DNA of 63,495 bases, counting the filler, from Sphacelaria rigidula (taxonomy: Eukaryota), in assembly GCA_964200075.2 (NCBI GenBank). It is 6 parts of 6 records of this genome, joined end to end, with 100 filler letters (N's around TTAATTAATTAA, not from the genome) between each part and the next. Parts side by side here need not be neighbours in the genome. Positions count along the whole stretch, not along the records: positions 42,400 to 52,897 come from CAXNAA020006387.1; 5 more parts are not named here. The stretch is one strand, 5' to 3'. A model generated the notes under the pieces. That model made no database searches and was not told the DNA's origin. It worked only from the letters and a program-made list of their open reading frames with translations. Below are positions 1 to 63,495 of this stretch, in pieces. Numbering within the stretch: the first letter of the stretch is position 1; the number at the start of each line of letters is the position of its first letter. The position numbers and the translations under genes are program-made.

Positions 1-76
1 CGTCTCGAAAGGGATGCGTGGTCAATGGTCAAACGACTAAGGCAAGCAACAAATGAGTACGCCCCCCCCCCTCTAC
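1..76 (+). mobile_element. 3' terminal fragment of a LINE-like repeat (same family as 24715-25057)
   Basis: CGTCTCGAAAGGGATGCGTGGTCAATGGTCAAACGACTAAGGCAAGCAACAAATGAGTACGCCCCCCC is near-identical to 24978-25050; cut by the contig start. Confidence 0.65.
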
Positions 77-1439
77 TTTTCATGTGCCGGACGGAAAGGG
101 TGCCTGTATTTGATCGAACTCGGAGCCCATTGTTCGTGACACCGTGGTTGAGGTAGGAGTGGAAAACTGTCAATACCACAGCTTGTGTTGTGATGAGGTA
201 TTTGTTTGTGTTGTCCAGGTTGCCTGTTGTGGTGCGTTCAAGGGTATGAGTGACCGATTTTGGTGTGTCCGTGCGCGTGGTGTTTTTGAATCAAAAGATG
301 AGCAGTTGTGGCGGTCGATTAGTCCGCGACATCTATCTGTATTAATTCCCCTATGACTATGACGGACGAAGAAACGACGATTGAGAAGTCTTGTGAAGAT
401 ATGAACAGGCAAGACAGTGTATCTATTGAACAAATATTCTCAACCATCCAGAAAGAGAGTATGGGACAAAATATCAGCCGTCTCTAACCTCACTTATTGT
501 ACAGTTTGACATTATTCTGTATTGCCGGAGAAATGTAACGACAGTAGAAACGTATTTTGTGTAACGTGGGACTCGCCCACCAACTCATACTCTACTCCAC
601 CTGTATCGGATATGCACACGACACAAACGATCTGGTCTTTCATTTCTGACGATATTGTTTGCACGCTGCCCTTTTACCGCTTGAAAGTAAGTGCTGGCTA
701 TCCCCGTACCCCATGCACTCAGCTAGCGCGCTTCCAGGGAAAATGCAAAAACTGTAACCATAGCACGTGCAGAGTCGCTCATTTTCTCCATTAATCGCCA
801 TTTGAGAAGTGTACAACGACGAACCGATGGAAGAAGCAGCTTCACATTTTTTCAGGAAATGTATTTATGTGTGTATAAAAGTCGCCCTATTATGGGTGGG
901 TTTTTGACACCCAAGTTGTTCTCGGTATTCTCGGCAGAAGTATTTCGCACGACTTGAAAGAAGGGTTGACCTGCGTACACCGGGTCACGGGTAGTGACGT
1001 TCGGACGGGACAAAGCGAAGGGACATCCCGGCACACGTGACGCGCCCGCTCAAGTGGATGTCATGAAACGGAATAAGGTCTGTTCATCACACATCCCAGT
1101 ATTTCCGTGGGTTCACTGCCGAGCATAGCGCAATCGTCAGCTGTTGATAACGTCGCGAGGGAGGCATGGACGTTGTGTCGTGTGTGCATGGCGGTGTGGT
1201 GTATCGCGTAGTTCAGTACATGGTGCTTTTCATCGGCGCACCACCACCTTATTCGCGTCGTGTGTGCAGAATGTTGATGCATGTACCACAAAGGCTCATC
1301 AAAGTATAGCGGTGGGGTTTGGAAGCACGCTGTGAGCTGCGCACAGCTACTCCGAAAGCATAGCTAGTAACTTGAGAGCGCAGAGGATCAACGGCCCGCG
1401 GCCAGGCGTGACTCGCTCTCTATCGTAAGCATTTCGCTC

Positions 1440-1830
1440 GTGACAAATGCCTCGAAAAAAAACATCCTAAAATGGGGTGCGCATGTTTGCAGTACTCCAT
1501 AGCACTGGGGTTTCCGAACCAACACCCTAACCGTAACGCTCACCTCAGCACTAAGAAAGATGTCAAACGTGGCGGTGTCGGAGTTCCGAAACCGCCGGCC
1601 ATGCGTGGTATTGAATGTTCGAAGTTGAAAACTGCAAAGCCGAAGAGAGGTGAACTTGGCTGCTGAGACTTGGAGTTGAAGTGCCAGATAATTACTGCCG
1701 GTGTGCTGGATGGCGTGCTCTTTAAACGGACGAGGGTGGAAATATTGAAATATCCCGATGATGGACCTGTACGCCCGCCCTAATTGCGTCGCGCGCCCGA
1801 CGTCGTTTAACAAATCTCACTTCTTCAGTG
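1440..1830. repeat. Dispersed repeat, diverged copy of ~5130-5620
   Basis: Colinear shared blocks GGTTTCCGAACCA, AAGTTGAAAACTGC, GAGTTGA(A/T)GTGCCAGATAATT, CCTGTACG(C/T)CCGCCC(T/A)AATTGCGT in both copies. Confidence 0.65.
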
Positions 1831-3319
1831 TCGGGCTCGAATGGGCAAAGTGCTATGCTGGTGCGTCCTCTTGGTGTCATATTCATGGCTGTGAAAATTC
1901 AGACTTACCGCTTTTACCGAGGAATGGTCTGGGTGCCGATTTTTCTGCTGCTGTGGCCATTGAAGCTGCGGTTAACGCCTTGGCTGTTATCGTCCGTCTC
2001 GATGTACCTCTCCATAATGCAGTTAGAAACGGGCTCCACAGTGGTGCCCCCGTGTACGATGGTAGTCCGTCATATCGAGAGTGTATCACACCCTGGACAA
2101 TGGACGGCATGTATTGCGATAGCAATATAATCTGCTGCAGTAGATGCCAATATTGTCATCCGTAATGGCCATCGATCGGCAAGTTTCTCTTTTATTGTCG
2201 TCGGCAATGTCTATCGATAGACCAGTTTCCCACACTCGTTTTCTCACACTCTTGCCTAGCAAGCAGTCTGCTGTGGCCCTACACCGAAATCTATTGCGGC
2301 CGACCGAATGCATCGATCGATAGCTTTCCAAACCTACTGATGACGGCATTGACTATCGATAGACCGCGTGCCAGATCCATTGATAACAATGGCTACTGCT
2401 TCGTATACTAAATCTATTGATTACGGCAATAGGTATTGGCAGATTGCGTATAAATGTATGCATGGCAATTAATATCGTTGGGTACAAACCAGAATCTACT
2501 GTGGCCTACTCTACAATGCCTACCGATAGAGTTTCTCTGTCGTGTAATTGCCGCACCTACATCGGAACATACTGCGTATCGAGCATATTATACTCCGTTA
2601 AGGTACGGTAGAGAAGCCGAAGGTGGACATGCAGTGGGTATATAATGATACTACTTGTGAATGTATGACATCATGTTTCTACTTACGGAACGCTTGTATT
2701 TTGTAGGAATCGGCAACATGTGTGAACAAAATTTTACAGCTTTAGTTACTGCTGTGGTGTTGGTAGTTGTGGTTGTCCCTCTGATGGACGTGAACGCTTA
2801 CCGTACTTTAGTGTGTGGGTGAGATTTGCTTATACCCTGGACAAAAGTCTATGTATTAGAACATCGGCGCTGCAATAGCCCCGAAAATTTGACTGTCAAT
2901 GTTCTTTGTCAGTCATAGTCGACTGGCATCAATGTCGATAGTTAGTGTAGGCGACAATGGAGGGGTCAAGTTTCCTATCGATGAGTTTTATTTGGTGCAG
3001 TAGGCCCTGCGTTGTGGCCGTCAATGTCTATTGCTAATTACAAAAAGATCTGCCACGCTGCCACCAATACATATTGGTGGTCACGAGAGGATATCAGTTG
3101 CTCCCACCAATGTCTATTGAGGGTCACGATAGAATGTGAATCGCGGCCACTAATATTTTTTGCTGGCCACAAAAGTAGCTGGATGGCGTCGATCGCTAGC
3201 GCCATTTATGCACAAGTTTCGATGTATGTTTCCGCCCTATTTCACAGAAGCTAAGGCCAGCTATCGCCTCAGGTCGTTGCGTGTTCCATATGTAAGGGGT
3301 TAGCCGTTGACATCATAGC

Positions 3320-3490
3320 ACCTTCCCTTTCCTGCTCTCCATCGGGACGAGTCCGTGGTGTCAAGGGGACAAGCCTTTCCGCCCTCTAGAGACGAGTCTA
3401 AGTTGTCAAGCAAGGGGCCAACCCCCTTCCCTCTTTCTCAGGACGAGTCCGTAGAGAAAGGGAACCAAACGATCTCTCCGTGGTACACCC
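3320..3490 (-). repeat. Three tandem copies of the SINE family B 3' core
   Basis: GACGAGTC(C/T)...AAGGG motif occurs three times about 50 bp apart and matches the core at 18910-18960 and 16370-16420. Confidence 0.55.
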
Positions 3491-5129
3491 TCTATGTTGT
3501 TGCGTGCATTTTTTTTGGGTGAACCGAGCAGTTCTCAAAAATGTTTGAAATCGTTATCGGAAAGGTCATTTACCATAATGCCGGTTTGGTGACTTCATGC
3601 GCATGATTCGTGACCATCCTGAAGATCAGTGTCGTCAATTTTCTTTAATTTGGGTTGCCTGGTCCTCGAAGTTTGACGCTGAACACGTGGGAATCCTTCG
3701 TTTACGGCGGAGACAGCGTCTCTTGTCAGCTGCAAATTTTGCACATGTATTTCCTTGTTTGTACAGTCCTTCTCGCCCTCATTTACGATTATTTCGTGGG
3801 TATCAAGTTTTGAGGAGAAAAAGGGGAGGTTGTAGACAAAATCCGCCAGGGGAGAATATCGCTCTTCGATTATCGAAATTGTGCACTGTTGAATATATCT
3901 GGTGACATTTCCGCGACGACCAAGAGTGCATGCGCTTTTATTCACGTAATGTAAACAAGTGTTTCGAAAACCAGTTTTTGTGTAAGTTCAACTGTTGTCA
4001 GGCTTGTAACAAGTAAACGTACCCTTGGTCGTGGCCAAAACGTCGCCGGAAATTTCTCAAAGTGTTCGAACTTTCCATCATCGAAGGGTGATGGCCATAA
4101 CGAGTGCATCTTCCCTGTGATTTGATGGCGCCACCCGGTAACATTCACATTTTTCGGTGCCTCCGTCATAAAAATGGTTGTGACACAAATGACCCTGGAC
4201 CGACCATCATCGCCACACGAGCAATCAGGGTGATGGATATATATCACTGACGAGGAAACGGACTGGTGGCACACATCCTCCACCAAAAAACAATACTCCC
4301 GCATAAACGAATCAACATTGATAAACCCTTCGACCAGGAGGGTCGATCTCCTGTTGGAGTGGCAATTTAGCTCGAGGAAGGAAGACGAGGCCTAGGAGTC
4401 GACGCATACAGCGCGCGCTAGTTGTGCAATTCGATTTCAATCATATTTTTATCAGGCTGTCAAATAGGAGCAAGCACAGCCTAGTCTCCGCATCCTTCAG
4501 ATTCATCGAATGTTCAGTCGTTCAGTCAGTAGTCGTAGGACGGAGGGTCGGATTACAAACAGGAAAGGAATAGAAGGACGAAGAAAAACGAGAAAAATAA
4601 AATATAATTGCGTTGTGTGGGGTGCGGTGGGGTTTTGCGTTGATTGAGTTTTAGCACAAGGGGAGGAGGAAATGGTTCCAGATGCAGCAGGTGACATGTG
4701 TTGGCTCTTCACACGAAATGCAGTACTGCCATTCCTTGCGCGTCGTGAGGCTCGTTGGCACTGTGTCTGTAGTGTAGATACTGCACACGAGCGCGCCGGC
4801 TTCACTGTTTGCGGGCTGTCCTTTCTCTGTGCCACATGATTGAGTACGTGCGTGAGATGCTACTCTCGATCAGAGGGTTGTTTTGAAGGCACCATGGAGG
4901 TTCCTCAGTAAACACAACATTTCACGGTTAGGACGAGTCAGAGTTCATACGAATCGACAACTCATGATGTGAACGCACTGATGCTGTATACTCTGTTGGC
5001 CCCGGTGAGTCGAGAGTGGATAACACATATGCAGCGCAGTCATCTTGCGGGCATTACAGCTGTCAGAAAATAACGTGTGGTTAAATGCCCATCGGAAGTG
5101 AAGATTCAAACCTGTACAGCTTGTTGGTC

Positions 5130-5620
5130 CCGCATTAACCCGAAGGTGGGAAAAATATACGGGCGCCAACCTCGAACGCTTGAAGGCAAGTGCTGCTTGC
5201 AGTGCTTCTAGGGCGTACATGTTCGTGGCGCTTCTCGGTACCAGGGTTTCCGAACCAGACACCTGAAACCCCAACCCTGACCATGGCCCTGATACCAAGG
5301 AAGAAAATGCAGTTTGTGACGGTGTCATGTTTTATATTCTTGGCCATACGCAACATTTTAACGATCAAAGTTGAAAACTGCTGAATAGAAAAGTGTGAAA
5401 TTGGGTGATTGAGGTCTCGAGTTGATGTGCCAGATAATTCCTCCCGGTGTGCTAAAGACGTCCTTATCCGTGCACTCCGGACGCACCTTTGCTTGCCGAA
5501 ACACTCATGAAGCTGACGATGATATATCATTTAAAAATTCCAGATGGTGGGCCTGTACGTCCGCCCAAATTGCGTTGCGAACGCTTTATCGTTTCACAAA
5601 TACTGCAGCTTTAACTCGAA
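5130..5620. repeat. Dispersed repeat, diverged copy of ~1440-1830
   Basis: Same colinear blocks as 1440-1830, same orientation. Confidence 0.65.
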
Positions 5621-7686
5621 TACTATTAGCTGCTGCCGTGGTATATGCTCATGGTGACAAAGTAGTCAATATTCAGACATCCTGCGCGACCATCGATGCT
5701 GGGATTAGCACGTTGGTTTCCCGTTTTGATGTACCGCCCATGAGGCCGGCAACTTTGTCAGTCATGCGCCGATCGTTTGTACTGTGCGGCCTTGTTGACA
5801 TATTTGTATTCCCCGAGTGTGCGCACGGATGTCCGTGTCCAAGGGATCATGTACAAGGTGTTGTGAGCGGTTTGAAGGTTTGGCGTTCACAGCGATGTAA
5901 AATAATTCAATCTTACAGGTGTCTTTGCGATTTTAGCCCATGCGGTGACATATTCTGTCAGGTGCCTCGCCATATGCTGCAATGTATTTCGGGAGGAATC
6001 CCAGCGCATCGTGATCCAAGAATATATTAATTGATTTGATCGATTGAATATGATGAATCAAGACACGAGAGATTCAGGCGTGATGACAAGATACACGCGC
6101 CCAAGGTTATCACACGCGCTAAGGGGAACTCGACGACGGGGAAAGATGAAGAAGTGCAGATGCAAGTAAATGTATCAAACTGTAAGCAAAAGGCAATGCA
6201 CAAGAAAAAGAGAGACATCACACGGAGGAAGAGAAGGAAAAGGAAGTAATTATTGAGTCGGGAAGCAGGTCCCCGTGTGGATAATGAAATGGAAACAAAA
6301 AAAAGAGGAAGCAACTACTGTAGTAATCAGAAATGGTCAGTCCGGGCAACCTGACTAGAGAGGAAAACTTTCCTACGAGGACAAAAATACGTCAAAGCTA
6401 TGTGGAAACACACTATTATGACATGGACTGTCACCAACGACCTCTCAGGGGACGAGACACAAAACCCCGCTACCGTATGAGAAGTAAAACAAATAGACTG
6501 AAAAAATAAAAATAGAGGAAAAGAAGGACATTGGGAGAGATAAGAGGAGGGAAAATAACGAAAAATGGAACACGACAAACCAAGGAGAACACGTGTGGGA
6601 ACGCAGCTAGGAACATGGCCAAGGTTGCAATAAAAAGGAAGAAGACAACAACCGACGAGAAGAAACAGGGTCATGTCAGTTCGGTGACCTAGAAAGCGAA
6701 CGCCGACCATGTGGTGCAGGGAACAGCTTCACTCCCGAGTACTCTTGTCATGCAAAAGAATGTACTGTTGAACAGCTCATACTACCTCTACTTTCCTTTT
6801 GCACGGTTTAGCTGATACTATATTTCCAAAATCTGGCACAGCCTACGTCGTCAGTAACGCTGACCTGAGTACACACGAACTGATGGCTCGGCCGTTTGGG
6901 GTACCTCACTCAAGGGCATCCAATATCAATTAGTAGCTGTCGTTTTAGGGTCATTCCATAGCCGTGAAAGTCGCTCCTTCACCAAGTAAGACACGTTGTG
7001 TCATGTCCCCAGGACCAGGAGATTTTTGTTGTTGTCGGCCATCGTTCACTGCTCGAGTTTGCTGTTTACGGCTGGTAAGTCGGCTCGGCTAGCGAGGCTA
7101 CATTTGCCTCCCATCGTAAGGGTAACTAGAAAGGGCCCCCTGCTTCACACAGGGAGCGAGAGCATTCCCTCTTTACGGACATTTCAGCACTTCCCGTCGT
7201 GCGTTGAGAAAGTCTCCTCTTTTGTATTGTTTGCCAACCAGAAGAGCGCTGGGCGCTCTCACCGCACCTCTTTGTACGTGACTACCCAATCGTTTTCCGG
7301 AGCCCCCCAAGATGTGCTCTGTACGAGCAGAAGGCAGTGTTTTTACTGCCTGCGGAATCAAAGCCTACTCCGTGGGGAATATAACATGTCGGAAAGTAAC
7401 CAAACTGTCCTGCCATGTATCGGACCCTTTTTCCGATAAGGTACAGACCGTATTCTGGCAAAAAAAAGGAAAGAGCTCGACTGGTGCCACGATGAAGTGT
7501 CCACTATCCGGTATTTCTCATGGTGGGGGATGTATTGTAATCGTGGCTAGAAGTGAGGGTCTAGGTATTGATCGTGATCGGAACCACCTGTTTTGCTCTG
7601 AATCAGGTTGTAGTACATTTAACTTCATTCGGTAAACTTTCAAACACGTGATACATTCTCTACAACGTTCTTGTGAATGCGTACAG

Positions 7687-8093
7687 GCATACCAAAGGCT
7701 ACCGCTGAGACGTTTGCTCGAACCCTTGCGCTGGAGATTACCTGGAGTGAGTTTATCCGTGGAACCAATCTAGGGGGTAACCCTTGGACTGAGCCTCCGG
7801 AGGAGGTTGTTCGAGGCGGATGGGCGCAAATCGTCAGCTACTACGAGGCGCTGGAACGCTCGGGAGCAACAACTTCTCATAAGTTGAAGATGGTGCTGGT
7901 TGGTGCGGTATGTGCAGGGAAAACTACTCTCACGAGAGGTTTACTGCGAGGCGGGCCAGCTCCAACGACGACAAGTGAGCGCACTCGAGGTGTGGATGTT
8001 CACATCCAGCCGTGGAGACCCAACCCGGCTCATCCGCTTGAAGTGGTCATTTGGGATTTTGCGGGGCACTGTGACTACTATTCGACACACCAG
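7687..8093 (+). CDS. Internal exon of an LRR-GTPase of the ROCO family (LRR C-cap plus ROC G1-G3)
   Basis: Acceptor TACAG|G at 7686/7687 and donor CAG|GTAAAA at 8093/8094. Translation has the LRR cap NLGGNPWTEPPEEVVRGG...YYEAL, P-loop GAVCAGKT, switch I RTRGVDV and G3 WDFAG..DYYSTHQ, all diagnostic of ROC domains. The rest of the gene is not found on this contig. Confidence 0.9.
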
Positions 8094-10501
8094 GTAAAAG
8101 CTACAGGCAGTCTTTTCGGGGCTAGACTGCTGGCGGTTTTTATTTTCAAGCCTTGGGCGTAGATCGTGTGAGACAGTCCAATGACGTTGTGAACAGTGGT
8201 GTACAGTGATTTTCTATCCACGAGACCGCAAAGGGAAATGTAAATACTTCCACCCCCTTATTCCAGATGGTACTCGCCGGATCAGTTACTCATGGACGGA
8301 GTGGCCCTGCGTTCTCATCGCTCCACGCCCTTCCGTGAAGAGTGGACACGGGATGGGTGCAAAGCGTTACCTGGACGAACACAGTAGCAATTTCTCTCCC
8401 ACGGGATGGTTCGATGTGATTGTGGTGTGCACCAGTTCAAAATATTGTAAAACGACAACCTCACGCTGCTGAAATATGATGTCATTCGTTCCTACTCTGA
8501 AGGGTGCTTTGAAAGAGCAGCTCACATGAAGCACGGCGCGTAGGAAACGCATATCGATGCCGGCATCTATAGGACAACAGGACTACCAAGAACTCGTACA
8601 CACAAAAGAGTTCTGCCACGCACACTAGGATGAGCGTATTGCCTGTCTGTGCAATATATACTCCTGCATGTTGTATTTCGGGCACCGAAATTACCTGCAT
8701 AACATCAATTCACCAAAAATGGTAATCATTATTTTACGGCAGTGTGTATGAGCTGAGCCAGCTTGGAGACGAGCTTGAGCTGTCACAGTCATATCTCATC
8801 GACGCAGACATTTTCGGTCGTGATCCGCAAATCTTGTGAGTCATCTGATTTGGGGACAGGAACCCACTTACGCAAAAGCCCGGTCAAATGCCTCCTCACC
8901 GATAAACGCTGTGCGGAGTAAACCTCGTCACCGTAGAACCAGCGGATGGCGCTGATTTTGGGTATTACGATTCCTTTGGGCACGGGGAAACAATCAATGC
9001 CCTCACCCCCACGTCATCTGTTATTTTTAAAGAGACGTGACGCGCACAATACCCCATTCTAAAATTGATACATGACATGGATTTCGTGTTGAGTTGGAGG
9101 TGTGGTCTGAAATTTGTCGAAGAATGGAGCCTGGTTCGCGCTCATTAACCAAAGTTGTGTCATCATCTCAAATGCCTTCCGCGATACCCACCAAATCGTC
9201 GAACACATGTATCGAGCTGACCGCAAAGAGCAGGCGACGAGGGTGAAAGCGGGATTTTTGTCCAAGGCCATAGCGATGGCGCTGAGGGCGAAACGGTACC
9301 TTTATCAATGAGTGATCTTCAAACTGCTATAGTTAATTGAAAACATGATTTCTCAACCAAAATTATTCGATCAACACGTTCTTTGAATCCTAGTGATGCA
9401 TCAGCGCGGAATCTAACAGAAACATGTGTGGAACCGATTACTATATGGGATCGAGTTATACCTCACACCGTGGGTTTGTTTTTGTCGAGGATGTGGGGGG
9501 TTGGCGTTATGTGGTCGCCACTTAAAAATGGCACGAAAGACCGCGGAAGGGTTTCCCCATATCGGTGGTATGAAAGCTCAGATCTTCCTCAAAAAGGCAG
9601 TGCCGCAGGTATTGGTGCTTTAAATGGAAACAAGCCGTATTGTTACCACTATTTCATAGTTTCTCTGCTTTTTGGCGGCTTCCGTGGGTCCCAGCGTGAA
9701 GACCCCCTTGGAAGGCGGTACAGGATGCCTCGAAATAAAACAGGTTAATATTATACGTCCCGGGTGGTCCAAGAAACACATGATATGTACGTGGTTTGGT
9801 TGCGAAACTCGAAAACCTAGTGCAGTGTTTTGCATTATACCCGAAACACATGTTTCATATCAAAATCAAGTAGTTGGTAGTTTGCACGTTTCAAGCTCAC
9901 TTCATCGCAAAGCTTCACGCCGTTTTCAGCAGTTGGAGCATCAAATTTTGCACACACGCATCATGGGCCATCACAAATCTGTTAATGGACGACGAGTTCA
10001 TCACGGTCGGCATTTTCCACAGTTTTCGGGTGTCCAGCGTGATTCAGAGATGATTTAAGTTCCCCGAGAACCGTAGAACACCCGAAAAAAGATTATCAAC
10101 TGAAGAACGACAAAAAAAAAACCTCGTTCGTCGATCGTGTTGTTTTGACTCGTAGTTATTACTTCCTCTGTCCCACAAGATAAGCCCGTTTGGAGGTTTT
10201 GCCGCATCTCTCGTGGGTGTTTTCTGCTTCTCCCGAACCCTTGTTTTGGAGCAGAACTCTAAACCGTGGCTGTTGCCGAGCCCCCAATAGACAAGCAGCT
10301 ACACTCACGGCGATCAGAGTGTGTCGGTCGTGCACAACCGGAATCTACCGGTTGACAGCCTTCCCATCGATTTTTGGAGAAACGTATTTTTTCATGGTTC
10401 CCGACGCGTTTCGGAGAACCGACCGAAACCGCCATTTTTTATTCTGGCGCCACCACAGCACTATTAACAGTGTTTTCGTGAGATTGAGAGTAGATGACAC
10501 G

Positions 10502-10601
10502 NNNNNNNNNNNNNNNNNNNNNNNNNNNNNNNNNNNNNNNNNNNNTTAATTAATTAANNNNNNNNNNNNNNNNNNNNNNNNNNNNNNNNNNNNNNNNNNN
10601 N
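10502..10601. other. Artificial contig linker N44-TTAATTAATTAA-N44
   Basis: Exactly 100 bp with stop codons in all six frames; identical at five places. Confidence 0.97.
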
Positions 10602-10870
10602 GGCGTTTTCCATTCTGTACCGACTTTCTACATTCCCCCCCCCCCCCCCCCCTACCCCGATACTTGTCGAACATTTTGGTGTCGCGGATTGGATCATGAC
10701 CAGCACTCGCGCATCGCATCGACCTTCATCAAATATGTCTCTTACTCATGTATTCACGTTTTTCAATAATGAGGAATATATCCTCCTGCGGAAACGACTA
10801 GAGTTGTATCCAATGGGAACCGATCCCACTTCTTGGCCTTGACTGGATCAAGATGTGACGGTTCAATCGC
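10602..10870 (-). mobile_element. Diverged SINE family B copy (partial)
   Basis: ACATTTTGGTGTCGCGGATTGG and ACTCATGTATTCACGTT align with 16436-16530; decayed B-box near 10816. Confidence 0.5.
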
Positions 10871-12360
10871 CGACGCGCGTATGACAGTCGGTGGTTCCTC
10901 CCCAGAGAAGTTTGATCAATCACTCAACGCCATGATGGCGCCATGGATTGAAACAGCGCAATGATGCAGTGCCATTTTGCGTGATCGAAACGTTTTTGCG
11001 CGAAGCCACCATGTTGCTACGTCATATGCGGGCCCACCTTGATAAGCGGGATCCCAAACGCCAGCGTCTTATGAGAACCACAGAACATGACTGCAATCCG
11101 GTCCCGTTCCGAAAGCTGTCGCAGCGTTCGTCAGGGAAGACAAGCAAACCACACGCGGGTCAACGAAAAGGGTCATCTGTGTTTCTTCCTAAACACCAAC
11201 GTTCAAAAAGAAACTGTTGTGCATATACTCCAGAAGACCACCCGAGAGACGGCCATGAAAACTCGGGCCAACCAGCTGCTCGGCTCTGCGGGCGCTAGGC
11301 AACGTCTGCGATACCCGAATCGAGTTGTCCAAGAGCGACGTTTTGAATTCGTCGTGTACAAATCTAAGCACCGGCAGACATGCTGCGCGCAAGCCAAGTT
11401 GAAAAAAAAGGATATTTTACATCAGTCATGTATCGAAAATGTGTCATTCGCCAGTAGAAAAGCCGACATGACGACCTCATCCACATTGTTTCTCCTCAAA
11501 CTCCCCCCTTTTGAAACGAATATATACATATATTCCCTGTACCTTCAAGAATGGCAGCTTCGATAGAACGTTCAAACAAGCGATGCTGAAGAGGTGGAAA
11601 AGAGGCAGCACGCCCAACAGTACCAATAAACCTCCGCTTGCTCCGCCTGCTGCCGTGCCTACACCTGCCGATGCAACACGTGCCCAAGTTCAACACAACG
11701 AAAAATCCTGGAGTGTCATCATCTTGCGGTATCAACAAGCATCGCGGTCCAGGTGTAAGAGGCTAGCGGGTGTGGCTGGATAGGAGCAGTCTGTGTGCCG
11801 CCTTGCAAGGGTGTGAAGGGTATACTCTGGTCTTTTCGTAATGGAACCCATGCTTATCGCTTTCGGTGCTTGTGACGCTGCTGTGTTTGAATCGTCCATG
11901 AAAAGATAGTCTCGAGTATCGGGTGAGGGCGAAAAAAGCAATCTCACTTTGCTTCGTCCAGCACGTTGTCGGGAACAATGCACACCATTGTTCGACACCG
12001 CTGTTCAGTTCAAGGCCACGAGGTAAGTACCTGGGATGGAAAGGATGAAGTAATATCGTCTAGGTAACACGGCCGAAAGAAGCGCTACAGTGTTACTTTC
12101 GTAGCTTTAGCTCGTCGTGTGCGATCGAAACACACGCTTCACAGGTCTTCCCACCGAGCAATGCGACAAAACCTGCTCATACCTACAGCTACACGATCGG
12201 GACCCCCACTTCCACTATCGGCGTTCATGGCCGTGCCCTGTTTGACTCCTGGCGAAGAGTGTCGGTATCAAATTGCAAACGTAGTGTTCCCGAAGATATA
12301 TATGTATAGAAATAGAGAGATACTTCGAAGAATGTGTGTATGGATGGTGGGAAAACTCAC

Positions 12361-12514
12361 TCGTTCCGTTCCTGAAGGTATCGCAGAAAGTCGTGTAGAT
12401 GACAGTCAACAGGATACACTCCGATAGCCGAGATATCACCTTCGGACGTCGCTCGTGCAACACACGAACAGGTGTGAACCGCGCAAGCTGTCCCACTGCC
12501 AGGGGAAGCACGAC
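12361..12514 (-). CDS. SLC10A7/BASS4-like symporter, exon d
   Basis: CCAAG|GTC; encodes VVLPLAVGQLAR..SECILLTVIYTTFCDTF; donor A|GTGAGT. Downstream exons not found before the contig end. Confidence 0.88.
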
Positions 12515-13054
12515 CTTGGGAGGGGAGGGGGGGGTACAAAACGACATCGCAGAGGGGGGCGAACAGTTGTGGGGAGATTATAGAACAATTCCGGTTGCCT
12601 TCACAGTAGTACCGAATCTACTAGCACAAGCGGGAAAATATAAACGCAGGAGGGATTTCGGATCGCACTCGCTTAGTGGTTCCTCGTCGAGTTTGTGTGC
12701 CGCAGCTCTAACGAACGGCGTAGCTTTGAGGTCCGCATGCTGTGGAAGCAGAAACATCGTAGACGCCAGGACTCGCAAAACCAGAGTGTTCGTAAAAGAT
12801 TAAACTAACAAGCGGTATCATGATCCAATGCAAGCCCGGTCCACAAAGTTCCGATCGGTGAGACGTTGAATGCTTCTCTAGCGCACCGAGGCCGCATCAT
12901 AGTGGTAACTCCGCAGTGCCAGAGGGTGTTGGGGAGTGTGAGCAAAACTGCCACGTGAGAGCGGAAGCGAGCCGATAACTATGCGGCAACAGCACTGAGA
13001 TCGTACCACGACTTCTTCCAACTTTACTGCCGAGGCGGTCACGATTCACATCAC

Positions 13055-13200
13055 CTTAACTCCAAGTTTTTGGAAGGTAGCCAACAAGGAAGGGGCCATG
13101 TCCAATCGCTTCCCCACGAGAAGCAGCAGCAGCGCTGGAGTCACGACGACCCCCAGCAGGTTTCCCAACACGGCGTTAAATGCCGCGACGGCGGTGTTGC
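13055..13200 (-). CDS. SLC10A7/BASS4-like symporter, exon c
   Basis: ACAG|GC AAC; encodes (G)NTAVAAFNAVLGNLLGVVVTPALLLLLVG..FQKLGVK; donor AAG|GTGATG. Confidence 0.9.
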
Positions 13201-13959
13201 CTGTAGGAAGATGTAAGCCACCAATATCAACAATCAAGACGCACACGAAAAAGCGATTCTGCTCGACCCACGATTCCCAGAAAATGAGAGCAAGGGCTGA
13301 TGCCACTCAGGAGTAACAGCACGGCCGACACACATCAGCCGTGTGCAGTATGGCCATCGTTGTCCGGTGCCGCCCCCCCCCTCCCCCCCTCCCCACACAA
13401 TTCTTGTTCGACTGTTTGACTGTCAGTCATCAAGAAATCACTTTTTGTTAATGCTGATCTTTGAGCACGCGATGACTGTATACTCACCACTGAAAATCTT
13501 GTTCGGAATTTTATGTTTCGGTTCATCATTCATGCATTGATAGAACTCAAGATGGCTGAGCTCCGAGTACAACTGCTGCGCCATTCCGACGCGGGTACCG
13601 CGAAAAAAAACTCAACAAATGACAACAGCAGCATGTCGAGCGTTTATTGAATAACGTCATACTGTAGTCTCAACAGACTCCAGTGTGTTACATGACTACG
13701 TGAATGGAAACCAAAGCTTGTGCCCTCGGGTGCAAGTAAGTACGCAAACCCTTTCCCGGGCGATACCACCTCTGCTTTCGTCGCTTTCGTCAGTAGCGCC
13801 GTAGCTGACGAAATTACTACACTGTTTTCTACATCAGCGTCCACGCTTGTGCCCCAATATTTTTCTTAACGTATGAGCTGGGCTAGCAGTAACTCTCGCA
13901 TTTGCTTTTCACGCCACAACTTATAAAGTTCACCAAAGCAGCTCGACTTGAGCATATCG

Positions 13960-14450
13960 CTATGAACCGCAGACCAACCTCGTAACGCACGGCACCGCCG
14001 CTAAATGTAGAAAAAAAATAAAAACAATGTACTGCATAATATATGACAATAACGATGGAGCGAAAAGAAAGAGAATTTGTCGGAATTCGAACTCGTGACC
14101 TCCATAACTGGAGTCTGCTGTGTCACTTGGATCAAAGGGGCGCAGCGGTGTCAAACAAAAAGTGCCCAGCTGCGTCCTATTCGAGATATTTTCGGCCGAA
14201 ATTCTACCAGGATCTCCTGCACGCAAGTGCCCACAAGGTGTGAGAAGGTGCCGCCGCATGTCTTAATTTTCACGGAGTTATAGCATTTTCCCTGTTTTTG
14301 CTGAAACTTTAAATAGCTCTAAATTTCTGGGGGGGGGGGTTGGCATCTGTTCACAAATTGCGCGTGTTCATGATAAAAGTGCCGTGTCGAAATTCCAGCG
14401 CCTAGCTCTTCGAATCACCAGCCGCCTGGCCCGGAAACATTCAAAAAGTA
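13960..14450. mobile_element. Dispersed non-autonomous repeat (family C; second copy ~29395-29860)
   Basis: Shared CACGGCACCGCCGCT(A/G)AATG, ATTCGAACTC..TACCTCCATA..TGGAGTCT and AAATT(C/T)CAGCG.C blocks between the two copies. Confidence 0.65.
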
Positions 14451-14571
14451 CTGTCAGCTGGCCCAGCTCATAACAGTTGGTCTTCTTGTTGCTGAACAGT
14501 CTTCATATATACACTGTTCGGTAATTACACACGATTTTCCGATTTTCTCCAGGTGTGTCTCCCCCCCCATT

Positions 14572-14972
14572 GATATATGGTGAGATCCTTCAATGTGTGC
14601 ATGAGTGGACACGCGCTCCATTGTGTCCTGATGAGTGCTTGACCGGCATGTCATCGTTATTGAAGTAAAATGGGTGGAAGCTCATGTGGCCAAACGATGG
14701 GGGCATGGGGTATACTCCTCCAGGAGAAAGAGGAGTACACCCCATGCCCCCATCGTTTGGCCACATGAGCTTCCACCCATATTACTCAGAGCTCAATAAC
14801 AATGGCATCCCAGTCTGAGAGGAGTACACCCTCTCCCCCCATCGTTTGGCCACATGACCTTCCACCCATATTACTCAGAGCTCAACAACAATGACATGCC
14901 GGTCAAGCATTCACTAGGACACAGTGGAGCACGCGTCCACTCATACACACAATGGAGGATTTCACGATATAT
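14572..14972. repeat. Intronic foldback: 57-bp near-perfect stem (14664-14720 / 14730-14786) plus longer outer inverted arm
   Basis: AGTAAAATGGGTGGAAGCTCATGTGGCCAAACGATGGGGGCATGGGGTATACTCCTC pairs with GAGGAGTACACCCCATGCCCCCATCGTTTGGCCACATGAGCTTCCACCCATATTACT across a 9-nt loop; a second right-arm copy at 14819-14972 pairs with 14572-14720. Confidence 0.85.
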
Positions 14973-15093
14973 CTCAAGCCTTCCAGACCTTACACCGTTA
15001 CCATGCTCGTTCGACAGCGCAAATGTTTGCCTGACATTACTACCGTGTTTCGTATTTGGCAAGTATCTCACGTCGCGTTTACTCTGCTCTCAC

Positions 15094-15148
15094 CTCCAGC
15101 ACTCTGGGTGAGGATGACGCACATGTTCACAGTGGTCGGTAGCGTCAT
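15094..15148 (-). CDS. SLC10A7/BASS4-like symporter, exon b (55 bp)
   Basis: GCAG|ATG...GGA G|GTGAGA; encodes MTLPTTVNMCVILTQSAG(G), the conserved LPTT....V.LT...GGN motif; phases fit both neighbouring exons. Confidence 0.9.
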
Positions 15149-16319
15149 CTGCGGCACAAAAAAACATACACACAGGGAAGCATTCCGGGGAAGAAATGTT
15201 GTGTTTAGCCGCGGGCGACGTAGCATGGTGGTCAGCAAGAAACAAAGGAGGTAAGAGCCGCCGGGGAGGAAACCACGTACATCTGGTCAGTCTTTAGTCG
15301 TGCAGTTGCACACATACATAGAAGATATCTGGAGATGCAACCAAGTTTAGCAAGCCCTACGAGTACAGACTCGAAAAGGCCAGCTACCACGTGCGCACGA
15401 CATTAACAAAGCACAACCAGCACAGCAGAAAATCTAATGACGCGAAGGATTCCTCGCACGAGCATCACAGCGTAAACCGGATACGTGCGCAGCCAGGAAG
15501 GGACCAAGGCCGTGAACGTTAGGACTTCAGGTAAGCATCATTCAGGCGTCGTATTGTAACAACTCTCCGAGTTGGCAACAGCGATCACAACGGCCAACGA
15601 GGACCCTTGAGCTCTCCGTTTATGGTGGTTTTGCGTTTCGTTTGGATTCTCGTTTGTTATTGAAGGGAGCAATGCCACTACCCCTGCGGTGGAAGAAGGC
15701 CGCTTACTTTTCTTGGAGCCAGCGAGAAGGAACAATCGCCTCGCACTGAGAACAAGGCAGGCGTCAACATGCCCCGGATAGCATATGCGTCAACATTAAA
15801 TATGATTCCTGAACAACTAAACCTATACGTGTCCTGCTCGTACGCTACAGAAAGACGAAGGAAAATAATAACTCTCAACATCGGGGCACTGGAGTAAAGT
15901 GGAAGATCCCATAATATTCCTCAACCCCATATCTGAGGCTTCCCGCTTTTGTACCCCAAAGCTCCCATGGCAGTCCAACTCGACATACGGTACGCAGCGA
16001 CCGACCGGCATACGTTCAAGATATGTGACGTGGCGAAGCCTTGAGAGCACTTCAGAACACTTTCTGATATCTTCGACACTGTAATAGCCCGCCCACGTAA
16101 AATTGACAACCAGGTACGGTTTGAGGTCTCTCCGTACTGCTGCGCCACGGTAGTACGGCGTGATAATACAGCCCAAAACATGTTACACTGCGCGGATCGA
16201 GCACTTTCCACCCGTCTAGACTTACATGCGCATGCGTACGCTGTGTATCTTTTCAACGACAAAGGACAATAAATCTATTCCGTCAACCTTCCAGTGGCAC
16301 CACAGATACCAGGTAACCT

Positions 16320-16640
16320 TTTTCATTTTATTTTACTTTATTTTTATTTATTCGTCGAACTTTGAACTCCTCCCCTTCTTCGGGATGAATCCCCGGTCTC
16401 AAGGGATCAGCCATCTCTCCCACGGTACACGCCTTACATTTTGGTCTCGCGGATTGGGTCAGCACTCCCTCATCGCGTCAATTCACGTCACACAAACCCA
16501 GTCGACTACTTCATGTACTCGCGTTCTCACGATTTCCACGGTGGAAATCATATATTACGAAGAAAAAACCCAACGCATCGGGAATCGAACCCTCGCTCTC
16601 TCCACTCTAATGGCGACAGTCGGACCAGTACACCGCCGGG
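16320..16640 (-). mobile_element. tRNA-derived SINE, family B
   Basis: Minus strand starts CCCGGCGGTGTACTGGT (A-box-like), has GGTTCGATTCC (B-box), a body shared with other copies and an A-rich tail. Confidence 0.7.
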
Positions 16641-16705
16641 TCGCAGCGGCAACCTGCACGTGAATATTTTCTATCAACCGTAGGTAATGCGGATCGGGGC
16701 CTCAC

Positions 16706-16933
16706 CAATATCGCCACGCCGTCTGATAGGTAAGGATGCAAGCCACTGGCCAGGAGGAGGCGCGACAGCACCCAACCCATGGCGGGCATTGCCCCTAGAG
16801 AGAAGATCTGGACCAGGAGGTTCAGGCGCACATTCAAGGCCGCGCCGGCGAGCTCGCCCAAGCGGATGGTCAGTCCCACCAGGAAGAATATCGCCGATAC
16901 GGCTGCCGTGTAAGAAGCAAGTTGATACTGTTT
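16706..16933 (-). CDS. SLC10A7/BASS4-like sodium:bile acid/metabolite symporter (SBF-like), exon a
   Basis: Translates ..LASYTAAVSAIFFLVGLTIRLGELAGAALNVRLNLLVQIFSLGAMPAMG..LSDGVAIL; donor TTG|GTGAGG at 16706. Acceptor is ambiguous (exon start 16933 or 16927). Upstream exons not identified. Confidence 0.8.
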
Positions 16934-17741
16934 CTGTTGGAGACGATCGCAATTTACTGATACTTGGGACGTGGTTAATGATCGGGCTATTTGTTTATCG
17001 AGGATTTAATGCATCTTTTTTCGCAGAACATTGGCATCCACCTGTGCTGGCCAAGGCCGCTTCCTATTTGCCTGAAAGCAGTCACAGAAAAAAGTCGTTT
17101 TGATCAGTTTCCACAGACTGTTTTTTAGAATGCGACCTTATGGGACCAGTTCTCATGAAAAAATTATCTGAAACTGCGAAGTTTTCGAAATCTGTCGGGA
17201 AAAAACGGCTAGTTTTCCTTGAGATCAAACTGTCTGAAAAGTGGCGCTACATCATACACTCCTCGCACACCGCACCCGCAAGGATATAGTCAACGCTCCA
17301 GCACACACTCCTTGCTATGCATGTTGTACATACTACTGTATGTACGGTACGGTAGCAGTAGCATAGCTGCTGCGGCATTTCGTGCAATCTCTTGATGACC
17401 GTAGGACCAGGAACAACCAGTACAGATGCATTTTCGTCGGCATCGTTACTACTCTCTACTAGCACGGTATCGCCCCTACTTACTGTATTGACTACTCGTA
17501 TCGTTTCATATCCGTCGTGCCCGCCACCGACTCTAAATTATGAAGTGCTCTGTGTACCGAGGCTGTTGCTCTTGTACTACTGACTGCCACGTGATTTTTT
17601 TCAGTGCGGTATGGCACAAACGGTGCTGCTGCACCCTGCATCGCTCAGTTGTTGCTACCCTACTACTGTGTCAAGCGGCGGTCGTCTGAAGAAAGGGTTG
17701 ATACGCCTGTCGTTTCGACCGCTATTATACCAGTAGAAGTC

Positions 17742-17744
<3 letters not shown>

Positions 17745-17772
<28 letters not shown>

Positions 17773-17812
17773 TATGTGTGTTTGTGTTTGTGTTTGTGTT
17801 TGTGTTTGTGTT
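17745..17812. repeat. Compound microsatellite (CTG)n-(GTGTTT)n
   Basis: Seen directly. Confidence 0.9.
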
Positions 17813-18877
17813 GTCCCACTCATTCTGTACCTGCGCCAGATTGCGTGTTAGCCTGCCGCAAGTGGCACATGCATAAAATGTAAATGATGACCGCTACCAC
17901 CCCGTGCACGCAGGCTAGATGATGGCCTTGGGTGTACAAACCCCCGGGATATTTTCATGAACTATGAGGTGGGGTTTGACAAAGGGCTTCTCTGAAAAGA
18001 AGTCACTGAGAAAAGTCGTGAACTTTTTCTTCGTGATTTGTTCAGACTGTAAGAAGCGGGCTAACATCGATACGATCGACCGAAGGTGGGAGAATTTAAT
18101 AACATATGCTTGAACTGCACGATGTGTTTTGTCATCCCGTAAAAATTACCACACAGGGTGCACGGTGGATATGAGGCGTGGGTCCCAGGTATACAGGATT
18201 TGCCCAATAAAATGAAATCTAACGAGTTCGCCATTCCAGCGCCTATTTATTGACGGTGCCAGCATTATTTCCGAGGCATCGCGTGACAGTGCCCAGCCCT
18301 GAACATCATTGGGTTCCTACGCTGTATCGTATGACATCATCCTCCACAAAAAGTAGCCCGGCCTTCACCGTGATCGTAACAGCTAGGCTAGACGGCATCG
18401 CCCGGTTGGGGGGGGGGAAGGGGGGGGGTACGCGGGAAAGGGGGGCATCCGTGTCAACCATGGATTTTACCGTACAAGCCGCACTGCGACTTCATCGACC
18501 CGTTTCCCCATGAAACGATGCCTCGGATCCTTATTCTTTTCGCTATCCTCTCACCTATCAACCCGTTGTCCGATCAAAAGGGAAACGGGACGACACGAGA
18601 GCTTTCAGATTTTTTTTTTTTTTCCTTGATGGAAGGAGGAAACCCAACCCAACACTTACCTCGCTGGCAACCGAAACGATCGCGAGCGAGTTCGTGTGCC
18701 GATTACCCGAAGGCTCGGCTAGACCACCTTTCGGCGATCATGTGGGGAAGATCTTTCAGATGTGCTACAATTTGTGCGTACAGGAAGTAAACACACGACA
18801 ACCCATCTGCGAGTGAGATCAAGGTCGATGGAGAAGGTAGGAAAAGGCCGCATCAGCCATCACTGCATTATAATATT

Positions 18878-19171
18878 GGTTTTGGTTTCGTCAAACTGTC
18901 AAGCCCCCCTCTTCCTCGGGACGAGTCCGCAGTTCGGAGGGATCAACCCACCTCTCCCCGGTCCCTGCCTGACACTTTATACCCGAGAGTCGGGATAGTA
19001 CGCCCGCACCCGGTCGACCCTCGTCGTTTTTGTTTCTACTCACGTCTTCGCGCTCCTAACGGCGGAAGCCAGATTCTGCTCAGAAAAATCACATCCGTCG
19101 GGATTCCAACCGGTAAACTTCCTCCCTATTTTTCGCCAGGAATATATCAGATTAATTTAAACCACCGGGGC
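18878..19171 (-). mobile_element. SINE family B-related copy
   Basis: Same 3' core (CTTCCTCGGGACGAGTCCG..AGGGATCAACC) and a decayed head (CCCCGGTGGTTTAAA..GGTTGGAATCC on minus strand). Confidence 0.55.
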
Positions 19172-21102
19172 TTCGGTGGATATTCAAAGTTGCTCCCGAA
19201 ATATCCCCCCCCCTGTCACTCTGTACTGCACTAAATTGTACGATACTGACTCTTATATCGAAGAGATCAAATCGGTGCGAACTAGAGCACTACCAATGCA
19301 CAATCTGGCCACGATGACCACTGTATCCTCTTCCTCGAGGATTCTCGATCTACCCTGGGTTGGGGTCAGGGTTAGGGTGAAATGCGGACGAGCCGAACAT
19401 GATGTCGATGGATTCATTGAGTGAATCGGCGCATGTACCCAGAAAACAATTTGCGTACGCAGTCGACACAATAAATAAGTCGGTATTTTCATACAACTCC
19501 TACCCATGCCCTTTCCACTTTTATACACAGAAGACGGTCACGAGGCAAGCGCACGTAGGCACGCATCGCAACTCAGGGTCGTTCCCGCACCGCGATCCAG
19601 GGTCACTCCTATTTCACCAGGAAATTGCTGATTGGCTTGCGAAGCCTTGTACTATTATTCTCTTTACCGTTAGGTGTATGTGTCACAGGACCGCAATATT
19701 AGGTTGTACACTTCCGGGTGGAGACGATGGGAAACATAGATGCGTACACTATTTCGGCACGCTGCCGCCAGAGTTTTGAAAGGTACCTCACGCCTCCGGC
19801 GCGAGATTCGGCCCATCACGTACACCGTCGCATACTCTTTGTTCTCGCTCAAGAAGGTTCGATCGTCTACAGTGCCGTAATGGCCCAGGTAGATGAAGGT
19901 GGAGGAGACGAGAGTTTTCTCTGCGATTTCCTCACGGCAATTACGAAAGTCTGTACGTGGTTAGCTGTGTTACAAAACAAGGTACTCACACACGGACACA
20001 CAAGCGCGTCCTGATATGTGGGTACGTGCGAAAAGCAGATATTTTTCTAGGAGCAAGCGGCGAAATTGGCCGCACTGGTAAACTCGTTTGACTGCTCAGA
20101 CCCAGCTGCTCAGAGGGGAGCTCTTCGCGTTCAGAGTTGGGGGAGGAGCACTGAGCTCGGCGGTGGCTTTCGTGGTCCTTCTGTCTATACCGTATAGTAT
20201 AGAGCCATACCCCAAATGCAGAGGCTAGACTTCCGCCGCCACACATGCATACCCCGGAATCTGAGTAGATGCGAAACGCAGAACGGTTGCGAGGATGAGT
20301 TTGCGGGGTGGTAACCGCGGCGGTGAGCTCTCTTGACTGTATATTACCGCCGAAAAGGAGTTCGTGGCGTTCAGAGTCGAGAGAGGGAAACTGAATTCAG
20401 CGCCGGCCTTCTTTGCTGTTTTAAACTATACCGCAAGATTGAGGTGTGGCGTGACGTGCTTACTATTATCCCGTTTCATAATGTAAGTTTCGGCAGGGTG
20501 TAGCTGGAGGGCCACCCGTTGCTTTGCGGTCTCACCGTACGCTATTCCACGCCAAACAATAGTTGCAATAGGCCTATACTTTACGCAGCATATTTCTTGT
20601 ATATTGCAACTTTTGGCCATATATTGTCCGGGGTGTGCACTATTCCGAAATGCACGAGTCTGCGTTACAGGGTTCTACGAGGGGATTCAACATTCCTCAA
20701 TCCCTAAACCTAGCCCTACATACAGGGGGCTTATCTTGCATCAATTCAATAACCGAAAATCAAAGTCGAAAAGTACTTATGTGATTGGCCCGCCGCGCTG
20801 AACCGTGACCAAGCTGCTTCGATTTTCTGAGCCCTAGGGAGATCCCAATACGTGACTGAAATCAACAACTTGAATGCTGTTGTACAGTGCTTACCGAAAA
20901 GCGGCGTAACGAAGACCGAAGAGGAACAAAATTACAGATATCGACCGGTGGTTGAGGTCTGGGAACGTATACATTCTGTAATACTTCGCGTTTTGTATTG
21001 ATTAACCCTTAGACAGCGAGCGTCGCTTCGGAACAGTTTCACAGGCTGACAGTCCGGAGACATTCGGGGCTTGCCAGGGGCCGGGGGGGGGTAGTTTTTG
21101 AC

Positions 21103-21202
21103 NNNNNNNNNNNNNNNNNNNNNNNNNNNNNNNNNNNNNNNNNNNNTTAATTAATTAANNNNNNNNNNNNNNNNNNNNNNNNNNNNNNNNNNNNNNNNNN
21201 NN
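21103..21202. other. Artificial contig linker
   Basis: N44-TTAATTAATTAA-N44. Confidence 0.97.
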
Positions 21203-24200
21203 TCGGGTACACCCGCTCGTTCCGTGGCGTACCTGCACATCGCTCCTGAAAAGTAGAGCTTGAAGATACCTTAAGTGCAGGTGCTTCCGCGAGACGAAAA
21301 AAACATGATAACCGCACATCACCCACCCCCCGCCTCTCTAACAACCCACCTGCATCACATCTCACTGTCGTTCCCTTAAGGTGGAAGATCACAGCAATCG
21401 GATGCAAATGCAGAGGAGGTCGCGGAGGTGAGTAGGAACCAGCCTTGCTCCGGTTGCTGGATGCACACTCGCTGGAGCGGGCTTGCACAGTCTTGAACTG
21501 TGATTTGGACTTATTGTAATTATTGCCTTCCGAGTCGGCCTCCTTCAGACATTCGGTATTTCGTTTGAGACGACAAACGTGGGTTGTGAAAACAACCGAC
21601 TTCGCCCCTCTTGAGCGGTACAGTAGGATCTGCCTGTACTGTATCGAGTCGCTGGTGAGGCCGCTCCGTTTAACAGACAAGAATAAAACCCCGAAAAAGT
21701 TGCTCACCTCCCACAGATAGGGGTAACTCAAAGTGAAATAAGGTATTTTCGCAGCAATCGGGATTATGGCCGAGCATTTGAAATCACCGCTGGGCGAAAA
21801 TCGAGGACCCACATGAAATTAGGGCGAGGACTACCGAATGGGGGCATGCGTGGTATGACTGTGCTGTAGCACAGACACACTCATAGTCTGCCTTGTGCGT
21901 TGTAGGTGTTGCTACGCTGTGGCATCTTCAGGCCTTTGTGGAGACGGGTTGATTTCCGGTGGGAGTGCCTGATTTGCTCAAACTATTGTTGGCACGCAGT
22001 GCTCTTTACACACAGTTGATACTTTCATGGGGTGTTCTCGAGTCAAAGGAGTGAGGCACTCCCAAAATCCATCACCTTCCCCCTCAGATGGCGTTCGTGA
22101 AATATCTCCGGAGGGATTCGAAAAGTCCGGTGGGCTTTGCGGGGTTCGTAAAATATCTGCCTCTGCTCCTTGCACCCTCTATCCCTATGACCTCAGGAAT
22201 GGGAACAATCCGAGAGAGCTTTTCACCTTCAGTTTTTCATCTTTTTTCGTGTTCTTTGGGGAGAAACGAACGTTGCCCGTAGGCCTTATCTCGATGTTTT
22301 GGCTCAATTTTTATAATTATGATTTAAAACTTGGCACCGAGAACCACGAGAGTGTGGCGAAAAAAAAAACGAGTGGACCTTTATTTTCCAAGTTTTTTTC
22401 GTAGAGGTTAGGTTGTTCTCGCAAAGAAATGGTCTGGACCATACTAGAACGCTCTAAACCTATGAAAGAAATATTACAAAATTGGCCGAGTTTGGCCAAA
22501 CTGGCGGGGGTAGGCAGGTACAGATTTTGACGCGCAAATTTTTGTTCCGCGGCCAAATTCGAACCTCGGAGCCAAGCGAATCTGAAAATCAGACTAGGCT
22601 CCTCTCTGTGGGGTGATGCAAAGTGTCCGAGACGTGTGTTGGCGGTTTTGTCGGCTTGAGGGTCAAAAGGTTGGTCAAACGTCATGAAAGTGAACAATCT
22701 GTTGGCCAAAACTCTGTTTGCCATAACATCCAGCCTGAACAAAACAAACAGCAGGTTTTCGCTGGAGTGGAGCACCCGTTTTTCGAATGAAATTTTTGTC
22801 GATTCAACAGATTAATGCCCGTGAAAGGGCAACGGGTTAACACCCTGTTTTTTGTTCCGAAAAATCACAACCAGAGCACAGCATACCGGACGCGTTGTGT
22901 GAGGGCTTTTGGGTCAGCTCAGATCGCGCTGCACTTTCGCCCGTGAACAAAACAAATCTTGGTCTTGGTTTTTAGCAAGGATTCACACCACTGTACAGAT
23001 CTATGTGTCAACCAGTCTGCAGGCACAATATTGCAGGCAGGTGCTACTAGGGCCTTGGATTTGAAACCTGGCACGATACTCAAGTCTGACCGTCGGGGAT
23101 CGTGCTACGAGTAGGGGTCAATCCCCCAGTTGTGCACCGATCCTGAGCGATCGTTTATGATGTGAAAATAAACGGTCGAATGCACAGGCACGCCCCTGAG
23201 TTGTATCATCAGTTGAACCTACGGCAGAAACTAGGGTTATGAATGAACCCAATGTGATTGTAAGAGTACAGAGCACCCAGTAGAGAAAGTAACCGCTAGT
23301 TCGAGATACAGAGCAAAGTAGTTCTCGATACCCATCTGGACGGGGGCATCAAACACCATCTGCTGCTCTTCTTTCATCTTGCTGTCTTTGACTCTGATCA
23401 ATGATTCCGAACCCTATTCAACGTCAGCTTAGAGTTAGTGTACTTGGTGTGTTTGGGAATGAGTGCTGACTATATATATATATAAACAGAGAATAGTATG
23501 GGCGGACCCCCCCCCTCAGGAGGTCGAAAATGAAAGAAATAGGGGTGGGGGTCCAGGAATGTTTTTTGTCCTCTCTTGGTACCGACGTCATTTATTTCAT
23601 GCCCTCTTCATTGTAAATACTACATTTTAGGGCCCAACTCCAAATATTGACGGGAGCATGGACCTGCAAACTTCAAATCCGCCTCCAGGCTGGCCGAGCT
23701 CGTAAGAAGCGGCCTGAGTGGCGTGCTAGAGGAGGTCGGAAGATATCGTGACACGGTCAACCGTAAACGTTGCGGGATATATGACCCAACCGCCGACACT
23801 ACCGCTGTACGAGCTGGGCCAGCCTGAAAACAGATTTGAGCTCTCGAAGCAATATCTCGACACAGACGAGTTGGGCCGTGATCCGCATATCGTATCAATC
23901 GTGTAGTCAAGGGCAAGGTGCCCGTCTGCTCACACGTTTGGACCCATATTTTCTCGTTGATCAAACCCCATGTCAGGTGATTCCTGTACCTAAGGGGGAT
24001 AGCGCTAATACTAAAATCTCTATGACACTCCCGATCGGTGCATTTAGCGGATGGCAATGCATTTTTGGTGTGGAGGACCACAAAAGAGTGCCGAATAAAG
24101 AACAAAATGGGCCTTTATTAAAACAAAATCGTGGAGGTCAAGGCGTTCTCGTGAAGAAATGGTCTTCACCACAATAGAACGCCCTAATCCAGTGGAAAAA

Positions 24201-24329
24201 AATGAAAAAACCGAATACTTGCTCGAAGTATCGCGATCCTTGGTCCGCGTGTTTGGCCGACGTGCAGGTACTGGATCGGATTTGACCACCCGCGACTTAT
24301 ATCTGATGTGCCAGATGTAGCTTACACCA

Positions 24330-26038
24330 ATGACCCCGACCGCGCGTGTGCTCATGTGTCACCTTTGCCGGCAGTATGATATCAGCGGCGAGGTGTACGT
24401 GGGGCCGACACTACTCCCATCCGCGCTGCCCGCGGACACTACGCCGCGAGGATTGCTGGTTCGGGGTCCAGGGGACACGACCGAAAAGATCATGACGGGT
24501 GCTTCACAGACTTTCGGCTACAAGCTGGAGGTGAGAACAGCGCTGCATGGGGGGGCGATAAAGACACTGTGACCCCGTAGTCCTCTCTTCCCTCGCCTTT
24601 TACCGCTGTTTGCGTCCTGATATGTACGCGACTGTCTCACGATTTGAAGATTGTGTCGGGGGTGCACGAGGAAAAAAACGCACACCTATGAATCCCTCCC
24701 CGCCCTACCCGAACGGGACGGCACGGGACGTGCTAGAGGGGGGAATCCGGGACGTGAACGAAGGCGGTATGCAATCGTTTGATGCATTGAGCAGTAGGGA
24801 GAAGACGATATCTACACGAGAAGATGGATGGTGGCCAGAGACGGCGAAACAGAATGGGGATAAGATATGTCAAATGTTCTTGTGTAATGTATGGAAAAAA
24901 CGTAGTGAGCTGCTGAAGGAACGTCATGAGCGCCAGAATGTTGGAGATGTCTCTATTAGGAGTAGGAACGGTGCTCCGTCTCGAAAAAGATGCGTGGTCA
25001 ATGGTCAAACGACTAAGGCAAGCAACAAACGAGTACGCCTCCCCCCCCTACCCCCCTGAAAGGTCCAAACAAAAAATGGGACATAATTGCGCGTTTTTGT
25101 TTTTTCGTGCACCGTTGGAGATGTAGTCTTTTTTACTGCGTGGTATCGAGTTTTTTTCCCTCCCGCTTTACCGCACTTCGTGAAAAAACAGTTTTTTTCG
25201 GGTCCGTTTATGGGCGCGTCCACATCGCGATGCCCGGGGGACATGTGGTTCCGGGAACAACTACACATCGTGGTTTTGAGACCCCTGTCTGAGCGCTGAT
25301 TCCAACCACCGCCCCTCCTCCGTATCCCGAACTGACTTTCTCATGTTCGTTGCCGCCGGCTGTCTCTACCTTGTCCACCGTTGATTTCGGTCGCAGCGTT
25401 CGACGTTCAATCAAATGAACGAGCCGTTCCTCATCACGAAGCCCGGCCAGCAGAAGATCGTATACCCTGAAATTCCCTTGTGGGGAAAGTACAGGGTATA
25501 CAACACGCCTAGAGAGGCTGTGGATTCGATACCTCAAGAAATCCTTTATCAGCAATGTACTCGCATGGTCTTGGTCGCATCCAACAGACAACTCAGGCGC
25601 CCTGTAGAACCCGACAGGGAAGCCTGCCAGCCGGAAGCGGCCCTGTATTTGGAGGTCTCAGACACGTGCCCATTCTACCATTTGGAATGGGATACGGGCG
25701 GGGAGGGGGTTGTGATGGGGATCAGGTCGAAAATACCGCACAATGGCCCCAGAGGCTCGTACATTACCGCTGCGATAGGCGGCGCAGATGGTACGCAGCA
25801 TGTTGTAATAGCCAGTGTGCAAGAGAGTCGAGAGAGGAAAGGGAGGCTCACCGCGAAGCAGCCTATTGCGGTCACTCCCGGGGATCTGGTCGTAGGTGGG
25901 CCGGGATTCGAGCAAAGGTGGCTGAGGGCCAGACGCGACACGGATCGAGAGGGGTTGGAGGACGAGGTAGCCCCCGATGATGACCATGATTGTGATACTG
26001 GAAGTGATGGCGATGGTGATGTTTGCAATAGCAACTAG
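24330..26038 (+). pseudogene. Spliced gene or pseudogene of unknown function (exon ending 24530; terminal exon 25397-26038)
   Basis: Donor GAG|GTGAGA at 24530 and acceptor TCGCAG|CGT at 25396 are both phase 0 and join ORFs 24330 and 25415; acidic C-terminus. Upstream coding-like sequence (from ~23630) has an in-frame TAG at 24318-24320 and frame breaks. No family recognised. Confidence 0.45.
24715..25057 (+). mobile_element. 5'-truncated LINE-like element, 3' end
   Basis: Encodes RDVLEGGIRDVNEGGMQSFDAL..WWPETAKQ..FLCNVWKKR, resembling an ORF2 C-terminus (W..R motif); ends in a C-rich tail; second copy at 1-76; lies within a predicted intron. Confidence 0.6.
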
Positions 26039-27002
26039 TGATGACACTGGAGTCTCGAGTTGCAGTGGCGCAGTTGGAGAGTGAAAGCAATAGGTTCACA
26101 TACAGGTCGGGATGCGGGCGCGAACGTACAGTTCAGGGCGGGGTCGAGATGCTGTCATGTAGCATGATGCGGTGTTGTGATGGTGTGTATGCCGGGACCG
26201 TACGAAGCGATCTTGGGGTGGATGCCCACGATCTCTCTTTCGACAGAGACATTGCCGCCTCATATATGCTCGAACCGGATTGGAAAGCTCGACGGGTATT
26301 TGCAGTACGGTTGAGTCGTGCAGTAAATTATTCACGTTGTGCATCGGCCGTCAATTCTTCAGGACAGGGGACGCCCAATCATCCGCTCGGCTCATCACTG
26401 CGTTGGCAGTGATATCCCCCCACCACGTCACTGACAGCACCTTACTGACCTTACTGACAGCAACTTGACGCCCGAGATTTTTGTCTGGACACGAGCCTCG
26501 AGACGAACAATAGTGAAAACATCGTCGACTACCAAACAAACGTTGTTATGCTCCGTCGCCCGCAGCTAACCACGCATGGGCGACATGTGCAACCACGGAC
26601 GCATTTCCTACTCCTCCCATAAATTGGACATCAGCAGCGTCGTGCGGTACTCCTGAGGGGTTGTTGTCACACAACGGCTAGGGTCTTCAAAGCTCATTTC
26701 ATTGATGAACCTCACTTTATAGAATCCCCTGTTAAACCCCAAGAACTATCCCCGGCCCTGAATCTAACCCCCTCTTTATTCAACGATCCATGTCGCATCC
26801 CCCGATACTAAAACCAGCATAATAGTGAACCCACGCTAAAACCAAGATACTTGGGGGGCAAGCCAACCAACAGTAGGCCCCCCTTTACTCAGGGCAAAGG
26901 TCCATAATGAACATATTTTGACTTCATTTTAGTATGGACAACTCACTTTTTTTCAAATTTGTTTCTTGCATCAGCTTCGTTGACATTTCAACTTTCCAGA
27001 GA

Positions 27003-27361
27003 ACCGGTCGCGCCGGTGGCTCAGTTGGTAACCTCGTAACCTTCTGATGGTTGAGTAGGGGGGTTCGATTCCCGGAGCGATCTGGAATTTTTTCTCACAC
27101 CATGCCCAAGAGTGGAGAGCGACTATGTCGTGGGTACATAAAATTCGACTTAACGGTCGACGAGGGAAAGGTACTGCTGAACCACTCTCGCGATAAAAAA
27201 TATAGGCAACACCGCAGAAGGAAGGTGGGGTATTAAAAATAAAAAAAATAGAAAAAGCTCTTGTGTTCACTTTCCTCCTGTGTGACCCCGGCTGATTCGT
27301 CCACATATACCGAAAAGTGTAGACTGGTGCCCAGAACAAATGGGACGACAACACACACACA
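27003..27361 (+). mobile_element. tRNA-derived SINE, family A, with (CA)n tail
   Basis: A-box TGGCTCAGTTGG and B-box GGTTCGATTCC, then a body shared with 55832-56121, ending GACAACACACACAC. Confidence 0.8.
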
Positions 27362-29394
27362 ACACAACGAACCCAACTACAGGATCATCGGAATAGTGTG
27401 CATACTCGGTACAATTAAGAGTCCATAACTTCCCAGACTTGTGAAACAGCGGAAGTATATATTCCAGTATGGGACAATCGGAACAGAAACAAGTGTACTA
27501 CCCGTGTATACATGTGATGACCTTCAGAGCTGAGTTGCACGTGGTGCGTGTTTGTATGATCACGAGGGGTTGCGACGTATCGGAAATCGTACATGCGCCG
27601 AAGGGGGCAACTATCCTATATACAGTACCTAGAGTGGTAGCCCTTCCCTTCGTGGATCCCTTCCAACAAGAACGCGTTTGGGACTCGAGGCAATCCCACA
27701 CGTAGCTCAAATCGCATACTGCAGCACACTAAAGAAATGTGGAGTGACATCTGCATCATATCAAAGCCGTCAAAACGTGCGACGAGAAATCACTCCGTCT
27801 GCATCGATGTACTACAACAGTAGAGGTGTCGAACTCCTGTGGAGTCCACGATGCCCATAAGCGGTCCGCACGCGCGATCGCTGAGGCCGTGCCTTCACCG
27901 TGTGGAATCCATCACGTCTCGTGCTTGCGTTACCTGCGGTAAACCAATACAGGATATCGTTGCAGATGCGGACAGTACGATTTAAGTCACTTGCTGACCG
28001 GTCGAGGTAGAGGTGATTTTCATCCAGTGCGTTATCTCGCTCATCTCCACACATCACTTATCGATGAAGTAGTGACTGGTCGCTGTACCAGAGACCGTCT
28101 CATCGTCCGCAGTCTCTCAAGACCTCCTGCATTTCGTGCTCATTATGCAACCGGCGGCGAGCCAACACGACACAATACCGAGCAGATAGGTGCCCGTGGG
28201 ATTGGCGAACGGACCACTTCGCACGCAGGAACAGCATGATTTGCTCTTCCCTCCGTGTTGGGCAAATGAACCGACCTTGACCCGTCAATCAACGGAGTAA
28301 CGCTCCAACGACAGCGCCGCACAAACTTCGTCTCTGTGAGCTACCTTCATTTCTCCGAAATATGACAACTCGCACCAAATGTTTTGAAAGATGCTTCGCA
28401 GATGGAGACTGGGCGGCTGGAATGTGATGGAGATGGGGTGCACGCGTCTAGAGCACATCGGCGAAATTTGGGGTGTTGAAAAATGACACGCGGAACAGTC
28501 CCCTCCTGGTCAATCGAAAGAAATATTAGACCCCACCGGCGCCATGTTATCATTACCGATGCCAAGGCTTGCAAATGATAGTTGAAAATCGCCCAGACAC
28601 GTGGAATGGCGCAAACGTTGCGTGGACACCCCTTGGACCAGCGATCAACTGTTTCCTTCCTTTTGGCCGATCAGGCCGAGGAAATTGTGAATTTGGTGAT
28701 TTTGAGTCGTGATGATTTGTCCTAAGCGTGGTCAATTACGCGTGAAGTAGTGGTGGACAGCTTCACGCTTCGTCTTCCGTGTTGCGGTCGACTTGTACAG
28801 CATAGGTCAGGCGTTTTGTGGTAGTAACATAGTACATGACGAACGACTTTGCCCCGGGCCAGTCACTCGCTGACTACTTCAGGTGTTTTTTGCCTCTTTT
28901 TCTCCCCGTCTGCTTCAGGCACGGCCAGTTGAAACTTAACTGGCCACATCTGTTCACAGCCCCACTGGTATACAGCTGCTTGCTGTAGCGCACGAAACAG
29001 TACTGTACCTGTTCCTCTTGGCGGAGGATAGGAGAAGGGGGTACTTTGGATATTCCCTACTCCCATGATATCTGTGCACAACAAGAATTTCCCAATTAAG
29101 CATTTTTGGTGTTTCACGCCTCTTCGGACAATTTTTTTTGGATTGAAGCATTTCTGTTGAAATCGAACGGAAAGTAGAACGCCGAGTCTCGCTGCAAATA
29201 AGAGTCTCTTACCATCTGTCGCGCTCTGCAATCGCGACCATTTCCGGCGAGTGCGAACGACAGTTGTACTGCTAGATTGTAGTCATTCACGTCTACATAT
29301 GACGTACAACCTGGGCCAGCTTGAAAGCGGCTAAAAGTTGCTCCCACCACAACTTTTCCAGTTTCCCGAATGAACCCGATGTAAGCATATCACT

Positions 29395-29860
29395 GTGAAG
29401 TGCACACTAACCTGGTACCACACGGCACCGCCGCTGAATGAAGAACAAAATGTGTTGCGTTATATATAGCCTTGACGACGGACGAAAATAAGAAGATAAT
29501 CTCTCGGGATTCGAACTCATTACCTCCATATTTGGAGTCTCCCATCCCTTGAATCACAGGGGTGCCGCAGTGTCACGCGAGACGTTGCACGCACGGCCCA
29601 GTTCGACGACACTTGAGCTGGAATTTCACGAAGACCGTCTGCACCCAAGGAAATGATACATCCCGTGAGCAGCTGCAGATTCTCATTTTCCCCCCGGATT
29701 CGTGGCATTATCTTGTTTTTGCCGAAATTTCAAATCCCCACTACTTCTTTTTTTCCTTTACTGCTCACGGGATGTTTTTCATGTCGATCATAAAACGCCG
29801 CTGTCAAAATTTCAGCGTCCATCTCCTGACATCACGCCGTGCATCGCCTGAGAGGAAATC
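29395..29860. mobile_element. Dispersed non-autonomous repeat (family C)
   Basis: Colinear with 13960-14450. Confidence 0.65.
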
Positions 29861-30847
29861 GCCCATTGTTTGCTGATTCAGGTCGTATAATCTATTATTC
29901 AGTGTACATAGACAGCAGCAAGGTGATTGCTACAAGCTGGAAGTTACTAGATAACTAGAGCGGATAGCAAAGGACAGACACTAGATTCAGCTATTGATAC
30001 CTTTTGTTGAATCGATATTGCTCATGGATTGTGGTTCCTGGTACAAGTCCAGTAATTTCACGATACGGATTGTGTATATATCCCCAAAATGTCGCTGTTG
30101 CCGCAAATACAGCCTGAAGCCTATTTACCGCACTACTTTGGTATACCTACACGGGAACGGCGAGATAAGGCTACATTGTCCGTACAAACATGTGATACGC
30201 TACGTGCGCTGTGGTTTGGGATACACGTGGAGGTGTGAAATGAACGAGGGTGACGAGTCGAAGGCTCCTCTCCGTCTCCGTGCCTTCATCGTGGTGCTAG
30301 AGGCATGCACCTCGAAAATCGCACTGCATCATCCAGAGAAAGCTAGACATATTTGCTGCATGGGTTGTACGTCAACAGCAGTGTTACGGTTCATTGGGTG
30401 GCCGATTTCCACAGTGCAGCTACCTTCGGGCAGATCTCGGCACATGACTGCAAGACACACTGGTGGAACACAGCATAGGGATATCAGGACCCCACAGCTT
30501 AACGAGCTCCTCCGCATCGAGAGAGAAATCCAATCCGTACCAGCCACGTTCCGTTTGAGGAGGCGGGCCTTGCAAGCTGGCGTTCAGCAAACTCCCCGCT
30601 TAATCTGAACAAGATCAGTACGAGGAACATCATCATCCGTCATCTATCGGACGCCAGTCCTAGCTCTAACTTTACGCTTGAACTCTCCAACGTCTCTGCT
30701 GATTCCAAACCGACGAATGCGCTAAAAGACCCGAATACAACGGCCGATGAACCATATAGCCGTCCCGCACTTACACCTAAACTGTTGCTGCTGGAGCTAC
30801 TGTGACCACCGGCACTACTCCAACCCTTCAAAGGGTCAGTATGTTTG

Positions 30848-31701
30848 CTACACTCCTCCCATTCCAGCGCCACCGTGTGTAGGAGAAGGAGCTGTCACCT
30901 CTACCTTCGTTCCTGCTTCTACCCTAGGCACGGAAGACACCTCACGATCCGCCCCTGAGGGTAGCTGGCCCGGAAGTAAGAGTGGTGTTACACCACTACG
31001 CCTGGCAAAAGGGTACACACTACGCTTGCGTTTTGTTCCTTGGGCGCCAGCAACGCTTTCTCCACCACCGTCGGCTGTGCTGCTGCTTCCTCCACCACCG
31101 TCGCTTGTGGTGCGGGTGGAGGTGGGCTCCCCAGCGCTGGGGTATTCCATGTCGTACAGTGTAGCTACTTCATGCACAGTGGGATACTGTCGGCAACGTT
31201 TTGCCTCATCAAGGTCGTCGTTATTGAAAATATCCAATTTCAAGCGTCCCTCTTTGCTAGACTCGTAGCTCATCACACGAACCCTCCCTGCCCTGGCATT
31301 CTTCGAGCAGAACTCCGCCTTTTTGCTTCCCGCTACACCATACGACGGCTTCTTCGAGCAGCCCTCGTCTCCGCATTTCCTTGTCACCACATCCACCATT
31401 GCCACCCTGGCATGCTCGATGCAGAACTCCGCCTTCTTGCTTCCCGCTACACCATACAACGGCCCTCTGAAGCAGCCCTCTTCGCAGCATTTCTTCCTCA
31501 CTACATCCACCATCCCCGCCCTGGCATGCCGAGAGCAGAACTCCGCCTTCGTGCTTCCCGCTACACCATGCGACGGCTTCTTCGAGCAGCCCTCGTCGCC
31601 GCATTTCTTCCTCACCACATCCACCATTCCCGCCCTGGCATGCTGAGAGCAGAACTCCGCCTTCTTGCTTCCTGCTACACCATACGATGGCGGCTTCCAG
31701 C
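30848..31701 (-). CDS. EsV-1-7 cysteine-rich repeat protein, 5'-truncated by contig end
   Basis: Open frame from the contig edge to TAG at 30848. About 3.6 tandem 38-aa (114-bp) units MVDVVRKKCGDEGCSKKPSYGVAGSKKAEFCSxHARAG (C-x4-C...C-x2-H), the EsV-1-7 repeat pattern, then a low-complexity tail with TKRKR. Confidence 0.9.
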
Positions 31702-31801
31702 NNNNNNNNNNNNNNNNNNNNNNNNNNNNNNNNNNNNNNNNNNNNTTAATTAATTAANNNNNNNNNNNNNNNNNNNNNNNNNNNNNNNNNNNNNNNNNNN
31801 N
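31702..31801. other. Artificial contig linker
   Basis: N44-TTAATTAATTAA-N44. Confidence 0.97.
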
Positions 31802-33939
31802 CAACAAGCTTGTTCGAACAACCGTTGATGCCTTCAACGACGATCTGACTCGAAATTTCGAGCACCAAATGGCCCAAAATACCCCCCCCCCTATCATAGG
31901 ATGACTCAGGGGTCGTTATTCATAATTAGACAGCGAAAGTACGTCGTCTGTTGAATCAGCACCACCCGCGGTCAATGATGAAACTCCCAGGAGGCAGTAT
32001 ACAAGCCGTGGCTATCTCTGAAAGTGGCGATACCAGAAAATGAAGGGACTCATTGAAGGCTGTTATGCAAATGCAAGCCTGTCAGTACGCTTCGGGCCGA
32101 ACAATCTCAGCAGGATGCAGCTCACCCTTAATGCGACTCGCCGAACACACCGAGGCGCTTCGCGCTTGGTGATTGAATGCAAGCCTCACCCGGCGAAATC
32201 TCGGCTTGCTCCGTCCCGGTATTGTAGGGATGCGCTATTGCTCTCGGCCCAAGCCTTCCCATATCCCATTCTGGCGCCCTTTCCCCGCATGCACTGGGCC
32301 AATCATGAGACGGCAGACGCCCCTCCGCGATTGGACGTCACACACCGGCTGAGCCCCACCAGATTGATTATTTCCCACCACTGATGCTACACGCGCCAGT
32401 TGACATGGTTTTGGAAATGTACCAAACCCCGCGTTTTCAAATAAGCATACCGTGGGGCGATTTAAAGTGTACCATTGCCTCAAAATTGGGCCGCCGTCCT
32501 CTGCCCGTTTTGAATACACTTCACGATTGTCTGCCACAGGCCCACATTAGGTAATCAACGATCGACGGCGTAACGCCGCGGTAGTGCCCCCCCCTTTTGT
32601 TTCGCTCGGCCAGTAAACACATCACAAAACGGAGTCAATGTCGGCCGGCACGATTTAAGTATTTCGGTGCGGGTATTCTGGGCTCGATCAGACTGTCATG
32701 ATCGGTTGCATGGCAGCAGAATCCCGTGCATCTTTGCATGACTACCAATTGAGCAATGACCAACCCCCGTGTTATAATTCTGGAGCTGGAGACCCAGTTT
32801 TACCTCCAAGTGATATTAATCATAGCTAGTCGGATCATTTCTCCTCGCAGGATTGGCGGTCATGTAGTGTAACACCTCCCGCCCCCGAAGCAGATAAATC
32901 GTTTGGCGCGGTAGCTGTTACCCCTGCGACCGTTCATCGTAGGATACTTAAATCAAGCCCACACACCAGCCCCCAAATAGGCTAAGGTGCCAAGCCGACC
33001 CTTGTTACACCCACGATCGAAATGACGTCGATGACCGCCCCCTCTTATTTGGTGAGCATAATTTTTCATGCACGGAGCGCAACCGTGTCGAACCCTGGCT
33101 TTCCGTTGCTTAGCGGGTTGGGAAGGAACCCCAAGTAACAGCGCGGGTGGAGCGCCACGAGCGTTACCGAGGGCGGACTGTCTTTGACCAATTCCCGATA
33201 GCCCCGGGAGCAGCCGAACCTTTGGTACGCTCTACGCTTCACCCTCGGCGGGCTCCTCCGGATGACCCTGTAGATATCCCTGATGACGCAGTTGCACTCG
33301 TCCACCACGATCGTGAACGGGTGTGGGCGTCATTAGATGAAGGCAATACTGTCGACCAGGCCAGTGTTTCCCAGATGCCGAACAGATCAACACTACGATC
33401 CGCCGACCCCTCCCCCCCCTCAAAAACTATGCTTGAACCCATCACTAAGATAGCGTTGTCATCTCTTGGGTCAGGCATCTCACTTCCATTTGGGCGTTCC
33501 TCTCCTTGTCATAAAAACCCCCGTCTGAATCTTCATCAAAAGGAAAACATAGCGTGGTGACCGACGAGCCGTCCACGTTTGACCTTTCGTCCCCTATTTT
33601 ACCAACGTTGGCCCCAACTAACACGGGTAGCGAGTTGACTAGTGTAGCCAAATCGACTGCGCCCTTTGCAGAAACGTCCTCTCGTTTGCCCGTACTAGAT
33701 GCTGTCACCTCGCCAGCTTCGCAAACTGACGCTTCGCTATTCGTTGCGGCCAACCAAGGTATCCCATACCAAACGCAACAGCTGTCGCGGCCAGCCACGA
33801 CAACTGCCCTCCCCAGGTATCGTCCATCCCTTACAGTATACGCAATTCAACACTCGAAAGATTCCCCAACGGCTGTAAACGACACTCCGTGCCCCGAACC
33901 ACCTTCGAACAGAAATCTCGTTTCGAAGGATCATCAGCG

Positions 33940-36900
33940 TGTATTTCAGTGCAGCCGCTCACAATCACAAGCACGGTATGTCCACAGATTTCTTGCCAGA
34001 ATTTGGACCGGATCTAGTCAGCGGAACTACAATCATGGATCATGCCTCCTCCACGACGAAAATAGGTGTACATAGTGAAATACATGCAACATGCTCTTCA
34101 TTAGCTCTTGCATTGCCAGATTCAGGCTCGCCACAAACATTCATGACCGCCAGCTGCTGGCAACAAATGATCCACGCGATTACTGCGGATACGCATTGCG
34201 TTCCTACGGGTTCCCCTCGTGTTTTTGGCGGGTTTCGTACCTACACTGCACTTACGGTTAATCCATCAGTGAGACGTGGTGTGAGCGTTTTCGATGATAC
34301 GAGTTTGAATACTCGATTATCCGTGTGGGCGCTCATAGTGCCCGATGGTCAGTGTCGGTTGATATTTTGTTGGGGCGTGATAGTCGGCTGCGGTTTTCCA
34401 CTCATACATACACGCCTTACACATCTGCTTTACACCATCCCAAGACCGGCGGATTGAAATTGGGATATCATGATACTGTTTCGGGGCTCATGCTTACGTC
34501 GATAATCCAACACAAACGGGTGATGCTTTTTGACTGCACTATGTTGGCGAACATGTTACCTCCTTGTCTCCTGAACCCCGGCTCATACATGTAAACCTTG
34601 TGAGACGGAGTGGATCCTCTGCCCTCACTTGACAATATTTGGTCGAATCAATCAAGCCCAATCAGTCGGCTGATGATGTCGGCGCCTTTGAACAGACCAA
34701 AGTATTCGTTCACGGAGGTCGACAATCCGTCCCTCTCACGTCCCCTACATATTTTGATATACTTCCCGGCTAGTTGTTGGGTTTTCGTCAGGCGCCCCTC
34801 CTACGGACAGAATTGTCAAACGTGTGTCTGGCGACCGAACCGAAAGCGTCACCAGACACCTCGATCAACGCGGACTCTCCGCCGTTAGATGAGACTTTCC
34901 TTATGTTAGTGGACGAAGTGTCTCACGCACCTGACCAAACCCCCCCGACGGTATTGCTAGATAGATTATCGCCAGAGCAACGTGCTATTTTTCAACGTGT
35001 ATGGGACAATATCCCCCCACATTTTCGACACATTGCTTTTGATCTAGCTGGTAAGGGTTTGTTCGATAGGCTGCGCTCCATTTTCATACGATATTTTGAA
35101 CGGTTCTCCAAGGCGTCCGTAGATCTAGGCCGCTGCACCACTACACCGTCCAAAATCAAACTTCCTGATGGCACGCCACATATCGCTACGCATCCGCACC
35201 GTACAAACCCCCTCTTAGCGGATGAAATTCAGGTAATCCTCAACGGATACTTATTCGCCCGTTTAATACGGTACTCAACATCCCCATGAACCTCGCCGCT
35301 TGTTGTCGTCCAGAGGAAGAACGATAAAAGTAGACTGGTCGTCAATCACCAATGGTTGAACGCAGTCACCAAAATCTCACGTCGTCTTCTTCCCCGCATA
35401 GATCAAATTATTGACTCTCTCGGCGGGGGTACGGTCTTTTCGAACTTTGACATGCTACCACCAACTTGTGATGGACCCGCAATCTATTGAACTGACGGCG
35501 TTCTGTACACCGTCAGGCCTGTACGAATGGTTGGTAACACCACAAGGTGCCGCCGGCGCCGCCGGGGCGTTTTCACGTGTGATGTTTCGTGTGTCTGGTG
35601 GATTGTCCAAGTGCCATATGTACCTCGACGACACGGTAATACGTGGAAGTACCCCTTCCGAACATGTCGAGCTCTTGGCGTCATTCTTCGCTCATTTCGA
35701 AACATGCAGTTTGAAGCTTGCCCCCTCCAAATCCCGCGTTGGAGCGACTAGCATCGAATTCCTGGGTCACTGTGTCACTGCGGAAGGTCGTAGCCCAAAC
35801 TTCAACAAGGTTGCCGCACTTACAGATATGTCTACGCCACGCGATGCATCTTAACTGCGCTCATTGCTCGGCGGTTTGAGCTACTTCCGACAGTATTTGC
35901 CGAACCTAGCCCAAACCCTCCAACCCCTCACACCCCTGCTCAAAAAAGGTGTGCCATTCGCGTTTACGTCGAAAATGGAGAAAGCCGTAAGTCAACTGCT
36001 TGATACACTTTCGCGACCACCAATCTTGGTCTTCCTAGACTGGACGGCCGCTTAGAATGGTTCACATCCGTCCCGACTTCACACGAATTCCTCCGAAGTT
36101 GGGTTTGGCTGCACGTTGGAACAGGAACAACCAGATGCTAACATTTGCCCCAGTGTATATTTGAGTCGAACTACTCACCCAGATGAACAAAAATGGTCGG
36201 TTATGGAACAAGAGGCCGACGTAACTATTTGGGGAGTGAGACGTCTCCGTCAGTACTTGTATGCTATTCCTTTCGTGATTTATGCAGATCATAAGTATTT
36301 GGAAAACCTCGCAAAATGGCGGAACACAACGCCAAGGTTCAACGCTGTTTTGAGATCCTGTCTTCTTACAACTTCACACTAAAGTATCGAACAGGATCTT
36401 GAAACGCAAACGCTATTTTTCTGTCTCGCTTGCCCATACCGGCCCAACCCATCGACAGCTCCACCTTGGGACGCATCACGGATCCCACGGAAGATATTGC
36501 ATATGTCATCAGGAGAAATGGTCGTAGCAGAATCTCCACACCACTCTCACTGATTCAAAACCCAGTACTTGGCGTTGATGGGCTGACGACTACAGATCAC
36601 GTTTCTGTCCTGAGCAGCATGCCGCCACGATGGTCGTGTTCAGTTTGGAGTGGAGCGAGTACAAACCTGAGTGGGTATGATCAATTCCGTGCAACTGGTC
36701 ATCGAATGGTTTGTGCTGCAGATGTAGACCCGCCTTGTACTGACTTCGTCCTCACGGTTCAAGTTCGAGATCTCATCTCGAGTAGAACCTGGGGACGGCG
36801 GGTCGGCGATACGGCCGCCACCCTAGCGGCCTCCGGCCCGGGCCTTCCCATCCCGACCCCAATCCCGGTGCCCGATACTTTCCTTGCGTCCCCTCAACCA

Positions 36901-39420
36901 CCACGGCGCAAGCCCCCCAGAAGATCGACCCCCATCCACGGCACCCCTGCCTCCCATAGCCGAAGCCTTGGCTTTGCGCCCCTCCTCCGTTGATGGTGTT
37001 CCCACTGATGCCTCATCATCCGATGCTCTAGTCGACGTAGGAATCGAAGACAATGTTCCGCTTGAGGATGCACTTACTGATCCTCCCGCCCATGATCCAA
37101 ATATCCCTGATTTGAGTCAACACCGCCATTACACGAAGCCCTTCCTTTTGGACAAACCGTCGGATAGTGTGTTTTAGGAACGTTGGCCCCTCTTCTCCCA
37201 CGCCGATTGGACCAGAGAACAACAAGCCGAACCTGCTTATAGAGCGGCTATGCATTATGTATCCGAAGGCTTCCCGTGTCCTTTTCAGCAACCTAATTCC
37301 TCTCGCCCGTTGGGAACCACAAAGCCCCCACACAGGATGAAGGTTTTGAACTATCGCGAAAACGTATGCTTTATACGGATGGTTATGGTGTCGTTATTTT
37401 AGTTCGCCGGCTCACAGCGCCCCTTCGTGTGGGTAAACCTACCAGTAAACATGCTTGTTTGTTAGATGATGATCTCACACGAATTTATGTGTCGTTTCTT
37501 TTGCGTCCACGGGTTCTCCATGAATGCCATTCGTAAGCATCGACACATCTGGAAGTCGCTAGGACCTCCTAGATTCTTGGGCGTTTTTATCGGTGGATGT
37601 GTATGGATCAGTGTGTACGTTGGTGGGTAAGGCTTCTTTTTTTGTGCCGGGCGTGCAAACCTTTGGGCCAAACGGTTCGGCGGTCAGTTATTTCCATGCC
37701 TTTCCCCAACGGGCCTGGTGAAGTAGTCTCATGGGATTACTTTGTTCCGCTCCTCCTCTCTGATAGTGATAACAAGTACTTCTTGTTTTACGAATCGGTT
37801 TAGTCGACACGCGGTGATGCATGCTGTTTCGGAAACCAACTATAGTGCGGCAGGCACAGCCAACGTCCCTCTGTACACATACATTCCACAATGGGGTGTA
37901 TCCAAACGATTGTTGTCCGATGACGGCCCCATTTCGCCGGCAAACTTGCTGCCGCGATCAGTGACCTCCTGGACGTTCATCGCATTTTTTCTAGCTTATA
38001 CCGTCCGTCCACAAACGGTGGGACTGAACGAGTGAATCATACGATGGCTTCAATGCTTGCAACGGTAACCAACGAAGGACAAAGGGACTGGAAGTTGCAC
38101 TTGCCCCTTGTTCAGATGAACTACAACATTTCAGTCAATGATACCATTGGAAGTGCCAATGAAGTTCATATTGGTCGTATGCCCAGGTTGTCACTGACGG
38201 TGTTCGAAAGGAAATCTTACGAAGGCCATCAACGTTTGAATCGAGTTATTGCGGGGTACCGTATTTCTCTTAGTTATCGTCTCCGTCTTGCATATGATGT
38301 GGTCCGTGAGCAGAACCAAATCAATGCAGCGAAAGTTGCCAAGGCAAGCATTGTTTTGGATGATGCGGTAAACAACCGTACGGTGTGGAAAGTAGATGAA
38401 TGGGTGTGGGTTTTACAACGATATGAAAACCGTCACTCGAGGGGCTAGCTCCAAAACGTTTTCGTTGGATAAGGTGTTGAAGTGGAAGCTATCCTTGAAT
38501 TGGACTGGTCCTTGAAACATCCTGGCGGTTGGGCCCTGTGATATCGTACTTGACAATAACCCGGTAGGCGAAACAAAATGGATTTGGATTTCCCATGGAT
38601 GAAGCTGGCATTAAACGAAAAACGAGCGTCGATGCTTAGGTGTAAGCCGTGTCTGCACCCACATGATACAAGCGACATGCCCGAACAATTACCAATGCGT
38701 CTCGGCCAGTACGTGCTGACCAATTATGCGGCCGAAGCTCCGCCGTATCACATGAAGGTTGAAGATGCCCACGGCCCTCTTGAGCGTGTGGTGGTGGAAT
38801 GCATCTCGGGCCATCAATTAGTCCGAGGTGGAGGAGGTAAAATAGCACTTATGTATCAGACATCTTGGAAAGGTATCATGCGTGTTACGTGGGACCGGGA
38901 AAATGCTCTCCGCCATTTTCGGAGAGAGGTATTCCTATATTGGGTAGGAAATGCTGTACAACACCGTCCGTTTAGCAAACGCTATAGGTCCATGCGGAAG
39001 GGAAAAGCGGCTCGTGAGCTCGCACGGGAGCACTCTGCGCGGTTCGTCGTCGCCGGCTATAGCCTTGTTTCTCGTCCGCAACACTTGAACTCTTTTTGTA
39101 AGAAGCGCTTGCCAAAATGCGCGTATTTTTGGTACAAAGTGTAATGAGTGAGAGGACCGCGTGCTTAGAGGACCGCGCCATAGTTCAAAACACCTCAGGA
39201 TCGACGTTTTTAAAAAACAATCCGGCCAGTCCCTGCAGGTACTACGCCCCTGACCATAACCCCGACACTAACCCTAACCCTAACCCTAACCCTAACCCTA
39301 ACCAGAGGGATATTCAAATTCCGATGCGGTCCTCTAAGCACGCGGCCCTCTCACGCATTACACTTAGCACGCCCTAGACAGTTTGGCATTCTTCGGCTGA
39401 TTCGGGAATATGATGACGAT
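33940..39420 (+). mobile_element. Degenerate Ty3/Gypsy LTR retrotransposon pol (PR-RT-RH-IN, chromodomain-like tail)
   Basis: Protease LPDSGS (~34110), RT TAFCTPSGLYEWLVTPQG and YLDD (35621), RNase H (LGGLSYFRQY, IYADH), integrase (CRACK, GPGEVVSWDY, LLSDDG, ERVNHTMASML), tail ISGHQLVRG..YQTSWKG..TWDRE. Domain order is Gypsy-type; many stops and frameshifts. Upstream gag probably decayed in 31802-33900. Confidence 0.9.
39139..39363. mobile_element. MITE (225 bp) with 38-bp TIRs and internal (CTAACC)6
   Basis: GTGTAATGAGTGAGAGGACCGCGTGCTTAGAGGACCGC (39139-39176) is the reverse complement of GCGGTCCTCTAAGCACGCGGCCCTCTCACGCATTACAC (39326-39363) with 2 mismatches; telomere-type hexamers at 39268-39303. 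Confidence 0.85.
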
Positions 39421-39460
39421 ACGTGTATCGCTTCTCCGTCGCTAGGGGCAGATGCCAATA

Positions 39461-39716
39461 CCCAGGGGCGCTTGCCCGTATCTAGATGCGCTCCCCCCTA
39501 CCCAGGTGCGCTTCCCCCTACCCAGGTGCGCTTCCCCCTACCCAGGTGCGCTTCTCCATAGTCAGGGGCGCTTCCCCTTACCCAGGTGCACTTCCCCATA
39601 GTCAGGGGCGCTTGCCCCTAATCCGGGCCGTTCCCCCCTAACCAGGGGCGCTTCCCCATAGCCATAGGCGCTTGCCCTTAATCCGGACCGCTTGCCCTTA
39701 GGCGAAGAGTTGCCCT
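39461..39716. repeat. 20-bp minisatellite, about 12 units
   Basis: Consensus CCCAGG(T/G)GCGCTTCCCCCTA repeated head to tail. Confidence 0.9.
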
Positions 39717-41600
39717 TAACTGCGCGTTGCTCTTAACCTGCAACAAGGCTTCCTCTTTCGCCGTGACGATGGTCGGGGAACTTCCAAAACTTGTTGGAGC
39801 ACCACAACTGCGTCCAGTCGGGTGGACGGGGTCAGCATCGGGGCATGCTCGGGCGAAGCTCGTGGAGTTTCCATCGGCAAGCTTGGCTGAGGAGGCATAG
39901 CCGATTGTAAATTAGGACGGTGTTTCTTGGCAACAGTCAGGGATAGTTTCGCGTGGTGGAATGAACCCGAAGAATAACTTCGTTGGAGCTGGGTGAGTGT
40001 CACTTGGCCCGAAATGGTCAAATTGAGACCATCGACACCGAAACCAGTACGAGATGCACTACTGCCTGTGCGTGCGGTCACTGAGAGAAGCCTTTGTCTC
40101 GGGGACGGGCGGTTGGTGTTCCCACACCTCAAATTTACACTCAGTTCTGAAGGAGCAAGTCCAGAGATAAGCGTAGAGCTAAGTCGTGAGTTCATGCAAC
40201 TGTTACGCTGTGTGCGAAGAGGTGAAGACGGGGGTCGGTTCGAGCGACCGTCATTATTAGTGCTCCTGCAAAACGCCGGGAAGACTGAGCGAGAACAGTT
40301 TGTCGCTCGTTCCGCGGGCGGTCTTGAAAAAGTCTTCGAACGGTCTGTCAGCGGCGCCGAAGAGTTTAGAACGTCGGCGGTGGCACATCATGGATCTATG
40401 CGATCTGAAGTGAAGATACCAGGGTTTCTGGTGTTGGGGTTCGAGCTATCTGTCGGTCTCGTCCGCTGGTGTCTATCAGCGGAACCATGATTGGCGCGAG
40501 AGGTATTATCTCTTTGGCGAGTGCCAGAACTATGGTTGTTGTTCAGTCGGCGATCGTGATCAGCGCAACAGTTGCTTCGGGTGTTCGAATGACTACGATT
40601 ATTTCGAATTGGGGCACGATAGTCGCGCATTCGTTTTTGCCATCGGCGCCACGCGGGTCCATTGTCCTGTAGTTGAGGGTTCATGAGATCGAAGGCGTTG
40701 ATGCATGAGTTGTCACAGTCACGCATGCTGTGGCCTTGTACACTGCAATTGATACAGCTGTTGGCGTGGCGGTTGAAAGCGTCGCGTCTAGCCAACGAAG
40801 ATAGAAGTGGGTTCCACAAATAGGGATTATCCGTGATAAAAGCTGTCGTAGAAGTCAAATAAACATTGTCCCATGTCTCTTCAGAGTACGGCCATCCGTC
40901 AAAACTCGCGCAGAATGGGTCTTTGTTACTCCTAATACTCATTACTGAACCGGCGACAGAGGCGGGGCTCCATGTAGCACGAGATAAACTCGAATTCCAT
41001 CCGCAAGACCCGTAGATGTTCGCGGAGGAGACAGCGGCAGGCTGTGATCGCGAAGACAATGTTTTGTCACCCCAAATGGCAGGAGTGAGGTTGTTTTCTT
41101 GATGGACAAAAAACAGCCTGCTGGATCCGTTTTTGAAGTTCAACATCTGGGTGAGGTTGAAGTCGCCATCGAAATTCCATTTGTTTCGTCGAACAGGCTC
41201 GGGATTCACAAGCGGTTTCGACCGTGTAACCCTAACCAAGAAGTTTCTGTACGGCAGCCCAAGCATGATGAGCACTTCAACATGAAAATTGCCGTCATTG
41301 TGCGGCATTTTTGAAAGAGGACGTGCCTCTAAGCGCTACAAGATACGTAACAAGGCGATGTCCCCGTCGCGCAACTGCCGCCGACGCAAGTACAGTGCTG
41401 TCCGTTTGCGTACATGATATTTTCGAAGTGAACAGCAGGCAAAATGTAGCAGCGAGGTAGTCGCCTGCTGTGCGGACAAGAGCGTGAGCTACCGCACCTC
41501 CGTAACGTCTATTAAGCTCCAGGCAGCCCCGGGAGGAAATAGAGATAGATACAGTCAGTTGGGTGACACGAGCAAACAAAACTGGACACACACACAACGA
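39716..41600 (-). mobile_element. Retrotransposon gag remnant with CCHC zinc knuckle
   Basis: ORF 40388-41308 contains CINCSVQGHSMRDC (C-x2-C-x4-H-x4-C, 40715-40756) followed by Arg/Asn/Ser/Pro-rich linker; flanking frames broken. Confidence 0.7.
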
Positions 41601-42299
41601 AAGATAGTGAGAGCTCCCACGCTTGGGGTTGTTTCGCCAGTAGCGCCCATGAGAGGTGCTTCACCCAGTCTGAACCAGCTATCACGCCTTGTATGGCCAC
41701 TTTCTTCCTGGCAGAGTTAGGAAATGGTGTCGGGGTGGGCTGCGTCGCTGCATCGGGATGGTTGCGACCCGTTTTGTTTTTGACAACCCGCAGCACATTG
41801 GCAGATGAGGTAGCAACAAATCCAGCACATACGCCACCCCCCACCCGCCGTCATTTTCTTACCTTTGCACAACAACTATGTATCTATATATGCAGAAGAT
41901 GTGCTTTATCACCTACGTGCAGTAATGCTCAGCATTTCGTACGAGGACGTGTGCGGGAGAGAACGGCTCCATCTATCCCGCCACCGGGTAGGCGAGCCTA
42001 TCGCCTGCGAAACCCCCCTGAACAGCAGTACTGCACAGTGTATGCTCGGGGTCAATTGTACGGTTTTTCGCAATAATCTCTCCTCCCAGGTCCCAAAGGG
42101 GGTCTGAACTGCCTAACGAAAGTGTTGGCACACTCCTTTCGGATATGATACGTGACAACTGTGGAGTCATCCTACGATAGGGGGGGGGGTGTTTGGTTGC
42201 ACGAAAAAAGAGGCTCATAAGTGTGCCAGACATCCTTCCACACTTGCGTTGCTCTTGTATTTGGTTCCAAATGGTGTCAGGCAGTATGGATGAGCGTTA

Positions 42300-42399
42300 N
42301 NNNNNNNNNNNNNNNNNNNNNNNNNNNNNNNNNNNNNNNNNNNTTAATTAATTAANNNNNNNNNNNNNNNNNNNNNNNNNNNNNNNNNNNNNNNNNNNN
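42300..42399. other. Artificial contig linker
   Basis: N44-TTAATTAATTAA-N44. Confidence 0.97.
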
Positions 42400-42616
42400 G
42401 GTTGGGTTGATCGCTTGAGACCATGGACTCATCCCGACGAAGGGGAGGGGTTCAAAGTGTGAGGAAAAAAAAAAAGTGCACGACGCACGCCTGGATCATG
42501 TTCGCGTTCGGCGTTTTCGCAGCAGCTTCCACACAAAGTCGCAATTTACCATCCCTGTTACGATTACTGTTTTTCCAAAACACACAAAACTCGAGAGTAT
42601 ACTTGCGTACACTTGC

Positions 42617-42718
42617 CTGCCTTTGCCATGCTTCGAAACGGCAGACATTTCGAAGTTCTTTCCCCCGCAGTACCACGTCTTCCCCCGTAACCGCCATGAA
42701 GAGTCCTGATGACACCTC
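42617..42718 (-). CDS. SNAP-25-like gene, probable exon 4 (fascin-like beta-trefoil strand set)
   Basis: TTGCAG|GAG in phase 0; encodes EVSSGLFMAVTGEDVVLRGKELRNVCRFEAWQRQ; probable GC donor CAG|GCAAGT. Gene runs off the contig. Confidence 0.6.
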
Positions 42719-43163
42719 CTGCAATACGGAGTGTAGATGGGTGAGAAACAGGCGATGGCTAGCAGTGATGAGCTTGCCTCAATTCACCCGGGAATGCAGA
42801 GGGCTTGGAGAGTATCGATGACGAGACCTTCGCAGCGGTCAAATACACAACGCCAATCATTGGGAATTGGAGTCGTCCATGTGGTTCATACGGGTGCGTA
42901 TGCACGCGGCATACACACGATCGCAGGCACACACGCCATCAGCTACATGGAAAACATGGCAAGTAAAATATTACTGGATTGTGTTCTATGGGGTACGGGT
43001 TCCCGTAGGGTATACAATTTCTTACAGAACTTACAGAACTATGAGGTCGGTGTGGAGGTTGTACAGAAACCCTTACCGGCAACCGAATATTTCTACCGGG
43101 GTATACCCGTGCCCCCGGTAAATCTGAAATTTTGGGGAATACGCAATAAAGGGTATACCCTGT

Positions 43164-43613
43164 GGTTTTAGGAACGAAATGGGGGTAGTGCACTTTCCGG
43201 TTTGCCACACGGCGCTCCACGCGGGCTGAGCACCTCGAGAACACATTCCAGCGCCTCAGCCCCACACCCAAGGTCCCTGGGCAGTATGCCCAAATTGTTT
43301 TTCTTTGGACTCATGGCACTAGGCTCGAGTACGGCGCGGAAAAGAAGAGCCTGTTGTATGGCATAACTTTTTTGCTGAAAGTCGGATGTACCCTGCTGGT
43401 TTGATGACAAAAAAAAGGGTGCTCTCACATGCTCTCCCTTTCCGAACCGTAATTAAGCCTAATGCCACACGAAGAAAAAAAAATTAAGTTGGACATGCTG
43501 CCCACCTTCGGCGTGAGGCTGAGGCGCTGGAACATGTTTTCGAGGTGCTTCGCCAGCGTGCAGCGCAGCTCCGCCTACCGAAAAGTACACTATCCCGCGT
43601 TGTTCCTAACACC
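43164..43613. mobile_element. Foldback/MITE with ~110-bp imperfect TIRs
   Basis: GGTTTTAGGAAC..AGCACCTCGAGAACACATTCCAGCGCCTCAGCC..AAGG (43164-43273) pairs with CCTT..GGCTGAGGCGCTGGAACATGTTTTCGAGGTGCT..GTTCCTAACACC (43506-43613); flanks TACCCTGT and TACCCCTT match 6/8. Confidence 0.7.
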
Positions 43614-44129
43614 TACCCCTTCTTGTATAATCCCCTGAATGTTTTGTACAGGTTTCACAGAACTATCGCGTATCGGTGCGGGAGGCTTACAGAAAAATCA
43701 CATACCTGGGGGGTACGGGTAATACCCTGGAAAATACGCTGAGTAAGCAAGAATCGTACCCTACAGAACACCACCTTGAAATATTCAAACTTCCGCCAAG
43801 TTCAGAACCGTACCGGGTACGTGCTTTCAACTAGGCAAATACTGGGTACAGTATAGCTCATGTGTAAAAAGATGTGCGCGGGGGACACGTTACTACATTT
43901 CAGCGCAGTGTACCCTGAAGCATGCAGCCATAACAACAACAACAACAACAAAAACAGTACCAGCAGCAGAAGCAGCAGCAAGAGCAACAGCAACAAATGC
44001 GGTGACAACTGAAACGCTGAAATGTTCTTGTCTTCGAAATGTTAGAATCAAACGCGCCCGACGCAAGCACCGCTACATGAGGGTTCTTGTTCTCGCACGT
44101 CCTGTATGCTGCGCACTAACAAAACGCAC

Positions 44130-44795
44130 CTGCAGCGCAACACTCATGACGAAGGTGGGCTTCTTCGGCTTCGCACTCTGAGCATGCCGGGCGGCTTTCC
44201 GCGTCACAAACATCGCGCGATCGTTGGACTCCTCCGTCTTTTCCACCACTCGCTCCAGCGTATTCCCCTGCTCCTCGATGCTCGCTCCAATATTTCGCCC
44301 CAGCAACCCAAGCTCCGTCACCGCACGCCCCACCTCATCCAAGTACGCATCTTGTGCAGCCATCACAGCTTTTTGCTCCGCGACTACTCCTCCTGCCCCT
44401 GAAAATTGTCCCCCCGCCTCCGACCCCGTTCCACTGGCGATTGAGTCTCCTTCGATCGCTCTGCCACCAAACAACTGCTCTTTGAGACTTCCACTTTGAG
44501 AACTACTGCCGGTACTGCCATCGCCGACAACAGTATTACCCGCGCCACCATCTCTCGCCTCCCTTTCTTCGTTCCCCGCAACAAAGTCTGGTTCCTTCAA
44601 GCGTCGCTGTTCGAGGCTTGTCGGGGAGGTTGCTCCGCCTCCACTACCTCCGTGCTCAGATTCGAAGTGCGCAACTAGGCCGTCGGGGGTGTGGAAATTC
44701 CGTCTGCAGTCTGGGCAGATGAAGCCTTCGGCTGGCGTATCGTCCATCGATACACGGCCGGCTTCGGTGGATGAACGGTTGTACGACTCAGGGAT
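44130..44795 (-). CDS. SNAP-25-like Qbc-SNARE, exon 3 (C2H2 zinc finger, Gly/Ser linker, Qc motif)
   Basis: GAAG|ATC ... CAG|GTGCGT, 222 codons; FICPDCRRNFHTPDGLVAHFESEH and QDAYLDEVGRAVTELGLLGRNIGASIEEQGNTLERVVEKTEESNDR (zero-layer Q). Confidence 0.88.
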
Positions 44796-45207
44796 CTTCG
44801 ACCGACCGCAGGAGCAGCAATAGTAGTAGTAGCAGCAGCATGGAGACATAATTGGTGCAAAGCTATGCAAACGGGAAAATTTACCTACTACATACGTGAA
44901 TTCGATTCCTTTCACAGGTTTAGTACCACTGGAACACACGCCACCAACGGGGGGTTCCCCCGGGCGATGAATAAAATAACATTTTCGCGGCTACTAGATG
45001 AGGACCCAAAGGCTACAGAAACAAGGTGAGGCTCCTGATCATGTGCCGAAAATTTCGTGTCTCGTGTTGTCACTTTTGCGGGACATGACCAGGTCCGTCA
45101 TGAGGTAGCATGCGACTGTGTGCTCAGCGCGCTCAAAATGGGCGAAAGTCACCGCTAATGGTGACGAACAACAGAAACAACAAAAAACGAGTGGCGCTCG
45201 GTAGTAC

Positions 45208-45332
45208 CTTCGGTGCTTCCGAGAAGGCATTTGCGATCTTGCCCCAAAAATTCATGCCCCTCAGCACGCGGGCGCTCTGCTCGATCGCGTATCTCGTGGA
45301 GTCCAAAACCATCTCCGACCGCTCCAGACGTT
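45208..45332 (-). CDS. SNAP-25-like Qbc-SNARE, exon 2 (second half of Qb motif)
   Basis: CAAAG|AA CGT, phase 1 matching exon 1; encodes (E)RLERSEMVLDSTRYAIEQSARVLRGMNFWGKIANAFSEAPK; donor AAG|GTACTA. Confidence 0.85.
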
Positions 45333-47194
45333 CTTTGAGTAGGGAAATTGAATAGCGGAAAGCGCCGAAGGAATTGGGATGCCGCGCGACATAACTTGTC
45401 AGTGCTAGTCACGCATTGTCGAATGAAAAAGAGGCCACACGGAGACCGTGGAATGTCACCGCTAAGCAATAACGAGGCATTTGTCACATCTGTTAGGGCA
45501 ACACCAGTGTAAGCACATAATCATTGTCCCCACCGAAGCTGGCTGGTGCTACGCACATGTGTCACGTGCATCTAGTGTCCTTGGCAAACAGCCAGGAGAA
45601 CCCAATGACATTGTGACTCCAACCGTCAAGAGGGAGGGACAGAGGCGGGGGAGGGGTGGGTGGGGGTACCCAGGGCTCGGAAGTACATAACGCTGCTTTC
45701 AGGGTCAAGCTCAACCGTCCTTGGAATAATGATATTCGCCTACGCTTAACCCTTCGACTGAAACCCCCCTCATGTGGACTCAGATGGTGTACGCCACATT
45801 GGGGTTTAGAACAGCTGTTTTTTTCACTACACAAACCGCAGTTTTACGTGAACATTTGGATGTTGGCCATATAAAACAAAAATTAGTCTAGGAGAACGCC
45901 TGACCGGCTTTTACCCTGGAGTCAAGTAAGTGCGGATTCAGTAAGTATGTTATATGTCATTACTGGATACGACGGCAAGGAACAGTGAGCGTGCCATCGC
46001 TCGCCACTGAACACAGTCTACTGCACGCTGCTGATGCCTTCTCTACGCTGGTAACACAAGATTGGTCAGGCAGGCGGCAAGGACCAAGGGTCTAGTAAAG
46101 CACTTTGCTTGTACCAATGTTATCCATGGTTGAAAGATTATGACCAACATGAGAAATACGGCTAGGCTGCGAGGTAGTCCATCTGTAGTCCATCTGGGGA
46201 GTTGTATACCGATCATTTTGACCCATTACAGCTATCAAAATGGTTGCTCCGCTCCTCTCGTGCCTATTTCCTAGTATTTTTCGTGAGAAACTTCTCATCA
46301 CACACGGCTAGTTTTTTATTTTTTCGGCTGTTCTGCGAAGGACCCCCACCCGCTGTCAACCCCCCCCCCCCCGCTCCCTGGAAACTCCCGGATGTCCTTG
46401 GACTGTAAGCCGGTAAAAGTATCTAGAGGCGACGCTTGCGGTCTAAGTGTTGACATTGAGGGAAGACATCGGAACAAAAAACTTAGAGGCAGAGTTAGGA
46501 GCTGGTGTAACCCTCAGACGGCGAGAGTAGGTCATCTGTACAATCGGCATCAAACTCACTTGAAAAAAGTATGCATGATTCAAGTGGACTACCCACGCGA
46601 GGTGGGTAAATCGGAGTTGGACTACATTCTGTCTATGGTTGACACATTTTACAACTATCGATAGTTAGGACAAATCATCACGAAATTCACGATTCCTTCG
46701 GCCTGATTGCCCAAAAGGGAGAAAACGTTTATCGCTGGTCCAAGGGGTATCCACGCAACTTTTGCCCCATTCCACGTTTCTTGGCTGCGTGTACCTGGGT
46801 TGTAACGCTAATATAAAGCCTAGGGATTGATTCGTCACGAGTCGACTCATCATACTAACTAAAACCAAGTAATTTTCAGACGAATCATTAATTGTCCGAC
46901 CCTTGAACTATCGCTAACCCTAACTCTAACCCCAGTCCAAGGCATACCGAGACCCTTTGGCAAGGGATGTGGACAGGGTTCCCTCAGCAAAGTGTGCGTT
47001 GGTAGACCTCAAATCGGCGCCTGTGGTACCAATTTGGACGGAAACCGAAAACGCGTTCTGCGCACGCCAGGAGCACACGGGACTGTCAAGCCCCCTACAG
47101 ATCCGATTTTCATTGTTTATACTCAAATCAAGTAATATCATATTGTAACCCAACTCCGGTTGACTCTACTGACCCTCGCGGTCTAGGGGTTAAT

Positions 47195-47322
47195 ACGACA
47201 TCCCTTCTCTCCTTGGGATTCGTCACTCGTGGTCGAAGATGAAAACATACGCATCATCGTCAACTATCAACGGTTGAATCGTGTCACCGTCGTTGGAAAA
47301 CTCCCGATCCCAAGCATGGATT
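47195..47322 (+). mobile_element. Isolated Gypsy RT fragment in an intron
   Basis: Translates SPWDSSLVVEDENIRIIVNYQRLNRVTVVGKLPIPSMD, matching the RT N-terminal SPW.SP.VV..R..VNY..LN..T....P.P..D motif also seen at 35280-35405. Confidence 0.65.
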
Positions 47323-47988
47323 AACCCTTTCGAAACTCACAATGGAAAATTCATTATTTACAGTTGACGATTTTTGAGGTAGATATGGTTGATGGTTTAC
47401 AGCTCAGACGCAACAACATCCACCCAGCGCGTATTTTCCAGACCCGTGCGAGTGATAAGTGGAACAAAATAAAGTTTCCTATTTGCCGATGTGCCGTACC
47501 AGACCCTGGAACCCATTGCTGTTTTTGAATGGAACGTTTCAGTGTTCTTGCTAATCATTGTCGATTATTATTCTTGTCGATGGATACAACTGGACACACT
47601 TTATCCGTTGCGTGGTATGATTGGATAACCCTTACCCGACCTCTCCAGGGAGGACAGTTTTCTTGCACCCGCCGCGTGTGCTACCTGACTTTTCTCCGGT
47701 CTTCCATTACAAAATAGTTGCCGTCGGTCTTTTCTGCTTCTACATTTCCCTCTTTCTCAGAGCTTCTCATAATGAGGCGTTTGGCCCAGGGACAGGAGGG
47801 GGGGGTTTCAAAAGGGTCAAGTCTTCCACCCCCTGGGCGAAGGAAAAATACCAAGTATCTTCGACCTTGCTTTTGGATTTTTTCGAATGTTTTTCACCCT
47901 GACACAACAGTCCCACTTACGAATTTCAAAAATAAGACGTTTTCAGCCCTTCCCGACATCCTCAAACGCGCACATGATCGGTTTTCAC

Positions 47989-48465
47989 CTTTTTGGTCTT
48001 GAAGGTTCTCAAGTGTCGCTTTGCCTGTTTCCGCGGACTCGTGCGCGGAGCGCAGCCCTCGTCGCCGTTCGTCAGTGTCAATCCTATCTCGTACTTGTGC
48101 CCACGACAGCTGCTGCTGCTCTCGCTGTGGCTGCTGCTCATGGTGGCCGCTATATCGACCGTGACCACTTCCGCCACCTTTCCACACTACGCCTACAGAG
48201 TCGGCCTCGGCGTCGCTACATCCGCCCTGGTTGCTGTTAATTCATTGCTCCCTTCAGACAAAAATGATTGATGGGCTGGCCGTTGAGGTCTTGCCCCCGA
48301 AAGCTGATTGCTGTTGTATCCCGGTGCTCTAGTTCCCCTTGGTGGCGGTAACGAAGAGGTAGGTCGCCGCGAACTGGGGCCAAATAGCGCGTCTCGATCC
48401 TGCTGTTGCACTTCGTCCTGTTGCATTCCTTCTTCCTGGCTAGCTCCTGGTTGCAGAATCAGCAT
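47989..48465 (-). CDS. SNAP-25-like Qbc-SNARE, exon 1 (N-terminus and first half of Qb motif; apparent frameshift near 48240)
   Basis: 3' part encodes RRGLRSAHESAETGKATLENLQDQK with donor AAA G|GTGAAA at 47989. The 5' part (ATG 48465, ..QQDRDALFG..) is in a different frame, so the start is uncertain. Confidence 0.7.
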
Positions 48466-51400
48466 GGTCGCCGCCAGTGTGAGGGCGGCGAGTGTATTTG
48501 GAATTGATTAATTCCAACGTGAGTATGATCAAATCTACTTTGCAGCTCTATGAACGGTCATTGAGTACTAACAGGTGAAGGTGAGCGTGCAACAAGCAGT
48601 ACTGTCACATCGCCGGCAGTGGGGGGGTGTTACTGAACGTACAAAGCAGACAAAGTCACGCAACGACCATAGCTACCTGATACAACCGTACACATCTCGT
48701 TCTTGCGTGCACTCTCAGCTGCTGCTTCTACTTCGCCATCAATCTACGTACATGCACGATAAAAGCAAACACCCCAGATAAACGCCGACTACGACCACTA
48801 CACAGCAGACAGCACAGAACTCATCGACAGTACAACAGTACAGTACACTACCACTGTTGTTGCAGAACGTTCGGAATGTCCTCCGCTTCCCTCCGCCGGT
48901 TCGAAAACATCAACATGGAAAACGAAGACTGCATTGAGCTAGTGCGTATTTTTGATGGACTGTTCGATGGCAACACTCACCGTATTGAAAAAACTAACAC
49001 ACTGGAACAACTAGTGGGGCAGTATAGCACCAAGGTAATTATATATCAACGCGTTCCCGCTGGGAACACAACGGGCGCATTCAGTGTTGCGTCGACCATA
49101 TTTTCATCATTATTTTGTACCGGCTCAACGCCTCCGTATATGTGTGGATGATGATAATTTTCGCAGGTAATCGGGTAGGACGCTGCAACCTTGACCCCCA
49201 TTTCTTCAGGGCAACAAACAGCACGCAGTGAGTATGGCTGATAGCTCAAACCTCTGTAATGAATTAAGGTGAGTTTGAATTTATAACTGCAGCTTTGGAG
49301 CAAGATGAGGTGGCGTTGGACGAGAGAAGGCGGAGTTTGTCTCTACCACCCTTCTCGCGCGGACCGGATCTACGTGTCGCAGGAAACTTCTAATACTACT
49401 CTCGCGATACATTACTTTCTACTTTCTACGTCGCCAAGGCGACGCCCATAGCTTTGGGACCATTGGGGTTCTACTGCAAAAGTTCCGACAGGGTTCTCCC
49501 GGAATCTCCTCAACTGAACACTTTGATTGAAGCCCGAAACTTGTCGGAAAAATCCCGCTCGATTTTACAGTAGTACGAACCACGCGCAGGTAACCACGTT
49601 CTGGACATCGCTGTGCTGACATGAATTGCAGAACAAATCTTTTGCGCTGTGCTGTCTATCGGCTCAAAGAAAAGATGCACGTGATATAAAGATAACCAGC
49701 AATCCATCGCAAACGGTTTGGAGGGGATTTCATCCGTACCAGGAATCGAACAATGCGACAGAAGCTGGGAACCATACAGATACCGGGAAGTTGGACTGTT
49801 GTACCGTAGTCGACTTGATTTTGATGCACTGCCCGTAGCCAACTCCGACTGCAGCGATATTCGTGCCTTCAAACACGAAGAGAGACTGACTGGTCGATAA
49901 AATGTAAACTCTGAACGAAAATAAGAATGGCGCGACCCCTCTCTTGGAACAATATGCAACAAATGTGTACACCAGCAAGGGCCTGTCGAAATATATACAT
50001 CTGGGCACGTAGGCCCCAAGATCGAAAATTCGAGTTTTTGAGGGGAGGGGCACCCAGCCTGCTGTCCCCCCTAGTTTAATGCCAAAGCGTTGGCGAGTGC
50101 GGTCGGCTACCGTCTGCGAAGATTTTTGCAATGAACACCGATGAGATGGCGGACACGCCCCCTCCCCCAAGCTCATCACTTACCATGATTGCGTATATGG
50201 GATCATATTCCGTGTCGTGGGCCTCGAGTACGGTAGTCCGGGCAAGTTTGGCGAAGCGTAAGATAAAGTTGCTACTTTGGCTGCAGGCTGTCGCTACCGT
50301 GCGCTCGTGTGCATGCATGTGTGTGAGGGTGGCGGGCATCCGAGGTCATCGGGACAGTAGAGTGGGCAAGGGGCAGAAGCAAAGCCAAACCTCGCAAAGC
50401 CCACCAGACTCTTCGGTTTTTGTCAGCATTTCTTGACAAATTTTCTTCAATAAAATTGACGATGTTATTGGACATTTTTTCACTTTTCGAAAATTTCTCT
50501 CCGGGAGGGTTGGGGGGCGGGGCTGTGTCTAAAAGTCTTCTCCCGACAGACCCTTGACGCCAGAGATATAGTGTGCAAGGTCCTGAGAGCTTGAATTTGC
50601 CAGAAGGAATTATGTACGGCGAAACTGCCGCGTTTATTGCCTTGCTTCCAGCGGCTGTTCCGACCGCGTCATGTGTGCGCGAAGACCTTGCACAAACTTA
50701 ACGGTACAGTATCTCTATACGCACGGTGCCAACTGAGACATATCGACTTGCGCTGTGTAGCTAGCACACCTAGTTATTGATATCAATGTCTTCCAGTTCT
50801 ACTGTGTGTGATAGACCCTCGTCGCGATGAATAATCAGAGGTGAAGTCAAAAGTACGACTACCAAATATCGCCTCTGTTTCAGGTGAAGTCGAAATCACA
50901 ACTAATTTTGGCCTGAAACAGTCGCTGCCATAATAGTAGATGCTGCTTGCGTGTGCCACTTCAATGTGCAAAGGCAATGCGCTGGATTATGTTCAGCATG
51001 AGAAACGATTCGATCGATTCGATTGAATCTCGGAAAGAGTGGATCCACGGTAAGGGTGCACGAAAAAGTTCTCAGACTTCCAACTTAGGAGCTTTTCGAT
51101 GAGGAAACATTTGGGCTCAAGTGTGTGCAACATCGGACATTTTTTGGCATTAGAAGAGCACCCCCACCGCGGCGCCACTCGAAGGCAAAATTGAAAATTA
51201 CTTTCGGGCTTGTATAAGTAGCGATATCTGGTATTGGTGCTTCCGAAGAGGTATACAGGGTTCGTTGTACGTCTTGCCATATATTGATGAGTAAGTGCTT
51301 GGTGGACTTCATTGGCTTCACCGTATCTTGTTTTCGTAGGGGATGGTGAATAAGATGACTTTATCGTCGACGCAGTACAGCAGCGTTGGGATAAATTGCA

Positions 51401-52897
51401 CATTTATTAGAGAATGTCGATCGGAAAATTACACAAGGAGTGTTCCGTTGGTTAAAATTGTTGCTAAGCGGTTAGGGTAGGGTAGATTAAAAAGTCGGGT
51501 ATTTTGGCGTGCCGATTCCGTTTGTACCCGAGTGATGCTGCGATATCCCGCCCCCAGAAAAATGGCTGGTTTGAGGAGGCAAAATCTACGTTTGAATTAA
51601 AATTACAAAGCAAAGTCCATCAAACGGCTGGGACTTCCAACACCTGCCCAGGATCGTTTTCGCTAATGTCGCCCATGTGAGGCGCTTTATGAAGTCTGAA
51701 ACCAGCCATCATGCGCTGTATGGCCACTTTTTTCGTGACAGTTTTGGGGCTGGTTTAGGAGGGGGCTGTCGTGTCATCACTCACTTTGGAACCCTGAGTA
51801 CATTCAGCTGTGTGCAAACCCTGGATATCCTGAAATATTGAGTATTTTCGACGGTCCGTACCCTGGGTACCCCAAATACTGAGTACTGAGCATCCTGGGC
51901 AGCCGATACCGCGGGGCACTTGGAGTGCTGAGTATACGTACCAAGTACCCCTGGTACCAAGTGCGTGCAGTCGAGCTCCCACGGATAAGTGCTGGCATGT
52001 TGCTGTGAGTAAATCACATTCTGGGCACCCGTAGCCGACACGACTGGACATCAGCACCCGTTGCAGCGTCTCGGGGGTCTATGAGCACCGAGGCACTCAA
52101 CCCGTGACATACCCCCACAGCCTGTAACTTCCAAGTAGTACATGGCGATGATGAGATAATCAGCTTCCTTGCATTACTTACCGACACATGTACTGAAGCA
52201 GCACATCAAGTCTTGGGGCATGGCGTGGACGATGGCCGCTATACTGTAGTCGGTGACGGGGGTCAAGTTTTCACTCCGTGTGTGCCCCGGTTGGGTACTT
52301 CGAGTGTTTCTCCACATGCGACGAATCACGATGCGTGTACGATTTGTCCCGTATGAGTCGTGGCCGAGGAAAAACTTCGATTTGATTCATGTTGTAGGGA
52401 TCATGGGAGAGCAGTGCTACGGTAGGGGTTACACTTTTTGTTTCTGGGCCTCGTTTTTGTAGGAGCCCAAATATATGGGGCTTACTGTGCAACCCAAGTC
52501 TCCGGGGACAAGACATGGAAATGCACACAGGGGCCTTTTCGTGGATCGGCATCATTTTCAGTCTTTTTCAAGTGAAAATGATGCCGATTCTCAGAATGAT
52601 CCGTGCAACACCCCGGGGAACATTTTCGCTCAACAAGTGCAACCCTACCGTAGCATCACTCGGGAATTGAAAACGAATGTCAAATCCAAGCTGCACGGAT
52701 GTCGGGTGGGTATCATGCACAATTCATCTTGTCCGAATTAAGGATGGAGAACATTGGAAGGATTCGTCCTGCAAGAACTAGGTGCATGAAAAAAGTTCAC
52801 GGTTACGACAAATAATGATTCGTCAGGAAATTAGTTGGTTTTAGTACCATAAGTTGACTCGTGATGAATGAATCCCCGTGACTCATTTCAGCGTTAC

Positions 52898-52997
52898 NNN
52901 NNNNNNNNNNNNNNNNNNNNNNNNNNNNNNNNNNNNNNNNNTTAATTAATTAANNNNNNNNNNNNNNNNNNNNNNNNNNNNNNNNNNNNNNNNNNNN
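52898..52997. other. Artificial contig linker
   Basis: N44-TTAATTAATTAA-N44. Confidence 0.97.
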
Positions 52998-53003
52998 CCA
53001 AAA

Positions 53004-53041
<38 letters not shown>

Positions 53042-53144
53042 ACCCACCCGTCACGCCCCCTTAGCGTGTGCCGTCATCATCGACGTACGAGCCCAGAATC
53101 ATAAAGATAATGTGTCATGATTCACAGTACACGGCGGCACCTAC

Positions 53145-53265
53145 CTCCAGACGTTCTGCGTAGTTCATGAGGTGCGGGCAGCCTCGCCAAGTACGGTTAA
53201 CCTTCGGCTTATTCTTATGGATGGTCAGTTGCCCCCGCAGATATGCTCTGTACTGGTCTCCGAAA
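53145..53265 (-). CDS. DUF6625-like protein, exon 4
   Basis: AGCAG|T TTC (phase 2 fits) ... GAG|GTAGGT; (S)FGDQYRAYLRGQLTIHKNKPKVNRTWRGCPHL. Gene runs off the contig. Confidence 0.85.
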
Positions 53266-53805
53266 CTGCTCGGACGTGAGGGGAAAGGTATAGTAGCATC
53301 AAAATAGCACTACACCGAGGATGCTTATGAAAAAAATATTCAACAGGTGCTCTTGTGCTTGCTTTTGCTTTTACTAACGATATTTGCGAAAGGGGAGGTG
53401 TGGTCTCGCCAGACGCTTAAGCAGAGAATATGATTCTCTACAGAACATTCTTCACCCACACTGCCGGCTCAAAGGTAAGATGCGATAGTCTAGGTAATAA
53501 CGCGAAAACGGGCGACTCCCGGAATATACCACCCCACCTCAACCGTATTCCAAAAATCTTGGAACAAGCAGATTGACAGCGTGCGTAGAACTTCATGTAG
53601 GCTGTAAGCATGGCGCTAAAGAACGCAATAACGTGTGACATAGAGCGTATTCCAGCCACCAGCCATGAAAGTTATGCACGGTTAGTTACTGCCACCATTT
53701 CGACCACAACCTATACATCCTGCAAGACTCCAAGTGTCCTTGCCCACCAGTAAAGGCATACGATAGACCGCATTTCCCCCATGTACGTGAGCACCTACAT
53801 GTCAC

Positions 53806-53975
53806 CTGAAGGTGATGATGTCAAAATCGCGAAGTTCGTTGGGCTCCAGCCAGCCCCGACGCATATCTCCGAAGAGCACGTCAAGGTCACCGAAGGCCCA
53901 GTGGGAATAGTTCTTCAGGTACTCTCGAAACAACCACCCCAGCGCCGGCTTAAACTCCACCAGGTAGTATGGCGA
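53806..53975 (-). CDS. DUF6625-like protein, exon 3 (DxD motif)
   Basis: ACCAG|TCG ... AG|GTGACA; SPYYLVEFKPALGWLFREYLKNYSHWAFGDLDVLFGDM..FDIITF. Confidence 0.88.
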
Positions 53976-54579
53976 CTGGTGCACACGTGAATTTATTTTA
54001 GACGGAGAAACGGCCGAGAGAACACCGGATATTATGGAATGTTTGAGTTTGTCACGTCGTACCTGTGACCACGTACTGGGTACTTGTACCCCCGATCTTG
54101 ATACCCGAACCCACATCGCTGGGTCTCGGTTGGTACGTTCGTGAGCAGAACATCTACGCATTCCTTGGGCTCAACAGCGTATTCTCGGACAGCGCGGAAT
54201 GAATGGTGTAGCCAAGTGCGGAGTCGTGTTTTGTGCGTCTGATCCCTCGACCTCTTCTTGACAGGGCGCTACTCGAACGATGAAAACGTTCGCTGGCTAT
54301 GCAGTCACCATGCAGTGACACCCCGGCGGGAACCTGAACGGGACTCCTTTACTGTACGCGCATGCGTTCGTGGACTTCGCCTTTGGCACGATCAACAATG
54401 ATCTACAGATAGCACAAGATCGACTACGAGCACAGTACAAGATTGACTACGAGTTGACTACGAGTATGGTATCGAAGTAAGCAAGTCAGACGGTGGCGAC
54501 GCTTATGATAAAAAAAGCTGCAGTAGGCACTACTGTGTGAAACCTATGTTTCATCTCACATGTATACGCGCCCCTATGG

Positions 54580-54865
54580 TCTAAGTGGTGTAGTGACAAC
54601 CTGGTAGGGCGGGACAATTAGGGTTAAAACCCCAGGGATGCATTTTGTTTTCCCCGAGGAGTATCTGATTTCCGGCGTTGAAAACGCAAGGGCATGCGTA
54701 GCAAAAAAGGTATACTTCTTGTAAGATTCGACGCGGTGCGGAATTGACGATTTATTCCGCGATACCAAAAAGTAAGGTTTGTGCCGGAGGATAGATGGGT
54801 GATGCCTCGAGACTACGTACTCATCCCAAGGAATGGGGCGGGCGGATTCCAGGACGAAAAACTAA
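54580..54865 (+). mobile_element. Diverged SINE family B copy (intronic)
   Basis: AGTGGTGTAGTG and GGGTTAAAACC box remnants, CCGCGATACCAAAAAGTAAGG and GAGACTACGTACTCATCCC core. Confidence 0.55.
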
Positions 54866-55831
54866 TAGCCCTGAAAACATCGCAGACGTTGAATACTTGG
54901 AGTGCTTAAAATCACTACGTACAAGAGGCGAGTCGGGCATCCTGTGAAACCAAAGTGCACGACAGCACGATGAAATTCCACAAAACCAGGTGAGCACTGC
55001 CACAAAAAACTTGAACGAGGTGAGTCGATCACTCAGTAGAACAGGACAGCCAATATTTGCCGATCACCTTGCGATTCTGATTCTATAGTTTCAAACTGCA
55101 GCCGAATTGCGCTGTCTTTGTTAATACAACACAGAACCTGCCAGACTCGACCTGAACACTTCCGTTGATTGTGTGGTATGATGAAACGTGAACGAATTTA
55201 CCCCTAAGGTCTAATCCATAACCCTCTGCCCGGAGCGGAACCAACTCTTTGGAGGAAGATCATGTGCCATGAGCCAGCAAAGCACAGAGGAACCCCAGGG
55301 GAACTACCAACTGCTGGGCTGGATACCCCCTACCACCTTGCAGAGGACGTCGATAGTCACGACAATCCCTGCAGAAACCTCATTGTTTCTCTTTATCGAC
55401 TAGGGTACACTATTGAATTAATACCGTCACTATGTAGGGATCGCCGGGGTATGAGCACCTCGAAACCGAGAGGTTTGTCGGCCCGTGTCGGAAGGTGGGG
55501 GGAGTAAGAAGGGAAGTAGAATCATTACACAAAGTTTCGGCATTTTATGCACCTCCATCGAGCTTCTCGCACAAACTTTACCCTGACTCGTTTCAGTAAG
55601 TTCGTACCTGCAACTTATCCTGCACAGCAGGATATGAACCTCGATAACACTCTGGTGCAAGACTTAACTTTATCCACCTGAAGATGACGTTTAAAACGAA
55701 TTTACCCCCAGTATCAACGTATCACTTGCGTTTAGTTCGCAATTCTAGCACTTGAGTTCAATGTGATATCATTCGTACTTGATTTTCAGTACGCTGGAGA
55801 TATATTTGGCTTTCGTATCCAAAACAAAGAA

Positions 55832-56058
55832 GATGACTTCGTGGTCGACGAAGGAAAGGGATTGCTGAACCCTTCCCGCGATAAAAAATAAGGCAAGCGC
55901 CGCAGAAGGAAGGTGGAGTACAAAAACAAAACAAAACAATAGAAAGTTCCTGCGTTGGCCTTGCTCCTGCGTTGGTCTTGCTCCTGCGTGACCCGGGCTG
56001 ATGTGCCCATATACACCGAAAGGTGTGGACTGGCATCCAGTATAGATGGCATGACAAC

Positions 56059-56121
<63 letters not shown>
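55832..56121 (+). mobile_element. SINE family A body with expanded (CA)n tail
   Basis: Colinear with 27145-27361; (AC)n at ~56057-56121. Confidence 0.8.
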
Positions 56122-56122
<1 letters not shown>

Positions 56123-56311
56123 CCAAAACTTCTTGGGTCCAGTACGGTCATTAACTATTAATACTTGATTATGGTGTTGGTACCAACTACTTTGTTTCAG
56201 CATGGTAGCAGGTTGGACCTAGGATCCGAAACACATCGTGAGGCCGGTCAAGGCAGATACTCGTGCCTGTTTGGTGCATCCTCGTAGGTCCTCGAATGCC
56301 GCGTTGCTCAC

Positions 56312-56659
56312 CATTACGAGTAGCTGATCAAGGAAGGTAGTGGCGAGCTGACGTGCGGCAATCGCGCTAGTCATATCATCGTGCGTGCCCTTCTGTTCGA
56401 TGTCTGATCCCCCCTCCTTGCCAGCAGCCGCGACGGGAACTTCGTGCGGTCTCGAGGTATCACTTTGTTTATCTTCTAATCTTCTTCTCGTCTGTCGATT
56501 CAATGTCTTCCCTGAGGAAGAAGGCTTTTCGCGAGTGTCGTGGTCGTGGTATTCGTCTATATGTCGCTCGACAACCACCCCGGCGAGAATCCATGCTATG
56601 CGCCTGCTGGACATCGGAAAAAACTTGATGTTCGACGGGCCGCCCTTCCTTACCAGTTT
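56312..56659 (-). CDS. DUF6625-like protein, exon 2
   Basis: CGCAG|AAA ... ATG|GTGAGC, 116 codons; KLVRKGGPSNIKFFPMSSRRIAWIL..ATTFLDQLLVM. Confidence 0.8.
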
Positions 56660-57044
56660 CTGCGTTTGAAAAAAGGAAGTGGCGGATTCGGAATATCGTC
56701 TTCGTCGTATGAACCAGCCCTAGGCAGCATGTTATACAGAGCTCGTAGAGCAGCGGCACCCGTGAAAACCAGGGGTCTTCAAAGTTGAAACAGCGATAAC
56801 TTTAGGTAGGTTGGAGTAGAATCATGTGTGCCCACGACGCAACACGAGCAAAGTCAAGGATACTGTTCGATAGTGATGCCGACAAAATGTACCTGGCGGA
56901 GAGTGCCGAATACTCACAACTGATGCTACCTAGTCAGATATGATTGAGAACACAACAAAAGTGTGTGACTTCTACACCGATAGCAGTTACCCACGCCATG
57001 CGTGCAACTGGTGGGTTAATAGCCATCGCTACTGCAAGAGGCAC

Positions 57045-58277
57045 CTGATCGCAAAAAATAATCCAGTCCACGAGGCCTTCGTTGTGCCGGGCCTGCTCCG
57101 CAAAAACATCCCACCACACGGGAAGATCGTTCCCAATGTAAGGGACCACCACCGCAACACGTTGCCCGCCGTACATTTCCGACACCGTCTCTGGTGCCAG
57201 GGTCGGCTGCTCATGGCCCGCGAAAATTGCGGTTTTATCGTTGGCCATGATCATATCAGGTTGCCCTGGTTCCTGTCGCTGGTCTCGCCAGTTTTGTTTA
57301 TTATTCACGGCTTGATTAGTGTCTTGCTCTTGCCAATAATCATCCACGATATTTTGTTTAGTGTTCATCCTGGGTTCACCCATTCTGAGCTTAGTCGTAG
57401 CTGAATGTTTCTCGCTGCTAGGAACACGTGCTGCCTGTTGCGAAAGAGGCGACGATGGAGGCTCGGTGTCACCAGCGTTATTATTGATGGGGTTGTCGCC
57501 CACGTTGTTGTCGGTATCCACGGTATACCCACTTTGGCGCACCACCGCGGCACGGTCTGCGGTGTAGGTGTTCTCCTCAGCAGGCAGCCCCCGATTAGTA
57601 AATACGTGATGCGCCACGACAAGGGGGAGGGGTAGACGCGGGCGCGGCGAGCGCTGCCGATGGACGGCGCCGACTTGCGACGGACCTGCAGATTCTGAGG
57701 TTGGTGCAATATCAACCCCACTGTCCTCCATAAAAATTGCCTCCTTCAGTAGGTACACGTCAACAAATAGAGCTCCAAGAACCACGGCAAGCGATATCCA
57801 TTTCGCGAGCTGGAAAGCCGAGCGGAAGCAAGCACTTCCGCGGGTGCTGCCGCGAGCGCTTCGACTTCCAGGGCTAATGCTGCTGCAACAAAGAAAGCGT
57901 TGGCGTTCTGAAACCAAAGGCGATGCAGTAAAAGCAGAGGCCTTCGCTGTCTCAGGGTGGCTACCACTACCTGTGTCATGATGGTCGTTGTAAGTGACGG
58001 CATGGGATAATCCGGCGTCGCTCGTCGGCGCACAGACCCCATGGCTGAACATGCGGGGTGCTGGTGGTGGTGGTATTGTCGTGTCGCTGCTTGTACGCGA
58101 CCGCAGGCGTGCATGGGTACTGTGCCCGGGAGTTTGATGACCCTCCTGCGCTGGTGGTGTGTATCTGTTGACCTCTGTTTCGGATGCCTCCAGGTCCCCC
58201 CCTTGCTGTGTATTCTTCACCTCTTCCCCGGTGAGACTGCCACTGGGCGTGCTTCTCTGTCGCGAAGATGCAAACAT
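57045..58277 (-). CDS. Type II membrane DUF6625-like (glycosyltransferase-like) protein, exon 1
   Basis: ATG 58277 (start uncertain; frame open to 58463); low-complexity N-terminus, one hydrophobic segment WISLAVVLGALFVDVYLL, long polar stem, then RVAVVVPYIGNDLPVWWDVFAEQARHNEGLVDWIIFCDQ; donor CAG|GTGCCT. Confidence 0.82.
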
Positions 58278-60113
58278 CCCCGGCGAGACTAACTTCGAGC
58301 CCCGATGATTGGCAAACTGACAGTTGTTTCTCTTTTTGTTGGGGAGTGAGGGGCGTGTACAGTCTACTACGGTGGAGTATAGGTGTTTCCTACCTCGCGT
58401 AGCGTAGCGTGTCCAACGAAGGCACCCCGCGATTTGACTACGCCCTATTCGATCCGTGTACACATGAGCTCATGTATCCCCAGCGCGGAATCTTCTTCTT
58501 ACTCCGATGCACCTGCTTGGATATTTCTCGATGCACGAAATAGCAGTAAATTCTCGTGTGTTCAAGAGCCTTGGGAGTACCTCACTCCATCCGCAGAGTG
58601 TCCTGCCCTACACTTTCTTCGTACGATATATTCAGCCAAGCTCCAAGACGTCACCCCCTGGACTGCTCGCTTGCAGTTCACACGACTTCTAGAAATACTT
58701 GGACTACCAGCCCTACGGTGCTGTGTACTGTAATGTCGTGTTTACTGCTGTGCTGGGTGATTGCCCTATGATGAGCATTTTATTTGTACTGGTCTCACAA
58801 AAGCTGCCGGGGGTATGATACAAAACGGCTTTGTGGATTCACGACCTTTGTCGATCTTCCGATCTTCCGATCTTCCGATCTTTCGATCTTTCCAGCTCGA
58901 GATTCCGCCGCATCTGACCTACGGGAACTGAAACATGATGAACAATTTTTCAAATTTTTTCATATACCCCCCCCCCCCCCCCCGTTTTCGCCCGTTGTGT
59001 AGCACACCGGTTTACTCGACAACCTTACCAGACAATTTTTCGCAAAGTGAATGTTGGCTGAAGGAATCCACTATCTGGAAGCAAGAGGTATATCGGCGAA
59101 GTTGCAAGAAACGATCGTGAGGGATAGTGCCTTAGTGGTTGCTTTCCGTGACAAGGGCGGTGCAGCACAGGCAGTACAGACAGTCGTGAGTGCTGCCTTG
59201 CGTTGTACCTGTCGGCACTGCGTTACAACAACTTGAGCCCACCCTCATCATACCAGCTGGCTAGAACGAGCGTTCAGTTTGTGGTGGCAGTGGCCACATC
59301 GACTGATCCACAATACTAGGGAGAAGAGCGCTGTGTTCAGGCAATGGCGGGCCCTTCTGCCCCAGCTGCAAGGTATGTTCATGTCAAGAGGTTGTGAGAG
59401 GGAACCTGATGTACTCTGTAGATCAACACTCTCTCTTACAATTTTTTTGAAAGGGTTGACGCCTTCAGCGCGGCAAAGCAACCTCCTTGAGGTACATGTG
59501 TATTGTACTGCGATAATATCTTTCACGTATTATGGACCTGAGTTGCACCGATCAAAGTACCAAGTCGAGCCCCCCTACATATGGTATGCCGCACGAGTCT
59601 GTTGTCTTGGTCGGTCGTTCTTGTTGCCATCTTTGTTGAAGGACAGTGCACACCTGTAGTTGAGATCTGCACAACGCTGGTGTAATCGACCTGTTTGTAA
59701 AGTTTGAGAGATGTTGTTGCTTTGAGTACCACCCCTGCTCGTAGACTAGACAGTACCGCAACTGTTCGGTTCCTCCAGCCCAAGCGCATGACAGAGTAAG
59801 GGGGCGAGTACGAGGGAACTTCGTATGATATCTTTTCTGGTCCCGCCCTCCATCCTCATCTGTTTTGACTCTGCAGTAACAACCACCCGTTGTGATCTAT
59901 AATAGCAGCGATGCATGTTGTGGACATGAGACTCAGAAAAAAGCTCTGCGGAAGCACATTCGCAACGCCTGCGTACCCCGCTTGGCTTTCGCTGTCTCCC
60001 CAGGATCACCAAAACGTACCTCAAGGCCCCTCGAGACGATTGGACGGGTTTGCGAGTTGTAGCTGCCAACAGTGTTCTGTAGGCGCGCTATTCATGCATG
60101 GAATACAGAAAAT

Positions 60114-60224
60114 GGAGTATAACGTGATAATATCAGACATTTGAAATTCGACCGGAAATCACGAAGCAGTATTTCGCGATTTCCAGTCGAATTTCAAATG
60201 TCCGATCTTTTCACACAATACTCC
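60114..60224. repeat. 111-bp hairpin (MITE-like)
   Basis: GGAGTAT..GACATTTGAAATTCGAC.GGAAATC pairs with GATTTCC.GTCGAATTTCAAATGTC..ATACTCC. Confidence 0.8.
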
Positions 60225-63084
60225 GTACTAGAGAACGTGAACTGGTTTGGCAACTAAAATCAGTTTACTGGTGGCAAAAACTTACAACCAGTGACAGTCA
60301 TCAGTCGAAACTGGATAACTGACGGCGAAGCCAACTCGCGACACCGGCAGCGTCGCCTGGCAAGGCAACGCGACGGAGTCGCGTACACGCCCCCGACTCG
60401 GCTGGTGAGGGGGGCCCGCCGGAGGCAAAAAAATTACGCCATTTGATCTCACATCTCTTCAAAACCACGGTAAATTCTAGCCGCCTAGCGCCAGCGATTT
60501 GAGCACGTGATCGATGCACAACATATATATATATATATACATAAATGAGAGGACGAGAAATTTCACTGAACTTTGCGACGTGAATTAAAAAGAACGAAGC
60601 GGTGAGACAGCACTGTAGTGTGCAGCATACATAGCGCTCCGCGTATACAACCCAAGCACCAGGAACTGCTAGTATAGTAGCACGACAACTCGGTAACTTT
60701 ATTGAGTGTGACTCCACCAGCCAGGAAATTTTAACACAATCTCGACTCGTCCTCATGCTTCCGTATCACATTGACCAGCTACCACTGAACGCTTAACGCT
60801 TGATACCGCCACAATGAAGCGAAGCACACACAACGCTACGAAACGCAGTCTTGCTTCACATTTCAGATCCGCTCAATTGACAACTGTCCGTGCCCGATCT
60901 CTTTTTTCCGTGTGTCTAAGAATATATTTTGTCTGCGATATTCGTGTCCACGTCTAGGTGTGTGCGCCGGGCGTCATGTAGTAGCATCTGTAACAGCGTC
61001 CTCAGGGTCATTGTAGTACGATAAAATTTCAGAATTTTTGACTTGAGTATGTACAGAGAACACTTTGGAGTATGACACATGTCGGATGAAGTAACTGGTT
61101 CAACTGGTTGCCGAACCGATCAGTTGACCAGTTGCGCCAGTTAACTGTCACTGGTCAGTTGAACTGGTAGACAGTTCACAACTCTACGAAACACGCTATG
61201 AAATCTGAAACCGATTTCAAGACCCGTTTCCATTTTCACACGGAGCACAGATTTTTAAAGCAAAAATCCGGACTCACACATCCACACGCCCACACCTTTT
61301 TCTTTCTCGGCACGCCGGGGGGGCGGGCGCCGAGGAGAAGGGAGGCAATAACCCCTACATGGACTATTTTCACCCTAAGTAATATATAGAGCGAGTCACT
61401 CGATTTAAGAGTCGGGCAGGCAAGTGACATCCGGATCCGCAGTCATGCATCACCCTTTTTTTTCGGCCTTCGAGGAGCGGGGGGAGGGGAGGGATGGGGC
61501 ACATTAGATCCTACGTGAAACTGTTTCTACACGTGTTCTTATGCAAAAGAAATACTCGATCGAAGAGTTGCAGGCAAAAGTTGAAGTATGAGGGAACCTA
61601 GTCACTTGATAGAGTAGCTGCGGCGGGTTACTTGATGGAAGAGGAGGGAGGCAAGTTGCTAGAACTGTCTGTGGGGGACCCAAGTCTCTTGATCTTACAG
61701 TTGGTGAGCAAGGCACTTGATCTTGGACTAGCTGAGGCAAGTTACTTGAACAAAGCAGGGGTGAACCGAGTCACGTGAGATTAGAGTTGGTGCTGGGGTT
61801 GGTGAGGCAAGTCACTTGAACTGAGCACAACTGCTGCGGCGAAAGAGAGCCTGAAACTCAGGAGTTCGAAAACTTGGCGAAACCCTCTCTGGCCCAAAGA
61901 CACGCGCACGGCGCAAGCACACAACCAGACCATGACATTACAACACAACCATAGTCGCCGTAATGCAGTGCAATGCATCACAATCGAACGACCACAGCGT
62001 TTGAGATCTTGTCACGATAGATGAAGCCACGATAGGCACCTGTCAACTCGTCCAACACGTCTACGAACAGAAGGTGTTGATCAGGCGGGGGGGGAGGGGG
62101 AGAGGGATGTGTGGGAGGTTTTCTTTTCTCATCTACCCTTGCTTGTACAAAAGCAGACACAAGGAGTTCTGCAACTGTACAACATCGCCCATAGAAGACA
62201 CAAAGGCTACACAGTCTGACGTGACTTTTTTTGTCCTTGTACAGACAGCACTTAGTTCCCACCCCAGTTCTGTACAGACCGAAACACAGCAGCAGTGCAG
62301 TTGCTGAGGCAATCTCCAGCGTAGATCAAACCGTGCTGGCAGGGTTCAAACTTGCCACGGTACAGCAACAACTAAAGCATAGAAATGATGGGTGTGGGCG
62401 CGAAGCTCGTTGTCCGTTTTATGGAAGACGTAATGGCTAATAAGAAATCGGAAAGTGGAGGGGAGCCCCTCCCACCACTGCCAGAGAAGGGACAAAATGG
62501 AGAGGCAAAACGCACGGCGAAATTCGCGAGCAACTGACGACACCGTGCCCTCTCCCACCCCCACTTGTGTTGCAATGACTATTTTATTTCTCGAATTTCC
62601 CTTTTTTTGCGCCTTTCCCGGGCTTTTCTTTCCTCTTCTTTGTTTTCTATTTTTACATATATATCTTCTTCGTAGAAACGTGCTTGGATCCTGCTATCCT
62701 TCGGCTCTCGTATTGTCTTGCCTTGCCTTGCCTTACCCTGTCCTGGCCTGTTCTAAGTTGTTCAGTATGCCACCCGGGGTAGTTCTCGAATTTGGCCCTT
62801 GTTTGCCTTTTGTGGCCCGCATATAGTGTAATCGACGGTTTTATATTTATTTTATGGTTAATTTCAAGCCGTATGTATGCGTTTACCTTATCTCAACTTT
62901 TGCTGGCATGTATGTAGAACCCCGTCCTGTAGGGCGCTGTGTTTTTCATATTCGTCGGAGTATTATCATTTTCGCTTGTCATCTGTCTTTTTGTGCCACG
63001 GCTTTGTGTCCACAGGCGCTAGATTTCTGGAAAAGGGTCAAGACTAAAACAAGCAACACTGCGCTGTTTTCAAACAGATTATAC

Positions 63085-63170
63085 CGGGGAAAGATGGGTT
63101 GATGCCTTGAGACTACGGACTCGCCCCGAGGAAGGGGAGGGTTCAAAGTGCGACAGATGAAAAAGTGAAC
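63085..63170 (+). mobile_element. SINE family B 3' end (another at 42400-42475)
   Basis: GGGTTGATGCCTTGAGACTACGGACTCGCCCCGAGGAAGGGGAGGGTTCAAAGTG followed by A-rich tail. Confidence 0.6.
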
Positions 63171-63495
63171 AATGAAAATATCAGGCAGCACAGGGTCTAT
63201 GAAAAAAACATTTCGACACCCGTAGACCCAAAGATGAAAGAAATCGAGTTTTTGAGGAGGGGCGGAGGGGAAAAATATGCGTTCATTGTAGATGTGCTCT
63301 CCAATGATAACTTGTTTTGAGCAAAGTGTTCGAACGGCGGTGAACTGGGCGTCGCAAGACAAGTATCTCCTTACTCTTGTCTTGGTGTCATTAACGCGCA
63401 CACCGAGTTCTAGGACAATCGAGCAAGAACCTAGACATTGAGCATGTTGTATCAATCGCCCCTGATACTAAGTCCCGCCACGACGACGTACGAGA

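Follow-up and report, generated by a model that had tools for sequence, protein, structure and literature searches.

The minus strand of a 63,495-nucleotide stretch of Sphacelaria rigidula DNA (the window, made of joined pieces of ~10.6 kb) carries a SNARE gene, whose product has, in order, a Qb SNARE motif, a C2H2 finger, a Gly/Ser linker and a Qc SNARE motif, then the opening 34 residues of another domain. In our best explanation, for which, with the mechanism inferred below, our confidence is slightly better than even, a real brown-alga gene is present here with its 5' two-thirds and encodes a soluble t-SNARE with two helices, i.e. one of “Qbc” architecture. What is unusual is an EEA1-type finger lying between two SNARE helices, together with a predicted beta-trefoil domain at the usual place of the membrane anchor. 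An earlier note on this DNA did not know the architecture from characterised proteins; it is conserved, and no description of a SNARE-finger-trefoil protein was found within the searchable literature. The features are as follows, splice sites being marked by a slash here and below.

42617-48465, minus strand: candidate SNARE gene, with four exon segments at 48241-47989, 45332-45208, 44795-44130 and 42718-42617.
48196-48465, minus strand: N-terminal coding ORF in frame A; ATGs lie at 48465 and 48426, the stop at 48195-48193.
48399-48379, minus strand: conserved N-terminal motif DRDALFG, common to P0055, P0020 and P0076.
47989-48241, minus strand: exon 1, 3' part, read in frame B, which is that of Qb and has no in-frame ATG (tblastn P0055 78-117, E 4.6e-12, 72.5% identity).
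45208-45332, minus strand: exon 2, encoding Qb layers +1 to +8 (C-terminal half of the motif) and then FWGKIANAF (tblastn P0055 117-160, E 2.3e-18, 86% identity).
44130-44795, minus strand: exon 3, 222 codons covering a short linker, the C2H2 finger, a Gly/Ser-rich linker, the Qc motif, a basic/Pro linker and the first C-terminal strand (tblastn E 9.5e-50).
44652-44729, minus strand: EEA1-type C2H2 finger EGFICPDCRRNFHTPDGLVAHFESEH, C-x2-C-x12-H-x4-H (Pfam zf-C2H2_4 E 0.0012, below the cut-off).
44184-44342, minus strand: Qc SNARE motif, from layer -7 (Leu) to layer +8 (His), with its zero-layer Gln codon at 44270-44268.
42617-42718, minus strand: exon 4, encoding 34 residues of the beta-trefoil-like C-terminal domain (tblastn P0055 375-414, E 1.9e-14, 70% identity).
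42300-42399, no strand: end of the piece, a run of N with a TTAATTAATTAA linker (42344-42355); five such linkers lie ~10.6 kb apart.

Exons were mapped by tblastn of the window with P0055, the orthologue from Ectocarpus, as query. As judged by this comparison, the matches to exactly four segments are far beyond chance, and no further P0055 exon was found anywhere in the window. Because the gene's piece stops at 42400, the window lacks most of the C-terminal domain. All three junctions proposed earlier (47989-45332, 45208-44795 and 44130-42718) agree with the orthologues and are reproduced gaplessly in their sequence, the joins including ...QDQK/ERLERSE... and ...VALQ/EVSSG.... The exon 1 donor AAG/GTGAAA lies right after 47989, in phase 1, and the acceptor before exon 2 is AAAG/; the corresponding signals are AAG/GTACTA and GAAG/ between exons 2 and 3, and CAG/GTGCGT and TGCAG/ between exons 3 and 4. 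In translation, exon 4 opens at 42718 with EVSSGLFMAVTGEDVVLRGKELRNVCRFEAWQRQ; it ends with a GC-type donor, CAG/GCAAGT, at 42617/42616, beyond which the orthologues go on ...RQ/(H/D)GI.GLK. A stop-to-stop ORF of 305 aa (44073-44990, minus strand) holds FICPDCRRNFHTPDGLVAHFESEH, the Gly/Ser-rich linker, which carries an LKEQLFGGR motif, and the Qc SNARE motif, which is followed by the basic/Pro linker AQSAKPKKPT.

Searching 1.84 billion representatives with exon 3 gave 54 matches at E <= 0.001 (best 2.1e-98), at least 21 of which read as family members. Named sources are Ectocarpus, Nemacystus, Ascophyllum, Laminaria, Pylaiella, Discosporangium, Chrysoparadoxa, Phaeothamnion, Heterococcus and Tribonema. 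Full-length orthologues with the whole architecture, from sources including Ectocarpus, Ascophyllum, Chrysoparadoxa and Tribonema, bear out the earlier description of a two-motif SNARE (Qb then Qc) with a C2H2 finger in its linker and a C-terminal extension. These predicted proteins show the complete architecture preserved across brown algae, Xanthophyceae, Phaeothamniophyceae and Chrysoparadoxophyceae; the earlier note had proposed a survey of brown algae, diatoms and oomycetes, and no diatom or oomycete is among the named sources. In the phylogenetic tree the window sequence groups with P0001 (98), within a clade of 13 rows (99) to which the three named brown algae also belong.

The Qb motif starts at ~48067, has its zero-layer Gln codon at 47995-47993 and reaches layer +8 (Met, codon 45255-45253) in exon 2. 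A single chain thus has Qb and Qc motifs, both with a zero-layer Gln and the heptad pattern across 16 layers; in the layer table this Gln is present in 21 of 21 sequences for Qc and six of seven for Qb. Against PDB, the family profile matches syntaxin 8 (7.7e-6), SNAP-29 C (8.5e-5) and SNAP-25 C (1.4e-4) for Qc and Vti1b (0.0032) for Qb, with subtype scores separated by few bits only (28.1 versus 24.7 and 24.0). The Qb half of P0076 alone gives Vti1b (0.0088) and Vti1a (0.016), then SNAP-29 N (0.21) and SNAP-25 N (0.37). Pfam V-SNARE_C has a sub-threshold match over the exon 2 stretch in orthologues, and the Pfam SNAP-25 family matches none of seven. In a large library, the closest TM-anchored Qc relatives are members of the syntaxin 6/10/61 family. 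Neither a transmembrane segment nor a Cys cluster was found in the full-length orthologues; the top 19-residue hydropathy is 0.96-1.29 in six of seven, versus 2.66-3.08 in three TM-anchored Qc SNAREs.

The earlier term “SNAP-25-like” fits the architecture but not the nearest solved motifs, which are Vti1b/Vti1a (Qb) and syntaxin 8 (Qc). Like SNAP-25, SNAP-23, SNAP-29, SNAP33 and Sec9, the protein is a soluble chain without a transmembrane anchor, with an N-terminal Qb and a C-terminal Qc motif, a long flexible linker and a zero-layer Gln in both motifs. However, the algal linker has a zinc finger instead of a Cys cluster, the Qb half is closer to Vti1 than to SNAP-25 N, and the chain runs past Qc into a domain of ~150 residues, whereas canonical Qbc SNAREs of the SNAP-25 type normally terminate directly after Qc. 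Vti1b and syntaxin 8, endosomal Qb and Qc SNAREs with a solved complex (1GL2), are the best-scoring solved motifs for the two halves, by small margins over other SNAREs; they are two membrane-anchored proteins, whereas the algal motifs sit in one anchor-less chain.

Since Vti1 and syntaxin 8 provide the nearest solved motifs and the finger type is that of a Rab5 effector, our best guess at the pathway is, tentatively, endosome/TGN, with the plasma membrane a less likely site; the endosomal reading is weak, given that the subtype scores differ by few bits. Alternatively, though we think it unlikely, the protein could correspond in brown algae to the exocytic/cytokinetic Qbc SNAREs (SNAP-25, SNAP33, Sec9), working at the plasma membrane or cell plate, with two accessory domains gained; the finger and trefoil would then target secretory vesicles, e.g. 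along actin, rather than act in endosomal fusion. In favour of this, the protein has the identical motif order in one chain and no membrane anchor, the SNAP-29 and SNAP-25 C-terminal motifs are ~4 bits or less from syntaxin 8, and another Qbc-type protein of these algae is absent from the matches, in searches not aimed at one. Against it, the Qb half is nearer to Vti1b/Vti1a, the Pfam SNAP-25 family goes unmatched, the closest anchored Qc relatives are syntaxin 6/10/61 proteins, and the finger is of a class known from a Rab5 effector.

The best PDB match of the finger is the EEA1 finger 3mjh_B, with E 0.0013 alone and 2.9e-8 with the family profile, by which the next solved C2H2 finger reaches 0.0013. 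All 21 family proteins compared have the finger signature, and the residues matching EEA1 F41/I42 are F in 20 and I in 19 of these; the last zinc ligand and spacing deviate in P0016, P0035 and P0058 (His to Cys in P0016 and P0035). On sequence grounds the finger belongs to the EEA1 class, as suggested previously. It shares with the N-terminal EEA1 finger (a Rab5-GTP binding domain, PDB 3MJH) the EGFICPxC...L..H(F/Y) signature, including the Phe-Ile pair, but the EEA1 finger heads a long homodimeric coiled-coil tether, whereas the algal one is within a linker between SNARE helices. Rab5 binding had been ascribed to the fingers of both EEA1 and Rabenosyn-5; among passages on these two proteins, it is documented for EEA1 only, where the binding is described as impaired by F41A/I42A (PMC10397212), whereas a passage on Rabenosyn-5 has a mutant without the C2H2 finger still reaching Rab5Q79L endosomes (PMC2185588).

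This Rabenosyn-5 result would suit a finger that is a structural zinc knot, or another protein- or nucleic-acid-binding C2H2, and not Rab-binding, its EEA1 likeness reflecting a common subclass only. Generic C2H2 Pfam models also match weakly, and the same signature is found in 32 fingers of 20 other, unrelated match proteins, VASt-domain proteins among them. We nevertheless regard a non-Rab role as doubtful, as EEA1 is far ahead of all other solved C2H2 fingers with the family profile, the Phe-Ile pair is nearly invariant, and the host is a trafficking protein.

The window holds 8+34 residues of the C-terminal extension, the first strand of which, FVMSVALQ, is encoded at 44153-44130 in exon 3; in orthologues the domain has ~150 residues and begins ~10 residues past Qc layer +8. 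ESM Atlas models of P0016 and P0055 superpose on the RicinB, Fascin, FRG1 and DUF7910 trefoil clusters with TM 0.61-0.76 over 123-135 residues, a call made from the Atlas's own models only (whole-protein pLDDT 0.65 and 0.58), and language-model features also favour the Fascin/FRG1/DUF7910/ricin-B families (scores 0.90-0.93). By its match to beta-trefoil models, which is found only in the ESM Atlas, the extension may be placed among the beta-trefoils. However, Pfam Fascin, FRG1 and Ricin match none of seven orthologues, a PDB profile search with the domain gave no trefoil but chance-level matches (best E 0.09, an antibody chain), and self-comparison gave no internal threefold repeat. The earlier note's term “fascin-type” has no Pfam or PDB sequence match behind it. 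To our knowledge, none of these trefoil families is part of a SNARE. The domain has a pI of 5.7-8.8 and is not markedly basic, so that simple electrostatic membrane binding is not favoured.

From these parts we infer how a SNARE-finger-trefoil protein may function; that it would read a Rab and bind actin or glycan was proposed earlier, likewise by inference. In a SNARE bundle it would provide two helices out of four, its partners being a Qa syntaxin and an R-SNARE. As it has no lipid or membrane anchor, its finger might recruit it to a Rab5-class GTPase in the GTP-bound state, by analogy with EEA1. The C-terminal beta-trefoil would lie at the membrane-proximal end of the bundle, replacing a transmembrane anchor, and could there hold a membrane-proximal partner, either a lipid head group or actin. 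Vam7 is a soluble Qc SNARE with one SNARE motif, recruited by an N-terminal lipid-binding PX domain, and is likewise an anchor-less SNARE needing an added targeting domain to reach the membrane; the algal protein differs in having two motifs, a Rab-effector-type finger and a putative C-terminal trefoil.

The four phase-compatible exons of the earlier note hold, by tblastn and junctions, for exons 2-4 and the 3' part of exon 1, but exon 1 as 48465-47989 is not open: ATG 48465 and the Qb exon are in different frames, and reading from this ATG meets stops at codons 91 and 93. The N-terminal ORF, which P0055 residues 1-55 match by tblastn at E 0.03, is taken as real despite this mismatch because P0055, P0020 and P0076 share its conserved motif DRDALFGPSSRR; with the Qb exon in another frame, the frame must therefore break somewhere from 48241 to 48196. 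Convincing splice signals are absent from all 149 candidate intron pairs compatible with the frame (GT or GC donor), which, with the two stops, could mean that the gene is a pseudogene in this genome. This is quite improbable, in that all other exons are intact and free of stops, with 81% identity to the closest relative over 205 residues, and the break falls where the sequence is of low complexity and poorly conserved, so that an indel in the assembly or a small unconventional intron is equally likely.

Most improbable of all is a gene-model artefact, in which the SNARE stops just past Qc and the trefoil exon is a separate downstream gene: in-frame read-through of the exon 3 donor does meet a stop after 21 codons (ORF 44073-44990), and the majority of database relatives are unspliced ORF calls with such ends, but in 16 unspliced predictions conservation ends exactly at ...ALQ and the tails beyond are mutually unrelated, whereas six relatives that are spliced or lack introns share the conserved continuation EV..G.(F/Y)L, the Laminaria digitata model P0012 has the same type of splice (ALQ/EVSTG), P0029 (68.5-kb contig) and P0035 (three ~1.7-kb contigs) have Qb, finger, Qc and domain in one uninterrupted ORF, and P0058 derives from a transcriptome assembly.

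The minus-strand gene belongs to a conserved family of Q-SNAREs that carry two SNARE motifs in one chain, have no membrane anchor, hold an EEA1-class zinc finger in the linker between the motifs, and continue after the second motif into a folded C-terminal domain. Searching exon 3 against 1.84 billion representative proteins gave 54 matches at E <= 0.001, of which 16 lie at <= 1e-10; the top match is 81% identical (E 2.1e-98), and inspection assigns at least 21 of the matches to the family. The sources named are the brown algae Ectocarpus sp., Nemacystus decipiens, Ascophyllum nodosum, Laminaria digitata, Pylaiella littoralis and Discosporangium mesarthrocarpum, and, from other classes, Chrysoparadoxa australica, Phaeothamnion confervicola, Heterococcus and Tribonema minus. 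No diatom or oomycete is among the named sources of the family hits, a source being named for a minority of them. Two divergent full-length members come from contigs (P0029, on a contig of 68.5 kb, and P0035, on three of about 1.7 kb; P-numbers denote database relatives). The finger, the Qc motif and the C-terminal domain stand in one chain in nine proteins, and those with an intact 5′ end have the Qb motif too. In the phylogenetic tree the window sequence pairs with P0001 (support 98), and the pair falls inside a clade of 13 brown-alga rows (99), where the gene nests with Ectocarpus, Nemacystus and Ascophyllum; Heterococcus and Tribonema form a pair (97), to which Chrysoparadoxa attaches (94). 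These groupings fit vertical descent. The nesting of the gene, together with an ORF of EsV-1-7 cysteine-rich motifs on another piece of the window, marks the source as a brown alga. A profile search with the family alignment returned only four proteins, all previously found, and a scan of metagenome contigs gave 86 pattern matches and no relatives.

The window is punctuated by a linker, TTAATTAATTAA, which lies between N runs and has stops in six frames. Its five copies are about 10.6 kb apart (10546, 21147, 31746, 42344 and 52942), and the piece that holds the SNARE gene therefore runs from 42400 to about 52890; neighbourhood cannot be assumed for features on opposite sides of these linkers. 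Coding segments were compared with the Ectocarpus orthologue P0055 by tblastn, with the entire window as target, and no further P0055 exon was found across the window beyond the segments listed here.

Features of the two-motif SNARE gene, with tblastn results for P0055
N-terminal ORF, minus strand: E 0.03, 42% identity
48399-48379, minus strand: N-terminal copy of the R-(D/E/Q)-x-L-F-G motif, DRDALFG
Ending at 47989, minus strand: 3′ part of exon 1, donor AAG/GTGAAA, phase 1; E 4.6e-12, 72.5% identity
47995-47993, minus strand: codon of the zero-layer Gln of the Qb motif
45332-45208, minus strand: exon 2, from reading of the strand and tblastn; E 2.3e-18, 86% identity
44795-44130, minus strand: exon 3, 222 codons; E 9.5e-50, 54% identity
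44729-44652, minus strand: C2H2 finger EGFICPDCRRNFHTPDGLVAHFESEH, C-x2-C-x12-H-x4-H
About 44486-44460, minus strand: pre-Qc copy of the R-(D/E/Q)-x-L-F-G motif, LKEQLFGGR, in exon 3, from reading of the window
44270-44268, minus strand: codon of the zero-layer Gln of the Qc motif
42718-42617, minus strand: exon 4, starting at 42718 and ending ...EAWQRQ at 42617; E 1.9e-14, 70% identity

Exons 2, 3 and 4 of the earlier note's gene model, together with its three junctions, were borne out by the reading of the minus strand and by its splice sites. The boundary of exon 3 after ...VALQ is well marked in comparisons with relatives: in 16 ORF-type predictions without splicing, taken from other samples, the sequence is shared as far as ALQ and unrelated tails follow, and six spliced or intron-free relatives, including one Laminaria digitata model, continue after ALQ with EV(S/T/R)(S/T)G.(F/Y)L. 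Exon 4 ends at an apparent GC-type donor (CAG/GCAAGT, 42617/42616), with a weaker GT 4 nt beyond. The Laminaria model P0012 runs through the point of this GC donor, as if a non-GT donor had been missed there too. A search of the 88-aa ORF of exon 4 against longer proteins gave 20 candidates, none of which scored.

Exon 1 had been proposed as open from 48465 to 47989, and it is not, as the frame from the ATG at 48465 meets stops at codons 91 and 93. The Qb part of the exon lies in a different frame, without an ATG (ORF 47894-48241). The proteins of Ectocarpus, Pylaiella and Ascophyllum have the stretch DRDALFGPSSRR of the ATG ORF (from 48399 on) close to their N-terminus, and by this comparison the ATG ORF is to be taken as real coding sequence. 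The frame must switch within 48241-48196, where the sequence is of low complexity and little conserved. Among 149 frame-compatible GT/GC...AG pairs listed as introns that might explain the break, none has convincing signals. The break could be an indel in the assembly, an odd small intron or a true frameshift.

Profile and single-sequence searches of PDB sequences place a Qb motif first and a Qc motif second in the same chain. With the family profile, the first helix matches the Qb motifs of Vti1b (E 0.0032), Vti1a (0.11) and the N-terminal motif of SNAP-29 (0.13), and the second matches the Qc motifs of syntaxin 8 (E 7.7e-6) and the C-terminal motifs of SNAP-29 (8.5e-5) and SNAP-25 (1.4e-4), followed by Sec9 (0.27) and syntaxin 6 (0.34). 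The Ascophyllum protein P0076 alone gives Vti1b (0.0088), Vti1a (0.016), SNAP-29 N (0.21), syntaxin 8 (0.23) and SNAP-25 N (0.37). The heptad layers -7 to +8, set in register with the offsets of SNAP-25, are present, and the zero-layer Gln is found in all 21 sequences for Qc and in six of seven for Qb. Layer by layer, Qc has L V V L G I L Q L V T S/A T/A V A Q; Qb has small residues upstream and then L, Q (the six of seven), L S V/L T I/V S L M. The two helices are thus a bona fide Qb and Qc pair in one chain.

The name SNAP-25-like, under which the gene was described earlier, fits the pair in its architecture. The order of two motifs in one chain and the lack of an anchor agree with that name, but the Pfam SNAP-25 family was matched in none of seven orthologues and the closest solved motifs are those of Vti1b and syntaxin 8. 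These two form an endosomal pair, and they lead the other solved motifs by small margins of score. V-SNARE_C of Pfam is matched on the Qb motif below threshold in three of the seven orthologues, and the nearest membrane-anchored Qc SNAREs in a large library are of the syntaxin 6/10/61 family. No hydrophobic segment was found in the orthologues: over 19 residues, the hydropathy peaks at 0.96-1.29 in six of the seven, as against 2.66-3.08 in three anchored Qc SNAREs taken for comparison; the seventh, P0036, exceeds 2 within a probable retained intron. SNAP-25 and SNAP-23 have a palmitoylated cluster of cysteines in the linker, whereas no cluster of that type was found in the linkers of the algal orthologues: the only linker cysteines of P0055 are the two zinc ligands, and in P0016 and P0035 the finger is flanked by a few others. 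A further difference lies at the end of the chain, which in SNAP-25-type Qbc SNAREs stops shortly after Qc and in the algal proteins adds a domain of about 150 residues. This domain is present in nine relatives (P0016, P0055, P0056, P0057, P0058, P0035, P0036, P0029 and P0076), and exon 4 of the window begins it.

The zinc ligands of the finger between the two motifs are C27, C30, H43 and H48 in the numbering of exon 3. The last ligand or its spacing deviates in three orthologues (Cys for His in P0016 and P0035, a shorter spacing in P0058). The best solved match of the window's exon 3 is the finger of EEA1 with Rab5 (3mjh_B, E 0.0013); the family profile matches the same finger at 2.9e-8, and the next C2H2 finger at 0.0013. 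The structure of the EEA1 finger is reportedly due to Mishra et al. in 2010. In the alignment to 3mjh_B, F25-I26 of the window fall on the Phe-Ile pair of EEA1 (F41, I42), and among 21 family sequences, 20 have the Phe and 19 the Ile. The assignment of an EEA1-class finger between the SNARE motifs thus holds, with EEA1 as the best solved match and the Phe-Ile pair near-invariant. According to excerpts of the papers concerned, the EEA1 finger is a Rab5-GTP binding domain (PMC5902227), and its F41A/I42A mutant is impaired in Rab5 binding (PMC10397212). The same kind of N-terminal finger is common to Rabenosyn-5, Vac1p and EEA1, as described in part of PMC2185588. It had been stated that fingers of both EEA1 and Rabenosyn-5 bind Rab5-GTP; we limit this to EEA1, since Rabenosyn-5 without its finger still reached Rab5Q79L endosomes, again in the available part of that paper (PMC2185588).

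Another 20 hit proteins carry the finger signature, in 32 fingers altogether, and two of these proteins have a VASt domain and two fingers each. The latter, P0018 (380 aa) and P0026 (501 aa), combine a weak match to VASt, a lipid-transfer domain, with two C-terminal EEA1-type fingers, and this finger class thus seems to be attached to other proteins of membrane traffic or lipids.

The C-terminal domain begins about 10 residues (AQSAKPKKPT) past layer +8 of Qc. At that point in anchored SNAREs, the transmembrane anchor would follow. The window covers 8+34 residues of the domain before the piece with the gene stops at 42400. In ESM Atlas models of two relatives, P0016 (residues 282-425) aligns with trefoil clusters at TM 0.71-0.76 (among the named matches are RicinB_lectin_2, Fascin, DUF7910 and Ricin_B_lectin), and P0055 (residues 366-537) does so at 0.61-0.63 (DUF7910, FRG1, RicinB_lectin_2 and GH3-linked clusters). 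The whole-protein pLDDT is 0.65 for P0016 and 0.58 for P0055. The Atlas feature search ranked Fascin-like, FRG1 and DUF569 clusters at 0.90-0.93. Given models of such modest confidence, the trefoil matches are leads. Pfam found neither Fascin (PF06268) nor FRG1 (PF06229), nor any trefoil family, at E <= 10 in the seven orthologues, and Fascin and FRG1 were also absent from the other family proteins scanned. A profile of the domain gave ten matches at E <= 10 among PDB sequences, all at chance level, no trefoil among them and the best an antibody chain (0.092), and self-comparison with hhalign showed no internal repeat, only an off-diagonal match of seven columns (E 0.33). The isoelectric point of the domain is 5.7-8.8. 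From the structural models we consider a beta-trefoil quite probable. The fascin-like extension that had been suggested stands as an extra domain after Qc with trefoil matches in Atlas models, and its fascin type is no more than a possibility, with a Pfam match to Fascin or FRG1 in none of seven orthologues. The last part of P0055, P0056 and P0057 (Ectocarpus, Nemacystus and Phaeothamnion) is a Gly-rich tail closed by a Trp, which is absent from the Ascophyllum model P0076 and, Phaeothamnion excepted, from relatives outside the brown algae.

An R-(D/E/Q)-x-L-F-G motif occurs twice in the protein, once near the N-terminus and once in the linker before Qc. It is recorded in P0055, P0020 (Pylaiella), P0076 and P0016 as well as the window, and Ascophyllum adds a second Arg two residues upstream in the N-terminal copy. 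The pre-Qc copy is found in most family sequences that cover the stretch and is absent from P0029 and P0058. For the N-peptide of Tlg2, which binds Vps45, the available portion of PMC7470827 gives Arg3, Arg5, Tyr9 (often Phe) and Arg13 as key residues, and the algal motif has the same spacing of four from Arg to Phe. By this analogy, the motif as a docking peptide for SM proteins is a lead only.

In a four-helix bundle, this protein would provide two of the helices, alongside a syntaxin and an R-SNARE; its finger could bring it to membranes bearing an active Rab5-class GTPase, and the trefoil, at the membrane-proximal end, might hold lipid, actin or another partner. Because of the likeness to Vti1 and syntaxin 8, the neighbours in the syntaxin 6 family and the finger of Rab5-effector type, we lean towards a role at the endosome or TGN; a role at the plasma membrane is the alternative. 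An endosomal role can be carried into a joint reading, which we put forward as an improbable one. The protein would then be no decorated SNAP-25 but an independently evolved endosomal Qbc SNARE, in which a Vti1-type Qb was fused to a Qc of syntaxin-8/6 type, and in which one chain does jobs that are elsewhere split among a tether, an SM adaptor and anchored SNAREs. Its EEA1-type finger would read Rab5-GTP, its two R-x-R-(D/E)-A-L-F-G-like peptides recall, by their spacing of Arg and Phe, the N-peptide with which syntaxins dock SM proteins such as Vps45, and its beta-trefoil would be a peripheral hold on membrane or actin in place of an anchor.

The functions of SNARE, Rab effector and tether usually belong to different proteins, and the field of membrane traffic has as one of its central questions how the identity of a Rab reaches the fusion machinery. 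A SNARE with a finger of Rab5-effector type in its linker, and with a folded domain where an anchor would be, would amount to a natural experiment in direct coupling of Rab to SNARE and in transmission of force without an anchor. Brown algae and their sister classes are marked by heavy secretion of polysaccharides and by unusual cytokinesis, and the family, being conserved in these organisms, may mark a lineage-specific step of trafficking. The database labels of its members are only "unnamed protein product", "hypothetical protein" and "C2H2-type domain-containing protein", so that annotators would miss the protein as a SNARE. The literature searched yielded no paper on Qbc SNAREs of brown algae, nor on any SNARE that has a zinc finger or a trefoil. 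The available text of a SNARE survey (PMC11344281) does not contain the terms zinc, trefoil, fascin or stramenopil, and an excerpt of another paper (PMC5399786) mentions Qbc-type SNAREs from SAR that group with neither the yeast nor the human ones.

Around the gene, Rfam gave no match in 42400-52900 and no tandem repeats were found in 42400-48600. ORFs in intron 1 had the look of reverse transcriptase, which Pfam did not confirm. Intron 3 holds an inverted repeat with arms of 93 nt each (43182-43274 and 43504-43596) that are 78% complementary and 229 nt apart, resembling a small foldback or MITE-like element. On another piece of the window, a 301-aa ORF on the minus strand (30848-31753) carries four EsV-1-7 cysteine-rich motifs (Pfam PF19114, E 3.2e-54), a family that is expanded in brown algae.

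Follow-up and report, generated by a model that had tools for sequence, protein, structure and literature searches.

A DUF6625 protein of Sphacelaria rigidula is a candidate glycosyltransferase with a predicted, degenerate GT49-like second domain

What kind of enzyme is encoded between positions 58277 and 53145 of this Sphacelaria rigidula DNA, and which glycan might it build? The window, i.e. the whole stretch of 63,495 nucleotides that was analyzed, consists of contigs of about 10.5 kb joined end to end by N-linkers. An N44-linker-N44 spans 52898-52997, and position 52998 is base 1 of contig C6388. The gene lies on the minus strand (58277-53145), where four GT-AG exons splice into 624 codons with no stop or frameshift; the exon phases are consistent and all four exons have GT donors and AG acceptors as appropriate. 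The gene leaves the contig at 52998, within intron 4, of which only the start (52998..53144, minus strand) is present; hence the window holds only the 5' part of the gene.

Exon 1 (57045..58277, minus strand) is an open frame of 411 codons followed by a GT donor. It encodes an N-terminal tail, a transmembrane (TM) segment and a stem, together with the initial strand and helix of the GT-A domain of DUF6625. Its ATG at 58277 is the earliest Met in the open frame, and the Met at residue 76 is a possible alternative start. Exon 2 (56312..56659, minus strand; 116 codons, AG/GT ends, phase 0) contributes the PSNIKF strand, a helix and the variable insert that B-type paralogues typically have; comparable long inserts occur in the Laminaria and Ectocarpus B proteins. 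The DUF6625 core, including EFKP, the DxD and the match to PF20330, is encoded by the 170 nt of exon 3 (53806..53975, minus strand), while the 121 nt of exon 4 (53145..53265, minus strand; AG/GT ends) carry the GD..Y.RGQ motif, a G-loop-like region, and a conserved Cys. In a paralogue on contig C2625 the corresponding exons also measure 170 and 121 nt, and their ends are GT/AG. Three DNA read runs covered all 30 bins, with no differences listed. A one-base insertion at 57052, seen in one contig at a depth of 2.8, was absent from three deeper runs and was rejected. In three presumed-RNA runs the matching contigs were short and scattered and none joined exons by splicing, which is uninformative either way on expression. 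A weak tblastn match at 28350-28421 (E 0.023), on a different contig, was taken as probable chance.

B-type 3' exons of the same genome sit on two further contigs, C26227 and C17718, and we infer that these two and C6388 are parts of one gene. The exon for the SAEGC motif with the catalytic Glu and the neighbouring middle exons of the B copy were absent from the genome's contigs in protein and exact-pattern searches, as they would be in a truncated or non-functional paralogue. We give that explanation hardly any weight. Against it stand the 624 open codons, the intact splice sites, an identity of 78% to Laminaria B across 180 tree columns with a short terminal branch, the B-type 3' exons on two other contigs and the fragmentation of the assembly into 27,214 contigs.

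The preliminary description had proposed a cytosolic N-terminus, a single TM segment and a polar stem, and hydropathy upholds this type II topology. After a polar N-terminus of 152 residues, hydrophobic 19-residue Kyte-Doolittle windows begin at residues 153-165; the single predicted TM segment (57729..57821, minus strand; about residues 153-183) has a maximum of 1.89. A hydrophobic N-terminal peak (1.77-3.16) was found in 10/10 homologues examined. The polar, poorly conserved stem follows (57165..57728, minus strand; about residues 184-371). BLASTP matches with homologues start only at residues 362-374, and the region equivalent to the stem in a paralogue model has a pLDDT below 50. By hydropathy, tail, one TM segment, stem and lumenal domain thus form the layout of a type II glycosyltransferase, and the protein is likely a Golgi-resident single-pass membrane protein.

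Membership in DUF6625 was borne out by a profile search, in which exon 3 by itself matched PF20330 at E 7.3e-13, its 49.4 bits exceeding the cut-off of 27; the remaining three open frames, each searched alone, gave no Pfam match. The family was also matched by 13/13 and 49/51 homologues in two sets, and exon 3 is 55-88% identical to 21 database proteins. All the motifs quoted earlier for an intron-containing gene do occur in one spliced minus-strand frame, with VVVPYIG at residue 376, DWIIFCD at 404, PSNIKF at 419, YYLVEFKPALG at 530, YSHWAFGDLDVLFG at 550 and LRGQLTIHKN at 593. The DLD metal-binding motif (Asp557, Asp559; 53880..53888, minus strand) follows the core strand in both models, and this DxD is invariant in alignment A4 (138/138 eukaryotic and 8/8 bacterial rows), which answers the question of its conservation in orthologues. 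Further invariant A4 columns in the exon 4 region are G207, D208, Q217 and C234, wherever eukaryotic rows have a residue. The SAEGC Glu, which opens a helix, is kept in 133/134 eukaryotic A4 rows; in the HFQ.WK motif the His is kept in 85/95 and the Lys in 77/90. An excerpt of PMC7185993 lists DxD, xED and C-His as GT-A elements, and the DxD, Glu and His of DUF6625 occupy matching positions; within the window lies the DxD, and the His motif is on contig C26227. The conservation of these residues suggests that the DUF6625 domain is likely an active, metal-dependent transferase.

Folds were predicted for two relatives, the B-type orthologue P0015 and the paralogue P0012, rather than for the window's own protein. 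The AF2 model of P0015, which is 53% identical to that protein across the domain, has a pLDDT of 81.4. Its N-domain superposes on BoGT6a (GT6) with a Z of 10.6 (rmsd 3.6, 198 residues aligned), followed by XXT1 (10.5), a PBCV-1 glycosyltransferase (10.2), GTB (9.9), a GT8 (9.5) and the N-domain of LARGE1 (9.1). The top Foldseek matches of the domain are all GT6 (best E 6e-4), and the best 50 VIA structural rows for the P0015 and P0012 models are GT-A-type transferases by title. On these models the GT-A fold proposed for the protein stands up in both searches. The nearest solved folds are GT6 (ABO GTA/GTB, alpha-1,3-GalT, BoGT6a), GT34 (XXT1) and GT8, at Z 9.5-10.6, yet identity to them is only 7-12%, with no Pfam or PDB sequence match. 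The GT8 (PF01501), GT6 and GT34 profiles matched none of 64 homologues at E 0.05-0.1, PDB sequence searches with alignments A1 and A3 gave nothing meaningful, and NCBIfam held no relevant family for 10 proteins.

We take 12 of the 13 top structural rows to be retaining families, so that the modelled N-domain fits mostly retaining GT-As. Because the Z-scores are modest and tied across GT6, GT34 and GT8 (9.1-10.6), with the inverting enzyme GfsA (9.4) among the tied rows, retaining chemistry is presumed, and the sugar donor is not readable from the fold. The domain might instead be an inverting GT-A or a Stealth-like sugar-phosphate transferase, or act on a peptide or lipid acceptor rather than on a matrix glycan. 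GT31 members (GfsA 9.4, C1GalT 8.6) and a GlcNAc-1-phosphotransferase (8.5) score no more than about 2 Z below the best row, the invariant Glu could serve as a base, and two bacterial loci adjoin peptide-maturation genes (a C39-ABC transporter and a lantibiotic dehydratase). We nevertheless consider these alternatives unlikely, as GT6, GT34, GT8 and GT24 occupy most of the top ranks in the Foldseek and Z searches and HFQ.WK is akin to the His-Lys-Trp tail of GT8.

Relatives of 800-1470 residues bear a second GT-A domain after DUF6625. This C-terminal domain and the resulting LARGE-like layout had escaped the preliminary description. The C-terminal half of the present gene was deduced from contigs C26227 and C17718, and its fold from paralogue P0012, the whole model of which has a pLDDT of 80.8 and a pTM of 0.81. 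P0012 residues 612-930 were assigned to PF13896 (GT49) in 29/30 feature hits (score 0.96; TM 0.70-0.73), and the motifs DVTLV, W.GP, L.N.A...T and vP.F occur within the domain in the order of LARGE1. By modelled fold and motif order it is a GT49-type domain, and two tandem GT-A folds are predicted, from these relatives, for the lumenal part. No significant sequence link emerged from profile comparisons: the PF13896 profile gave a sub-threshold match in only 1/64 homologues (best 14.3 bits, cut-off 27), the C-domain profile scored -2.2 bits against the genome's own GT49 (38/206 reported shuffles scored as high), and hhalign of the two gave a probability of 0.4.

The catalytic residues of this second domain are largely lost. 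In the part of PMC9746966 used here, the LARGE1 GT49 domain has its DXD at 563-565 and a His at 708. With residues matched up by eye on the basis of the LARGE1 alignment and one HMM alignment, 30 of 68 C-domain rows have no acidic motif at the DxD site, 36 have a shifted [DE]x[DE] and 2 have DxD. None of the five brown algal rows has an acidic DxD, and the B-type contig of this genome is likewise without acids there; most rows of the diatom clade keep a shifted ExE. The Glu of EP[YF] is present in 1/68 rows and the C-terminal His in 4/66. The second exon of the genome's GT49, searched against the PDB, gave no match, so the position of this His was taken from the same part of PMC9746966 and from the genome's own open frame. 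The C-domain is therefore likely a disabled pseudo-GT49. It may still be active, since it retains a conserved Arg, Asp and Glu-Glu and DxD-less GT-As such as GT14 and bacterial GT6 can be active, according to the excerpt of PMC7185993. The same excerpt describes COSMC (GT31) as a retained GT-A domain without DxD. As in COSMC, and as in bi-domain glycosaminoglycan synthases with their inactive domains, the algal domain has lost catalytic residues and has been kept; it differs in being GT49-like and fused in cis, and its inactivity is presumed from its residues.

Human LARGE1 is the closest structural match of the P0012 model, both in Foldseek (E 5e-12; next entry 1e-5) and by Z (21-22.5 with about 500 residues aligned; next entry 15.3). 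LARGE1 and LARGE2, the matriglycan co-polymerases that combine a GT8 xylosyltransferase with a GT49 glucuronyltransferase, are type II proteins with a stem, as here, and in LARGE1 as in the algal family a retaining-type fold comes first and a GT49-type fold second. However, the first domain is DUF6625 instead of GT8, with no PF01501 match in the 64 homologues, and the brown algal C-domain lacks the DxD and C-His while LARGE has an intact DxD in both domains. The superposition has an rmsd of about 19-20 A at 11-12% identity, i.e. the domain order is alike and the inter-domain packing different. The fusion probably arose independently of LARGE, because the N-domain apparently occurs alone in bacteria and in haptophyte and Rhodelphis rows.

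Could this fusion be an independently evolved LARGE analogue, an ochrophyte Golgi co-polymerase? Its N-domain would add alpha-Man (retaining) and its DxD-less C-domain beta-GlcA (inverting, metal-independent or ExE-dependent), which would make either the alternating glucuronomannan backbone known in fucoidan fractions from kelp or diatom glucuronomannan. The GlcA of glucuronomannan is in beta configuration. Domain order and stereochemical pairing match LARGE1, the fusion is retained in 68 of the 148 A3 rows that cover it, and 38/68 C-domains have two acids near the DxD site. Such polymers are documented, in the portions of the papers cited, as 4-linked GlcA in alternation with 2-linked Man in Saccharina japonica (PMC3497013, PMC7551172), an alpha Man-GlcA linkage in Kjellmaniella (PMC6267234) and glucuronomannan with alpha-1,3-mannan in diatoms (PMC13063451). 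According to a passage of PMC13380512, full characterisation is lacking for every glycosyltransferase in fucoidan metabolism. We still regard the co-polymerase as quite unlikely. In brown algae, where the polymer is best documented, the C-domains of both paralogues lack the DxD-site acids, the C-His and the EP[YF] Glu; the genome also has canonical GT49 genes with DxD, which could supply GlcA transfer; and nothing indicates GDP-mannose specifically.

The preliminary description had also suggested a possible bacterial origin and a contribution to brown algal polysaccharide synthesis; in a stronger version, brown algae would have taken the gene from bacteria and would use it for a wall polymer of their own, such as the alginate or fucan backbone. 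The premise that DUF6625 occurs in bacterial polysaccharide loci is often true: this holds for 4/4 plasmid records opened (7 found), and 10/19 chromosomal loci have an adjacent glycosyltransferase, flippase or acyltransferase gene. One bacterial member adjoins GDP-fucose genes. Bacterial DUF6625 proteins share P[YF].G..P, [DE][FY]KP..G, W...DxD...G, a late Glu and a C-terminal His with the eukaryotic ones (19-27% identity), but are single-domain proteins of about 275-410 residues without TM segment or stem; the eukaryotic proteins have in addition inserts and disulfide-type Cys, and those of ochrophytes also the second domain. In the viral collection searched, one contig had two bacterial-type copies, and no eukaryote-type gene was found.

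Acquisition by brown algae finds no support in this form, nor does a role specific to their walls, because homologues occur in the diatom Fistulifera, the pelagophyte Aureococcus, the xanthophyte Tribonema, Phaeothamnion, the haptophyte Isochrysis and Rhodelphis, and a family so distributed would make a poor alginate or fucan-backbone synthase. The two-domain layout is common to the brown algal, diatom and pelagophyte clades. In the Rhodelphis/haptophyte clade 0/14 rows match the C-domain profile; these proteins are apparently single-domain, and so the N-domain likely works alone. The tree places all 54 eukaryotic rows on one side. The data are compatible both with an older transfer and with none, as AU tests place no root for the eukaryotic set and a grouping of prokaryotes with brown algae is not rejected (p-AU 0.415). 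That grouping, the capsule and EPS loci and the two old paralogues (A, B) of brown algae speak for a brown-alga-specific acquisition, which we nonetheless judge very improbable. It takes inverting enzymes to build the beta-ManA of alginate from GDP-alpha-ManA, or alpha-L-fucans from GDP-beta-L-Fuc, whereas the N-domain resembles retaining ones. Moreover, copy number and a pelagophyte homologue are, in the section of PMC11468063 consulted, criteria that discount GT10 as fucan synthase; by these criteria a copy number of two or three per genome, together with the pelagophyte homologue, argues against a DUF6625 fucan synthase.

Our preferred reading, which we hold to be somewhat better than an even bet, is an active retaining alpha-glycosyltransferase (DUF6625) with a pseudo-GT49 accessory domain. 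A single-pass anchor would hold the lumenal tandem GT-A domains, likely in the Golgi. There the likely active, metal-dependent DUF6625 domain would transfer a sugar into alpha linkage with retention of configuration, and the GT49-derived domain, likely catalytically dead, may serve in acceptor binding or scaffolding. The donor could well be a UDP-sugar, e.g. of galactose or xylose, though we fall just short of expecting it; GDP-mannose is a distinctly less probable second guess. The product would be a glycan common to ochrophytes, either on glycoproteins or as side chains or linkers of matrix heteropolysaccharides; it is likely an ochrophyte-wide glycan and not the alginate or alpha-fucan backbone.

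Our literature searches on DUF6625/PF20330 found no paper naming the family, and topic searches, which covered texts outside subscription papers and supplements such as the CAZyme tables of PMC11468063, found no description of a DUF6625-GT49-like fusion. Candidate glycosyltransferase lists are drawn from CAZy families, as a passage of PMC11468063 indicates, and this family, labelled only as a DUF, is likely missing from them. If the co-polymerase reading were true, brown algal and diatom glucuronomannan would have a first identified backbone synthase, which would found a new glycosyltransferase family and put a name to the enzyme behind one of the major glycan backbones of the sea. On the conservative reading, DUF6625 would gain a function, and one more tandem GT-A protein with a pseudo-GT49 module would be added. 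The family is conserved and low-copy, and its one invariant DxD and one degenerate domain make the function testable, with orthologues in genetically tractable diatoms and in Ectocarpus. It is a candidate builder of glycans that are likely common to brown algae and diatoms.

The window gene lies on the minus strand of contig C6388 of the S. rigidula assembly (G000), whose first base is window position 52998. Its four exons (58277-57045, 56659-56312, 53975-53806 and 53265-53145) join in consistent phase at GT/AG boundaries; spliced, they give 624 stop-free codons, and the gene leaves the contig past exon 4. The window sequence agrees with three DNA runs. The model is independently supported, because a paralogue on contig C2625 has 170- and 121-nt exons in the same place and because six genomic ORFs of relatives diverge directly past the DW.IFC motif, the end point of exon 1. 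All motifs quoted in the preliminary description fall within this spliced frame, its single TM is found as one hydrophobic segment at about residues 153-183, and its intron-containing DUF6625 gene is borne out by these exons and by a Pfam DUF6625 match from exon 3 (E 7.3e-13). Thus the observation is real and the protein is a DUF6625 member.

The linkers between the ~10.5-kb contigs (N44-TTAATTAATTAA-N44; 10502-10601, 21103-21202, 31702-31801, 42300-42399 and 52898-52997) are artificial. The window consists of six unrelated contigs, so neighbours across a linker carry no synteny information. Two other contigs contain an ORF with EsV-1-7 cysteine-rich repeats (30851-31699, minus strand; PF19114, E 2e-54) and a Roc GTPase domain exon (7677-8159, plus strand; PF08477, E 7e-7). 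Intron 2 holds a short, very high-copy interspersed repeat (55840-55940 and 56057-56121; summed depth hundreds of times that of the flanks) adjoining a (CA)n microsatellite; a similar stretch is visible in a paralogue intron (L002, about 1490-1610). Upstream of the gene, an inverted repeat of 52 nt (60114-60224; spacer 7 nt, complementarity 85%) is possibly a small mobile element end.

The nearest relatives are brown-algal proteins, from Laminaria (59% identity) and Ectocarpus (53-56%) over residues 364-624. Complete relatives have 967-1474 residues and form two sets of paralogues, A and B; the gene described here is of type B. Type A pieces occur on contigs C13502, C2625 and C25436 of G000, and B-type downstream exons on C26227 and C17718. 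Since only one B-type N-terminus occurs among the G000 matches, we infer that C6388, C26227 and C17718 are parts of one gene; a search of G000 for the B-type middle exons, including the SAEGC motif, found none.

The DxD of the DUF6625 domain (N-domain), whose non-conservation in orthologues the preliminary description had named as counter-evidence, is kept in all 138 eukaryotic rows and in all 8 from bacteria. SAEGC has its Glu in 133/134 rows, and HFQ.WK has its His in 85/95 and its Lys in 77/90. The DxD, Glu and His positions coincide with the DxD, xED and C-His elements of GT-A enzymes (PMC7185993).

Structure models were made for two relatives, from which the fold of the window protein is predicted. 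The N-domain of the B orthologue P0015, modelled alone (pLDDT 81.4), best matches GT6 BoGT6a (Z 10.6, rmsd 3.6, 198 aligned), followed by XXT1 (Z 10.5), a PBCV-1 GT (10.2), GTB (9.9) and GT8 proteins (9.1-9.5). UGGT and an inverting enzyme of GT31 type (Z 9.4) also match, and scores across GT families are essentially tied. For the model of the A paralogue P0012 (967 residues, 148-row alignment; pLDDT 80.8, pTM 0.81), LARGE1 takes the first five places in Foldseek, at E 5e-12 to 1e-10, and the entry that follows has 1.2e-5. VIA-align gives LARGE1 a Z of 21-22.5 over ~500 residues across both halves (next entry 15.3). The superposition rmsd of about 20 A indicates domains alike in order and fold and unlike in packing. 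These matches to GT-A enzymes favour the proposed GT-A-like enzyme, and the models suggest that the window protein works like one. Its layout is like that of LARGE, yet it is not a LARGE member, nor does it belong to GT8 or canonical GT49. A search of openly accessible papers found none under the family name DUF6625, and searches by topic listed none on a DUF6625-GT49-like fusion.

The second, C-terminal domain of longer relatives (C-domain; P0012 residues 612-930) is assigned to GT49 by 29/30 ESM Atlas feature hits (score 0.96), and GT49/LARGE clusters match it at TM 0.70-0.73; by sequence alone, the link to GT49 is not significant. Its residues were read in the LARGE1 register (PMC9746966) in the 68 rows of the homologue alignment covering the domain. 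The DxD site has DxD in 2 rows, [DE]x[DE] in 36 (diatom-clade rows, shifted by one residue) and neither in 30. All five brown-algal rows are without an acidic motif there, as is the B-type contig of G000. The EP[YF] Glu occurs in 1/68 rows and the late His in 4/66; even so, Trp, Cys, Arg, Asp and Glu-Glu remain conserved in the domain, which indicates that it is under constraint. Canonical GT49 genes are found in the same genome (L020-L026; contigs C1078, C1631 and C6684), the C1078 locus having an intact DxD and apparent tandem GT49 segments.

A profile search gave 3052 representatives at E<=0.001, of which the best 150 were covered. Among the members that carry a name are a diatom (Fistulifera), a pelagophyte (Aureococcus), a haptophyte (Isochrysis), Tribonema, Phaeothamnion and Rhodelphis, and the clade labels of most rows rest on these few. 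N-domain Atlas clusters are mostly haptophyte where known, plus one Pseudomonadota cluster. Both domains occur together in the brown-algal, pelagophyte and diatom clades and in one further clade. The C-domain profile matches 0/14 rows of the Rhodelphis/haptophyte clade; 11 of these and one more cluster member stop 36-105 residues past the His motif, albeit possibly as partial gene calls. The Aureococcus protein P0020 combines DUF6625 and a WDR19-like protein in a single gene model, probably a merge of two genes because its close relatives P0019 and P0021 are without the WDR19-like part.

A quick-search LG+G4 tree of 82 rows, 54 of them eukaryotic (picked from 180) and 28 prokaryotic or viral, puts the eukaryotic rows on one side (SH-aLRT 100). 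This is no proof of a single origin, since these rows were chosen by similarity to a eukaryotic profile and most of the bacteria belong to Bacteroidota. A root with prokaryotes plus single-domain rows has p-AU 0.614 and surpasses the free search by 7 log units; one with prokaryotes plus brown algae has p-AU 0.415. As to the bacterial origin suggested earlier, transfer into brown algae is disfavoured by the family distribution, not by the tree; the root fits several placements, and an older transfer may have occurred.

DUF6625 occurs in 8/301 genomes of a Bacteroidota sample and 11/301 of a Bacteroidales sample. Its reported place in bacterial polysaccharide loci is upheld by all four plasmid records examined (of seven), with capsule/EPS or nucleotide-sugar genes, and by 10 of 19 chromosomal loci with a GT, flippase or acyltransferase within 1.5 kb (one below cut-off); the remainder have a sulfotransferase (2/19), peptide-maturation genes (2/19) or uninformative neighbours (5/19). 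Neighbours at L027 resemble, by eye, GT2, GT8, GT11 and a polymerase. A Bacteroidota subgroup (L030, L031, and L032 and L033 in G052 and G028) adjoins peptidase C39-ABC transporter, lantibiotic dehydratase or VKOR-thioredoxin genes, neighbours that hint at glycosylation of ribosomal peptides. Tandem paralogues occur in G376 (three; L053/L061/L064, adjoining a sulfotransferase) and G503 (two; L054/L062), and a viral-collection contig (L049, IMGVR_UViG_3300009181_005534) has two divergent copies of DUF6625 that lie amid GT2/GT92-like and GT61 genes.

We favour, with moderate confidence, a type II, probably Golgi, protein with a retaining N-domain transferase and a GT49-derived acceptor-binding or scaffolding module. 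In the N-domain, Mn2+, DxD and His would bind a nucleotide sugar, which the domain would transfer with retention, whereas the C-domain would have been turned into the module. Inverting, phosphotransfer or peptide-directed chemistry is unlikely, though the least so of the alternatives. A bifunctional glucuronomannan co-polymerase is rather less probable: it is attractive because alternating Man/GlcA chains are reported in kelp (PMC3497013; PMC7551172; PMC6267234) and glucuronomannan in diatoms (PMC13063451), but the bare site of the brown-algal C-domain contradicts it. We give little credence to a brown-alga-specific transferred synthase, and marginally less still to a dead copy.

In PMC11468063, GT10 is discounted as a fucan synthase on low copy number and a pelagophyte homologue, arguments that apply likewise to the DUF6625 gene in that role. 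The retaining N-domain transferase that we favour would also bear on which polymers the gene may serve. Synthesis of the alginate and alpha-fucan backbones needs inversion, so retention would exclude both.
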